Source: Gracilinanus agilis (lineage: Eukaryota). From it: 64,000 bases of DNA. The stretch spans positions 82,631,194-82,695,193 of the forward strand of contig NC_058132.1 of the NCBI RefSeq assembly GCF_016433145.1, read 5' to 3'. Shown in pieces: positions 1 to 64,000 of the stretch. Made by a program: the position numbers and the translations under genes. Position 1 is the first letter of the stretch. Every line of letters begins with the position of its first letter. Under the pieces are notes generated by a model. The model was not told the DNA's origin, ran no database searches, and was given only the letters and a program-made list of their open reading frames with translations.

Positions 1-695
1 GGGCTTAGACTTTTCCTGCTGCTACCCGTTCCGGCTGGGCAGCCGCGGGAAGATCATTAACCCAGAGCGGTCGAGGAGCTGCGGGCTCGACAGAGGGGGA
101 AAGGACTGAGAGGAAGAGGACTGAGGGCCCCTAACCCGGGATCCACAAAAAGTTCGCTGGGAGAAACGTTTTAATCTTGTTCTGGGCGTCGTAAGTGGCC
201 TCGGCTGGAGCCTACCAGGTCTGCTCCCAGGCCCTGCCCTAGCCCTCGCGGAATTCTTTGGGTCCCTCTCTTGTACTCTTCAGAAACCCTGGCATCCCGC
301 TCTCCTACAGGCCTTTCCCCACATCAGAGCCGCAGGGCCTTTTCCCTGGTTCTATTCCTATCCCACTCCCTCTCTGTCATCATTCTCCAGTGAGTCTCCC
401 CAGAACCTGCCCAGCATCTTTCTTGGCCTGTCCCAGCCAGGACTTTTGCCCTGTCCTCGATCTCTGGGGCAATTCCCATTTTCTCTCTGTCTTCTGAGGG
501 TCTTTCCTAAGTGCCATCCCTGTTTGTCCCTCTCCTCTGTCCCAGTGCCTGCTGGGCCTTTCCTAGGGTCATGTCCCCTCTGGGACTTTCTCTGAGTATC
601 AACATCCTGTCTTCATCCTACTCTTCTTCCACTTTGGGTCGGGATTGGATCTCTCGGGTTTCCTCCCTACCCATTCGGTCCTGCTGGGCCCTTAC

Positions 696-1172
696 CTGGA
701 GATCCTCCAAGCCGTGATGTGCCGCCAGTCCGTGGAGGCCAAGCGGCCCGTCGGCCAGGCCGTGCGCTCCGTCCGGCAGACCGTGCAAAAGGCGGGGAAC
801 GCCTGGGTAATCCCGGCGAGGGTCCAGGCCCAGGGCCCGGTGAGTCTGAGCCAGGAGGCCTTGCTCGTCCTGGCGGCCGCCTCGGGGGGAGGGCCAGGCC
901 GGCTGCTGGTGCTGGTGCGGGTGCGGGTGCTGGTGGAGCGATCCAAGGCCGCTGTAAGGCTCGCCGAGGTGGGGGAAAGCCGTCTCTTGGGTCTGACCGT
1001 AGGGCAGAGGCGGCTGAGGGTAGGGTGGCGGAAAGTAGGGCGGCTGGAAGTCCGAGGCAGGCGTGTGGCACAGAGGAGGCGCCGCCGCCGCCGAGAAGGC
1101 CGCCTGGCTGAGAGACGAGAGCTGCGACAGGCGCCCCCCGCCAGCCGCGCCGTTCAGCCCATCGGGACGGTC
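696..1172 (-). CDS. TFAP2E: TFAP2E (AP-2 epsilon) coding exon 2, Pro/Gln-rich transactivation region with PY motif
   Basis: Translates [14 protein letters not shown]...[18 protein letters not shown]...LGLDPRRDY...GLEDLQ, the AP-2 exon 2 pattern. Acceptor tctcctggttacgcag|GAC at 1172; donor CAG|GTAAG at 696; 477 nt, phase 0-0. Exon 3 was not found in 1-695, so the gene continues beyond the window. Confidence 0.96.
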
Positions 1173-1354
1173 CTGCGTAACCAGGAGAGACAGACAAAAA
1201 GTTGGACAGACGGAGGGAACCTCTGCAGGAGCGAGTCTCAAGACCGCCGGGGTCCCAGCTCAGGTCCGCCTCCGCTCCCAGTCCCCGGCCCAGTCTAAGC
1301 CTGGAATTAGCCACGGTGAAACCCAGAAACTAAGAATCAGGAAAGGACCCCGGA

Positions 1355-1480
1355 GGAAATGTGGGAAATTAACCGGAGCAAAGGGCTAGAATTTATCCAA
1401 ATCGAATAATCGAGCATCAATTTAGTTAAACATCAAAGACAAAAAGGATTAAACAAATCGAAACAGCCCGAATCAAGTAC
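1355..1480. promoter_or_regulatory. Candidate intronic developmental enhancer in TFAP2E intron 1
   Basis: AT-rich island with TGTGGGAA, ACATCAAAG, GGATTA, two TAAACA and three AATCGA (see findings). Confidence 0.5.
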
Positions 1481-2020
1481 TTTCCTTCTCTCCCCTCCTC
1501 CCCCTACAAATTCCCTTTTTCCCATCGCTGCCCTAGGGCCCTTTCGGGTACTGTGCCCCCAGGGTCCCAGGGTGGTAATGGAGGTGGGGGGACGGAAGAA
1601 GGGGAGCTGCCCTAACCCCTAACTCCTCATTTCTCTCCTCCCCCCACTTCCCTCCGCCCCAGGGGCCCAGTGGTGTCTTTCCCCAAACCCAGGGGCCGAT
1701 CTTCAAGCGCTGGTTTCAAAGATCCAACCCCGAAACTCCAGCAGGTTCCCCAGTCTTTCCTAGCCTGCAATCAGAGAGGATAATCAGCCTGCACCCCACC
1801 TTCGGGGACTGTGGAAGCCCCGTGCTTCCTCCGCTGAGATTTCGTTTTTGTCGGGGGAGCCGACTGGAAGTACGAATTGGATCTATGTCGGGACTGTCCC
1901 GTGCTGAGTTGTGGCCCCGGACTGCCCCAGACCCCCCAGGTCCAGATTGCCGAATCCTGGTGTATTCACTGCACCACCACCCCCTTTCCGACCCCGACCT
2001 CAAACCCCTGCAGGACTCAC

Positions 2021-2047
2021 CATCGCGGAGTAAGTATGAACCAGCAT
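2021..2047 (-). CDS. TFAP2E: TFAP2E coding exon 1 (MLVHTYSAM)
   Basis: Minus strand reads ATG CTG GTT CAT ACT TAC TCC GCG ATG|GTGAGT. This is the known AP-2 epsilon N-terminus and it joins exon 2 in frame. Confidence 0.95.
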
Positions 2048-2454
2048 GGGTGCGGGCGGGCTGGAGGCGGCGGCCCGAGGGACAGCGGGGCCTCGAGGAA
2101 GGGACTGACAAACAGACGGCTTGACAGATGGACTGGAGACCCTTCAGTGCCGAGTCCCGGAGCTCCGGAGATTGTGCGGCGGGCCAGAGGTGGGCGCCAG
2201 GGGCAGCCCCTCGGAGGGGGTTCCTCAATGCCCAGAGCCCCCGCTCAGAGCCATGGGGCGCTGGAGACCCCCCAGCAGGCAGGGGAACGGGGGCAGGGAC
2301 TTGGACAGGGGGCTACAGGGGGGGTGAACTGAGATGGGTTGAGCAGGGCGGGAAGAGAAGAAGGAGGAGGAGGATTCCAGTTGGAAAAGTCTTTTAGCTT
2401 GTTCCTATCTCCCGGCCCTTCTCCCTCTGAGCCCAGACCAGCTCCATGCGCTTC

Positions 2455-2500
2455 AGTTATATGGGCGGGAGCGCGCAGGGGGGCGCCGGGGGCGCGCATT
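2455..2500 (-). promoter_or_regulatory. TFAP2E: TFAP2E core promoter: TATA-like element with adjacent GC box
   Basis: Minus strand CCCGCCCATATAAC (GC box 2463-2469, ATATAA 2457-2462) in GC-rich context about 410 bp upstream of the ATG; predicts a TSS near 2430. Confidence 0.55.
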
Positions 2501-3539
2501 AAAGAGACAGTCCGGGGGCTTTAGCTTGGGCCTGCTCAGTATCCCCAGGGAAGCGAGGGGTGGGGTAGGTGTAAGGGGGGAGGGAGGTCTTTGTCAGAGG
2601 ACGGGAGAATCTGCTGGGTTTCTAAAAGGTGGCACCAGAGTGTGTGCCAGTTGGGGTAGTCTTCACCAAACAGACTCTCAGGACCTCTCCGTTTGCTTGG
2701 GTCTACGTTCCTCAGTTTCCTCCTGGGTCTGGCATCTTTCTTTCCTCCCCTAAAGTCTTGGGCTCCCCATTTCCTTCACCTCGCACCCGAAAAACAGCAG
2801 TCCTGGGGCCAGGGTGACTGCACTCCTCCCCCACCCATCCTGGAGCTTACCCGGACACATCCCCGAGGGCTAAGAGAAAGGGCCCAGGCAGAGGCCAGGA
2901 AAGAAACCAAGGCAGGGTCACTGGCTTATGGGGGCCGGCTGAAAGGCGATGGGGAAGACGGGGCAAAGAAAGAATTCACGGGAAAGTGCCAGGAGCGGTG
3001 CTGCCGTTCTGGGAAGGTGGAGAGGTGTCTGTTCCCTCCTGGCTGCACCAGGAGACTTCTACCTGTTCCCTACCTGGCCCGGTTCCTCTCAGACTTGGGC
3101 CAGCCTTCCCACCCCAGGGATGCCTATGGGGCCCCGTGGACTGACCAAGCAGAGCCTGAGAGGGACACCACTGAGGTGAGAAAGTTTGTCTGAGACTGGA
3201 GCTGTGTTGGTGACTAGATCTGATTGCTACACACAAGAGCTTTGGGTGTGGGTGCCTTGTGTCCCTGATTGTGTGTGGGCCTGACCTACAGAATGATTTG
3301 TGTGTTTATATCCATACAGGGCTGGGTGTTTGGTGTGGCTCTGACCCACGGCCAGGGTTGTGATGATGCCTGTGTATCCTGTGTATAATTTTACATGTGG
3401 CTGTAACACACAGGTTGTATACAGTATTATCCATCTCTGTGACAGGTTTGGGATCTTCCTCTCCTGACAGCTTCTAACATCCACTCTAATCCTTTTCCCT
3501 CCACACACCTCCCTCCTCAAACTGGCTAAAATGGACCCA

Positions 3540-3960
3540 CTGAAAGTCAAGGAGTCAGGAGAGGAAGAAAGATCAAGGAAGAGGAAGCAAGAGAATATGG
3601 AAAGCTTCAAGGGAAGAGAACAAAGAAGAGGAAGGAAGGAAGGAAAGGAAAGGGAAAGGAGTGAGGAAACCAGGCAGGTGGGTGGAGGAGGAAAAAAAGA
3701 CAAGGAAGAAAGGGGAAGGAAGAGAGAAAGGAGGGATGGAGGAAGAGGAAATTTGAGAAGGGAGAGGAGGGAAGTGAGATGGCCAGGAAGGAAGATAAAT
3801 AGAAGGAGGAGATAGAGGACAGGGAAGGAATTAAGGAAGAAAGGAGGAAAGCAGAAAGGAGAAAATGAATGAAGGAAAGGCAGGAAGAAGGGAGGAAGAA
3901 ATAAAAGAGAAAATGCCTGGAAGAGGAAGAAAAAGAGAAATAAAGGGGGTGAGAACCAAT
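3540..3960 (+). repeat. GA-rich polypurine low-complexity tract
   Basis: About 420 bp made almost only of A and G (GGAA/AGG/GAAA units). Confidence 0.85.
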
Positions 3961-4719
3961 GCAACCCAGGAACCATTTATTAAGTTCCCATTGTGTTGGA
4001 GAAGATAATCTCTGTCCCAGCCATAAGGCTGAACCATTCTTCCTCTGTGGTCTTTGCTCACCCTATATCCAATGGTTTCTCTCTACTTGTCTGGCAGGTC
4101 CCCTTCAGATTTCCCTAGAGAGGAAAGGCAGGGTGGGGCTGGCAGCAGCAAGGATGGAAGGAAGGAAACAAGCAATTATTAAGTGCCTATTATGTGCCAG
4201 GCACAGTTAAGGAGTGAGCCTTAGTGAGTTGGGCTCTCTCCATGCAAACCAAGAGCAGCCCAATGCCTGATCTCATTTTTTGTGAGAGCTTAGAGTCTCA
4301 GAAAACAGACTTAGGTGATGGGGGGCCGAGGGGGGAAAAAACCTCTCTTCTCCTTGCATCCCCAGGAGGGATCTATAGATCAGAAGGGACAGTTCTGAGC
4401 AACTGTGTATGCCTGTGTGTGAGAAATGATGTGGGAGTGGAAGCATATGTGTTTGTGTGAAGTTGTGTTTGTGTTCATTTCTCTCTGAGTTATATGTGTA
4501 ATAGGCATGTCCTGGCCAGCAGTGACATGCTCACTGGGGAGTTTTGTTTTGTTTTTGTTTCAAGAGGAGTTTTTAAAAAGGAAAGGGAAAGGGCCACCTC
4601 TACAACTGCCCCCCTTTATTATACAATCAGCACAAAGGGGTCCCTCCAGCCTGAGTCTATAAAAGGACCCTCAACATCCCAAGAGAAGTCCTTAATCCTC
4701 TCATTCTGGTCCTTACCTT

Positions 4720-4942
4720 CATTCATTGTTCAGTTGTGTCTGATTCTTTGTCATTTTGGGGTTTTCTTGGCATAGATATTGGAGTGGCTTGCCATTTCCT
4801 TGCCCAGATGAAGAAACTGAGGCCAACTGGGTCAGGGACTTGTTCAGCCACACAGTTAGTGAATGTCTGAGGCTGGATTTGAATTCTGGTCTTCCTGACT
4901 CCAGGGCCTGCTCTCTGTCCACTTCACCATCCAGCTGCCCCT
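4720..4942 (-). mobile_element. Mar1-like marsupial CORE-SINE
   Basis: Reverse tRNA-like head (...ccatccagctgcccct), CORE region and BovB/RTE-like tail ggggttttcttggca...ggagtggcttgccatttcctt. Confidence 0.75.
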
Positions 4943-5109
4943 GTACTGTCAGTAGTTTCAGTCTGTCCCCAAGTGAGGCTCACTTTGAGGTAGAGATAGT
5001 TCATGAATTTGCTCAGGGAACCCTCCCTCCCCATATGAGTGGGCAGGTGTATATGCCAGTGTCCCTACATTCATTTATTGTTGGAGTCCTACTGTACTCT
5101 TGATTCTTT

Positions 5110-5301
5110 ATTTTTAAAAACTCTTATCTTGCATCTTAAAAGCAATACTGTGTATTGGTTCCAAGGCAGAAGAGCAGTAGGGCTAGGTTAAGTGACTTGC
5201 CCAGGGGCACACAGCTAGGAAGTGTCTGAGGCCTCAACTGAACCCAGGACTTCCCATCTCTGGGCTTGGCTCTTAATCTACTGAGCCACCTAGCCACCCC
5301 C
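5110..5301 (-). mobile_element. SINE1 (opossum SINE1_Mdo-like)
   Basis: Reverse complement of the ggggcagc...ctcagtgg...gggcaagtcacttaac...aatacacag family repeated across the window. Confidence 0.85.
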
Positions 5302-6091
5302 CTTCATTCTTGGTAGCTCCAGAAGCCCAGGGTTCTCTGTTGTAAATGAAGACTACCCAAGAGATGCTCAGACCAGGGTCAGGGGAAGATGTAGCTTCCA
5401 GAAGGGATGGTGCAGGGGCAGAGATAGGGGCAAAGGGGAAATGTTCACTAGACAAATGAGTCATAGGTTTAGAGATAATTGATTGTCACCCCTGCATTTC
5501 ATAGATGAGAAAACGGAAATCCACAGCGACTCACCCAGGGTTTCTGAGTTTGCATCCAAGTCCAGTGTGCTTGCCCCTTGGCCATGTTATCTTTTTCTTG
5601 TAAGGCCCTCTCTTGGGGGATAAGAGCAGGAGCCCGAGGCCTGCTGGGGAGGAGCTGCCTGATTCTGAAGAAAGAAAGAGCGCCTCCTGTTTACGAGTCA
5701 GGACCCATGGGGCTACGTGGATCCATGCAGAGTGCCTTCCCCCCAAGCCCAGAGTGTGCCTGACCTCTCCTCTCTTGGGGGGGGGGGATAGAGAGGTACT
5801 TGACTGGGATCTAGCGGCGGCCCTTCATGGATGCTGGCTGACTTGTTAACTTGCCAGGGACGTTTTGTCATTTTGTCTTCATGTAGCTAATGCCTAGCGA
5901 TGGGCAAGTCAGAATGGGGTGTCCAGCAAGCGCTGGTTCAGTGGATGGGTGTCATCGTGAGGATTCCTGCTCAGAGACGGCTGATGCTCTATGATTGGGC
6001 CATTGTGCCTCTGGACCCCGGGAGCTCAGCTCCAGCTCAGACTAGAGAGAGGGAAGGTTAGCCTCCCAGTGGCCAAGTGTAAGCTGACTCG

Positions 6092-6110
6092 GAAGGCCCC
6101 CTGGCGGAGA
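6092..6110 (-). promoter_or_regulatory. Candidate CTCF site
   Basis: Minus strand TCTCCGCCAGGGGGCCTTC matches the core CC(A/G)CCAGGGGGC. Confidence 0.5.
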
Positions 6111-6716
6111 GTCGAGTCAAGTGCCTCTTCTCAGGCCAGCCTCGCTTACATTAAATCAGTCCCAACCCCTTCCTTTAACAGATGAGAAAACGGAGGCCCC
6201 GAGAGCTTTAGATTTACCTCAAGTCAGATAACTAGTGATGGAATCAGAATTGGAACTCAGGTCCTCTGAGCGCAAATAGAGTGCCCTTTCCACTGTATGG
6301 CAGTGTCTTTACAAGCTGGTGGGTGGCCCAACTGCGTAGGAGGGGTGGGACCCTTGCCCTGTTGTCTCCTGTGCCAGCATTCTAAGAATTGTCTCATGAA
6401 GCAATCGAGGCAAACCCTGAGCCAAAACCACGAGCTAGAAGCAGGGGCAGGGCCTAGCTGAGCTCCAGAAGCCACAGGGAGCCCCACTGCAGAACATAGT
6501 TCTGCTCCAGCTCCCACTGGGTCTTCTCTCTCTCTCTCTCTCTCTCCCCCCCTGGAGAGGGCTCAGTAGCTGCTCCCCCAGAGCCCTTGGTAGTTGGGGA
6601 AGGGAGGGATTGATTTGAGGTTTTTTCTTTCTGTAAAACTGGAAATTCTCCATTCAAGGATAGATATGGAAGAGATGATGGAGAGAGACCAACATTCTTG
6701 TTAAACAAAGTTCCAA

Positions 6717-6922
6717 GAGGGCAGCTGGGTAGTTCAGTGGGATTGAGAGCCAGGCTTAGAGACAGGAGGTCCTGGATTCAAACCTAGCCTCAGACACTGC
6801 CTAGCTGTATGACCCTGGGCAAGTCACTTAACCCCCATTGCCTACCCCTTCCTGCTCTTCTGCTTGGGAACTAATACACAGTGCTGATTCTAAGATGGAA
6901 GGTAACAGTTTAAAAAAAAAAG
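6717..6922 (+). mobile_element. SINE1 (SINE1_Mdo-like)
   Basis: Pol III A/B-box head, ccctgggcaagtcacttaacccccattgcc core, A-tail. Confidence 0.88.
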
Positions 6923-7953
6923 TTCAAACTCAGCCTGACATTCGAGGCCCTCTGCCATCTAATTCCAACTCCCAATGAAGCCTGAACTCCCCTCTGTTTC
7001 CTCACCCTCCTCCCATCACAAACCTCTTCCCTGACAACTCCAGTGACTTCTCCTTCTCTGAACTCCTTTCCGAACATCGGCACTGCACAATTTAGCACTA
7101 GGATGGCTTGAAGTAGGCTTTCAGAAGAGTCCTCGAGGACGAAGGGATCATCGATGCAGACCTACACGTCTCTCTCCTTTGGCACGTCCAGAGGCAGGAT
7201 GTGTCCGCAATGAGGCCGGGCGGGATTTGGACCTAGGTTCTCTGGCTCCAAGGTCAACATTCTTGTCATGGCTTTTACACAGCCGAGTCCAATCTCCTCC
7301 TTTCTCAGAGGGGCCTGAGGCCCAGAAATCTTGGGTGATGGGTCAGATCACAACTAAGACAATTCAAATTCAGAGCTTTTCCACAGTGACCACAACTGTT
7401 TTAAAGGTCTCATTTCTGAGTGAGGGGCAGATCTCTGATTCCTCTTTGGGGGTCGCCACATAGTAGGTATTTAATACCAACGGTTGAATGAATAATATAT
7501 AACCCGTTAAGGTCTACAAAGTGCTTTAGAAATACTATTTATTTTATCCTCATAATAAACTTATGAGGTAGGTGCCATGATCACCCTCCTTTTACAGAGG
7601 AGGAAAGCAAGGCTGAGAGAGTAATGGGGCCTACGGAGGTATACGCACACCGAAAACCCTCCCCGGGCTGGGCCACCCTCACTTCCTGCCGCCTGGGAGG
7701 GGAAGGGCACCAAGGAGCCTCCCATCTGCACAGTGGGGCATCCATACCGCCGCCCTGTCTCGGCCCGGCATCCAGTGAAGACACATGCCAACGTTCTCTC
7801 CCTTCTCTTTGCCCAGTTGGGCTGCCACTCCCTCTGGTCTCCCAGACCTTCCTGCGTCTAGGCACATTGGCCCATTGTCTGGGCCTGAAGAGATGTGTAA
7901 GCTGGGGTGTCAAGGGGGATGGGGTGGGGTGGAACAGAAAACTAGAGATCTCC

Positions 7954-7972
7954 TAGTGACACCTGGTGGACA
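7954..7972 (-). promoter_or_regulatory. Candidate CTCF site
   Basis: Minus strand TGTCCACCAGGTGTCACTA versus consensus TGGCCACCAGGGGGCGCTA; one key G>T deviation. Confidence 0.45.
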
Positions 7973-8479
7973 CCTCTCACAACAGCAGCCCAACTGTGGT
8001 GTTGCTGCCGCCTCTTCCCCTACTAGGCCTGGGGGCTGGCAGAGGACTTCCTAGAAGAGTCCGCTTGCCTTCTGGGGCTCACCCCAAGCCTCCCCTTGTC
8101 TTTTCTGGGGTCTAACACGCGAGGCAGTAAATAGCCATTTTGTCCGTGGCCTAAATTTGGGGGAAGGCAGCAGAAGTGCATGTGGTGTGTGGTCACCCAC
8201 TGGAAACGCTCCCATGAAGGAGTGCCCTCTAGATTTCAGCCTCTCAGCCACTTTTCATGTGCTCTGTCCTACCTAGAGCTCAGTACTGAGTGTCCACCAA
8301 TGGGCCCTGCTCAGTCTTAGCTTAGGGGCAGAGCTTCAAAGGGGATGGGGGGGGGGGAGGAGGGGAAGCTGGTTGGTCTCGAGCCTAAAAACTAAGCTTC
8401 CAGGTAGAAGTTGGGGATTCCACAACCCTGCAGACCAGGGGCAAGTCCATGACTTCATCAGTGGACAGACAGCACAGCA

Positions 8480-9524
8480 ATTCCATTAACACCAATAATT
8501 CTTTATTGAACATCCACAGGGCACAGTTTGAGCTCAGCACATACGCAGAACATGAGGTGAGTGGGGCAAGAGGGAACCCCCTTCCCCCCATGTCTGTGGG
8601 ATAGGCAGCACCAGCTGGGGTGGCAGCTGCCAAAATTTCCATGCAGAGAAGTCAGTTGTTGGGAGGGACAGGAAGCTGAAGCCAGGCACCAACACGACAA
8701 TGGAAAATCAGTTGTTAGGGGAAAGGAAGGGAGACATGCAGATTCAGGGAACTGTCCCCTCGCTCCCAGCTCCAGTGGGGCAGGGCCAGAGGGCAGGAGA
8801 AGGAAGACAGGTAGGGGCTAGAAGGCATCCAAGCTTGGTGCAGGAAGAAAAAAATAATCATCTTCCCCCAGCATCGCCCACCATCAGAACTAGAGCCTGC
8901 ACACCCCTGGGTCCCCTAGGGGGGCTCAGTTGGAGAGAAGGTTCTTCTCTTCTTGGCAAAGTCAGGGAGAATTAATCCTGTCTCTACCCCAGGAGATCCC
9001 CAGGATCCCTGCAGGGCAAGGGCAGGGGATCACAGGAAGGGAAGCCCACGCCCTGGCCGGCAGGGCCCACCGGCAGAGGCTGAAGCCCATAACACCCCCA
9101 CCTGCCTGCCTGCCTGTCCCTTCTCACCTCCTTTCTTCTACCTCTTAGGGGAAAAGCACCCCACACTGTGGGCCTGGGGGAACTCCACCTGCACCATCTT
9201 TCTCAGGGACACAAACACTAATTTCAAAGCTGTGGCTGATGGAAAGAAGGCTCTTGAGGCCTCCACAGTCATAGCACTGCAGTCTGCTGCCCTTCCCCAC
9301 CCCAAGGGAAGTGGGTTGTAGCTCTTTTGCCAGGGGTCCAGCTCCATGCTCTGGCCCTAGGCCTGGCTGGGTACAGAAAAGCCAGAAAGCTGGGGGTTTG
9401 GGGGCTTGGGAAGGTACGTCCTCTTCCTCCTCCTTCTCCTTCTCCTTCTCCCTCCCTCTCTCCTCCCCTCCCTCCTGGGTGGCCAGGGCAGAGGCCAGGA
9501 GGGGGTGGCAGGGGAGCGCCTCCC
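8480..9524 (-). other. NCDN: NCDN 3' UTR (approximate)
   Basis: Region between the stop codon (9525-9527) and the poly(A) site; no obvious repeats. Confidence 0.7.
8502..8507 (-). terminator. NCDN: NCDN polyadenylation signal AATAAA
   Basis: TTTATT on the plus strand about 1 kb past the stop codon, followed on the minus strand by a GT-rich element (ttgctgtgctgtctgtcc). Confidence 0.75.
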
Positions 9525-10085
<561 letters not shown>

Positions 10086-10505
10086 TTAAAAATAACTCTC
10101 TGGCCCCACTTACCTTTGGACTTGGAACACTGATTTAGCATGCTAAGGCTTGCTAAGTGCTCCTGTGAGGTAAGCAGGCAGGGAGGCTCAGCAAAGGAAG
10201 AGACTTAACCGATCATACAATTCACACACGCTCAGGCAGCACCTGTTGTTGGCCAGGTCCCTGCCCTGAAGAATTGTTCCTCTCCAAATGCTCTGTCCCA
10301 TTATGGTTTCTACAAGGGCCTTGGTCCAATGGAAAGGCAAGAGGTCTGGGTTCAAGGGCCCTCTGCACTGCCATTTCTTAGCTGTGTGATCTTGGGTTTA
10401 ATTACTTTGAACCCAAGTTTCCTTGTCTTTAAAGTGGGCTAATTATAATCACAATAGCTACCTCAAAAGGCCAATAGAAAGACCAAATAAAAATGTATGT
10501 GAAAG

Positions 10506-10693
10506 GGGGCAGCTGGGTAGCTCAGTGGATTGAGAGCCAGGCCTAGAGAAGGGAGGTCCTACGTTCAAATCTGGCCTCAGACACTTCCCAGCCGTGTGAC
10601 TCTGGGCAAGTCACTTGACCCCCATTGCCTACCCTTGCCACTCTTCTGCCTTGGGGTCAATACACAGTATTGACAGAAGGTGAGGGTTAAAAA
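10506..10693 (+). mobile_element. Young SINE1 with target-site duplication, inserted into a MIR remnant (about 10325-10720)
   Basis: Flanked by AAATGTATGTGAAAG at 10491-10505 and 10696-10710. Confidence 0.92.
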
Positions 10694-10834
10694 AAAAATG
10701 TATGTGAAAGTACTATTTGAATGTGAGTTTTTGTTGCTGAGAGCCAGCATTGGGAGGTAACTGAAGGGACCAAGGATAATGGGGGCGTATCCTGGAAATC
10801 ACTCAAGATCAGACCCGCTACCGGGTCTAAAGTT

Positions 10835-10960
10835 GGGGGGGCCTGGGTTTAGACCTGGCCTCAGACACGTCCCAGCTATGTGACGCTGGGCAAGTCACTT
10901 AAACCAAAAATGTCTGGCCTTTGTCACTCTTCTGTCCTAGAACTGATAGGAGGGTTTAAA
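10835..10960 (+). mobile_element. Degenerate SINE1 fragment
   Basis: ctggcctcagacac...ctgggcaagtcacttaa core. Confidence 0.65.
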
Positions 10961-11942
10961 GAACAAACTCAGACTGGCTGGTCTACTCAACAGCTCAGCT
11001 GTTTATGGATGGAAGGAGGGGGCCAGAGCTCTGACTCTTTGGGCCAGCAGAGGGAGCAACAGGGGTGAGTGCCTGGTTCCACTCTTATTGGCAACACTGC
11101 ACTATCCTCACCCCCAAGATGCACACCACATCAGCGGAGGCTGGATTAAGGATGATCTACCCTGTGGGGAGGAGGAGGAACAGGAGAACCTCCAAACTGT
11201 TGACACACTCATTGATCATGCAGAATATGCCTGATCTGGAGGAGACATCTGATGTTCCATTACCCAGGGATTGTGAAAGCCCATGTCCCACGTGGGCTGG
11301 TTCCACGAAGAGCAGTTATTTCTCCAGTGGTTAGGCTGAGCTCGTTGCTTGGTCTAGACCAGGCTGTGACCCTAAGGAACCGGTAAAGGGGGACCCTATT
11401 TTTTTCTAGCTGGATTAGATCTCCATTCTTCTAATGGTTTCCTTTTCAACACTGAATTTCGGCCTCAATATTTAAAGGCAGGGAACAAAGAACACTACGC
11501 CCTGTTCCTGGATGGGTGTCTGCTAATCTCATCCAAGCCAACAGATGGGGCACAGGGAACAGTCGGAGACAAAGGGGGCCCAACAGACACCCACAGTCAA
11601 AGTGGAAGCTATAGCCTGGGTGGGGTGGGCCAGGACCCTGGAGCTGGGCTCAGCCAGGGGAAGGGTTTCTTATCTCTTTGAAGAGCAAAGCCTGAGGTCA
11701 GGAGGGGTTAAGGAACAGAGCTGTTTGGGAGCAGGTAGCAAAGTTTTGCTAGGAAGGAAGCTCAGAGGCAAGACCTACTTCAAGCATGAGAGACCATAAT
11801 TTTTGACTTGGCAGAGGCTCTGCCTCCAAAACCTCTGGATCCACAGACCCCTCAGGCTATAGACAACATTCATCTTATCCCTATTCCTATTTCCATGAAG
11901 GGTCCCCCTGCACACCACCAAAATGTACTAAAAGTACTGTCA

Positions 11943-12311
<369 letters not shown>

Positions 12312-12769
12312 TTAGTAGGGTCCAATCAGGCTTTGAAGAAACCCCAATTAGACTCTGGGTTCAGGTCAACAGGCTGGGCTTTGAGAAAGTCATACACAGA
12401 TCACAACAGGGAATAGAAACGAGTCAGGCAGTGGGCCTAAAGGGACATGAAATGAGAACCTGCTTCTCCTCACTGGGGGTTGGGTAGGACTCAGGCATCT
12501 GATGAAAACAAGGGGCAGATGGCCAAGAGAGCTCTGAGTCCAGTGGGCAGAGATATGAGAAGGGTTTGGTGCAAATTTTAGGAGTTTAGAGACAACTCCA
12601 TGGGGAACCCACCTACTCATGACTAGGGTCAAAGCAGCAAAGTTTTCCATGGGGTGAGTTCTAAGAATCTGGGTGTTTTAGGCACAAGTTGGCCAGGGGG
12701 CAGCAAGTGGTTGGCCATTCCCTGTCCTACCACCACCACCAGCACAGTCCCATCCAGCCCATTCCCTCA

Positions 12770-13189
<420 letters not shown>

Positions 13190-13300
13190 CTATACCAACT
13201 AAAGCAGGGAGTCCCAGCTTACTCCTTTCCTATGAGAGGGTCAAATCTTGAGGCTGGGGATTTTTTTGTGACATCATTTATTCACTCATTCAGTGACTCA

Positions 13301-13717
<417 letters not shown>

Positions 13718-14009
13718 TTAAGCTAGCCTGACTCACAAAAGGTTTCATCAAATCACAGTCTCAGAAACTCTGGAGAAGTCTAGTTGAACCTCTAGCTCAG
13801 TTTAAGTATTCCCTCTTGGGTCTCCCCTAGGGCTTTAAAGTTAAAATGAACATGGCTTGTTGGGGCTGGTTAATTCCTGGCATTCCAGACTCTGTAGTCT
13901 GCCTCCCACCTTCATTTCCTGACTTAATTCATTGTACTCCCTGCTCCATGTACACAGGGCCATCCCTTTAGCAGGTGTTTAAAAAATATTTATTGAAGAT
14001 GAAAGAGCA

Positions 14010-14280
14010 ATATGCAAGAAGAGCTACAAAGCCAGTCACACCTCGCCACCCACGATTCCCTTGCTGGGCCTCTATCCCAAAAACAACATCAAAATTTTGG
14101 AAAAGGACCTTTTGGTACAAAGACATTTATGGCTACTGTTTGCACAGCAAAGAAAACCATCTATTTGTCCAGCAAGTGGAGACTGGCTGACTACCCTGAA
14201 GCCTGTTAACATAATGGAATATAAAAACATGTATGGTATATCGGAGACTTGGTCTCAGAATAAGGAAGAATTGAGTTCAA
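14010..14280 (+). mobile_element. Decayed L1 ORF2 C-terminal fragment
   Basis: Remnant peptides IPLLGLYPK, TKTFMATV, CPASGDWL and IMEY typical of the L1 ORF2 C-terminus. Confidence 0.65.
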
Positions 14281-14847
14281 GGCCGACCTCTGACACACAG
14301 TGGCTGGATAGCCCTGGATAAGCCATTTCCTTCAGATGTGTCCCTAAACACATTCTTGAAGAAATTACAAAGGGCTCACTGCAAAGCTTCAGAGAGCTAC
14401 ACACTAGGATCTTTTACTAGATACTGGTCCATAAAAAAAAAGGGAGACACATTTTGCAGACAGGGAGATATGGAAAGAGCTCTATGAAGCAGTTGGGAAT
14501 TGTATAGTTCATGTTTCCCAAGGGCTGGAAAAGAGAAACAGAACCAGAGCTGGGGGAACTTCAGGCAAGTCTGGAGAGGACAAGAAGAGCAAAAGCATCC
14601 TCTTTGGCTGGTTCTGTCTAGTAAAGGCCAAGAATTTGAGGAAGATTCCTGGTTTTGTATTTTTATTCGAGTGATTGATTTCCTGGATGGCTGTCTGTAA
14701 TTTTTTTTCAGGGTTGAATTAGAGTGAATGGTTCAAAGTGGGGGAAGGGACATGAAAGGATAGGGTTTGGCATAAGCCTCTCCCCATCACTAAGAAACCC
14801 AGCACTCTTAGGATGTGAACACTGCACCATAAGCTTTGTATGGGTTG

Positions 14848-15020
14848 TTTTTTTTTAAACCCTTACTTTCTTAATAACAACTCCAAGACAGAAGGGCAAG
14901 GGCTAGGCAATCAGGGTTAAGTGACTACCCTAGAGGTCACATATCTGAGGCCAAATTTAAAACTAGATCCTCTCAACTCCAGGTCCAGTGAACCACCACT
15001 GAGCCACTCAGTTGCCCCTG
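14848..15020 (-). mobile_element. SINE1, older copy
   Basis: Reverse of the SINE1 head and core with a T-rich tail. Confidence 0.75.
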
Positions 15021-15620
15021 AAGATGAGGGATTAGAGAAGGAGAGCTGGTCCTCTCATCAGGATCTCTGGCAACAAGCTCTCTGCTGCCCCTGCTGGGAG
15101 ATGAGCTGGGGTGAGGGCATGCTACTGCAGACTGGAAAACATCTGGAAAGAAGAGCCAGACTGCTCCCCCTCTAGGTCTGGTTGGCTCCTGGCCAGTTTT
15201 GAGGGAAAAAGATGTCTTCCAAATTGATTGCTTTGCCCTGGCTTTGAAGATACTGTGTATCAAGTGGGTGTGGCAGTGGGGAAGGGTCTCATCTCCCTTA
15301 CATAGAGGCAGCCAAGACAGAGAGGAAAGGACTTTCGATTTGGTATCAGAGGAGCCAGGTTTTTATCCTGGCTCTGCCACTCCCGGGCAAGTCACATCCC
15401 TCTGATGCACCTCAGTCTCTTCATTTGTCAAATGGAAAAAAGAAAAAAAAAAAAGACATACTACCTACTCCACAAAGGGACATTTATATGATTTGGAAGT
15501 TAATGTCTATAAACTTGGGGATTTCCCCCAGAGGACCTTTGTTTCCCTGAGTTGGAGCTCCCCCAGGTCTGGAATCAATTCTTCCCTCATTTTCCCCAGT
15601 GGCTATTGGCAGGGGGTCTA

Positions 15621-16652
<1,032 letters not shown>

Positions 16653-17793
16653 CTATTCCCCTCATATACCAGGGCACCAAGGCATCCAGCAAGAGCCTCT
16701 GTGGCCCCAGGACTAGGAGTCCAGCACATTCCTTGACTCAGGCTGGGCATCCCTAGGCGTCATCTAATATCTCCACACTCCTGAGCCCAGGCAAGGGAGC
16801 CCTTTCTTTCATTAGACTCTTTTTATGCAATGGGAGATAATGTGCTGCAAAGGGGAGGACGGGAGGTATTCAGTCTCCTTCCATAACCCCTTTTAGTATT
16901 TCCCCACCTTCCTTATTAGAAAGGATTTTCTGTTGTCCAATTCTGATGCCAAAAACCAGAGCTGGAAAGGGTCTGGCACCTAGCACTTGCAATGCCCTGC
17001 CTCCATGCTTATGTATTGAAGGTCCTTTTGAATATACTTCCTTTGGAAAATTGTCTCATCCTTTCCCTCAACCTTGGGTGGGGGGGAGGGGGGGGAAGCG
17101 GCTCTTGTGTCTCCATGATCCGCCTGTCAAAACATTTCCCCTCACACTTCACCTAAACACCTCCTCTGCTGCAGTGTGAGCCCTTGACTCCCATCCTTCT
17201 CTCAGTTGCCATGGCAAACAAGCATTGGCTGCTCTCCCCCCTCTTTCCCTCACCCCACACACGAACCACCCTTCCCAGCACTGCAGGCTGCTGCTCTTCT
17301 GTCCCCACGCCACCCTCCTCTAGCTGAGCTCAACCCCTCACCAGCTCCCACTTTCCAGCATTCTGGGGTGAATATGAAGAACCCCTTCGCACCTTTCCCT
17401 ATGGGCTCCGCCATCTTCTTCAAAGCCCACTGTCAGAGTATAGGGGAAAACTCCTCAGGATTGTGAGTAGAATACACTAGTTACTATCTGCTGATAGCAC
17501 CCTGTGAGTCAGCCCCCATCTGCCAGGGACACCCAGAGTGAGTGCCTCCAGTACCCTTCTCTGGCTCCTGGCTCTCCCCGCCCCACCCCCAGCCCTATAG
17601 AGAAGAGCTATTCACCTGTACCTGCATCCTAACCAGCTCTTCTCACCCTAATTCCCTACAAGGGCATCCAGAATATCACCCAAATGGATTTCTAGAACTT
17701 CTGATTCTTAGCCACATCACCCAAGGAAAGAACCAGCCTCATTTTGGTATGTCAACCTACTCAGCAGGTCCCATAGCCCCTTCCCTCCCCTCA

Positions 17794-18090
<297 letters not shown>

Positions 18091-19006
18091 TCACCTCATG
18101 TATGGGGGCACCTCTCTAGGAGATGAAGTGAAAAATGTCAGTGATGGGGAGATTAAGTCCCTGGCCCAAGGTCATCTACAAAAGAGGGGTAAGGGGGAAG
18201 AGGAAGCTGGGGGGCAGATTCAAGCATTTTGCCCAAAAGCCTAGCAATCCTTCTTCCACTCCTTCTCTCTTTCCCCATGGCTTGACAGGGGGGCCTCTGG
18301 CCTAGAGAACCTCAAGACACCCCCAATACATATACACCTCAGACTTTCCCCCAAATGCTAACACGGAGGGGAGAAGAGGAAGGGTGGATATGGGAAGGAG
18401 TGGTGAAGACAAAACATTAGAGGATGGAAACATAGCTGATGCTTAATTATACATGCACTGGGAGAAAGGAGCAGCCACTGATGAAGAAGCCAAAAAGGAG
18501 AGCCCCTTCCCCAATCTCCTGGCAGCCTGCCTGATTGTATATTGGGGCAGGGAAATGCTGTGAAAGTCTTCAAATTTGCATTCAGCCCCCCAGCATTGGC
18601 TGGGAGGCAAGTAGAGTAGAGCCTGCGTGATACCTAGGACCCCACCCCCTCTTCAGTCCTGGGCTACCTTCTCCCCTTCTCCTTCTCCTTTCCACCCCCC
18701 CCCCCCACCCCCACCCCCCATTCCTGCTAGCAAGTGAGCAACAGCAGGATTAACCATTAAGGTTCACCTCCTCTGCCTTCCCACGCCAGCCAGCTTGCGG
18801 ATGCAGGTGTCATTGAGCAGAGAGCTGGCGAAGAGGTAGAGGGAGGAGAAGCCTGGAAGGACCACAAACTGTCCTGGTCCCACCGCCCCCCACCCCAAAA
18901 AAGAGATGATCTGCAAAGTGGATAATTGAAGATGGGCTGCTGGGTGGGGGTAAGGAGAGAAAGGGGGCGGGGGCCGTCGGGGATGGGGAGTCCCGGCGGT
19001 CGCCAC

Positions 19007-19310
19007 CTGTCTCGCCGAAGCCAGGTCACAACACGACACTGATGAAGTCACGACAGAGCAGCATGATGAAGCCACACTTCACGATGACCTGAGGTGATGT
19101 CACGAAGGAAGGCACGACGAGGTCACAGCAAGATCACGACATGGGACAACCCCAAAGATGGCATGACCAAAAAAAAATTAAGGCGGAAAGAAGAGAGGAC
19201 GGAAATGCGACGAGATGCTATCACGACCGGGCACGGTGATATCACGATATGAAGCTGTGATGTCGCGATATGACCCCCGAGATGTCACGACACAAGTCAG
19301 CGACTGCTCT
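19007..19310 (-). other. NCDN: NCDN upstream 5' UTR exon, homologous to the human exon encoding MSCCDLAAAGQ but non-coding here
   Basis: GTG TCG TGT TGT GAC CTG GCT TCG GCG AGA CAG|GTGGCG; 3' boundary by homology, 5' boundary uncertain. Confidence 0.7.
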
Positions 19311-19829
19311 GAGAGGTCCCTTCCAAGGATGCAGACGCGGGCCCAAAGTGGGGGGCTGTGCTCACCCGGGTGGGGCCGCGAACCAAGGAGACGTCCCCAA
19401 ACGAAATGCAGCCGGAGCCTTCACTGGTGCTCACACCGTGTTGCACACTCCGTGTTCCTGCTGCGGCAGCTCCACCCCCACCCCCGCATACATCCTGGCC
19501 AATCAGAGGCCGATTCACTCCTGTCCTTGACCAATGGCCTTTCAGAGCGTTGAGCAGTAGGGGACGCCCCCGCTCCCGCCATTTTCCTTGTGGGCACTGC
19601 CCCACTTTGCTCCCAACGGCTATTAAGAGGGGAAAGCGATGGCGGCAGCTATCTCGGAAGTGCAGGGAAAAAGTGGTTTCCCTCTCTTTGGCCCAGTATC
19701 GCTCTTTCTTGGGGTCTCGCTGCCCCTTCCCCACCCCCCTTATCCCATCCCCTCCTCCATCATGGACCTGGCACTCAAATTGCCCTTCCGGGGGGGGGGA
19801 GGTGGCAGAAAGAAAATTACTTCCGGGTG

Positions 19830-20141
19830 GAGGCCCCGGCCACATCCGGCGGTCGCTGTCCCTCCGGGTAGGCTGAGGTAGGAAGGAGGCACCTACCCCA
19901 GGGAACTGAGGCGGGCACCGGCCGTACGGTATTAGGGAGCCGAGGGTCGGAGCGAACGGAGAGGGAGGAGGGAAATCGATCCTTCTGCTCCCTTGAGGCC
20001 ACCTGTCCATCGTGTGGCCCCGGCTCAACCCGGCCCGGCCCATTCCAGGCTGGTCCCAAGGCCCAGCTTCCACCTCCCCCATGGAGCCGGAGGAGGAGGA
20101 GGCCGAGACTCGCCGTGGAGCCGCCTGGCCCTGAGCCCCGG
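19830..20141 (+). other. KIAA0319L: KIAA0319L non-coding first exon(s); candidate donors after 19877 and 20141
   Basis: GAG|GTAGGA and CGG|GTAGGT donors downstream of the ETS site; TSS not determinable from sequence alone. Confidence 0.5.
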
Positions 20142-22942
20142 GTAGGTGGGAGGGGGAGGAAGGGTCGGCTCCACCCCCAGACCCTGGCTCCTGGCCTAGG
20201 ACCCAGGTCTCCCAGCCCTGGGTTAATCAGCCCTTCCCCCGCAAAGGTTTCCGGCTTGGCATTTTAAAATAGAAGCTCTCTGAGGGCAGGAACCGTTTCA
20301 TTTTCTTCTTTGGGACCCCCCCCCCCTTACCTCTTTCCCCCGCCACCCCCAGTACCCAAGCCTCTACTTGGCAGATGATAGGTGCTCAATAAATGCTTGT
20401 CGAAAGTTGAATGAGCCCTATTGGGTAGTCCAGTCTCACGTTAGCTTGACTAGAGCTACTCACAGCAAAGACATATACCAAGAGGCCCTAGTATTCGGCT
20501 ATGTAGGGATGGGACAGAAAAGGTTACCTGTATGTGTGTTGCTTTCTTTTGACCCCTTCTTCCTTCCTCGGTCTTGTTCTGTGGTCAGTGTCTTCTGCTG
20601 TTTATCAGAAGAGTCCTATGATGTTTGAGGTTTTTTTTTTGTTTTGTTTTGTTTTTTCCAAATCTTAAAATGATTAAGAGAGAGGAAGAAAGGTGCTATT
20701 CAGATTTTGCAATCACGTTAAAGAAGGGAGGTGGTGGAAGCGGAGGATTGGTGGTCATCCGAAAGCTGAGTGATGCAGGGTTTTGAAGATTTCCTAATCA
20801 ACACAAAATAAATCATGCTGTGCTGCATACATGAGAATAGGAAGAATTATAGTAAAATTGCAGGGGTAAAAGAGCCTACATTTCAAATTGGAAAAGGAAT
20901 AAAAAGAATCCTTGTCTGTAGCTTATCTCTGGACCCTTATCCACCAACAGGCTTGTACAAAGTTAGTCATGTTAAAATCTGTGAAAAGCATAAGCTATTG
21001 ACTTTTCCTACTATTCCTTCTGTGATTAGGGGACTAGCTACTAAAGAGCAAATTGGAATGCGACCTCTCAGAACAATCTGTTCGTTTTTCAAGCTATTTG
21101 GAAAACAATGTGTGCAAATATAAGCAAAACTATTCACGACAGTCTGTTCTGTAACTTTCCAAAATATCTTTGAGCTGTGCGGTGGTGGTAGGGTTTTTTT
21201 GTTGTTGTTCTGAGGGCTTTATTCTTGATTACTAGTACCAGCTGAATAGGCTGTTTCAAGCATGATTTGCCCTTCAAACATATCTTATCGCTGAGTACAT
21301 AAATGGAGTTCCACGTATGAAGCTGACAGACTGAACTATGATACATCCTCCATCAACCTGAAGTATTAAGCAAACATTACCCCCTGCTCCTTCTGAACAG
21401 CTGCGACAACAGAGTGCTTTTATTTTGGGTGTACTTGTAATGCCCTAAATGCTTACTGGGTTCCACGTGTGGGGGTATGCCTTTTCTCCCCAGGTTATTA
21501 CCCTTTGAATTCTTTTAATAATTATTCTTTTATGCCTTGCTAGCCTGCTTTATAATTTCTGCTATTGGCCAAAAAGTTCTTCATTGTATCCTAGTAACAA
21601 TTTCTATCTTTTGGCTCAGTTGTAGATTTTAGAGGAAGGTCTTATTTGGTATTTAAGTGTAATTAGCCATTGTGCCTCTTTTAGTTTCATTGTGTGAAAT
21701 GTTTAGCCTCTAACCACCTTTGGCAACCTGGTGGCATTAATTACTCCTGTTTTTCTGCTTTGAAGACTTCATTTTCACAATGCCCACATGCACCTTCCTC
21801 TCAAGGTACTGTTGATAGGTATTGAGTCATCCATTAAGAGAAGAATTTTTTTTGATGGGCTTGTGTGGGTAATTTAATTCAACAAGTAACAAGCATTTAT
21901 AAGGTACCTAGTGGGTGTCGAGCTATGCAAGGTTCTGGGATCCAAGAAAAAAAGTAAACAATCCCCGCTCTCAAGGAACTTATATTCTTTTTGAAGGAAC
22001 AACATCTGTATAGAAAATTAAATACAGATTATCTACAGTTTATGGTTAGAAGGGCCTTAAAAAATGAGGACAATCAGGATAGGCTTTCTGTAGGAAAAGA
22101 TTGATAAATTATATAGACACCCTTTACATCCTAAGTTGGTAGTTTTATCATGATGTTTTCTATGGCTCTCCATTAAATCTGATAGGACAGATAAGTTATT
22201 GGGTCTAGTTTTTTGAATTCTCAGGTATCATTTCCCTGGCTTTTTTACTCATCACTAGCCAAGATCACATTTGGAGATTCACTGGTAGCAAAGGATTGAA
22301 TGAAAGTGTCTAGCTTCTTGGGATGCCTAGTAGTTAGTGAAAATCTGCCTTGGGGTGGCTGTAACTTAGTTCTGTAGCACCATGAATCTTTCTTCACTGG
22401 TACTAGCCAGCACAGATAGCAAAGTGATGACAGTCTCCCTGTGTGCTTAGCACATTTGCTAAGCTTAGTGATGTTTGGGTTTGCCAACCTGTGCTGCTTG
22501 CCAGGCTGAGTTGACAGCTGCACATTTGGAAAAAATTTGAATGCTTCTTCAGAACTCATTAAAGCCTCATAATATTACTAAGATGTTTTTCTTTTTAAAA
22601 ATAATGAATACAAAGATGTAAGGAAGATGTGTGGGTAGAGAAGGGCTCATGAAAGGAAAGGACAAAGGTGCTGATTTACTATTAAACAGTGACTGGAAAG
22701 TAATTAGGTGTGAAATGCCTACCTATTATGATGGCTCCACTTCATATTCCTTGCTGTGTTGTTATCCTGGTAATTAAAGTTTTAAATTTTATTGGAAGAA
22801 ATAAATTGGAAAGGCAGACCTGGAATCTGTCATACCTTTTTCCCTAGTTCATTTTTTTAAGAAACAAATTATCATTTACTTGACAGTTAATTTCTCTTCT
22901 TTGTGTCTTTCCAGAGTCCTAGTTCTTCTTGTCGTAAAGACT

Positions 22943-23084
22943 ATGGAGAAGAAGTTGAAAGTCGAATTGGATATTGGTTCCTGGATTTTATCAAGAAGAT
23001 ATTGGCAAAGACCTGAAAACGGGTTGAAAAGCCTGCATCTATTTTATGCATGTCTTTGTCTCAATGCTTTATGTTCATCAACAG
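22943..23084 (+). CDS. KIAA0319L: KIAA0319L/AAVR exon 2 coding part (MEKKLKVELDIGSWILS...LCSST); the exon starts at 22915
   Basis: Acceptor ttgtgtctttccag|AGT; ACTATGG Kozak; donor ACAG|GTACGA; 142 nt; aligns with the recalled human MEKRLGV...SWILS...LYLFY. Confidence 0.93.
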
Positions 23085-23364
23085 GTACGAATTTTTCTAG
23101 TGGTTTCATGGTAAAATGAATAGTTTTCATTTATGAATTCTTAGATCCATATTAAAGGGTGGCTGAGTTAGAAAATGAAAAGTGAAATAGTTTGCTGGTT
23201 AATAAGTGACCAGAGCCGAAAGGGTGATCCTCCTAATTATTTAGGTTTTTTTTGCTTGCCTAAGAAACAAATTTAATTCTTAGTTAGGTAAATTGGTTTT
23301 ATTATTTTAAGATGGTTACCAAACTCAGTTCTTATCTCAGTCTTTCAGTCAGGGGCCATTTTTT

Positions 23365-23800
23365 TATAAGCTGACTATGTACCAGGCATTTTGCTAAGTG
23401 CATGAGATATCAAAAAAGCAAAAAAAAGAAATAATCCTTACATTCAAGAAGCTCAGTCTAACAGGGGAGACAACATGCAAAAAACTATGTACAAACAAGA
23501 TCTGTACAGGATAAATTAGAGATGGTCTCAGAAGAAAGACACTAAGAATAAGGAGAAATAGAAAAGGCTTATTGCAGAAGGTGAGATTTAACTAAGACTT
23601 GAAGGAGGTCAAAGAAGCTAGGAGAGGGAGATCTAGGTGGTGGTATGTCAATGAAAATACTTAGAGCTGGGAGATTAAGTGTCTTATGCAAGGAATAGCA
23701 AAGAAGCCAGTGTTGAAGAATATATGGAGGGGAGTGAGATGTAAGAACCTTGAAAAGGCAGAAAGAGGCTGAGTTATGATGGACTTTGAAATCCAGACAG
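23365..23800 (-). mobile_element. L2 LINE 3' fragment
   Basis: Reverse L2 terminus (...ctatgtaccaggcattttgctaagtg...). Further L2 pieces occur near 4165-4290, 21880-22100, 29430-29620 and 30170-30590. Confidence 0.7.
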
Positions 23801-24649
23801 ATTACCCATCACTGGTATAATATATCCTTTGGCTTTCTTATAGAAAGTTTCCCATTTGGAGGGTTTCATAAGATGTTCTTACTTATTGAATATCATTTTA
23901 CCAATTGAGAGCTTCCTCCTGGCAAACAATACAGAGAAGGCTTAGTTTCAGAGGGAAATACTGCTTCTTTCTTTCTACTGTTTATTTTATTGACAGCGTT
24001 TTGTTGGGGTGGATAAAATGTAGAATTTACGAAAGAAACTTTTAGCTTAGGAAACTTGACCATGTCTATAGTCTCAAATTTGACCTTTTGAAGTTGGAGA
24101 TCAATGCTGAGGTTTTAATACAAAAATCTAAAACAATTGATATTTATTGTTAATACTATAATTATAGAGTTTTCTATTGCATTTTTAAGGAAATGATGGT
24201 GGTTATGGTGATATTGAGAAACAAATAATTACAGTATTTAACAGTTTTCATCACATCACCTTTCTGTTTGTTACTCTGTTAATGCTTGCATAATTTTAGT
24301 GGAGGAAATTTCAGTTGACATAAACCTGACCTAAACAAATTTTTCCTCTCATTGTTGCTTTGCTGGGATAGCTGACTATTTCCAGGGAAGCATCTTAAGG
24401 GAGAATTAAATGAATTCAGCACCAAAGAAAAAATCTCATTTCCCTCAAACTATGCTAGACAACATATTGTCAAAGAAATTTGGAAATAGATGGAGTACTA
24501 AGAAGTAAAAAAAAAAAAAAAGCTCTTCTTTATTCCTCACCATCTAGTGCTGGATGACATATGACAGTGTACTTTGAGGATCAAATGTTAAAAAAAAAAA
24601 AACAGATAAAACTTTAGTTAACATTAAAGGGTTATATAAATTTATGAGA

Positions 24650-24910
24650 CCTGGAGGTGGCACATTGTACACTGGGCCTGAAGTCAAGAAGACCTGAGTT
24701 CAAATTCTATCTCAGACACTTCCTAGCCATATCACACTGGAAAATTTACTTAACCTCTGCTGCCTGAGTTTTTTATCTGTAAAATGAGGATAATAAATCA
24801 CCTCCCTCCCAAGATTGTTGTGAGTATCAAATGAGATGATATTTATATAAAATGCTTAGCAAAGTGCCTGGCATGTAGTAGGTGCTATATAGATGCTAGC
24901 TATCATTAGT
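24650..24910 (+). mobile_element. MIR/CORE-SINE
   Basis: gacctgagttcaaat...cctgagttttttatctgtaaaatgaggataata CORE. Other MIR remnants near 5460, 6170, 7520, 15340, 29640, 32990, 42290 and 47630. Confidence 0.75.
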
Positions 24911-25159
24911 ATTACTATTAAAATGCTAGCTATTATTATATATACTCAACTTATCTCCTCAACGGTTGGGCAGATTTTTCCTTTATCGTCTATCCTATAC
25001 AGATACTAGAAGAACAGTGGACATATAGAAGGTGCCTATTAGTTATTTTATTGGTGAAGAAGGTACAAAAGTGATGTTAAGTCAGAAGTAATTATAGAAA
25101 GTATCAGGATAATAGCTACATACATTTTTAATGTATTCTGAATTTAAACACTATAAAAT

Positions 25160-28100
25160 ACTCATTTCTCAATGTGTTTATTTCTAAATACACAAAACAC
25201 AAAAAAAGATTCTCTATGAAACTGAGTCTTTATTTCATGCCACTTTAAAAATAAGTATATAATAAAATACAAATTACTTTAAAACTGTATTGTTCGTACT
25301 TCCTTCTGAAATTATTTCTTTTCTGTGCATTTTATTTGACTTATTTGTATTCATTTTTAAAAGTTCATTTTATTTCCCTGTCTGATTCTTCCCCATTGAG
25401 GATTAAAAAAAGCAACCTTGTAACATATGCATAACAAATAAAACTTATTCCCACATTGAAGATATCTAATAAAAATATGCCTCAATCTGTATCCTGAGTC
25501 CAACACCTTAATATCATGATTCCTTTGGAATATTGATTGGTCATTACCTTGATCATAGTTCTTAAGTCCTAAAGTTGTTTATCTTTACGTTGTAGTTATT
25601 ATTACAAAAATTGTTGTCCTAGTTCTGCTCACTTTATGCTGCCTCAGTTTATAGGTTTTCTCAGGTTTCCCTGAAACCTTTCCCTTTGCCATTTCTTACA
25701 ACCCAATAGTATTCCTTTCTGTTCACATGCCATGATTTGTTTAGCTACCAAACTGGTAGGCTCATTGCCCCCATAAAAAGAGCAGCTATACCTGTTTTGG
25801 AATACATGGATCCTTTTCCTCCTTCTTTGATCTCTTTGGGATATAGGTCTAGTAGTGATTCCCCTGGGTTACAGGATTGTGCATTTTTGTTTTTAAACCT
25901 TTTCCTTCTGCTTTAGTCTTAGTTCTAAGACAGATGAATAGTAAGGACCAGGCAATTGGGGTTAAGTGAGTTATCCAGAGTCACACAACTGGGAAGTATC
26001 TGAGTCCAGATCAGAATCCAGTTCCTCCCAAATCCAGACCTAGCACTCCATCCACAGTGCTACCTAGTTGCCCCTGGTTATGCATTTTTAAAAATGTTAC
26101 AGTAGACTACTTTTTTGGACATTACTATTGGTCACCCCTCCCACTGACATTAAAAACTGAAAGGTGGGAAGAGATCCCTTGTTACAAATAAACATAATTG
26201 CAAAAATTAATCCACATAGTGGCAATGTCCAAAGACATATATCTTTGCACTTTGTGTCCATTAACTCTTATAAGGAGGTGGGTAATAGACTTCATCATAG
26301 ATCCTCTGGAATATGAGTTTGCCATTGCATTGATCAGAGTTAAGTCTTTCAAAGTTATTTTTCTTTACAGTGTTCTTGTCTTTGTACAAATTGTTTTCCT
26401 TGTCCACTTCACTCTGCCTCAGTTCATACTACCCAGGATTCTCTGAAATCATCGTTTTCATCATTTCCTTTCTAGGTTGCACTGCACTCTTATATATGTA
26501 TTTCAGAATTCCTACTCAACTCTGGTGTTTTCATAAGAAATGCTTGAAAGTTCTTTATTCCATTAAAGATCCATTTTCCTCCATGTAAGATAAATTCAAC
26601 TTTGCAGTTATTCTTGGTTGGGAGCCTATTTCTTTCATTTTTTCTTTTTTCATCTTGGGGGTTTTTTGAGGATTTTTTTTTTTTTGGTTGTTTGTTTTTT
26701 GCCTCTTAGAATATGCCAAGTTCTCCTCCCTATTAGAATAGAAGCTTCCAGGCCTTATGTGATCCTAGAGGTTGTTCCTTGGTCCTTGAGCTACTTCTTT
26801 CTGGATGTTAATAATATTTTTTCTTTGCTATAACAGCTCTGGATTTTGGCTTTGACATTTCTGGGACTTTTCCTTTGTGAAGTTTTTTATTGGGAGTTTT
26901 TTGTTGTTTTTGTTTTTGTTATGATTTTTTTTTTTCAGGAGGTGGATCTGTCTTTACTCTGCCTTCTGGACTAATGAATCTGTGCAATTTTTACTTAAAA
27001 TTTCTTGAAATAGTGTTGAGGCATTTTTACTTTTTTTTTATTAATCAAGGTTTTCAGGGAGTCTAATCATTTCTCTTTGGCCAGTTTCCCAAGTTGCTGT
27101 GCTTATTATCTTTTATATTTTCTTCAGTTTTTTAATCTTTTGATTTTGTTCCAGTATTTCTTACTATACAGTCATTGATTTCAGTTTGCTCTATTCTGCT
27201 ATTTCTCAGGTAAGATCTGCTACTTTCTCTTTTAAGTGATTTCATTTGTTTCAATTCTTTTCTTTAGAGCATTTATTTAATTTTTTTCATCTCTTGCTTT
27301 ATTTTTTTTTCCTAGGTATCATATAGGCCTTGTAGAAAATCCATATTTTCCTTTGAGTCTCCATTTGCATTTATTACAAGGTTACTTGTTTTTTGGAAGA
27401 TTTCTAGATTTGTAATAATTTTTTACTCTGGTTAGTATTTTTTATTTATTACTCTTTCCATCTTTGTTTCCTGAGTTGGAGCTTTGTGCCAGGGTCACTA
27501 TACCTGCTTACTGAGCTTTTGGGTAGCGTAGTTGGCTAAGCTTTGTCTTTCATTTCTTTCTATAGGTTCTTGACCTGACCATCACATCCCAGAGATAGGC
27601 CTTTCCTGAATCTTTCAGGCTCACTGTTGGATCTTCACAGTGCTCTGTGATGTCTGGGGACATAATATAAGGGCCACCAGGCCCTCATTGGTGAAGCTGT
27701 GGCATGTGTGCACAGCTGGCACTAGGGGAGCTGCTCCATTCCCCCTCTTCCCAGTGCCAGAGGACATTTTTTGCATGCTCCACCTCTCTGTCCAGCTGCC
27801 CAAAGCAAGCACTTTATCCCTCAACTCTCTCCATTAATGTGGGGGCTCACAGACAGCTTGAATTTGCCCTTTGGGTGCTTGAACTGGGAAAAGTTTCATC
27901 AACCCTGCACTAGGCCTAGATTGTCTTGTAACGAATACTGCAGGTGTTTAATGCCTTTGTACTCCTTTACTTCCAAGATTTCTCATCTTAGAGCTTGCTA
28001 AATAACCAGGGATTTTTCTCAGAGGAGCCTTTTATGCTTGCTTTCTCTGGACATGTTAGACTATAAATAACTTGTTTCTGGTTTTACTGGGAAGTTGTTG

Positions 28101-28310
28101 ACCATTACTTTGCTTATATCAGTTCCCTCTCTTATTGCTGTGAACTTCTGGCTAACTTTTTTTTCCTTCCAGTTTTGGTATGGAAGAAACCATTGTAGTT
28201 TCTTACTGAATTTTGTTATGGAGGGAAGTCAGGGTCTTACTGGAGTTGATATTTGAGAGTCAGGTGGTCTGCTTCCTGCTTAGGCAGCCATCTTGTCGAG
28301 ATATTCTGGA
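25160..28310 (-). mobile_element. Old, decayed L1/HAL1-like remnants (5' end near 28300, ORF1 remnants, 3' UTR pieces)
   Basis: Minus-strand aagatggc 5' start at about 28290; ORF1 C-terminal-like sequence at 26500-26900; L1 3' UTR-like sequence at 25300-26480. Confidence 0.55.
25885..26075 (-). mobile_element. SINE1, older copy
   Basis: Reverse SINE1 head (...ctacctagttgcccct) and core. Confidence 0.75.
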
Positions 28311-30811
28311 TGATAACTTGTTGAAAATATGCAGAAAGAATTCTTATTCTGGTCAGAATTGGATTATATGCCTTCTTCCAGCTCTGAAATTCCAAGATCC
28401 TTCAGAGAATTAGTGTCACAATTAGAACCCAAGTCTAAAGGCCAGTGATTTTTCAATTTTATTAGAGATCTTCATGTAAGTATTGGGGGACCCAGCTGGC
28501 ATTTATCCCATTATTTTACCTCAGAAAGGTAACTGCCTCTCCCAGAATACTCATTCAGTACTATAGCTAATATTATACAGTATTTGAAAGTTTGCAAAGT
28601 GCTTTCAAGACAATATTTCATGTTAGAAATGCTCAGCTGAAGTAGTATGGAAGCAAGTTATTAAAACTCAGTTCTGTGGGTAGACTTTAGATCAGCCCTT
28701 TAAGTGTATTTGGTCCAGTTGAAGACTGTTTTGTGACATTTTCCTCTTGTTAAAAGCTTTTTTCTGAATGCTTGTCGTGGTGATTCAGATTACATATTGT
28801 TTCTGACAATACTAATAAAAAGACCGCAATCATCTATTTTCCCTCTGAGCAGCTTCCCTGGCACCCTCCTTGATTAAAGCCTCCAGTCACAGTGGTATGG
28901 GGTTTCTTTTCACTAGTAATTCTGGGAATCAAACTAAAGTTGCCTCTTCAAAGGGATTAATTAGATTTACCTTTGGTCTGAGAAGAGTCTCCACTTGAAT
29001 TTGGTTCATGAATTCCCTATTTTTCTCTTTTTTTTTTCCTCCAGCTTTTCATTAATTTGGGGTTAGAAACTAGGACTAATCATTTCATTTGTATAGAGAA
29101 TTTGCAAGTGAGGAAACTCCCTTTTCCAATGCATTTGGGCACCTTCTCTGCTACTCATGGTCTTAGAGAATTGGCTAGAGCAATAAAATTTTGTGTGACT
29201 TGTGAAGGGTCACAAACTCTGTGTCAGAGGCAGAATTTGAACACAGGTTTTCCCAGCCTCAAGGCTGGTGCATTATCCAATTGCCACACTGTTTTAAATA
29301 ACTTAGATAATTTCAAATTTCTAGAATTTTTTCTTCTTCCTTGGAATTGTTTCTGAGCTGATCTGTTTGCGAAGCCTGTATCCTAACCCAGGTTCACTGT
29401 TTACAAATCCAGAGCCTTTAGTCCCTGCCCTCACAAAATTTATTGCTCATAATGCAGTACAAGACAGACTGTAATTTAGTACTAAATTGTGTGGTACAGA
29501 TGCTAATGAATGTTACAGATGTGCAGAGGAGGGAGGAGAGAGAGATCATTTAGGGCTGGACTAGTCAAGGAGAGCCTCATAGATGAGAATAGGACTTGAG
29601 CTGAACCTAGAGCATATCCAGTTTACAAATGCAATAGATTGAAGTGATTGGATAAAACCAGATTAGTGTTAAGTTCCGGGAGATATAACTCAAGATGCAA
29701 ATAATAATAGTTAATGCGTAACTATGATGGGCGTTATAGTAAGTACTTTACAAATATCTCATTTGAGCCTCATAACAAGTAGGTACTATTATTATTCCCA
29801 TTTTACATTTGAGGTAGTGGAGGCAAACTGTGATTAAGTGATTTACATTCAAGATCATTCAGCTATTGAGTGTCTTGAAGCTGGATTTGAAATTGAGGCT
29901 TATATCAGGCCTAGAACTTCACCCCCTGAGATCCTTTGCTGCTTCCACATGTATCACCATATCGGAATGCCTGAATCTATATTTATAGCATGTCTACCAG
30001 CATTTTACTGTAAAATTTCCTATTTTAGCTTTTAGACTCCATGATTTAAGGAAGTTATTTTTTTCTCTTAATTGAAGTTGCTATTATCTTGCTCTAGAGA
30101 AGGAAGTCATCTGCTTTTCTGAATCCTTTACATGGATAGAGATGAAGTTTTGAGATCTGCAGTCCATTGTGTTTAATAAATATTTATTGAGATTTTGCTA
30201 CTTACATGATTGTGGAAGATACAAAGATTAATTCTATATCGTTTCTATCTTCAAAGAGCAGCCTTTAGACAGATACAGAATTAAATACAGTTCAAGATAG
30301 AATGTGATATATGCAGTGAGAGGTACAAACAAAATGTTTAGGACTATAAAGTAAGAAGAGATCACTTCTGGCTGGCAGGGAGAGGAAGAAAGATGGGGTT
30401 TACATAAGACTTTATGGAAGATATGATGTTTGAGCTGGATTTTGAAGAATAGCAATTGGACAGGGGATATGGGGCTTTAGGAATTGGGGGAGGTAGTGAC
30501 ATTCTAGATAGAAAGAATGAAGAATTCAGGACATGTCTAAAGAATATTGAAAAGTTCAGTTTAGCAGTATATACATATGAGAAAGAATATTTCCAGGAGG
30601 TAAATGTTTCGGGGGAAGGGGATGGCAGGGATTGAGGCTAACTTAAATTCAGGGTCCCGGGATGGCCTTTTATTCCTATTGAAAAGATGCAGTGTTTCAG
30701 AAGTGGATCCATTTTGTTCCACCAGTAAAGAGAGCATCTCCAGGTGACATTTTATCTGTATTGTTCCCCTCTTTTATGTGTCCACTAGGCACTGATTAAG
30801 AGTGCAGTAGA

Positions 30812-31024
30812 GGGGGCAGCTGGGTAGCTCAGTGGATTGAGAGCCAGGCCTAGAGACGGGAGGTCCTAGGTTCAAATCCGGCCTCAGACACTTCCCAGCT
30901 GTGGGACCCTGGGCAAGTCACTTGACCCCTATTGTCTACCCTTACCACTCTTCCACCTATAAGTCAATACACACAGAAGTTAAGGGTTTAAAATAAAAAA
31001 AAAAATTATAAAAAAAAAAAAAAA
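30812..31024 (+). mobile_element. Very young SINE1 with 14-bp TSD and long A-tail
   Basis: AAGAGTGCAGTAGA at 30798-30811 and 31025-31038; CpGs retained. Confidence 0.95.
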
Positions 31025-32752
31025 AAGAGTGCAGTAGATAGATAACTAATGGGATGTATTAGAACTGTGAGCCTTGAACAGCAGCTTTCTCCTGCCAAAG
31101 TGTCCTATTTTCCTGACTACATTGCAGTAGGAGAAGGTGATAAATTATTAATTCTAAATCTCTCTCTAGATTGTTCGAATAATGATTTGAGTGCATGGTA
31201 GCTGGGGGAAAAGTACTGGGTAAAGTTCTCTGGCTGTTAATACAAACCGTCACTTTGTTACTGTAACCTTTTGGATTCTGAAATCCAACTAGCTTTGAAC
31301 AAGACCATGAGATTATGTTATCCCACAATTTCAATGAGCTGTGTAAATTTTAATGTTTGGATAAGGAGGGGAAGGATGGGAGACGTGGGGGGGGGAGGGA
31401 AAGGGAGGGAATATGGAATCCACTTGAAGGGGCAGACTACTGAGATTCCTTAAAGCAAACCAGAAGCCCTGGCAGTCTGCCTTTTTCACAGAAAGCAAAT
31501 CACTGTCTCTTGTTGAAGCACTCTTCAAAAAAGCTGATCCTGTTATCCTGTTAAGTTCTTTACTGTAGTTACCGTGGAAAATTCTAATTTGGGTTTGGTT
31601 TCATTTTTTGGCCTTATGAGACACTGTTCAAACATATGCCTGTTTCTTTCTTTGGGCCATAGTGAAAATGGGTGAGAGAAATAGTATAATTGGGTAACAA
31701 ACCCAGTTCAGTTTTAGGACTGCCTCAAACTGATGATCCTTGATAGTTCCTCAGGAGAGAATGTAATAAGTTAGCAGTAGAGTTTGTTAAATCAAACTAA
31801 TCAAGGAACTCCAAAGAGTTTTTGGCTTACTTTACTGACATTCTTACATATCTTTATCTCCTAAATAAAACCACTTCCCATTCCAGGATACTGGGTGAGG
31901 CTGGCCGAATGTTATTCTCACCTTCAGAAGTGTAGGGTTAATATCTATACCTGAATTTGAAAATGATGATAATTAGAGAACTGGGAATAAAATAGTGAAC
32001 AGCTTTGGGTTTCAAGGCCCTGGATTTGAATTCTCTTTGGTCCTTTATATAGCCTTTTATGAAAAAGTAATTCCTGTTAACTTAGATCTGCTGCTGTTTT
32101 TAGTTTCAATTAATACTGGGTGTCAGAAAAAAAAGATTTTTTTAAAAAGAATTATTGTGGAACACCTGTTCACTGAGTGAAATGAAAATCAACCCCCTGG
32201 CTTGGTGAACTTCTTATCCTTCCCAAGAAGATTCTAGCAGATTTGTAGACTCTGCTAATCTCTCATTCTGGTCTGTCGATTTGGAATCATAGTCCCCACA
32301 TTCTATAAAGTGTAATCAGGTCAAATGTGCCCTTGAGGCAAACAGCCTGCCTCTTTGCCTGGTCTGGGCAAGTAGGTTTCTACTAATACAGCCTGACAGG
32401 GATGAAGCTGGTTAAAGCCCATGACTTGGCCTTAGTTCAATGTTTCAGCATTTTTCTGTAAATAGAATATGTCAATAGAGAGAATAATTGCTATCTGGTT
32501 GCTTTTCTTTCCTCCCAAAGGAGATCTGCCCAGTGCTTCCTGTGTGACCATCAAATTAGCTCTCAGTTGAACTATTTGGAATACTTTTCTCAAGTAGATC
32601 TGCTGCTCATTATGATCCATGGACATTTTATTCATGTAGATATAATTATATTATAAATATAAAATGCCAAAGCTGATAGGGGGCTATGTGTGAGGTATAA
32701 GGAATATACTTGAAGGGATAGACTTCAAAGATTCATTAAAACTACAAGATAT

Positions 32753-32954
32753 AGGGGGCAGCTAGGTGGCTTGGTGGATCAAAAGCCAGGCCTAGCAATG
32801 GGAGGTCCTGGGTTCAAATCTGGCCTCAGACACTTCTTAGCTGTGTGACCCTGGGCAAATCCCCATTGCTTAGCCCTTTACTGCTCTTCTGCCTTAGAAC
32901 TAATATATAGTATTAATTCTAAGACAGAAAGTAAGGGTTTAAAAAAAAAACAGG
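32753..32954 (+). mobile_element. SINE1 with TSD
   Basis: TACAAGATAT at 32743-32752 and 32955-32964. Confidence 0.9.
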
Positions 32955-34043
32955 TACAAGATATCATTCAAACATGAGAGGACAAGTAGCTCTAGAGATA
33001 GAGATGGGGAGATGGTCCTTAGGGGCCTTTGAGTCTAATTCATTTTTTTATGGAGGAGAAACTAAGGCCCACAAAGGTTACATGACTTGCCCAAGGTAAA
33101 TCAAATTGCAGCATTAGCATTTTTGGGGATACTATTTTATTTCCAAATTGAACTAACCTTTGGTTATCTCTTTTTTATTTTAAATTAATAAATGATCTCT
33201 TATATTTTCAGATAATGAGATCAGTGTTTACTATTAATTAAGCTGCAAAGTAGGTTTCTCTTGATTTGGTTTAGTCATTCTTGACATGAAGTAACAAGTC
33301 CAACCTTGAATGTCAGCTTCAGCTCAAAATTTTAAAAAAAAATCTGTCTTTACTGGAAATGGCTCTCCTGTGTGTTTTCATAAGGTTCAGCATTTGTGTG
33401 TTTATCTGAGGGTGACCTGAGTCAGCTGGAGGCTTATGGGAGTGGGTAGGAGGTAATGAGTGAGTCTTAATCAGAAGAGATGAAGCAACCTCACAAAAGG
33501 GAAGTCTGAATAATCTGCATCCTGCTGGGTCTGTCTGTGGCACTTGGCCCTTGGCAATATAGCCCCATGTACTGAAGCTCAGTGCCAAGAGTTCCCTTAG
33601 CCACTTCTGTGTCCCATTTCATTTGGCTCTTAAGTGCTTGGGTTTTTAGAACTGCTCCCAGCCTTGCTCCCCAGAGTGCTGATGGAAGCTACATCTTGGC
33701 ATTCTTTTCTTCGTGGAGTTCAATAATGCGGTGCATTTCAGTGTCATTCCCTCCTTTTAACAGTTAAAGGTGAGGGCCCTGGACCTCTGGAGTTTTGATG
33801 AGTAAGACTACTAGCAGAATTGTAGCTCTTCTGAGGCTGTCATAAAATCTCCTCTCTCTCTTTTATTTAAGATTCATTTTTTTCTTTAACACACTGAACC
33901 TCCTTCCCCAAGCTGTCTTGATGGAGCTCTTTCACCCCCACTCTGGGTATTTCATGTGGGGCTACAACGCTGGCAGCATGGAAACTCACTTTTTCTGGTA
34001 TAGAGAGAAAGCAAGAGTGGATGATCTAGCCCTTTGGAGTACC

Positions 34044-34173
34044 NNNNNNNNNNNNNNNNNNNNNNNNNNNNNNNNNNNNNNNNNNNNNNNNNNNNNNNNN
34101 NNNNNNNNNNNNNNNNNNNNNNNNNNNNNNNNNNNNNNNNNNNNNNNNNNNNNNNNNNNNNNNNNNNNNNNNN
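34044..34173. other. Assembly gap (130 N)
   Basis: Run of N. Confidence 1.
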
Positions 34174-34489
34174 GCTACTTCTGAAGCACCAGACACCATC
34201 CTTATTCCTACTATATAGGTTCTGGAGGACAGGAATGCCAGTTTCCTTGTGGTTGCAGTGAAAGTCCATCTTTCCTGCTTAGTTTTCTTTTCTCTATAAT
34301 GTTGCAAGACCAGCTAGGTTGTAATTTTTACTATCTATTTCTGAAGACAGAATGTGAAAATTACAAGCAGCCTTAAAAGAGCAGTTGTGAAAAAAGATAC
34401 CAGTTACTTATATGTGATGACAGCTCTCTGTTGTCTATATAGATAGAGAGATCTCTTGCCACCGTAGTTTATGCATCCAAAGCATAGTC

Positions 34490-35760
34490 AATTGATAAAT
34501 ATTTATTAGGTTCCTACTCTATATCAGGAATTATGACAAGCTTAGGGATACAAAAAAAGAGACATAAGATGGATGGTCCTTGCCCTCAAGGAGCTCATGA
34601 TCTAATGGGGGAAATAATTAATAGAGGGAAAGTACTAGAATTAAGAGGGGGTTGGGAAAAGCTTCTTATAAAAGTAGAGATTTTAGTTGGGTCTTGAAGG
34701 AAACCAGGAGGCAAAGTTGGGGGTGAGGTGACATGGTTTGGAGCATTCTAGGCATGGGGGACATCCAGAAAAAATATCCAGAGCCTTGTCGTGTTCATAG
34801 AGCAACAATAAGGAGGTCAGGTTGTCATTGGATTAAAAAGTAGTGAGATTCAAGAAGATTGAAAAAGTAGAGGAAGATGAAGGTAGGTTGTAAAGGGTTT
34901 TGAAAGCAAAACTGAAAAAAAATTTTTTTTGATCCTAGAAACGATAGGAAATCACTAGAGTTAATGAGTGGGAGAGTGATGTGGTTGGATCTGCACTTAA
35001 GGAAAATCACCTTGGCAGCTGAATGAGCATTGGATTGGAATGGGAGAGACTTGTAATAGCCAGACCCATCAACAGGCTTTTGCAATAATCTAAGTGTGAG
35101 GTGATGAGGGCCTGCACCAAAATGGTACAGGGTTGAGTATCAGAGAAAAGAAGGGAGTGTATTCAAGAGATCTTGCAAAAATGAAATCAGTAGGCCTTGG
35201 CAACAGATGGAGGTAGAGGGAAAGATGATGGTGAGGAATCAAGGATGGCACCTAGGTTGTAAGCCTGAGAGATGGGGAGGATAATGGTACCCTCGACAGT
35301 AATAGGGAAATTTGAAAGGAGATAAGGTTTGAGGGAAAGATCAGTTTGGTTTTGAACTTAGTGAGTTTAAGATTTTTACTGGACATCCAGTTGGAGATGT
35401 CTGAAAGGCAATTGGAGATGTGAGACTGGAGGTCACCAGAGAGATTTGAGAATTATCAGCATTTTTGTTGTTATTTAGTCATTTCAATCATATTCTTCAT
35501 GACCCCATCTAGTGTTTTCTTGGCAAAGACATTGGAGTGATTTGGCCATTTCTTTCTCCACATCATTTAATAGATGAGAAGCTGAAGCAAACAGGGTTAA
35601 AGTGACTCGCCTATGGTCCTTTGTCAGCAAAGAACTGATGAGATCACCAAGTAGTATAGAGGAAGAAGAGGGTCCAGGACAAAACCCTATAAACACCTGC
35701 AATTAGAAGGCATGATCTGGATGGGGATCCAGCAAAGGAGATAAAGAAAGAGTAGTCTGA
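34490..35760 (-). mobile_element. L2 LINE fragments interrupted by a Mar1 piece (about 35455-35640)
   Basis: Reverse L2 terminus at 34490 plus L2 body; Mar1 tail gttttcttggcaaagacattggagtgatttggccatttc. Confidence 0.7.
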
Positions 35761-36352
35761 TACTCTTCCCAACATCATCTTAATGACTTCTAAGGAGGGG
35801 AAATCCACCATCTCTTGATCCATTCCATTTTTGGAGAGCTCTAATTTTAATAAGTTTTATGGGAATGTAGTTTTGTATCAAGGTCATGGATTTATAAAGG
35901 TCCAAAATCAGTTCCTGTATATTAGAGAGAATTCATGAGCCAGGTCTCAGACCTGACTCCATTCATTTTAGAGATTTCGGCATTATCTTTGTCTTGAGGA
36001 ATGTGATCCTTTCACAGACTGGCTAACAGGTAAGTTCTACAGTGATACTTTTCTGCACCAGTTGAAAACTTCTGTCAGTTTGGGAAAGGGCTGAGGGTCT
36101 GATGGACTACTTCCTAATTAGCTGATTGCCAATTAGAGATATGATGGGATGTTCAAGATGTTAGGAGGAAATTAGAGACAACCTGAGTGTTATCCTACAT
36201 TAAATATATAATTTTCTAATTTCCTCCTAATAAAGGGAGGAACTAAAAAATGAGCACCCAAAAATACATTATAGGTACCTGGGCCAGGAGTTTCCACAAT
36301 TAGGATATCTTGACCGGTCAAAAGATAAATTATTTTAAAATTAAGAAATACT

Positions 36353-36570
36353 GTCGGGGGCAGCTGGGTGACTGAGTGGATTGAGAACCAGGCCCGGAGA
36401 TGGGAGGTCCTGGGTTCAAATGTGGCCTCAGACACTTCCTAGCTGTGTGACCTTGGGCAAGTCACTTGACCCCCATTGCCTAGCCCTTAACCACTCTTCT
36501 GCCTTAGCACCGATACACAGTATTGATTCTAAGACAGAAGGTAAGGGTTATTTAAAAAAGAAAGAAAGAA
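36353..36570 (+). mobile_element. SINE1 with TSD
   Basis: AAGAAATACT at 36343-36352 and 36571-36580. Confidence 0.92.
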
Positions 36571-37124
36571 AAGAAATACTATCTCTTGAGAATTTTCAGT
36601 CACTACACTTTTTTTCCTAACATCAGGCCTAAACTTACCCCTTTTCAACTTCCATCTATTGTTCTTGGTTCTGCCTTCCACAAAACAATTCTAGTTCCTC
36701 TTCCATATGACTAGCCTTCAAATACTTAAAGACTGCTATTATGTCTCTCTGAATCCCTGTGGTAAAGTTTTGGATAGACATGGACAGCAGCATTCCTGTG
36801 GACTACTAAGTCCAGCTGATCACAGATCCATTTGAGTGGAGGTAGTTTATGGAAAATACTAGACTTGGAGCCAGTTTGGTTCCAGTGAGGAAGATACAAA
36901 GTCATAGCACATAGCACATCATAGCACACGATCTCTGTCATCTCAAGCCCTAGATTTATTATCTATGTGGTCTTAACCTCTCTGAGCCTCTTTTCCTCAT
37001 CTAATAAATGAGATTACTCTGTCCATTGCCTATGTCATAAGAAAATTTTGAAGGCCAAGTGAAGTGATACTTCCAAAATACTTTGTAATTTTAAAGTAGC
37101 ATATAAATGTCTGTTTTTGTTGTT

Positions 37125-37310
37125 TGTTTGTTTTTTAACCCTTGCAGAAGAGCAGTATAAGCTAGGTAACTGGGATTAAGGACTTGACCAGGGTCATACA
37201 ACTAGGAATTATCTGAGGCTACATTTGAACCCAGGACCAATTATTATTCAGACTTTGAGCAGAATATTCTCCCTAGCACTAGCAAATACATTTGAATGTA
37301 GGCCTCTATT
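37125..37310 (-). mobile_element. SINE1, degenerate
   Basis: Reverse SINE1 core (gggattaaggacttgaccagggtcatacaactagg). Confidence 0.65.
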
Positions 37311-40300
37311 CTCTGCCTCATTTAATATTAATTCTCAGAAGGTTGATATTCTCTGTTGCATTTATGGTAGAATCTTGTTTGATCTTAATATGTGTGGAAG
37401 AGGGCCTTTGACTTCATTTTGCTCTATGGCATTGTGTAATTAGAATTTGCTCCGTAGGACTCTCTTTCCCAGCATCCCATTTATGTATCTACATTGTGTA
37501 CTAACATAGGGAAGATATAAGTTTTGTTTAGCTCCTCCCTCTCTCCCTCTTTTCCCAGGAACACAGTTTGTGGAGGTTGGGGGAGAGCCAGGCAGGAGAA
37601 GTTTATTCACATGGTCTTACTTAAGTTTTGTACTTTGTTCTTTTATTTCTTGTACTTCAAGTGATTACTAATAAATATCATAAAATATAATACTTAGAGT
37701 TATTAGATATTAATTTAAATCTAATTGCATCAAATGCTTTTTTTTGGTCATATAAATATATTCTGTACAAATTCAAAGTAAAATATAGAAGATAGATTCT
37801 GTATAGATGAAGTTCCCTAGGTTTTCCTGTTTATGAATAACATTATGCTTTTTACATTGAGTCCTAGAACACTGACTGTCTTCTCATTGAGATCCAGTTA
37901 CTCAAAAGATTGTCTAACAGCCCACATAGAAAGAATCAAATAGATAAAGAATGCTCATTTTCTCTAGGCTTGCATTTGAATGGACAGACCATCGACCTAA
38001 TCCATCAACATACTATCTTGGACAGGCATTGGAGATTAATCATGAGTTGGCCCCAAAATTTAACAGGTGGAGGAGATATGGTAGCATCACATTTTGGAAA
38101 TGGGACAATGTCTTGTCTGAGCTTCTCTTTTTGCAAAAATCTGTCTTTTAAAATCCTTATTCTCCTGGTTATGCTATCTGATTTGTGAAATCATAGAACA
38201 TAATCATCTTTAAGGGATTAGAATTCCTGGGGAACCAAAAGAGAATGGAAGCACCCATGTTAATAAATATAAGTAGGCATATTAAAAGATATTATCAAGG
38301 TTAACAATTGAGATAGAACTTTAATGGAGGAATGATGGAAAGGCCTAGACCAGAATTGCAAAGGATGCAAAGGAATGGGGAAATAGTGTTCTGCATTGGT
38401 GTAGATAGCACCCACATTGGTGATTTCATGAATTATCATCATCATTTCATTATTCCTTGTAATACTCTCATTACCTTACATGTTGATCCTTGGCAGTCTG
38501 TATGTAATTTAAAACAGTGAGTATCCTATATTACAGTGGGTGCCCAATAAATATTAAGTTGAAAACAGGAGTTCTCACCAAACATAACTTAATGTTATTC
38601 TAAGACCATTAACAGAACAACTCAAAAAACCTCTAAAGCTATATAACACCTGGTATCTATTTTCTGCACTTTTGTAATCTTTGGATTATATTTATCTATA
38701 CATTTATTCCCAGGACTGGCCTATATACTCTTTGATTACAAGGATTGGGATTAATCTTTTTATCCACTGAACTCTAGCATAAAGCCTCACAGAGAATAGA
38801 GGCTTAAAAATATTGAACTGAAAAAACTTTAACATAGCACACCAATGTTTTGATCCAGGATTTGGGCAGTGAGTTTCCAAAGCCTTCTCTTCCATTGGCA
38901 TTGCTGATGAATATGAATAGCCCTCTCATTGACTACATTTTGAGGAAGCAAATTGGTTGGCCTCTTCCCAGTGAAACCCAGAAGTCCTGTGTGTAGAGCA
39001 GTTGCCACAGCTGTGGTGGCTGCTGACACTCTTCTAGTGCTTTTCTTTTCCAGTAAGATTGTTTCTTTCAAAAACATCCTGCTGTACAGGCTAAGTCTTT
39101 TCTCCTGCCTCTATAGCTTTGCTTTCTAAAGTATAGAAAGGGCATTCCATTGAAGGAGTGTAGGCATATTCATTCTCTGTTTTTGGAGGAGTGCCTCTCT
39201 GCTGACAGCATTCTCTAGTGCCTTTCACTCATAAGGGGGTGGGAGAGACAACTAAACAAGGAGAATCTAAGCTCATCACATGCAGCAGTGCAATCTCCTA
39301 TTCATATTTTTTTAGTTTAATCATTTGCTTCAAATTAGCCTTTAAATGTTTTACAGACCTGCTGGCTTGGTTGTTTCTGAGCAGGTGACTTTATGGTAGA
39401 GGAGCTCTTTCCAGCAGTATACTAGTGTTTAATTTAACACTCCCTTTTATAACTTGGGTATAAAAACTAGTTTTGGGTTACAACTTAACAGATGGGGTCT
39501 TTTGGAGCTTGATAATGATAATAGTTAATGTGAAAATTTTATTTAATGACATAACTGAGCAGTAGAATGTTAGATACATGGGGCTTCTTTTGGGATATCT
39601 GCTGGACTCAAGGGAGTGCAACTCAAAGGAGTGAATATAAATGTTTTTAAACAATTTTTTTTCCTTACGACTTAGAGGATAGAGGTTTGAGAGGTTCTAA
39701 ATGATTTCTCAAATATTTTCCCTTCTAATGTTCTATGTTTTAAGTCATTATTGTTTATTTTCTCCATCACCACTAGCATTTTTGGAAAAAACATTTTCCA
39801 CAACTCCTTTGCCCAGAAAGTGAAATGAAATGACTCCCTGGTGATACAGTGACCTTTTCTGTAAAGTAGAGGGTATAGCTTGTCCTGGAGAGCCTTGAAA
39901 GACATGAGTGAACAGAAGAATCCCAGAAGACTCATTACCACCATGTGAATGGGAAAGTGAATAGGAACAAAGAAGAAAAGAAACCTGATAAGAGATTTAG
40001 AGAGAGTGTCAGAAAAGTTTTTACCTTTACTTTGCAAATTATTGTGACGTTTTATGCATTCAAAAATTCATTTATTTCAGTGCTAATGGTTGCCAAACCA
40101 GTTCAATGCATTGTCTTGATGTTTTAATATTAAATACATAATCATTTTTTTAAAAGAAAGAAAAATAAGTCATGTTTGAGCCAACTGGGAAAGAAGTTGA
40201 AGTTTGGAAAAAGGTTCGATTTAGAAATTTAATCAATTAAAAGCATTTATTAACTTCATACTATGTGCCAAGCACTGTGTAAAGATGGTGCTACTTTAGT

Positions 40301-40399
40301 TAAGAATATCTCAGTTAATAGGATACTAGATTAGAAGCCAAAATACTAGTTCTAGTCCTTACCACTTCTAATTAATTTCCCACTTCTACTCTGTATAAC

Positions 40400-41960
40400 T
40401 GTGATCAAATGTGCTAAATGGCATAAATAATACTCTCTTTTAAACCCTCTGAATTCTTGCTTCTAATCTCATCATTCAACTGAAAGTGCTCTCTTCCTAC
40501 TTAGCAATGATCTCTTAATTGCCAAATCTAATAGTCTCTTCTTAGCTCTCATCCTTGGGACCTTTCTGTAGCATTTGATACTATTGATCATCTCCTGAAT
40601 ATTCCCAGTTATCTAAATTTTTGTAACATTCTTCTTTCTTGCTTTTCTTTCTACTTGTCTGACAGTTCCTTCTTCCTCTCTTGCAGGATCTTTATCTATG
40701 TCATGCCCAGTAATTATTGGGTGTGCCCTGAGACTCTATTGTAAGGCTCTCTTTTCTTTTCCCTCTATTCTTTCTTCCTTTCTCTTATCAGCTCCCATGA
40801 GTTGAATTATCATCTCTATGCAAATAATTCCCATGTTTTTGTATGTAGCCCTAGACTCTACTGACTGAGCACTAGCTTCATATTACTGCCCATTGAACAT
40901 TTTAAACTGAATATTCCTTGAACATCTCATTCACCATGTCAAAAATAGAATTTGTCTTTTCTGTCAAACTCTGCCACATAAACTCCTCTATTACTTTTAA
41001 AGGCACTACCATCTTTTCTGTAGCTAGATGGCAAAGTGGATAGAGTGCTGGGTATGAAGTCAGGTTTATCTTCCTGAGTTCAAATCCAGCCTTAGCACTT
41101 ATTGGTTGCATGACTTGGGCAAGTCATTTACCCTTTTCATTTTCCTAATTGGTAAAATAAACTGGAGAAAGAATTAATCTTTACCAAGAAAACCCCAAAA
41201 GGGGTCACAAATTGTTGAGCAGGACTGAAATGACTAATATCATCAAAAGCCACCATCTTTCTAGCTCCCCAGGCTTGCTACCTCAGTATCATTCTTGTCT
41301 TTTCATTCTAATTCACCAAATTTTTACAGTCAGTTGTCAAATCTTCTTTCTTTCTTTTTTTTTTTTGCTTCTTTCCTCTTTACTCACACAGCCACCCCCC
41401 TCCTTCAGGTCCTCTTCCCTCTTACCTGAACTATTGCAGTAAGTAGTCTCCTAAATTGGCATTCCTTCATGAAGTCTCTCCTCTCCAGTCCTTTTGCCAC
41501 TTCCAAAACAGAGTTCTTAATTTTTTTTGTCATGAACCCATTTGATATTTGATAGTCTCATTAAATCTATGAGCTCCTTTTCAAAACAATGTTTTATTTA
41601 ATCATTCATAATGAAAGGAAATGCCAAAAATCATTAGAAGTTAGTCAAAATTAAGATGTAATCTTTCTGCCAACCAAGTTCATTTATTCTCTGTGAATTT
41701 TTGTTTTAACCTTTAGCATTTAAAATTCTTCACAAATTGGTCCTTTCTTTCCAGTCTTCTTACACGTTATTCCCCTCCATACCCTTGGCTGGGATGTACT
41801 CTCTCCTTACTTCTGCTGTTCAGAGGCCCTGGCTTCCTTCAAGACTCGGCTGGAGTGCCACTTTTGAGAAGAGACCTTTCTCAGTCCTCCCAACATCTAG
41901 TACCTTCCTTCCCCTCTAAGGCTTCTTTAAATCTACTCTAAACGTATCTGGTATATGCCT
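40400..41960 (+). mobile_element. L2 LINE body with nested Mar1 (about 41015-41232) and a hAT-Charlie-like fragment (about 41508-41700)
   Basis: Pyrimidine-rich L2 motifs; Mar1 head agctagatggcaaagtggatagag and tail aagaaaaccccaaaaggggtcac. Confidence 0.6.
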
Positions 41961-43169
41961 GTTTAGGCATCAGTGTCTCATTAGAATGGACGCTCCTTGT
42001 GGGCAGATGCTATTCCCATTTTTCTTGCTAACTGTAGCACTTGGCACAGTGCCTGGCAAATGGCAAGTGCTTAATAAAGGCTTACTGGTTAAGTGCCTTC
42101 TGTATGCCAAACATTATACTAGGGATTGGGAATACAGAGATAAAAATGAAAGAGAACCTGCCTTTAAGAAGCTTATATTTTGTTGAGGAAAATGTGTTAC
42201 ATAGAAATGTGTACAAAATCATATCAGCCCTGCATACCTCACAGAATTTTTCTGAAGAGCAGACAAAACAAATGTGTGGTAGCTGAGTGTAGTAGTTGGA
42301 AGAACAGACTTAGAGTTAGGAGGAATCTAGGTTTTCATTCTGGCACTCCAAGGAAGTCACCTGTAAAATTGAGGTTAATATTTGTAGTACCTACTTCACA
42401 GGATTCTTGTGAATCACACATGCAATAACATGTGTTAAGTATGTAATAAAATTTAAATTGCTTTATAAATGTCAACTATTATTATAACTACCTAATAAAC
42501 CATGTATCCTAGAAGTCTCAGGGCAGTTTTCATTTTAAAAATTTTCAGTTGCACTAAGACTTTTGGGACAATGTTACTTAGTGTTTAAATGAGTGGATAT
42601 TCATTGAATATTGCATTTAAGTATTACCTTTTCCCTTTACTCTTTTATCACACTCATTAATGAGCATTTCTGGGTTTTCCTTTTCCTAAATAAGCAGGAG
42701 GCTTTTTCTCCTCTACCCTTCCTTTTTTCCAATCCAAAGAAATGAATTAATACATTTAAATTTACCTTCTTAATCTGATGCAAAAGGCTGAAAGCCAAGA
42801 ATTTCAAGATAAATTTTTCTGTTTTATTTTTAAATCATTTCACTATTGCTTGAATTAAGGCCAATTATTGGTATTGAGTTTGGAATTTCTTCTAGACTCT
42901 TTTGGGGGGGAAAAAAGCAGAATTGGATTTCAAAATCCTTTGAGATCCTTTTTTTTTTCCCCCTGGGAGACCATTGATCTTCAGTAGCAACTTCTCCACA
43001 GGGATAGCTGTGGTCCAGCAGTGAACAAAGTAAACTCAAATGTAAATGAAAGCAGAAGAATCAGGGTGATAGATAACTTTTTTCTATAACTTCCATTACA
43101 TATATTCATATACTTCACACATATAAATATGAAGTATACAAAGAAGACTAGCACCTGGCTATTTTCAGG

Positions 43170-43830
43170 ACTGCTCATCTACTTCTGGTGTCTTTTGGTG
43201 TCTCATCCACCTTTGGTGTCTACCTGGTACTCGCCCAACTCTTACCTATAGCTCCAAGAAGCTGTAGCGTGCGCAGCAGCTGCACCTCAGTAAAACTATC
43301 TCAGCAAATGGACTAAACCAGATTAAGGGTAACTAACAGGCCTTAAACCTGTCAGTTAATTAGGGGAATGCCTACCCCAAGCATGTGAAGACTTTCCCCT
43401 GGCAGAATGGGCAATGAATAGTTTGTACCAATGGCCATAAAGGAGGCAGAAGGCAAGTGCTGTGGAGCACTTAGAGCTTGGTCAGACAGAAAAGAGGCCA
43501 AGATCATCTACTGCCCTTGGGCCATCATCAGTTGTTCTGATTTTTGTCTTATCCCTAGACTAAAATGGCTCTGGAAGAGAAAATGAGGCTGACTACTTTG
43601 CACGTCTCTGCCTCACTTAAATCCAATTCACACATGAGTCAAGATGTCTCCCCATGAGGTCTTTGGTTTTATTTATTAAAAAAATTTTTAAACCCCTACC
43701 TTCCGTCTTAGAATCAATTCTGTGTATCGGTTACAAGTCAGAACAGTAAGAGCTAAGCAATGGAGGTTAAGTGACTTGCCCAAGATCACATATCTATGTT
43801 ATCTTTGGTCCTCTTCAAACAAATAAAGAA
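43170..43830 (+). mobile_element. RTE-clade-related retroposon remnant with a truncated minus-strand SINE1 inserted (about 43668-43790)
   Basis: Ends ...ctctgcctcacttaaatccaattcac...tttggtcctcttcaaac, recalled as a marsupial RTE/Mar3-type 3' end; family uncertain. Confidence 0.4.
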
Positions 43831-43835
43831 TAATT

Positions 43836-43895
43836 GTGTGTGTGTGTGTGTGTGTGTGTGTGCACGTGCATGCGTGTATGTGTGTGTGTATGTGT
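43836..43895. repeat. (GT)n microsatellite
   Basis: Direct reading. Confidence 0.95.
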
Positions 43896-44599
43896 GCACA
43901 TACATATTTTTATTTTTTAGCTTTTCTTCTTTTGTGTTACTGTTGTTTTGAAATTTACTCAAATTATCAAAACTTTGCAATTAACTCTCCTAGTGAAAGT
44001 ACTCACTGTTTTCAGTGGTAGGGAAGGTTCTGCCTAATTGACAACTCTTAACTGAACTCTTCATGATAGCATTGTATTTCCTGATCATGTTCAGTCATGT
44101 GTCGGGGAATATCTTATATTCAGTTATGTATCTCTTCTATTGACTCCAAATTCACTGGAATTACATGAACTTATTAAATAGAACTGTAACAGTTGTTCAC
44201 ACTTATGTAGCAAGTTTATGGTTATAATGTGCTTTTGTTTACATTATCTGATTTGATCCTCCCAATAGTCAATCAGATAGTAAACATTTATTAAGCACTT
44301 ACTGTTTGTCAAGAACTCTGATAAGCCCTGGGAATACAAAGGAAAGCAAAAGATTGTCTCTGTTCTCAGGATGCTCTTTGTCTGATGGGGGAGACAATAT
44401 TCAAGCAACTGTATGCAAACAAGCCTTAAAGATAAACTAGAAATGATCAATCGAGAGAAGACATGAGAATTAAGGGGGATTGGGTAGACCTTCCTGTAAA
44501 AGAAGAACCCTATGAAGTAGGTAGTTAAATTGTCTTCATTTTACTGATTTCACAAACACACAGAGGCACACAAATAAGCACAAATATCTAGTATCAAGT

Positions 44600-45510
44600 T
44601 CTCCCCAGAGCTTCATTTCTGCATCATCAGCTGCCTATTTAACATTCCAAATCAGATATCCCAAAGACATCTCAAACTCAACATGTCCAAAACTTAATTC
44701 ATTCTCTTTCTCCCCAAATCTCCTTTCTTCCAAACTTTCCTATATCTTCCAAAGTCCCCAACATTCTTTCAGTCTCCCAGGTTTATAATCAGCATTATCC
44801 AAGAATCTTCATTCTCTCTCAAACCACATATGGCTTATTGCCAAATCTTGCCCCTTTTTGGCCATGTTTTTTATAGCTGATTCCTTTTCCACATTCACAC
44901 GGCTATTACCTTAATTCATATCTTCCTCACCTCTCACCTAGATCATTGAAATAGCCTCCTAATTGAATTCCTTGCCTCAAGTCTCTTCCCTTACAATCCA
45001 TTTTACATAACACTGCCAATCTAATTTTCCTCAAGTATAGATGCGACCATTTAACTCAACTCCAGTGGCTTACTATTTATTCTACAATAAACTATAAACT
45101 CCCCTAATAAGCTTTTAAAGCTCTTACCCTGGCTTTCCTCTTACAGAACTCTGTGATCAAGACAAATCAACCTTTTCTCTGCTCCTTATATCCTCTTAAG
45201 AACCTATTCCTGAGGTTGGAATAGATTCCATCCTTCTCCCTTCTAAGACTCTCTTCCTTTAAGATAAAACTCAATCACTATCCTATGCATGAAGCCTTTC
45301 TTGATTTCCACTGGGAGTGCCTTACCTCCATAACTCCCTTGTATCAGACTTCTTGTTATCAGTTTAGATTTATTCACTTTATTATTATGCTGAATACATT
45401 TTGTTATATACTTGTTTTCACCTCATGAGTAGGTACTGTTTCATTCTTTGTATATCCAGCACTGTGCCTTATACTCAGTAGGTGCTTAATAAATATATAT
45501 TGGTTGGTTG
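44600..45510 (+). mobile_element. L2 LINE 3' portion
   Basis: Ends ccagcactgtgcc...tagtaggtgcttaataaat, the L2 terminus. Confidence 0.75.
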
Positions 45511-46152
45511 ATTAAGAAACCAAGGCTCAGTGAAGTGAGTGACTTGCTCAGTCACATCAGAAAGAAACCACAAAGCAGTTCGGATTTGTATGCAGAGGAT
45601 TAAAAAATAACTGTAACAAGCAGAAAAATTGGCCCTGGACAAAAAAATCATTTCATTCCTTCTAACTTTTAAACAAACAAGTTAATGAAAACACTCAACA
45701 AATGATGTACTTAACCCATGAGGTTTTTAACAAAGCAAGGCACTCAGAGAGCAAAAGCAATGAATAGGAATTATTTTCTTTTCAAAGACCTTCTTTATGT
45801 GATAACTGCCACCTTTTATTTCCAACCTGTGCCTGCTGGGGGCAAATGTGTTGGCCTTTTTGGAAAAGAGGAGGGCATTGGTAAACCCTGACTTTTTCCA
45901 TTCTGCACAGTACATGATTCTTCTTCTTACTGGACTTTTCCTGTCTTACTTTCTGGAAATCCCACTGGCAAAGAACAATAGTATGGAGAGAATGGAGGTA
46001 GGAAGGTGGTACCATCTTTGTATTTGTGACTATATGAATGACCAGTTTATTGAAAGTGAAAAGAAGGGGGTAACTTTGAACATATTTTTTGGGGGACTTG
46101 TACCTGTGAGTTTTTGCTTATGGGATTGATATTATGCTACCTGTTTAATTTT

Positions 46153-46342
46153 TTTTTTAAACCCTTACTTTAAAGTCGATACTGTGTATTGGTTCTAAGG
46201 CAGAAGAGTGGTAAGGGCTAGACAATGGGGATTAAGTAATTTGCCCAGGGCCATACAGCTAGGAAGTGTCTGAGGCTGGATTTGAACCTAGAACCGCATC
46301 CCTAGGCCTAATTCTCAATCTACTGAGCCACCCAGCTGCCCC
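46153..46342 (-). mobile_element. SINE1 with 16-bp TSD
   Basis: CTACCTGTTTAATTTT at 46137-46152 and 46343-46358. Confidence 0.93.
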
Positions 46343-47829
46343 CTACCTGTTTAATTTTAATGTGAAAAATGACTCAGTTTAGAACTTAACCAGCAAACCA
46401 CTGACATTTTATGATTGCTACTAAAAAAAAAAAGGTAGCTTTAATTAGGTACCTACTAGCATAAAGGTGGGGGGGGCCACATTAATTTAGGTTTTACTTC
46501 TTTGGTACCAAATCAAGAGAACACAACACTTCAGAAGTCTAAATGGACATGAGAAAAGTTTGAGGATATTGGACATTTTTGAGAATTACTTGGAGATAGA
46601 ACTATGACCAAATCATGAGACTTTAAGGGAAAGGCTAGCTTCAATGTGTATGAAAATTAGGTGGGAGTGTTACTTGTAAAGACCCCTAAAATCACTGAAC
46701 TATTTTCTAGCAGAGATTTGTTTATACAGAAAGGCTCTTTCAACTGTTCGTTTCTTTCATAGGAGAGACTGATAGAAATAATCACTGTCCTTCCATTACT
46801 ACTCCAATTCTTTCACCACTGGGCAATATGAAGTTCCCTGAACCTTTGCCAGTATTGCTCAAAGATGACAACCACACCCTCCCTTCCTCCTGTTTCATTT
46901 GCCAACCAGCTCTGTTTCCAAGATTGCTTGAAAAATCACACTTGTTATCCAAGATGTAAGAGTGCCAAAGACAACAGCACTGTCACTAAATATTTTCCAA
47001 GTTAAGTGAGGCTTTCTAAAAGGATTTGATGCATTCCCTTCTCAATCAGTCTAGTGTTCTATAGGCTTTTGGATGGCTCTGACACCCTAGTATGTAGAAA
47101 TAAGAAACCTGATCTAAATTCTGCTTCATATTTATTAGGATCTACCTTAGATTTCTTCAGAGAGATACTTAAAGCAGATGCCAAGACCTTGTGGCTTCAT
47201 GGCTTTAGTGTCATGAACCTCCATTTAAAAAAAATATGAGGCCCTAAATAAAAGGACTGAATCTGCCTTCTCTTTGTTTTCTAACCTTTTCATCCTTTCT
47301 CCAGCAACAAAAAAGTACCTGATTTTCCAAAAATGTTGCTCAGCTTGAGGTTCTGCCAGATTGAAACCCTGCTTTGTAGATAATTGTCCTTTTGCTTTTG
47401 AGATTTAATGCCGTTTTGGTTTAGACCCTGGGAGTCTGCCAGACTGATGAGGAGCTGGCCTAAAAGAGTTTTAACCGAGGCTATATTTTTCTGCATTTTA
47501 TATGCATCCATCCCACCTACCCACCAAGTGGCTGCTAGAGCCTGGTATTGATGGTAGCCCTACACACATGCTTCTTTCTCTCATCTGTTCTTGTTTCAGT
47601 TCTAGAATAGTTAAAACTCCTCTCACATGTGTGGTACTGGGTGGTCATAAAGCACATTTGATCCTTCAAACAGCTCTATGGTGTGTGTATGTGGGCAGGT
47701 ATTATTGCCCTTCTTTTGCAGATAGAGCAATGAAATTATTTTCCGAAGGTAACAGTAATATATGGCAGAACTGGACCTCAAGTTTTTTGACTCCAAAACC
47801 AGTGTTCTTTTCACTATATACCAGAAAAA

Positions 47830-48710
47830 AAGGTTAAGTGGAAGTAGGATAATTGTCATAAAATATTTGGAGATCTATCATGTGGAAGAGGGAGAATATT
47901 TGGTTAGTGTTCCAGAGAGCAAAATTTGAATCACTGAGTTAGAGTTTGAAAAATGCATATTTTGGCTGAATATAAAGAACTTTATAACAATTAGAGCTGT
48001 CCAGCAAAGGAATTTGTTACATCATTTAGTAGTGAGCTCACTTTCACTGAAAATATTCAAGTAGAGGCTGCATGACCACTTGTCAGGATAGAGGGAATTC
48101 CTTCATAAAGGACGGTTGATCTAGATCAGTGATGGCAAACCTATGGCATGTGTGCCAAAGATGGCACAGAGTGCTCTCTGTGGGCACTCGGCCTCCCTCC
48201 CTCCCCATCCCTCACCCCCCAGAGTTTGTACTAGAAAGGCAGAGGGGATTTGGGCGGAGCTGCTCCCCTCCTCCTCTCTACTGTGCCTAATAACACTTTT
48301 TCACATATGTACCAGAAAAAAAGGTTAAGTGGAAGTAGGATAATTGTCATAAAATATTTGGAGATCTATCATGTGGAAGATCATCTATCATGTGTCCCGT
48401 CTGCCCAGCAGCCCAATGGGAGCACACAGAGAGTAAGGTGGGCAGCACTCATAGGTGGCAGAACTGGAGGGGAGCAGAGCACTCGGGCCACTCCCCTCCC
48501 TCTCTATATACTCACCGAGGACATTCCTTACTTCACCTGCCCCTCTGCTGAGCAGTCCAATGGGAGCACATTCTCCCTTTTCTGTGTGGTGTAAGGGGGC
48601 AGGGCATACCCAACATGTGGGGATGAGGCCCAGCACTTCAGTTCTAAAAGGTTCACCATCACTGATCTAGATCACTAAGGACCCTTTTAATTTCTAGTAT
48701 TCTGTGAAAT
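47830..48710 (+). mobile_element. L3/CR1 3' end fragment interrupted by the hAT MITE
   Basis: CR1-type terminus (ggttgatctagat[MITE]cactaaggacccttttaatttctagtattctgtga). Confidence 0.65.
48127..48664. mobile_element. Non-autonomous hAT DNA transposon (MITE), hAT1-like termini
   Basis: 16-bp TIRs CAGTGATGGCAAACCT and CAGTGATGGTGAACCT (14/16 identical); perfect 8-bp TSD ATCTAGAT at 48119-48126 and 48665-48672. Confidence 0.95.
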
Positions 48711-49244
48711 AGATTTATTTTAGAATAAACATCTACCCATCTTGGTTTCTTTAAGTGGCATTTTGTTGGTAGTGATTTTCTCATTTTGTTTTATTTCTGT
48801 AATTGTGAACCATATCACCGAACTCTCTTTTTTTCCTTCTTTCCTATAAGTTACACCATGACAGTTATGGTAGCACCTTTCAGCAGAGGTGCCTATAGTA
48901 TATAGTTCCATAGATCTGGGGTGCCAGACTGTTTCAGGATCACGTGGCCTATATGAAGTCTCTGGACAACCTCCATTCAGCATCATAATCAGACAACTTT
49001 TTGTGTTTAGGACATTTAAGATAAATGGAAAAGAAAATACAGCATAAAGGTGCATTGCATTCCTGGCTACCAGGTACAGCATAATGCCATCTACACTGTT
49101 GTACTTTGGGTAATAAAACACTTGGAGGAGTAGCTTACCAGTTGGAAGTAATTCATTAAGATAGGGGTCCAGACTTATGGTTCTGAGAGCTGAGATGACA
49201 TTGTAATGAACACTCAGAACTCACCTAAGCCACCTCCAGACAAG

Positions 49245-49246
<2 letters not shown>

Positions 49247-49287
<41 letters not shown>

Positions 49288-49320
49288 AACACAAACACAA
49301 ACACAAACACAAACACACAA
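49247..49320. repeat. (CA)n followed by (CAAACA)n microsatellite
   Basis: Direct reading. Confidence 0.95.
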
Positions 49321-49364
49321 ACCAAATGCCTCAAAATGAATCCTAGAGCAGCAGAACCAACAAG

Positions 49365-50166
49365 TATAATGGTTAAATTGATGTTTTGACTAAAAAAGAG
49401 TTATATTAAGATAGTCGCCGATTATTATCCCTTAAGTCAGGAAAACTGTTAGCAGCTTTTAACATTTTTGTTTAGTTGGAATATTAGTAAAAAGAGGAAA
49501 ATGTGGAAGGGAAAGAGGTGAGGAGACTGCCTAGCCTACCCTAAATGCTAATCCGGCAAAATGAAGCTCCCTCCCCAACAGAGTTCCAATCTCCTCATGG
49601 GAATCGTAGTCACTTACCAGCAAGCCGAGCGGGATCCAGACAAAAGTCCCAATGCAGAAAAACCCTCGTGAGCTAAGCTCACCAAGGCAGCAAAGAGAAC
49701 CCAGCAAGAAAGTCCCAAACTCCAAGAAGCTCCAAATCCAAAAGTTGAAGTCCTGAAGCCGAAAACTCCAGTTGAAAGGCCCAAAACTCCAAGTCAAAGT
49801 CAAAGTCCAAAAGCCCCAAGGAGTTGTCCTCCAAAGAAGAAGGCCAAAGGAGAAAATCCAAAGAGCAGAGACTCCAAAGAAGAACTCCAAAGGAGAAGCC
49901 TTAAGGAGAATTCCCTTGGACAGGAAGTTCAGGACTTTTTATAGTTCTTTTCCCACATCACTTCCTGTCCCATCCCCACTTTACGGGAACCAATTGAAGT
50001 CTTTCAATTTGCCTAGCATTAGGGGGAAGGGGGGGTGTGGCCTCTGGAGTTGTCACCCACTCTAGCAAGTGACTTGTGAATTCTCATACTTAGTAACTGG
50101 TAAGGTACTAAGTAGGAGTACTTACGTTTTTTATTCATTAACTTAAAAGTCACTGATTGATAGACA
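49365..50166 (-). mobile_element. Solo LTR (ERV-like), antisense to KIAA0319L
   Basis: About 800-bp insert splitting the L1 5' UTR; minus-strand TG start, CCAAT (49990), TATAAAAA (49936-49943) and pyrimidine-rich leader; TSD not confirmed. Confidence 0.55.
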
Positions 50167-52359
50167 AAGAGAGTTTGATTCACTCTTCACAGAAGACAGG
50201 GCAAAGCAATGCCCCAGCCCAGTTCAGCATGGAAGAACAGCAAGGAGGGCGCACCTCCCTGGAGTAGGAGGGGAGAATTCAGTCTAGAGCACCAGGGTGA
50301 AACTCAATCCAGAGCAAGCAGCAGGGAAAGGAACAAACAGTACAACAAGGTCCAACCACAGCAAGAGGGGGTGGGACTCAACTCAACCCAGCACAAGTGA
50401 CAGCTGAACTGAACAATCTGCAGACCTTCTCACAGCAGGTCAGGCAGGCCATCCTGAAGAAGTACTTACCCCACTATCCAAGAAGCAGCCAAACTAACTA
50501 CAGGCACCCAAAAAAGACCACAGTACAAACTCAAGACAGCACTCTCTTCACCCCCAGAGAAGATCTGAGCTTCTACATATAGAAAGGGTCACAAAAACAT
50601 CACTGTAGAACCCCAAAGTTATGACACAGAAATTAAGCAACCACAAGCAACCACAAGCTAGGGACTCTCCAAACAGGATGGCTCCAAGAAACCCACGGTT
50701 ACTAACAATAGGGTGTTCGTTAGGACACAATGTAACTAGGATCCCAAATGATTTGTGGACACTGCATTTAGCATAAAAACCCATGCTTCCCTCCCAACAG
50801 GGTCCAGGTTAGTTCTAGCATCCTGGACCCTAACTCTTGAGTTAGCATTAAAGTTCCTATTGCTCATTACATTGTGGGCATGGACTCATACTTGCTACAG
50901 GGATCTGAACTGGGCATAACAGTCACCACCACCCCCCAAATTAGCAAAAGACAAAGAAAAAGCCTGGTCCTGGAAAACTTATTTCAGCTGCAGAGAATAT
51001 CTCAAAATGAGAGCTCAGAAGAGGACAGTAATGCAAAAATGGAAATGTGTGAAGCCTCAAAGGAAAATATGAAAGGATATCTGGCCCAAAATGAACTCTT
51101 GAAAGAGTTTCAGAAAGAGGTCCACAAATCAAATAAGAGAGGTAAAAGAAAAATTGTAAAAGAAATGAGAAACCTAAGAGAAATACAAACCTCAAGCAAG
51201 AAAATGGCTCCCTAAAAATTAGAATCAGACAAATGGAAACTGACTCCATAAGACAGTAGGAAATAATAAAACAAATTCAAAAGAATTTTAAAAATAGAAA
51301 AAAAAATCTGAAATCTCACTAGAAAAACAAGTGACCTGGAAAATAGTTTCAGGAGAGATAATTTAAGAATCATTGAATTACCTAAAAGCCATAATTAAAA
51401 AAAAAAAAAAGAACCAAGAACAAGACAGGGGTCCAGCCCCAGTTGCCTGCATTTGTACAGCAGTAAGTAAAAATGGCTTTTACATTTTAAATACAACAAA
51501 ACTTATTTACAACAGTAAGACTATTCTGCCTACCCTAACCTCACTAATAGAAACTAATGACCAAAGTGAGTGCTGGAATCTAGGTAGTCTGCTCCCACAT
51601 ACCTACTCTAGCAAAACCCAGAAGTTAGTACTATATTGAAAAATTCAAATGTCTAGTGAAATCTATAGTAAGTAACTTATTTGTCCTTAGAATTGTACAG
51701 AAAGCTAGAAGCTTTAGGGCTGTAAGAAAGGAAGACTACAAGCAGAGCCAAAATCAAAATAAGGGAACAACAGAGAGCTAAAGACACCTATATCCAGAAA
51801 GGTTCTGGCAGCCAAAGTCGAGGAATAGTATGAAAAAGTTTTAAGGTGGGGATTTGGGGAGTACAGGAAAGCAGTGGCAGTTGACCAAGATAGCCCAGGT
51901 CTAAGATCTAAGATCCTGAAGTGTCAGAAAGAACCTTGACGATCCCACATTCTGAACTTTAAAAGGCTCAACTCTGGAGTCTAGAACCCAAGGAACCTAG
52001 GGTATGATCAAGCATGGCCAATAATCCTACCCAAAAGCTCAGAAGACAGTGGAGTCTAGCCCTAAGACAAAACCCCAATTTAGGAACTAAAGTTAGAGAT
52101 ATGAGTAAATCAAAAAATATACCAACCAGTATGAAAAATTACTACAAATTTACAGATGCCCTAAAAAGAAATAGTAGTAACTCCATAACAACTTCAAGGA
52201 GATACTTAATTAATGAATTTTTTTTACAAGAACTACATAAATACACAGAAAGAAATGAAGTAAGGGATGAAAAATTAAATAAGACTCTGGAAGTAAGAAT
52301 TGAATAATAAACTTAGAAGCTTACAAAAGAAAATGATAAACTTTACCCAAGAAATAGGA

Positions 52360-52514
52360 TGCCTATGTATAACTCAGATCAAATTACTTACCATCTCTGA
52401 GAGGAGAGAGGGAAGGGAAGGACAGAAACAATTTGGATCTTATAATTTTGGAAAACATATGGTGAAAATTGTTACTATGTGTAATTGGAAAAATAAAATA
52501 TTTTTAAAAAAAGA
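52360..52514 (+). mobile_element. 5'-truncated L1 3' end with TSD
   Basis: AAGAAATAGGA at 52349-52359 and 52515-52525; L1 3' UTR-like sequence with AATAAA and A-tail. Confidence 0.75.
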
Positions 52515-52580
52515 AAGAAATAGGACACCTGTAAACTAGAATAAATCAGTAACATAAGGAGACATCAAGAAATATTGGAA

Positions 52581-52783
52581 GAGGGGGCAGCTGAGTGGAT
52601 CGGTGGTTTGAGAGTCAGGCCCAGAGCCAGGAGGTCCTGGGTTCAAATCTGCCCTCTTCCTAGCTGCGTGACCTTAGGCAAGTCACTTAACCCCCATTGC
52701 CTAGCCCTTACCACTCTTCTGCCTTAGAACCAATACTCAGTATTGATTCTAAGATGGAAGGTGAGGGTTAAAAAAAAAAAAGA
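52581..52783 (+). mobile_element. SINE1 with 14-bp TSD
   Basis: AAGAAATATTGGAA at 52567-52580 and 52784-52797. Confidence 0.92.
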
Positions 52784-52934
52784 AAGAAATATTGGAACAA
52801 AATTTAAAAATATAAGAAGTACATACTTAGACATATAGATTGATATCATAACAGATTGGTGGAGCCTGGGTAGAAATTACCTGTTAAATCTATAGATAGG
52901 GATAGAGTCATCTAAAGAAGTGATAGATTCATAG

Positions 52935-54260
52935 GAGGTAAGATGAATAATTTTGATTGCATAAAATTAAAAAGATTTTGCATAGCCAAAACCAAATGCA
53001 GCCAGAAGAAAAGTTTGTTTTTAAAAGAAAAACAGAAACTGGGAGCAGGGGAGATTGTAACAAGTTTTTTTGGTGAAGGTCTCATTTCTCAAATATATAG
53101 TGAACTGAGCCAAATTTATAAAAATAGGAACCATTCCCATTGATGAATGCTCAAAAGATATGAATAGGGAGGTTTTAGGGGAAGAAATTAAATCAGTCAT
53201 GTTAAAAAAATGTTCTAAACCACAAATAATTAGAGAAATGCAAATTAAAACAACTCTGAGGTAGTACCTCATACCTGTTGGACCAACTTAAATGACAGAG
53301 AAGGAAAATGATAAATTTTAGAGAAGATGTGGGAAAAATAGGTAATTTATGCACTGTTAGTAGAGTTATAAACTAGTCTAACCATTTTGGAGAATAATTT
53401 GGAATTGGATACCATACACACACTCTTTGACCCAGCAATAATACATCTACTTAGGTCTGTACCCCAAGGAGATCAAAGAAAAAGGAAAAGGGCCCATATG
53501 TACCAAAATTTTTGTAACAGTTCTTTTTGTAGTGGCAAAAAGTTGGAAATTAAGGAGATGCACATAAATTGGGGAATGGCTGGACAAGTTATGGCATTTG
53601 AATGTGATGAAGTACTATTGTACTGTAAGAAATAATGAAGGAGTCACAGCTGGGTGGCTCAGTGGATTGAGAGCTAGGCCTAGAGACAAGAAGTCCAGCC
53701 TCAGACACTTTCCAGCTGTGACCCTGGGCAAGTCACTTAACCCCTATTTCCTAGCCCTTACCGCTCTTCTGCCTTGGAACCAATACACAGTATTGATTCT
53801 AAGAGAGAAGGTAAAAGTTAAAAAACAAAAAAACGAAAGGAAGAAAAAATGAAGGAAATAGTTTCAGAAAAAGTTGTGAAGACTTAAATGAACTGATGCA
53901 AAGTAAATTGAGCAGAACTAGGAGAACAAGGTACAGAGTAGCAGCAATATTGTAAAGATAATTAGCTCTGAAAGATCTGAAAGATCAATATAAGGATCCA
54001 CCACAACTCCAAAGGACTCATGATGTAAAGATGCTATCCCATTCTAGATAGAGAACTGATGGTTTCAAAGTACAGATTAAAGAAAAATTTTTTCCTTGCT
54101 TTTGGAGTGTGGGGGTCCTGACTAATTTGGAAATATGTTTTGTAAGAATTCATATATGGATATTGTATTTCTTGCCTTCTCACTGGGTGGGTTAAGAGAA
54201 GGAAGAAGAGAACTTGGAACTGGAACTAAAAATAAACATTTTAAATAAATGAGAAAAATA
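52935..54260 (+). mobile_element. L1 ORF2 C-terminus and 3' UTR, with a SINE1 inserted at about 53643-53847
   Basis: Remnants NFDCIKLKRFC, TLRYYL and TLFDPAI; SINE flanked by AATGAAGGA at 53634-53642 and 53848-53856. Confidence 0.85.
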
Positions 54261-54315
54261 TAAGATAATCTGATTTCTTTAAAGTGGTTTAGAAAACCAC
54301 GATTTAAATCATTAG

Positions 54316-56402
54316 AGGGGGAAACTGTGTAGCTCAGTGGATTGAGAACCAGGCCTAGAGACAGGAGGTCCTAGGTTCAAATCTGGCCTCAGATACTTAC
54401 CAGCTGTGTAACCCTGGGCAAGTCACTTAACCCCCATTGCCTAGCCCTTACCACTCCTCTGCCTTGGAACCAATATTCAGTATTGATTCCAAGATGGAAG
54501 GTAAGAGTTTTTTAGTGCTCCAACCTCTCCCTATGAATAATTCTTCTAATTACTATAATAGCGAATACAGTTTTTGAAAATTACACATAACATTTCTCCA
54601 TATAGGAATACAAATTATTTGATCTTATTAAGACCCTTAAAGGGGTAAATTTAAGAATAAGAATTTTCTTTCTTTCCCCTCTGTTTCTTACTTACCTTTT
54701 CATGTTTCTCTTGGATTTTGGTTGGATATCGAACTTTCCATTTAGTCCTGGTCTTTTCTGTGCAAATACTTGGAAATCTTCTATCTTGTTGAATGCCCAT
54801 ACTTTCCCCTGGAAGTATATAGTCAGTTTTGATGGGTAGGTGATCCTTGGTTGTAGACCCAGTTCTCTTGCCTTTCTGAATATCATATTCCAAGCCTTGC
54901 GGTCTTTTAGTGTAGAGGCTGCCAGGTATTGTGTGATCCTGATTGGTGCCCCTTGATATCTGAATTGTCTCTTTCTGGCTTCTTATAATATTTTTCTTTT
55001 ACTTGGAAGCTCTTGAATTTGGCTATTATATTCCTGGGGGTTGTCTTTTCAGGGTCTAGTGTAGAGCGTGATCTGTGGATCCTTTCAATGTTTATATTGC
55101 TCTCTTGTAGAACTTCAGGACAGTTTTGCTGAATAATTTCTTTTAGTATGGAGTCCAAATTTCTATTAATTTCTGGTTTTTCATAAAGACTAGTGATTCT
55201 CAAATTGTCTCTTCTAGACCTGTTTTCTTGATCTGTCAATTTCTCAGCTAGGTATTTCATGTTTCCTTCTATTTTATCAGTCTTTTGACTGCTTTTTTTG
55301 TTCTTGCTGTCTTGAGAGATCATTGGCTTCTAATTGCCCAATTCTAGCCTTTAAAGATTGGTTTTCCTTTTCAATCTGGTCTGTCTGGTTCTTCAAGGCT
55401 TCTAGCTGGTCATTTCTGATCTTCAGTTTGCTTATCAATTCATTTGATTTCTGAGCCTCACTTTCCAGTTGCGAAATTCTGCCTGTTATTTTCTTGCCAG
55501 ATCTCTTCCATCTTTCTCATAATCTCAGATTTGAACTCTTCAAGATCTTGCGATCCATTTTCATTTTTTTGGGAAGGTTTGGATGTCTTTAATTGCTTGT
55601 CCTCTTCTGTTTTCTGGGTTTTTTCTGTGCAGAAATTATCAAATGTTTGAGCTTTTTTCTTGGTCTTCTTGTTTATTTCTTGATTGGCCTTGATTGGCAT
55701 CATTATGTTTTATCTCCCAGAAGGCTGAGTAAGGCAATCTGATTCTCTTTGTATGGAGTTAGGGAGCAGTTTTTTGCCTGAGGCTACTTTGTTTAGTCTC
55801 TTGGCTTCTCTGGGGACCCTCCTGGGGTCTCTGGTCTGGCTGTTTTCAGGGTCAAGCCCCCATGTTCCTAGCCAGCTGCTCAGAGCTTGGGACTTGGCCC
55901 ACGTTTGCTCCTCCACCTGAGATTCTCCACCAAGTCTTAGCGCACTAGGCACTGCTGCTGCCCCTCTCAGCCCCACTCCCGTGTCCAAGGTCTTAGTTTT
56001 CCAGCCTCCTGGGGTCCCTGATCCCGCTGCTCTCAGGGGCAAGCTCCCAGTAGTGCCAGCCAGCTGCCCAGGGGCTAGACTTTGTGCCCCCGCTTGCTCT
56101 AACTCTGGAGCGTAGCCTTTGCCTCTGGTACTGTGGGTGGGGTGAGGGAGAGGTGATCCACTCACGTTTTGATGGAAGCTATTTCCCCCCCCTCATAGCG
56201 TGGAAGTGTCCAAATCCCACGTACCTTCGATACTGCACCCTATTGTGGAGTCCCTTCTTTAATCTGGATTTTGTTTTCTTGTCCTCTGGATATAATCTAT
56301 ATCTGTTGGTAAGGAGAGAAAGTCGCCCTGCCTCTACTCTGCCACCATCTTAACCCAGAAGCGGTTAAGAGTTTTTTTAAAAAGTATAAAAAATAAAAAT
56401 AA
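54316..56402 (+). mobile_element. SINE1 split by an L1 insertion (body 54316-54513, tail 56366-56402)
   Basis: SINE TSD AAATCATTAG at 54306-54315 and 56403-56412. Confidence 0.9.
54514..56365 (-). mobile_element. 5'-intact, ORF1-only L1 (HAL1-like), 1852 bp, ORF1 frameshifted
   Basis: 5' ttaagatggtggcagagtag start; ORF1 peptides ENRSRRDNLRI, IERIHRS, TPRNIIAKF and GLQPRITYPSKL; TSD TAAGAGTTTTTT at 54502-54513 and 56366-56377. Confidence 0.9.
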
Positions 56403-56966
56403 AAATCATTAGGCTCCCTGAAAACAGGTTTTGTTTTGTTTTTTTAGATTTGGGCTTTTTATTTCAAGAAATCATAAATAATAACTACTCATCTTTTAGA
56501 ATCAGAGGGCAAAGTAAAGATATAAAGAAGCCACTGACCATTTCCAGAAAGGAATCCTAAAAGTCCTGAGAGTAGATAGTCAAAATCCAAAACTCTTTTT
56601 CAGAGGAAAAAATACTGCAAACATTTATTAAGAAACACTTCAAGTATCAAGAAGCCATAGGCAAGATCTCATAAAACCTGTACCTTTTGTTATAAGTGGA
56701 GATCTTGAAATATGAAATTCCAAAAAGCAAACGAGATAAGACTTACAACCAAAAATAACTTACCTTGAAAAACTGAATAATCCTGCAGAGGCAAAAATAT
56801 TCCTTTAATGGAATAAAGGACTTCCAGACATTTTTGATGAAAAGACCAGAGCTGATTAGGAACTTTGAAGTACAAACATAAGAATCAGAGAGACGCAAAA
56901 AGGTGAATTTATCTGAAAAACTGGAAGAATTTGTATGATGATATGATGCCAACATTCTCATGAGAA

Positions 56967-57160
56967 CAAGGGTTCTTAGCTTGGGATCTGTGGATTTTTA
57001 AAAACATATTTTTTGATAACTGCATATCAATATAATTGGTTTCCTTTATATTCTTATGTTTTATTTTTGCATTTAAAAGCATTATTCTGAGTAGGGATCC
57101 TTAGATTTCACCATGCTCACAAAGAGGTCCATGAAAGAAAAAAGATTAGCAACTCCTGTA
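56967..57160. mobile_element. Old hAT-Charlie/MER5-like MITE
   Basis: cAagggttcttagc...gattagcaactcctg termini with AT-rich body. Confidence 0.5.
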
Positions 57161-59375
57161 ATGTAGGAGAAACCACTGTACCTTCAAGACCTTAATGTCC
57201 TCGAAGGGTATTGAAGGAGTTAAAAAAGAAAAACAAAATTTCAGGAGATGGATTGGTTCTGCTCTAAGGGTTTTAATAGAAGGAAAAGGAATATCCAGAG
57301 TGTAATTTGCTGTTACTCACTCCTGGGGTATGTAGGAAGAAGAATATACAAATGGGAAGAAGTGGGGTGAAGTATCAGTGAACCTCCCTTTTATCTGAGA
57401 AAAGACAAAAAGGGTTGAAAATACATAAACACAAACAGACCTATAAACAATTTGGTGTACTATATCCAACTTAGCAGGGCAAGGGTAGGGTTTAAGAGGA
57501 AGAATAATGCCAGGAAGGGAATGGCTGATTACAAGCAAAACAAACCTCTTGATCCTAAAGAGGGAAAAAAAGGAAAAGCAAAGATAGAATCTGAGGAAGT
57601 GCTTTTATATTATCTCTTAGACAGTTGGAGAAAAGCAGAACAAATTGTGGCCTATGAATGGAATGAAATGTTATCGTACCCTAAAAAATTGATGTAGGAG
57701 TCAGTTTCAGAGAATCCTGGGTAGTATGAACAGATCCAAACCAAAGTGAGAATGAGGACATTTTATATGAAAACAGCAACATTGTAAAGAAAATCAACTT
57801 TGAAAGGCTTGAGAACTCTGATCAATGCAATGTCTCCAGAGGCCCTATGATGATACCCACCTCATGAGAGAAGTGATGAACCTAAATACAAAGACATACA
57901 TATTTGAGCATGAACACTGTGTGAATAGTTTTGTTTGGCTGCTTTTACTAAGTTGGTGGATTTTTTTCCTTTCTCTTAGTTTTTAATTGGGAGAGAGTGG
58001 GGTTTGGTAGTGCTAATGCAAAGAAAAAAGAGGTCATTGTAACTTTTAAAATGCATAAAAGGAAACAAAAGGAAGTTCAGAAGGAAGCATGGATAAGCAG
58101 CACAATTTTGAATGTAACATGGAATTTATTATATAGTATTAAAATTTAAACTTATTATATACTTTTAAAAGCAAGTGATATGAAATAGAGATTGATGGTT
58201 TCATAGAGAATCCAGTGTGTTCTTCTGTATTATGGAGGTGCTCTTTTTTAGTGTTTAAGTTCAGAATATTTTTTTAAATGATTTTTTAAAATTTATCAGT
58301 AGAAATTAGGGGATCGAATAGAGCAGCCCTAAAGCTGGTCCCAACAGGTAGCTTGTCATCACCAAAGAATGTGAATTGAATATTCATTCTCAAAAGAAGA
58401 ATCAGGAAGATTTTCAGAGAAGATAGTGCTTGACAGTTCAGCAGTCTGAGATTGAGCTGGAGGTTGGAGCCCATCACAATTTGGATTAACTACAGAATGT
58501 TAGTGTGGTTCAGTTTGGCTTTAAATAGGTTCTGTGACTTCCTCATTGTAGGGAGCTTCTAGAGAGAAACACCTAATTGTCTTAAGATAGCTGTCTAGGG
58601 TCACTAACAAGGGTCACATTGCCATTAAGCGAAGGCCACTTTCCATTTTGCTACATTCTTTTCTAATGCCATGCTTCCAGGCCCTGGTCTGATTAGGCAA
58701 GTCTTTCTGGCAGAATCCCTCTTCTGACATGGATCAGATTGGATTCTTTTTGAAGAGCTTGGCTACCACAGTAATGTTATAAAACAATACAATGTTTTCT
58801 TTTAATAAATTATTTTAAATATTCGTTCTTCTTAAATCTCAAATTCTGAATTCTCTCCCTCCAATCCTTTTCCCACCCATGGAGAAGGCAAGCAATATGA
58901 TGAATACAACACTTTCAAATGACAGGTTAGAAAATCTGTGAAATAGTTGAGGGGACAAAGAGCCAGAGCTGCTGCTGCTTAAAATAATGTTTTATTCAGC
59001 CACTTTCTAAAGGATATATTTAGGTTTGTTCTGCTCACTGATCTGTTAGCAGCTTATATAGCCACTGGTCAAATATAGGTCCTTATTATACCCTGTGTTG
59101 GTGAAGATTTTCATGTTTCACCAAATATGTAAAAGGACCTAGTGGGGAAGAGGGAGACCTCAGTGAATGGGTAAAAAGACTTCTTCAAATAAATCTTGAA
59201 AGCTAAAATACTCCCTTTTCCATTTTTCTATTCTATTCACTAGATAGCTCGGTTCATTCTCTTAAAAAACTAGCCTTCAAAATAGACTTAAAAGTTGTTG
59301 ATGTTCACAGCTCTCTATTGAGCAGTAGTTTCTGTTCTTATATCATTTCAAAATGTGTTTGTTCTTTGTTCTCAG

Positions 59376-60052
59376 ATGCCAGTGGGAGTAGGTGCCATCT
59401 GGGGAATATTCAACTTGGGGTCAACCTTCAGTCTTGGGGAGAAAATCACCTTCAGCTTCTAGAGGGAACTCATTCTCTACAATCATGTTGGGCTGCCTGC
59501 TGCCAGGACCATAACTGTCATGTCTTCTGGTGGTTGGAAAATCTATGCCTGAAAGTGAACTGCAGTGATCCCCAAGACTGCCAGGTCTCCAGGACAGACA
59601 CTTCTCACTCTATGTTGGTGTTTTTACGTAAAGCACAAACTGCAGAAGATTTGAATTTCCTACGTGAAGGAGATACAGAGCACCTTCTAGGTATAGAGTG
59701 GAGCAGGGTCCTACGGAGGACTCAGAGATCATCCAGTGATGAGCAGCTCTTAGGGAGATCATCTTCCCCTGGTGGTCAGCCGAGTTCCAAAAAGAAACTC
59801 CAGAAAGATCTCGGTGATTCTGTCAATGCAACTCCTGCAGAAGCAGTAACAGAATTAACTAGTGAGAGGGGGCCAGGTCAAACCAAACAGAAGGATCAGA
59901 AAGTTCTGAAGATCCCTGAGGCTGAGTTACACACCCTGGAAGTCCAAGAAAATGTCTCTTCAGCAGACAGTATGGACTTGAGGTCAAGGCTGCATTCTGA
60001 AATGAATAACTCCAGGGATCTAGGCATTCCAAATACCAATAATTCTGAAGAG
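59376..60052 (+). CDS. KIAA0319L: KIAA0319L/AAVR exon 3: MANEC domain plus Ser/Thr-rich linker
   Basis: Acceptor ttctttgttctcag|AT; donor GAG|GTAAAA; Cys pattern SCWAACCQDHNCHVFWWLENLCLKVNCSDPQDC; 677 nt, phase 1 to 0. Confidence 0.96.
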
Positions 60053-62021
60053 GTAAAAACAAGGAGAGAGATGAATGAGTATTTTTTCATGAAGAAACAA
60101 GGGAATATACAGTCTGGTCTAACACTTTCTAATACTTGTTGGGGCAGTGGAGGGTACTTGAAAGCAATACTCTCTGATGCCAAAGACTTGCGTAGTGTCT
60201 AAAGCTAGCTAGTTTTCCCATGACTATTGCTTCTCAGAAGGGTTACTTAGGAGAAATTCACTTTTTATAAATAAATTTTGCTTGATTTGTTTTGTTTTTA
60301 TATCCATATTCCCCACTGTATTCCTCTTCTCTTTCTCTTTCCAAGAGATTAATCTCTTATATAATTTTGGTTTCTAAGACCCATTTCCAAGATTTCTAAG
60401 AGGAAAGATAAAGTTCCCATCCCAAGGCTATTTCGTGTGTGGAAAAGTTAAAAAAAAAAAAAAGCCCTGCTAATTATTCAGCCTTAGTTGTTTTTTGGCC
60501 ACAGGTAGGTGCTGGGATGTGGGTGGTAGTCTCCATCTATGCTTCTGCAATGTTTCCTGCCAGATTGAAAACACTTGGCTGTTGCTGCAGTCAATTTCTT
60601 TCTCTCTCTAAGCAACCCCCTCTTCCCCACCTCTTATGTATTTACATTCCCGATGAGGTAACTTCTATTCCAATCTGAATAAGCCACGCCTGATGCTGCA
60701 GATTGAGACATGATCTGCAGGGCTGGGGAACAGGATGTGGACCCTAGCCAACTGACTGGTCTCTGCCATGAATACCCACTGAGGGGCTGTGTGCAAAGGA
60801 AAATGCTACCAGTGGAGATTAATCAGTTTCTCAATATTTGATCTTCCCAGTTATATACTTTAAAAGAGTGACTCATTCCCCCTTGGTTGCTTTGTCTTGT
60901 TTTTGCTGTGGTTTGTCTTAGTTCATTCCTCTTCTTCCTCTAGTCAGCTTTCATTTAGCATTTTGTAGAGCCTAGGAAAAGAGCAAATCTCTTTCCCCCA
61001 GAGCAAATATTAAGAAAATGCTTAGAGCTATTATTGCAAGTTTGCAGATGGAGCATTAGGTTTAATATGTCAGGTCATAGGTTGCTTACAAAATGGCTAA
61101 CTCTCAAGAATATCTAATAGACTCTCCTTTTGGAAGAGGGTATTCAAGGTCAAACCCACATTTAATAGGAAAAGGAATGGAAAAGAAATTTATGCAGTGC
61201 TAATTAGCGATAGCCAGCTATCAAATAGAGCCAGCTTCTACTGTTCTCTCTGTAGCTAGTGCAGAAAAAAGTTAACACAAATCACCATTATTTAACTGTG
61301 CAGTATTTGCCAAACAACAAAGATGCTGCATGGTCAGAATTTGTTTTTTGTTCCTATAGAAACACACATTATCTCTTTTTAAAAATATAATTTTTATTTT
61401 AACAAAAGAAAACATAACCCTAAAAACAGTTAAGCTTCAGTATCTCTCCTATTCCAAAAAACAAGTTTGATGGGGATTCTGTAATTCTAGAAGTGGGAAG
61501 GAATTTGTATAGATCCATTGTATTTCTCACTTCTCCATTTGTAGAGGGGGAAGCTTTGACTGTTCTTTTAAAGCATTCTACTCTCCCTAAGTAATGAGTC
61601 TTCTCTTGCTTCCTCTTCCAGGATTTTTGGCAGGGGGACAATAAAGTAGTACAGATTAGGAATGTTATCTTGTATGGTGCAAGTAACTTAGCCCTTGGCA
61701 ATTGCTTCAAAAATTATCAGATGACCTCTTGTACAGGGGTTGGAATTGCTTCCCTTGAGCTCAGGAAATGAAGATCTGAAGTAAAAATCCTCCTCACATA
61801 AGGTTTGACTTTCAAGAAATCAAGTGCTTTTCTCTCATCCACCCTGATCATTGCTACAGCTTCATTTTATAGCATATCATTTCCATTCTCCACAAAGCTA
61901 GTGACTATTTGTGAAACAAACAAATGAAAACATAATTGAACTAGGGAATCAAATATCTCTCTGTCCTTTCCATTAAAGTATGAATTCTCAGCCACTGACT
62001 CCCCACAAAAACTGAGACATT

Positions 62022-62024
<3 letters not shown>

Positions 62025-62052
<28 letters not shown>
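62025..62052. repeat. (TC)n microsatellite; another at about 6523-6546
   Basis: Direct reading. Confidence 0.9.
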
Positions 62053-62053
<1 letters not shown>

Positions 62054-63753
62054 GCTCTTATCCCGAATTGAGAACTGAAAAAGTTGCAGTTTGCATAACA
62101 ATCTACGAAACTCCTGCTTATTACTAAGCAAAGACTGTGCTCAGGGATCTAACCTTTTAAAATATTCTCTCAGTTTATATTTGAGAAGGCTTCCTCTTAA
62201 TCCTTGAGACTCAGAGCATGTTGAAAAGGAAGAAGTCTAAGCTTCTGAAGATCTCAGGCAAAAAATAGTTTACTTTGTTCACTCCTTTTTTTCCTACTTT
62301 GATATAAATTTTTGATCTCCTTAGGTCAGTTTTGTTCAGCCCTTCATTTTTGTTAGTAGGTTGTGAAGCACTTCATCCCCATACTCATGCCATAATTGTA
62401 CAGGAGCGCTCATTATATCATCAGAAAACCTTGACAACCCAGTTGTTTCCTCGGTCTTTTAAAAAAAAAGAAAGGAAAGCAATATTTCTCTTTAAAAAGT
62501 ATTATCCTTCCTGCAACCTCTTCCTTACTTTCCCTGATTGGCATTTTTAGTGAAATGAGTCAGAATATTTATCTGTTAGGTTCTATATAATACAGGCATT
62601 GGGACAGCAGGATAGGCCTATACTGATTTGTATTAATTTGGATCTGCTTAAAATTTGGCCCTTCATGTTTGGTGGAGGAGGAAGATGAAGTGGTATCTAC
62701 AAAAAAGACCTTGACACTGACTACCCATTAATTAATAAGAGCAAGCAAGAAAGCTATGTTATGAATACCCTACCCTTCCATCAAGTAAATCTCCCCAGGG
62801 AGACATTGAGCAGAGAGAGCACATTATCCACTGATATTAAGCTATGCCCTGCTGTGTTTCTCAGTTACTGATTCTCATGGAAAACTGGGTCATCTCGGGT
62901 TTTTGTCCAAACCTTGCTGCCTTTGCCACTGCGTGGGCTGTGTCAGTAACATGCCTTAGGCAAGAGGCAGGGTGTAGGAAGACATTGTTGTCTTTTCTAC
63001 TGTTTTGATTTTGATTAGAAAGTGGTAGGTTTTTGTTTTATTTTATTTAATACAATTGGATCTTAAATCAAAGTGAATTAGATGTCGAATTTTTGTGTGA
63101 ATCATTTTTAATATAAAACAGATGTTTCCAGAGTAACATGTGTTTCACCAAATATGTCCCCCACATGGACAGCACAGATAAAACTAGTCGAAACATCCTG
63201 TGTGTATCCTGCAAGCTCCCACTAGAAATGAAAATAGGTAGTAGTGGAGGAATTTTTGCAATGAAAAGAAGGAAATTATTTTTGTCATCTTGGATTATAG
63301 CAGTATATTGCTAGAGCTGGCTTTGCTTCTCAGTGGGGTGGGGTTGGGGGGTGAGAATGCATACCAAACCCTCACTTTATATCTGGCTGATGGAAATAGA
63401 ATTTATATCAAGAAGTCTTGCTTGCTTACCGTGGTAACATATGAACTTTTTGTTCAGAATTGGTTTGGTTTCATGGATTCTCTATGAAATCCTGCTTAAG
63501 GAAACATCTTCTCCCCAATTCCCCAGGCCTCCCTATTCGATCTGAGAGTACTTCTTCCATTTCCCCCAAACAATAAAGCAAAAGAGCCTCCTTTTTACCT
63601 TTGGAAATAGAAATATGTGTCCCCAAAGTAGAGCAAGGTTCTTAAAAGTGAGTTTTTATAGCACTACTGTAGCAAAATCTGAACTGTTGCCTTAAGAATA
63701 AAAAACTGCATAACTTTTACTTATTTATGTGGTAAATCTTTGTGTTTCTTTAG

Positions 63754-64000
63754 GTCCACAAGGAAATCCCCAAGCTCCTGGAACCCCCTGATCTCATTAC
63801 CTCTTCCAGTCCCTTAACCCTGGACCTGACAGCTACAGGGAAAACAGAGAATCTCAGTTTGCTGACCAATACATCTGTCCAGCCTGAAATCTCAAAGGGG
63901 TTGATTCCTACCCCTAGTCCTTTGCCAGCAAGAAACTCTGGGAATAATAATATCACTACTCCTTTGCCATCGATTCTGTCTCATCATGATACCATCCCTA
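63754..64000 (+). CDS. KIAA0319L: KIAA0319L/AAVR exon 4, partial (runs off the window)
   Basis: Acceptor tgtgtttctttag|GTC; open frame VHKEIPKLLEPPDLITSSSPLTLDLT...SVQPEISKGL matches the recalled human VHKAITISSPLTTDLT...SVQPEISEGL. Confidence 0.92.

What the first reader, a model, noticed from the sequence alone, without database searches (positions are those of the whole stretch)
19026..19305. Unidirectional, roughly 21-bp-phased array of GTGATRTCACGA / TCGTGA motifs in the NCDN 5' leader
Seen: TCACGA occurs 7 times (19048, 19079, 19100, 19134, 19221, 19242, 19285), plus TCGCGA (19263) and two more CACGA (19032, 19113), all in one orientation (TCGTGA on the NCDN sense strand). Chance expectation is about 0.06 hexamers per strand in 260 bp. 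Four copies share a 12-mer, GTGATRTCACGA (19094, 19236, 19257, 19279), which fuses a TGAYRTCA palindrome to TCGTGA. Spacings of 31, 21, 21, 21 and 22 bp are close to whole helical turns. Established: TCGTGA/GTCGTGA is the NPAS4:ARNT/ARNT2 (neuronal activity-induced bHLH-PAS) site, TGAYRTCA is CREB/ATF-like, and every unit contains a CpG. Inference: a methylation-sensitive, helically phased homotypic module that makes neurochondrin activity-responsive and may direct the shared promoter toward NCDN. Alternatives are an RNA-level UCGUGA protein-binding array or a decayed 21-bp minisatellite.
Basis: partly seen in the sequence, partly recalled or inferred. Interest (0 to 1): 0.75.

Follow-up and report, generated by a model that had tools for sequence, protein, structure and literature searches.

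The report
Conserved TCGYGA motif array in NCDN exon 1
A cluster of about ten same-direction TCG(T/C)GA motifs just downstream of the neurochondrin promoter is real and has kept its sequence and position in marsupials and placental mammals. It fits the ZBED1 (hDRE) DNA-binding consensus better than the proposed NPAS4 site, and it lies between two alternative splice donors.

Summary
Seven of the nine plus-strand TCACGA hexamers in the 64-kb window, plus one TCGCGA, lie at 19048-19290, and none is in the opposite orientation.

The window is from a marsupial. The same array, unit for unit, is present in Sarcophilus, dugong, a camelid, a bat, an otariid and a eutherian mRNA contig. It is absent from the lizard, turtle, duck and frog NCDN loci.

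Between the two marsupials the array blocks are 89-95% identical. The core promoter is 72% identical and intron 1 is 47-66%.

The units read T(G/A)TCG(C/T)GA(C/T)A, which is the published hDRE consensus for ZBED1/hDREF. Eight of the nine matches with at most one mismatch in 64 kb fall in the array. Several conserved units are TCGCGA or TCGAGA in eutherians. These lack the CGTG core needed by NPAS4:ARNT.

Two spliced mRNA contigs show that the array lies between two conserved alternative 5' splice sites of exon 1. It is 5' leader in the long form and intron 1 in the short form.

No RNA structure signal was found.

Best reading (about 0.4): an ancient homotypic cluster of ZBED1-type sites with partly helical phasing. 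Binding was not tested, and an RNA-level role remains open. No read data could be laid.

The parts
19026..19305 (-). The whole array: about ten units with core TCG(C/T)GA on the NCDN sense (minus) strand, in a distal block (U1-U4) and a proximal block (U5-U10).
   Evidence: Conserved unit by unit in 7 therian sequences.
19215..19305 (-). Distal block U1-U4. The hDRE-like 10-mers are at 19283-19292 (exact TGTCGTGACA), 19261-19270, 19240-19249 and 19219-19228, spaced 22, 21 and 21 bp.
   Evidence: 0-1 mismatch to TGTCGYGAYA. 89% identical to Sarcophilus. The eutherian copies show a 10-11 bp sub-period.
19150..19214 (-). T-rich, indel-rich linker between the two blocks. In eutherians it is a variable TA/T-rich tract.
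   Evidence: 70% identity between the two marsupials, poorly alignable to eutherians.
19026..19149 (-). Proximal block U5-U10. The sense-strand cores correspond to + strand 19134-19139, 19112-19117 (TCGTGC), 19100-19105, 19079-19084, 19048-19053 and 19031-19036 (TCGTGT).
   Evidence: 95% identical to Sarcophilus. Largely invariant across Theria.
19134..19142 (-). Two-codon upstream ORF ATG TCG TGA, formed by unit U5. It is the only upstream ATG shared by all seven therian leaders.
19037..19039 (-). GTG at the position of the eutherian isoform-1 start codon (MSCCDL). Unit U10 supplies this codon and the following Ser-Cys-Cys codons.
   Evidence: Sarcophilus also has GTG, with an in-frame stop two codons upstream.
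19007..19009 (-). Downstream (weak) 5' splice site, CAG|GTGG. The long exon 1 ends at 19009.
   Evidence: The L006 mRNA contig uses the orthologous junction. The site is conserved in all loci.
19364..19366 (-). Upstream (strong) 5' splice site, G|GTGAGC. The short exon 1 ends at 19366.
   Evidence: The L011 mRNA contig joins the orthologous site to exon 2. GGTGAGC is invariant in all therian loci.
19366..19476 (-). Short exon 1. Its 5' limit is approximate and corresponds to the 5' end of mRNA contig L006. L011 starts further upstream.
   Evidence: 90% identical to Sarcophilus.
19499..19587 (.). Conserved core of the bidirectional NCDN/KIAA0319L promoter: two CCAAT boxes (19499-19503, 19531-19535) and a YY1-like GCCATTTT (19577-19587).
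   Evidence: alignment A3. KIAA0319L lies head-to-head with NCDN in the orthologous loci.

Best explanation
The array is an ancient homotypic cluster of promoter-proximal protein-binding sites on double-stranded DNA, of the hDRE type recognised by ZBED1/hDREF. It is older than the marsupial-eutherian split and was not found in the sauropsid or frog loci sampled.

It probably arose by tandem duplication of a 21-bp unit made of two halves of about 10.5 bp. That origin would explain the single orientation. It has since been held in place by selection.

It lies 110-450 bp downstream of the NF-Y/YY1-type CpG-island promoter shared with KIAA0319L, in the segment between two alternative 5' splice sites of NCDN exon 1.

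Inferred mechanism: a self-associating factor loads cooperatively on sites that share one face of the helix in the distal block. Loading needs unmethylated CpGs and modulates NCDN-directed transcription. One unit (U10) was co-opted in eutherians as the start codon and the Cys3/Cys4 codons of isoform 1.

Shown here: the sequence, its conservation, its position and its fit to the consensus. Inferred only: which protein binds and what the effect is.
For: 1. Fit to the consensus: 8 of the 9 matches (at most one mismatch) to TGTCGYGAYA in 64 kb, both strands, lie in the 331-bp array, and two are exact. The consensus and the essential core TCG(C/T)GA are given in PMC7471704 and PMC6192621.

2. Evolution tolerates exactly the C/T swap that the consensus allows. 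U3 is TCGTGA in marsupials and TCGCGA in eutherians, and U2 is TCGTGA in the bat only.

3. The best units are DNA palindromes, such as TATCGCGATA in the camelid.

4. A 21-bp period with a 10-11 bp sub-period is seen in both lineages. ZBED1 self-associates through its hATC domain (PMC7471704).

5. The array blocks are 89-95% identical between two marsupials, against 72% for the core promoter. Conservation peaks on the motif.

6. CpG observed/expected is 1.08 in the array, against 0.58 and 0.23 in the flanks.

7. Conservation persists in marsupials, which lack the isoform-1 ATG.

8. There is no RNA-structure signal.
Against: 1. No binding data of any kind. No paper in the library links NCDN with ZBED1.

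2. All units point the same way on the transcribed strand. A palindromic DNA site does not require that, whereas an RNA element does.

3. Flanks beyond the 10-mer (..TCAYC) and some spacers are also conserved. With the T-rich linker and the 12-bp indel excluded, the motif-versus-spacer contrast is not significant (83% versus 72%, p=0.14).

4. Spacing in the proximal block differs between marsupials and eutherians, so strict phasing is not conserved there.

5. Reported hDRE-like sites in ribosomal protein genes lie within 200 bp upstream of start sites (PMC7471704). These lie downstream.

6. ZBED1 is broadly expressed, whereas NCDN is neuron-specific (PMC12515174).

7. Eutherians keep only 5 exact cores. 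The divergent mRNA contig L006 keeps only 3.
Confidence: 0.4

Rival explanations
1. RNA-level element. In the pre-mRNA or the long 5' leader, the repeated UCGUGA-centred units bind a protein that sets the choice between the strong upstream and weak downstream 5' splice sites of exon 1. Alternatively, they control translation of the long leader, which carries the conserved AUG-UCG-UGA mini-uORF.
For: 1. The array lies exactly between two conserved alternative donors, each used in a real spliced contig.

2. All units are on the sense strand.

3. The mini-uORF is the only upstream ATG shared by all seven leaders.

4. The conserved footprint per unit is about 15 nt, longer than the hDRE.

5. The downstream donor is weak (GTGGYG), so it would need enhancers.
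Against: 1. No factor known to me binds UCGUGA.

2. YCAY (NOVA) is not enriched (z=0.5).

3. There is no stable or covarying RNA structure (z=-0.04, covariation term +0.16).

4. The 10.5/21-bp period and the palindromic cores have no obvious meaning in RNA.

5. Marsupials keep the array at 89-95% although they cannot encode isoform 1 from an ATG.
Confidence: 0.25
2. One reading: an array of NPAS4:ARNT/ARNT2 response elements (TCGTG), some fused to CRE/AP-1-like octamers, makes NCDN activity-inducible.
For: 1. The NPAS4 element is TCGTG, and a synthetic activity-dependent promoter uses four tandem 24-bp modules carrying TCGTGACTCA (PMC5035142).

2. Units U7 (..CGTGACATCA) and U9 (TCGTGACTTCA) resemble that composite and are nearly invariant.

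3. CGTG is enriched on the sense strand (z=4.9).

4. LTP induction is reported to raise neurochondrin expression (PMC12515174).
Against: 1. Conserved units U2 and U3 are TCGCGA and U4 is TCGAGA in eutherians, so they have no CGTG core. U7 is CCGTGA there.

2. The conserved 5' flank T(G/A) and 3' flank (C/T)A fit the hDRE, not a bHLH-PAS site.

3. No paper in the library links NPAS4 and NCDN.
Confidence: 0.1
3. Sites for another CpG-reading DNA-binding factor, for example one that recognises the CGCG element (TCTCGCGAGA), or an unknown factor.
For: The TCGCGA cores of U2 and U3 contain CGCG and sit in a bidirectional CpG-island promoter, which is the context described for the CGCG element (PMC6192621).
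Against: 1. Most units are TCGTGA, without CGCG.

2. The flanks are TA/TG..CA rather than TC..AG, which PMC6192621 treats as a separate element from the hDRE.
Confidence: 0.1
4. A functionless relic: an old 21-bp tandem repeat preserved passively inside a slowly evolving CpG island or exon.
For: 1. Lag-21 autocorrelation and unit-to-unit similarity show a duplication origin.

2. The whole leader and promoter can be aligned between marsupials and eutherians at 62-70%.
Against: 1. The array blocks are more conserved than the core promoter and far more than intron 1.

2. Conservation is periodic and centred on the motif.

3. Hypermutable CpGs are retained at an observed/expected ratio of 1.08.

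4. Unit number and position have been stable since before the marsupial-eutherian split.
Confidence: 0.07

Closest known systems
hDRE, the ZBED1/hDREF binding element (histone H1 and ribosomal protein gene promoters)
   Same: The 10-bp consensus TGTCG(C/T)GA(C/T)A with its essential core TCG(C/T)GA, a promoter-proximal CpG-island setting, and a factor that self-associates.
   Different: Described cases have one or a few sites upstream of the start site. Here there are 8-10 sites in one orientation, about 21 bp apart, downstream of the start site and between two splice donors of a neuron-specific gene. ZBED1 binding was not tested.
NPAS4 response element, and the synthetic PRAM promoter (four tandem 24-bp modules with TCGTGACTCA)
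   Same: A TCGTG(A) core, a tandem modular layout of similar period, and an adjoining bZIP-like half-site in U7 and U9.
   Different: Conserved units with TCGCGA or TCGAGA lack the CGTG core. The natural flanks match the hDRE. The bZIP-like part is an 8-mer variant (TGACATCA, TGACTTCA), not TGANTCA.
CGCG element (TCTCGCGAGA) of TATA-less bidirectional CpG-island promoters
   Same: A central CGCG in two units, methyl-sensitivity expected from CpGs, and a bidirectional promoter context.
   Different: The flanks differ and most units have TG in place of the second CG. The authors themselves separate this element from the hDRE.
Drosophila DRE/DREF and BEAF-32 site clusters at closely spaced or divergent genes
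   Same: Clusters of short CG-centred sites near housekeeping-type promoters, read by a BED-finger protein. DREF and BEAF are suggested to compete for the same sites, which may affect chromatin boundary activity.
   Different: A different core (TATCGATA). ZBED1 is not a close phylogenetic relative of DREF (PMC3606216). No boundary function has been shown in mammals.

Membership tests
hDRE (ZBED1/hDREF binding element) | 10-bp consensus TGTCG(C/T)GA(C/T)A | tested here: met
   The array has two exact matches and six one-mismatch matches. Only one other match with at most one mismatch occurs in the rest of the 64 kb. Orthologous units match in all therian loci.
hDRE (ZBED1/hDREF binding element) | Essential 6-bp core TCG(C/T)GA | tested here: met
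   8 cores in the window, 7 in Sarcophilus and 5 in each genomic eutherian locus, all on the sense strand.
hDRE (ZBED1/hDREF binding element) | Occupied and regulated by ZBED1 | not testable with these tools
   No ChIP or binding data are available here. No paper links ZBED1 and NCDN.
hDRE (ZBED1/hDREF binding element) | Position close to the transcription start (within 200 bp upstream in ribosomal protein genes) | tested here: inconclusive
   The array lies about 170-450 bp downstream of the 5' end of mRNA contig L006. Contig ends are not mapped start sites.
NPAS4 response element | TCGTG core (CGTG half-site for the ARNT partner) | tested here: inconclusive
   Present in 9 units of the window. 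The orthologous conserved units U2, U3 and U4 are TCGCGA or TCGAGA in eutherians.
NPAS4 response element | Activity-dependent NPAS4:ARNT2 occupancy | not testable with these tools
   No data are available. No paper links NPAS4 and NCDN.
Minisatellite / live tandem repeat | Recognisable head-to-tail units | tested here: inconclusive
   Tandem Repeats Finder finds nothing at score 30. Lag-21 autocorrelation has z of about 3.6-4. One three-copy 27-nt family, D1, is 67-70% identical, and two of its copies lie 21 bp apart.
Minisatellite / live tandem repeat | Copy number and sequence vary between species | tested here: not met
   Units can be aligned one to one across seven therian sequences. The only sizeable difference is a 12-bp indel.
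CGCG element (TCTCGCGAGA) | Consensus TCTCGCGAGA | tested here: not met
   The best units are TATCGCGACA, and most have no CGCG.
Regulatory upstream ORF | Upstream ATG with in-frame stop, conserved across species | tested here: met
   ATG TCG TGA is present in 7 of 7 leaders, and no other upstream ATG is shared by all.
Regulatory upstream ORF | Measurable effect on translation of the main ORF | not testable with these tools
   This needs reporter or ribosome-profiling data.
NOVA-type YCAY cluster | YCAY enriched over composition | tested here: not met
   12 observed against 11.0 +/- 2.0 in dinucleotide shuffles.

The most novel reading that the evidence does not exclude
The array is a methylation-sensitive protein roadblock on DNA, placed between two competing 5' splice sites. 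When the phased sites are occupied by a self-associating, transposase-derived factor (ZBED1 type), elongation slows just past the strong upstream donor. This shifts the balance between the short exon 1 and the long exon 1. The short form gives isoform 2 only. The long form carries the mini-uORF leader and, in eutherians, the palmitoylated Cys3/Cys4 isoform 1, whose start codon is itself a unit of the array. A more remote variant is that the array is the exapted subterminal binding-site array of an old hAT transposon.
Probability: 0.1. Interest if true: 0.75.

Novelty: new member of a known kind. Interest (0 to 1): 0.55.

Why it matters
Very few natural targets of ZBED1, a domesticated transposase, are characterised. 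A 280-bp platform that carries eight to ten consensus-like sites and has been conserved since before the marsupial-eutherian split would be a clean place to test several things:

- how ZBED1 binds
- whether CpG methylation blocks binding
- whether helical phasing matters

The array also lies between two splice donors that decide whether neurochondrin can be made with its palmitoylated N-terminus. It could therefore link promoter-proximal DNA binding to the choice of isoform in a gene involved in synaptic plasticity.

The last unit supplies the eutherian start codon and the Cys3/Cys4 codons, while marsupials have GTG at that position. This makes the locus a possible example of coding sequence born from a regulatory repeat.

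Tried and rejected
No start-site, splice or expression data exist for this genome.

2. Tandem Repeats Finder found no array.

3. RNA structure. The MFE z-score is -0.04, and RNAalifold gives a covariation term of +0.16 with only 4 compensatory pairs of 73. Rejected as a structured RNA.

4. A NOVA YCAY cluster is not enriched.

5. A REST/RE1 site to explain neuron specificity has no match with up to 3 mismatches.

6. The bacterial-type promoter and terminator scan is irrelevant to this genome and found nothing.

7. A homologue of the array was sought upstream of NCDN in Lacerta, Lepidochelys, Anas and Ascaphus and not found. The Xenopus protein is not on record. Platypus is held only as a protein, so its DNA could not be fetched.

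8. Literature. Nothing links NCDN with ZBED1 or NPAS4. The search for the extended SELEX-type ZBED1 motif returned only primer hits. PMC1820502 is not held.

9. Paralogy of U5-U5b with U10. MAFFT put the segments in a shifted register, so I claim only the shared ATGTCGTG / GTGTCGTG string.

10. Protein P0008 has an N-terminus that I recall as human-type. Before I recognised this, it had been one entry in a local blastp table. I did not fetch its contig or use it further. No contig that I take for human was fetched.

Only the single large exon was used as a query.

Full report
**1. The observation**

The + strand of 19026-19305 carries TCACGA at 19048, 19079, 19100, 19134, 19221, 19242 and 19285, and TCGCGA at 19263. 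The whole window has only nine + strand and two - strand TCACGA. There is no TCGTGA on the + strand inside the region.

Against dinucleotide shuffles of the array itself, TCGYGA on the NCDN sense strand scores z = 14.5. Two of the four 'identical 12-mers' carry one mismatch each.

Tandem Repeats Finder reports nothing. The lag-21 autocorrelation is 0.367 against 0.266 +/- 0.028 in shuffles, and values are similar in the orthologues.

**2. Gene context and species**

NCDN runs on the minus strand. Its large exon is 15618-16652. The translation of that exon is 97.6% identical to Sarcophilus neurochondrin and 92.5-94% identical to the named full-length eutherian proteins. The window is therefore marsupial but not Sarcophilus.

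There is no read evidence for this genome, and I worked beside those places from then on.

**3. Orthologous loci**

Using named non-human neurochondrin proteins, I fetched eleven loci:

- Sarcophilus (L001)
- dugong (L002)
- a camelid (L003)
- Rhinolophus (L004)
- an otariid (L005)
- Lacerta (L007)
- Lepidochelys (L008)
- Anas (L009)
- Ascaphus (L010)
- two spliced Logan mRNA contigs (L006, L011)

The array is present in every therian sequence and can be aligned unit by unit. Nothing similar lies within 10 kb upstream of NCDN in the lizard, turtle, duck or frog. In the turtle and the duck the whole NCDN-KIAA0319L intergenic region was covered. The array therefore predates the marsupial-eutherian split. 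On this sampling it looks like a mammalian innovation, although monotremes could not be checked.

**4. Strength and shape of conservation**

Identity between the window and Sarcophilus, by segment:

| Segment | Identity |
|---|---|
| Distal block | 89% |
| Proximal block | 95% |
| T-rich linker | 70% |
| Core promoter | 72% |
| Intron 1 | 47-66% |

Identity between the marsupial and eutherian consensus sequences:

| Columns | Identity |
|---|---|
| Hexamer columns | 83% |
| All other array columns (Fisher p = 0.001) | 58% |
| Other columns, without the linker and a 12-bp indel (p = 0.14) | 72% |

When the hexamer mask is slid along the alignment, identity peaks at 0.88 two bases upstream of the core. 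It falls to 0.46-0.50 seven to ten bases upstream. Each unit therefore has a conserved footprint of about 15 bp, followed by a short drifting spacer.

The unit consensus is ..CC.T(G/A)TCG(T/C)GA(C/T).TCA(C/T)C. CpG observed/expected is 1.08 in the array at 52% G+C. It is 0.58 in the segment just upstream (upstream leader and promoter) and 0.23 in intron 1.

**5. What the units look like**

The published ZBED1/hDREF site (hDRE) is TGTCG(C/T)GA(C/T)A, and its core TCG(C/T)GA is essential (PMC7471704; PMC6192621).

In the window, nine 10-mers on both strands match this consensus with at most one mismatch. Eight of them lie in the array and two are exact. The orthologous units match in the other species too.

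The changes seen between lineages are those the consensus tolerates. U3 is TCGTGA in marsupials and TCGCGA in eutherians. U2 is TCGTGA only in the bat. Several units are true DNA palindromes.

The NPAS4 element is TCGTG (PMC5035142), which fits the TCGTGA units. It cannot fit the conserved TCGCGA and TCGAGA units, and it does not explain the flanks.

Units U7 and U9 do resemble the NPAS4/AP-1 composite of the synthetic PRAM promoter. The NPAS4 reading therefore remains a minor rival.

**6. Phasing**

In the distal block the cores are 21-22 bp apart in all species. In eutherians, weaker TCG(C/T)G copies fill the half-period, giving spacings of 11, 10, 11 and 10.

In the proximal block the spacings are 22, 12, 21, 31 and 17 in the window, but 11, 11, 19, 29 and 17 in eutherians. 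Whole-turn spacing is conserved in one block only. I take it as suggestive and not as proof of a helical constraint.

**7. Position in the transcript (new here)**

Contig L006 is a eutherian isoform-1 mRNA. It runs colinearly with genomic DNA for 437 nt upstream of the MSCCDL start codon and splices at CAG|GTGG to exon 2. In that form the whole array is 5' leader.

Contig L011 has a protein identical to hamster isoform 2. It joins an upstream donor..CCTG|GTGAGC, directly to exon 2 and skips the array.

Both donors are conserved in all therian loci. In the window the short exon 1 ends at 19366 and the long one at 19009. The array fills most of the interval between them.

The upstream donor is strong and the downstream one is weak. 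Which form marsupials use is unknown.

**8. Coding and upstream ORFs**

The last unit, U10, reads ATG TCG TGT TGT GAC in eutherians. This is the start of isoform 1, with the palmitoylated Cys3/Cys4 (PMC12515174). Both marsupials have GTG there. In-frame stops lie upstream of that GTG, and no in-frame ATG lies between them.

Unit U5 forms ATG TCG TGA, the only upstream ATG shared by all seven leaders.

**9. RNA-level tests**

The sense RNA folds no better than shuffles (z = -0.04). The alignment fold has a covariation term of +0.16. YCAY is not enriched.

An RNA-level role in donor choice or translation remains possible. The single orientation and the location favour it, but no reader protein can be named.

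**10. Verdict**

The best-supported reading is a homotypic cluster of ZBED1-type sites on DNA (about 0.4). An RNA-level splice or translation element comes next (0.25). NPAS4 (0.1), another CpG-reading factor (0.1) and a passive relic (0.07) follow.

The protein that binds and its effect are inferred and were not shown here.

No paper in the library describes this array or links NCDN to either factor. I file it as a new member of a known kind, the homotypic binding-site cluster, with an unusual position between splice donors.

- No stretch of N was filled.
- No contig that I take for human was fetched.
- Places 17930-17971 were left out of all later searches.

Noticed in passing
window 19364-19366 and 19007-19009 (minus strand): NCDN exon 1 has two therian-conserved alternative 5' splice sites. 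Using the upstream one removes the array and the isoform-1 start from the mRNA.
   Followed up: partly
window 19037-19039 (minus strand); L001 about 8993: Both marsupials have GTG where eutherians have the ATG of the palmitoylated MSCCDL N-terminus. The 11 following codons differ between the two marsupials only by non-synonymous changes (L/R, S/A), so there is no sign of coding constraint.
   Followed up: partly
window 19499-19587: The shared NCDN/KIAA0319L promoter keeps two CCAAT boxes and a YY1-like GCCATTTT at the same positions in marsupials and eutherians (alignment A3).
   Followed up: partly
L002-L006, linker between the two array blocks (for example L002 about 5850-5900): In eutherians the linker is a variable TA/T-rich tract (TATATA-like, expanded in L006). 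In marsupials it is a T run with no TATA-like sequence. Whether it acts as an internal TATA element was not examined.
   Followed up: no
L006 positions 208-400: The divergent eutherian mRNA contig has lost several exact cores (U3 is CCGCGA, and U9 is split by a 2-bp insertion). This suggests relaxed constraint on some units in that lineage.
   Followed up: no
window 18692-18720: A long C-rich tract (about 25 C with interruptions) lies in NCDN intron 1, about 300 bp downstream of the long exon 1.
   Followed up: no
L008 8440-8640: The turtle intergenic region holds a long, near-perfect inverted repeat that looks like a transposon. It accounts for the two isolated TCGCGA hits there and is unrelated to the mammalian array.
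   Followed up: no
L001 24805-27757; L009 19511-24032: A TF_AP-2 family gene lies just downstream of NCDN in both Sarcophilus and duck, so synteny on that side is old.
   Followed up: no
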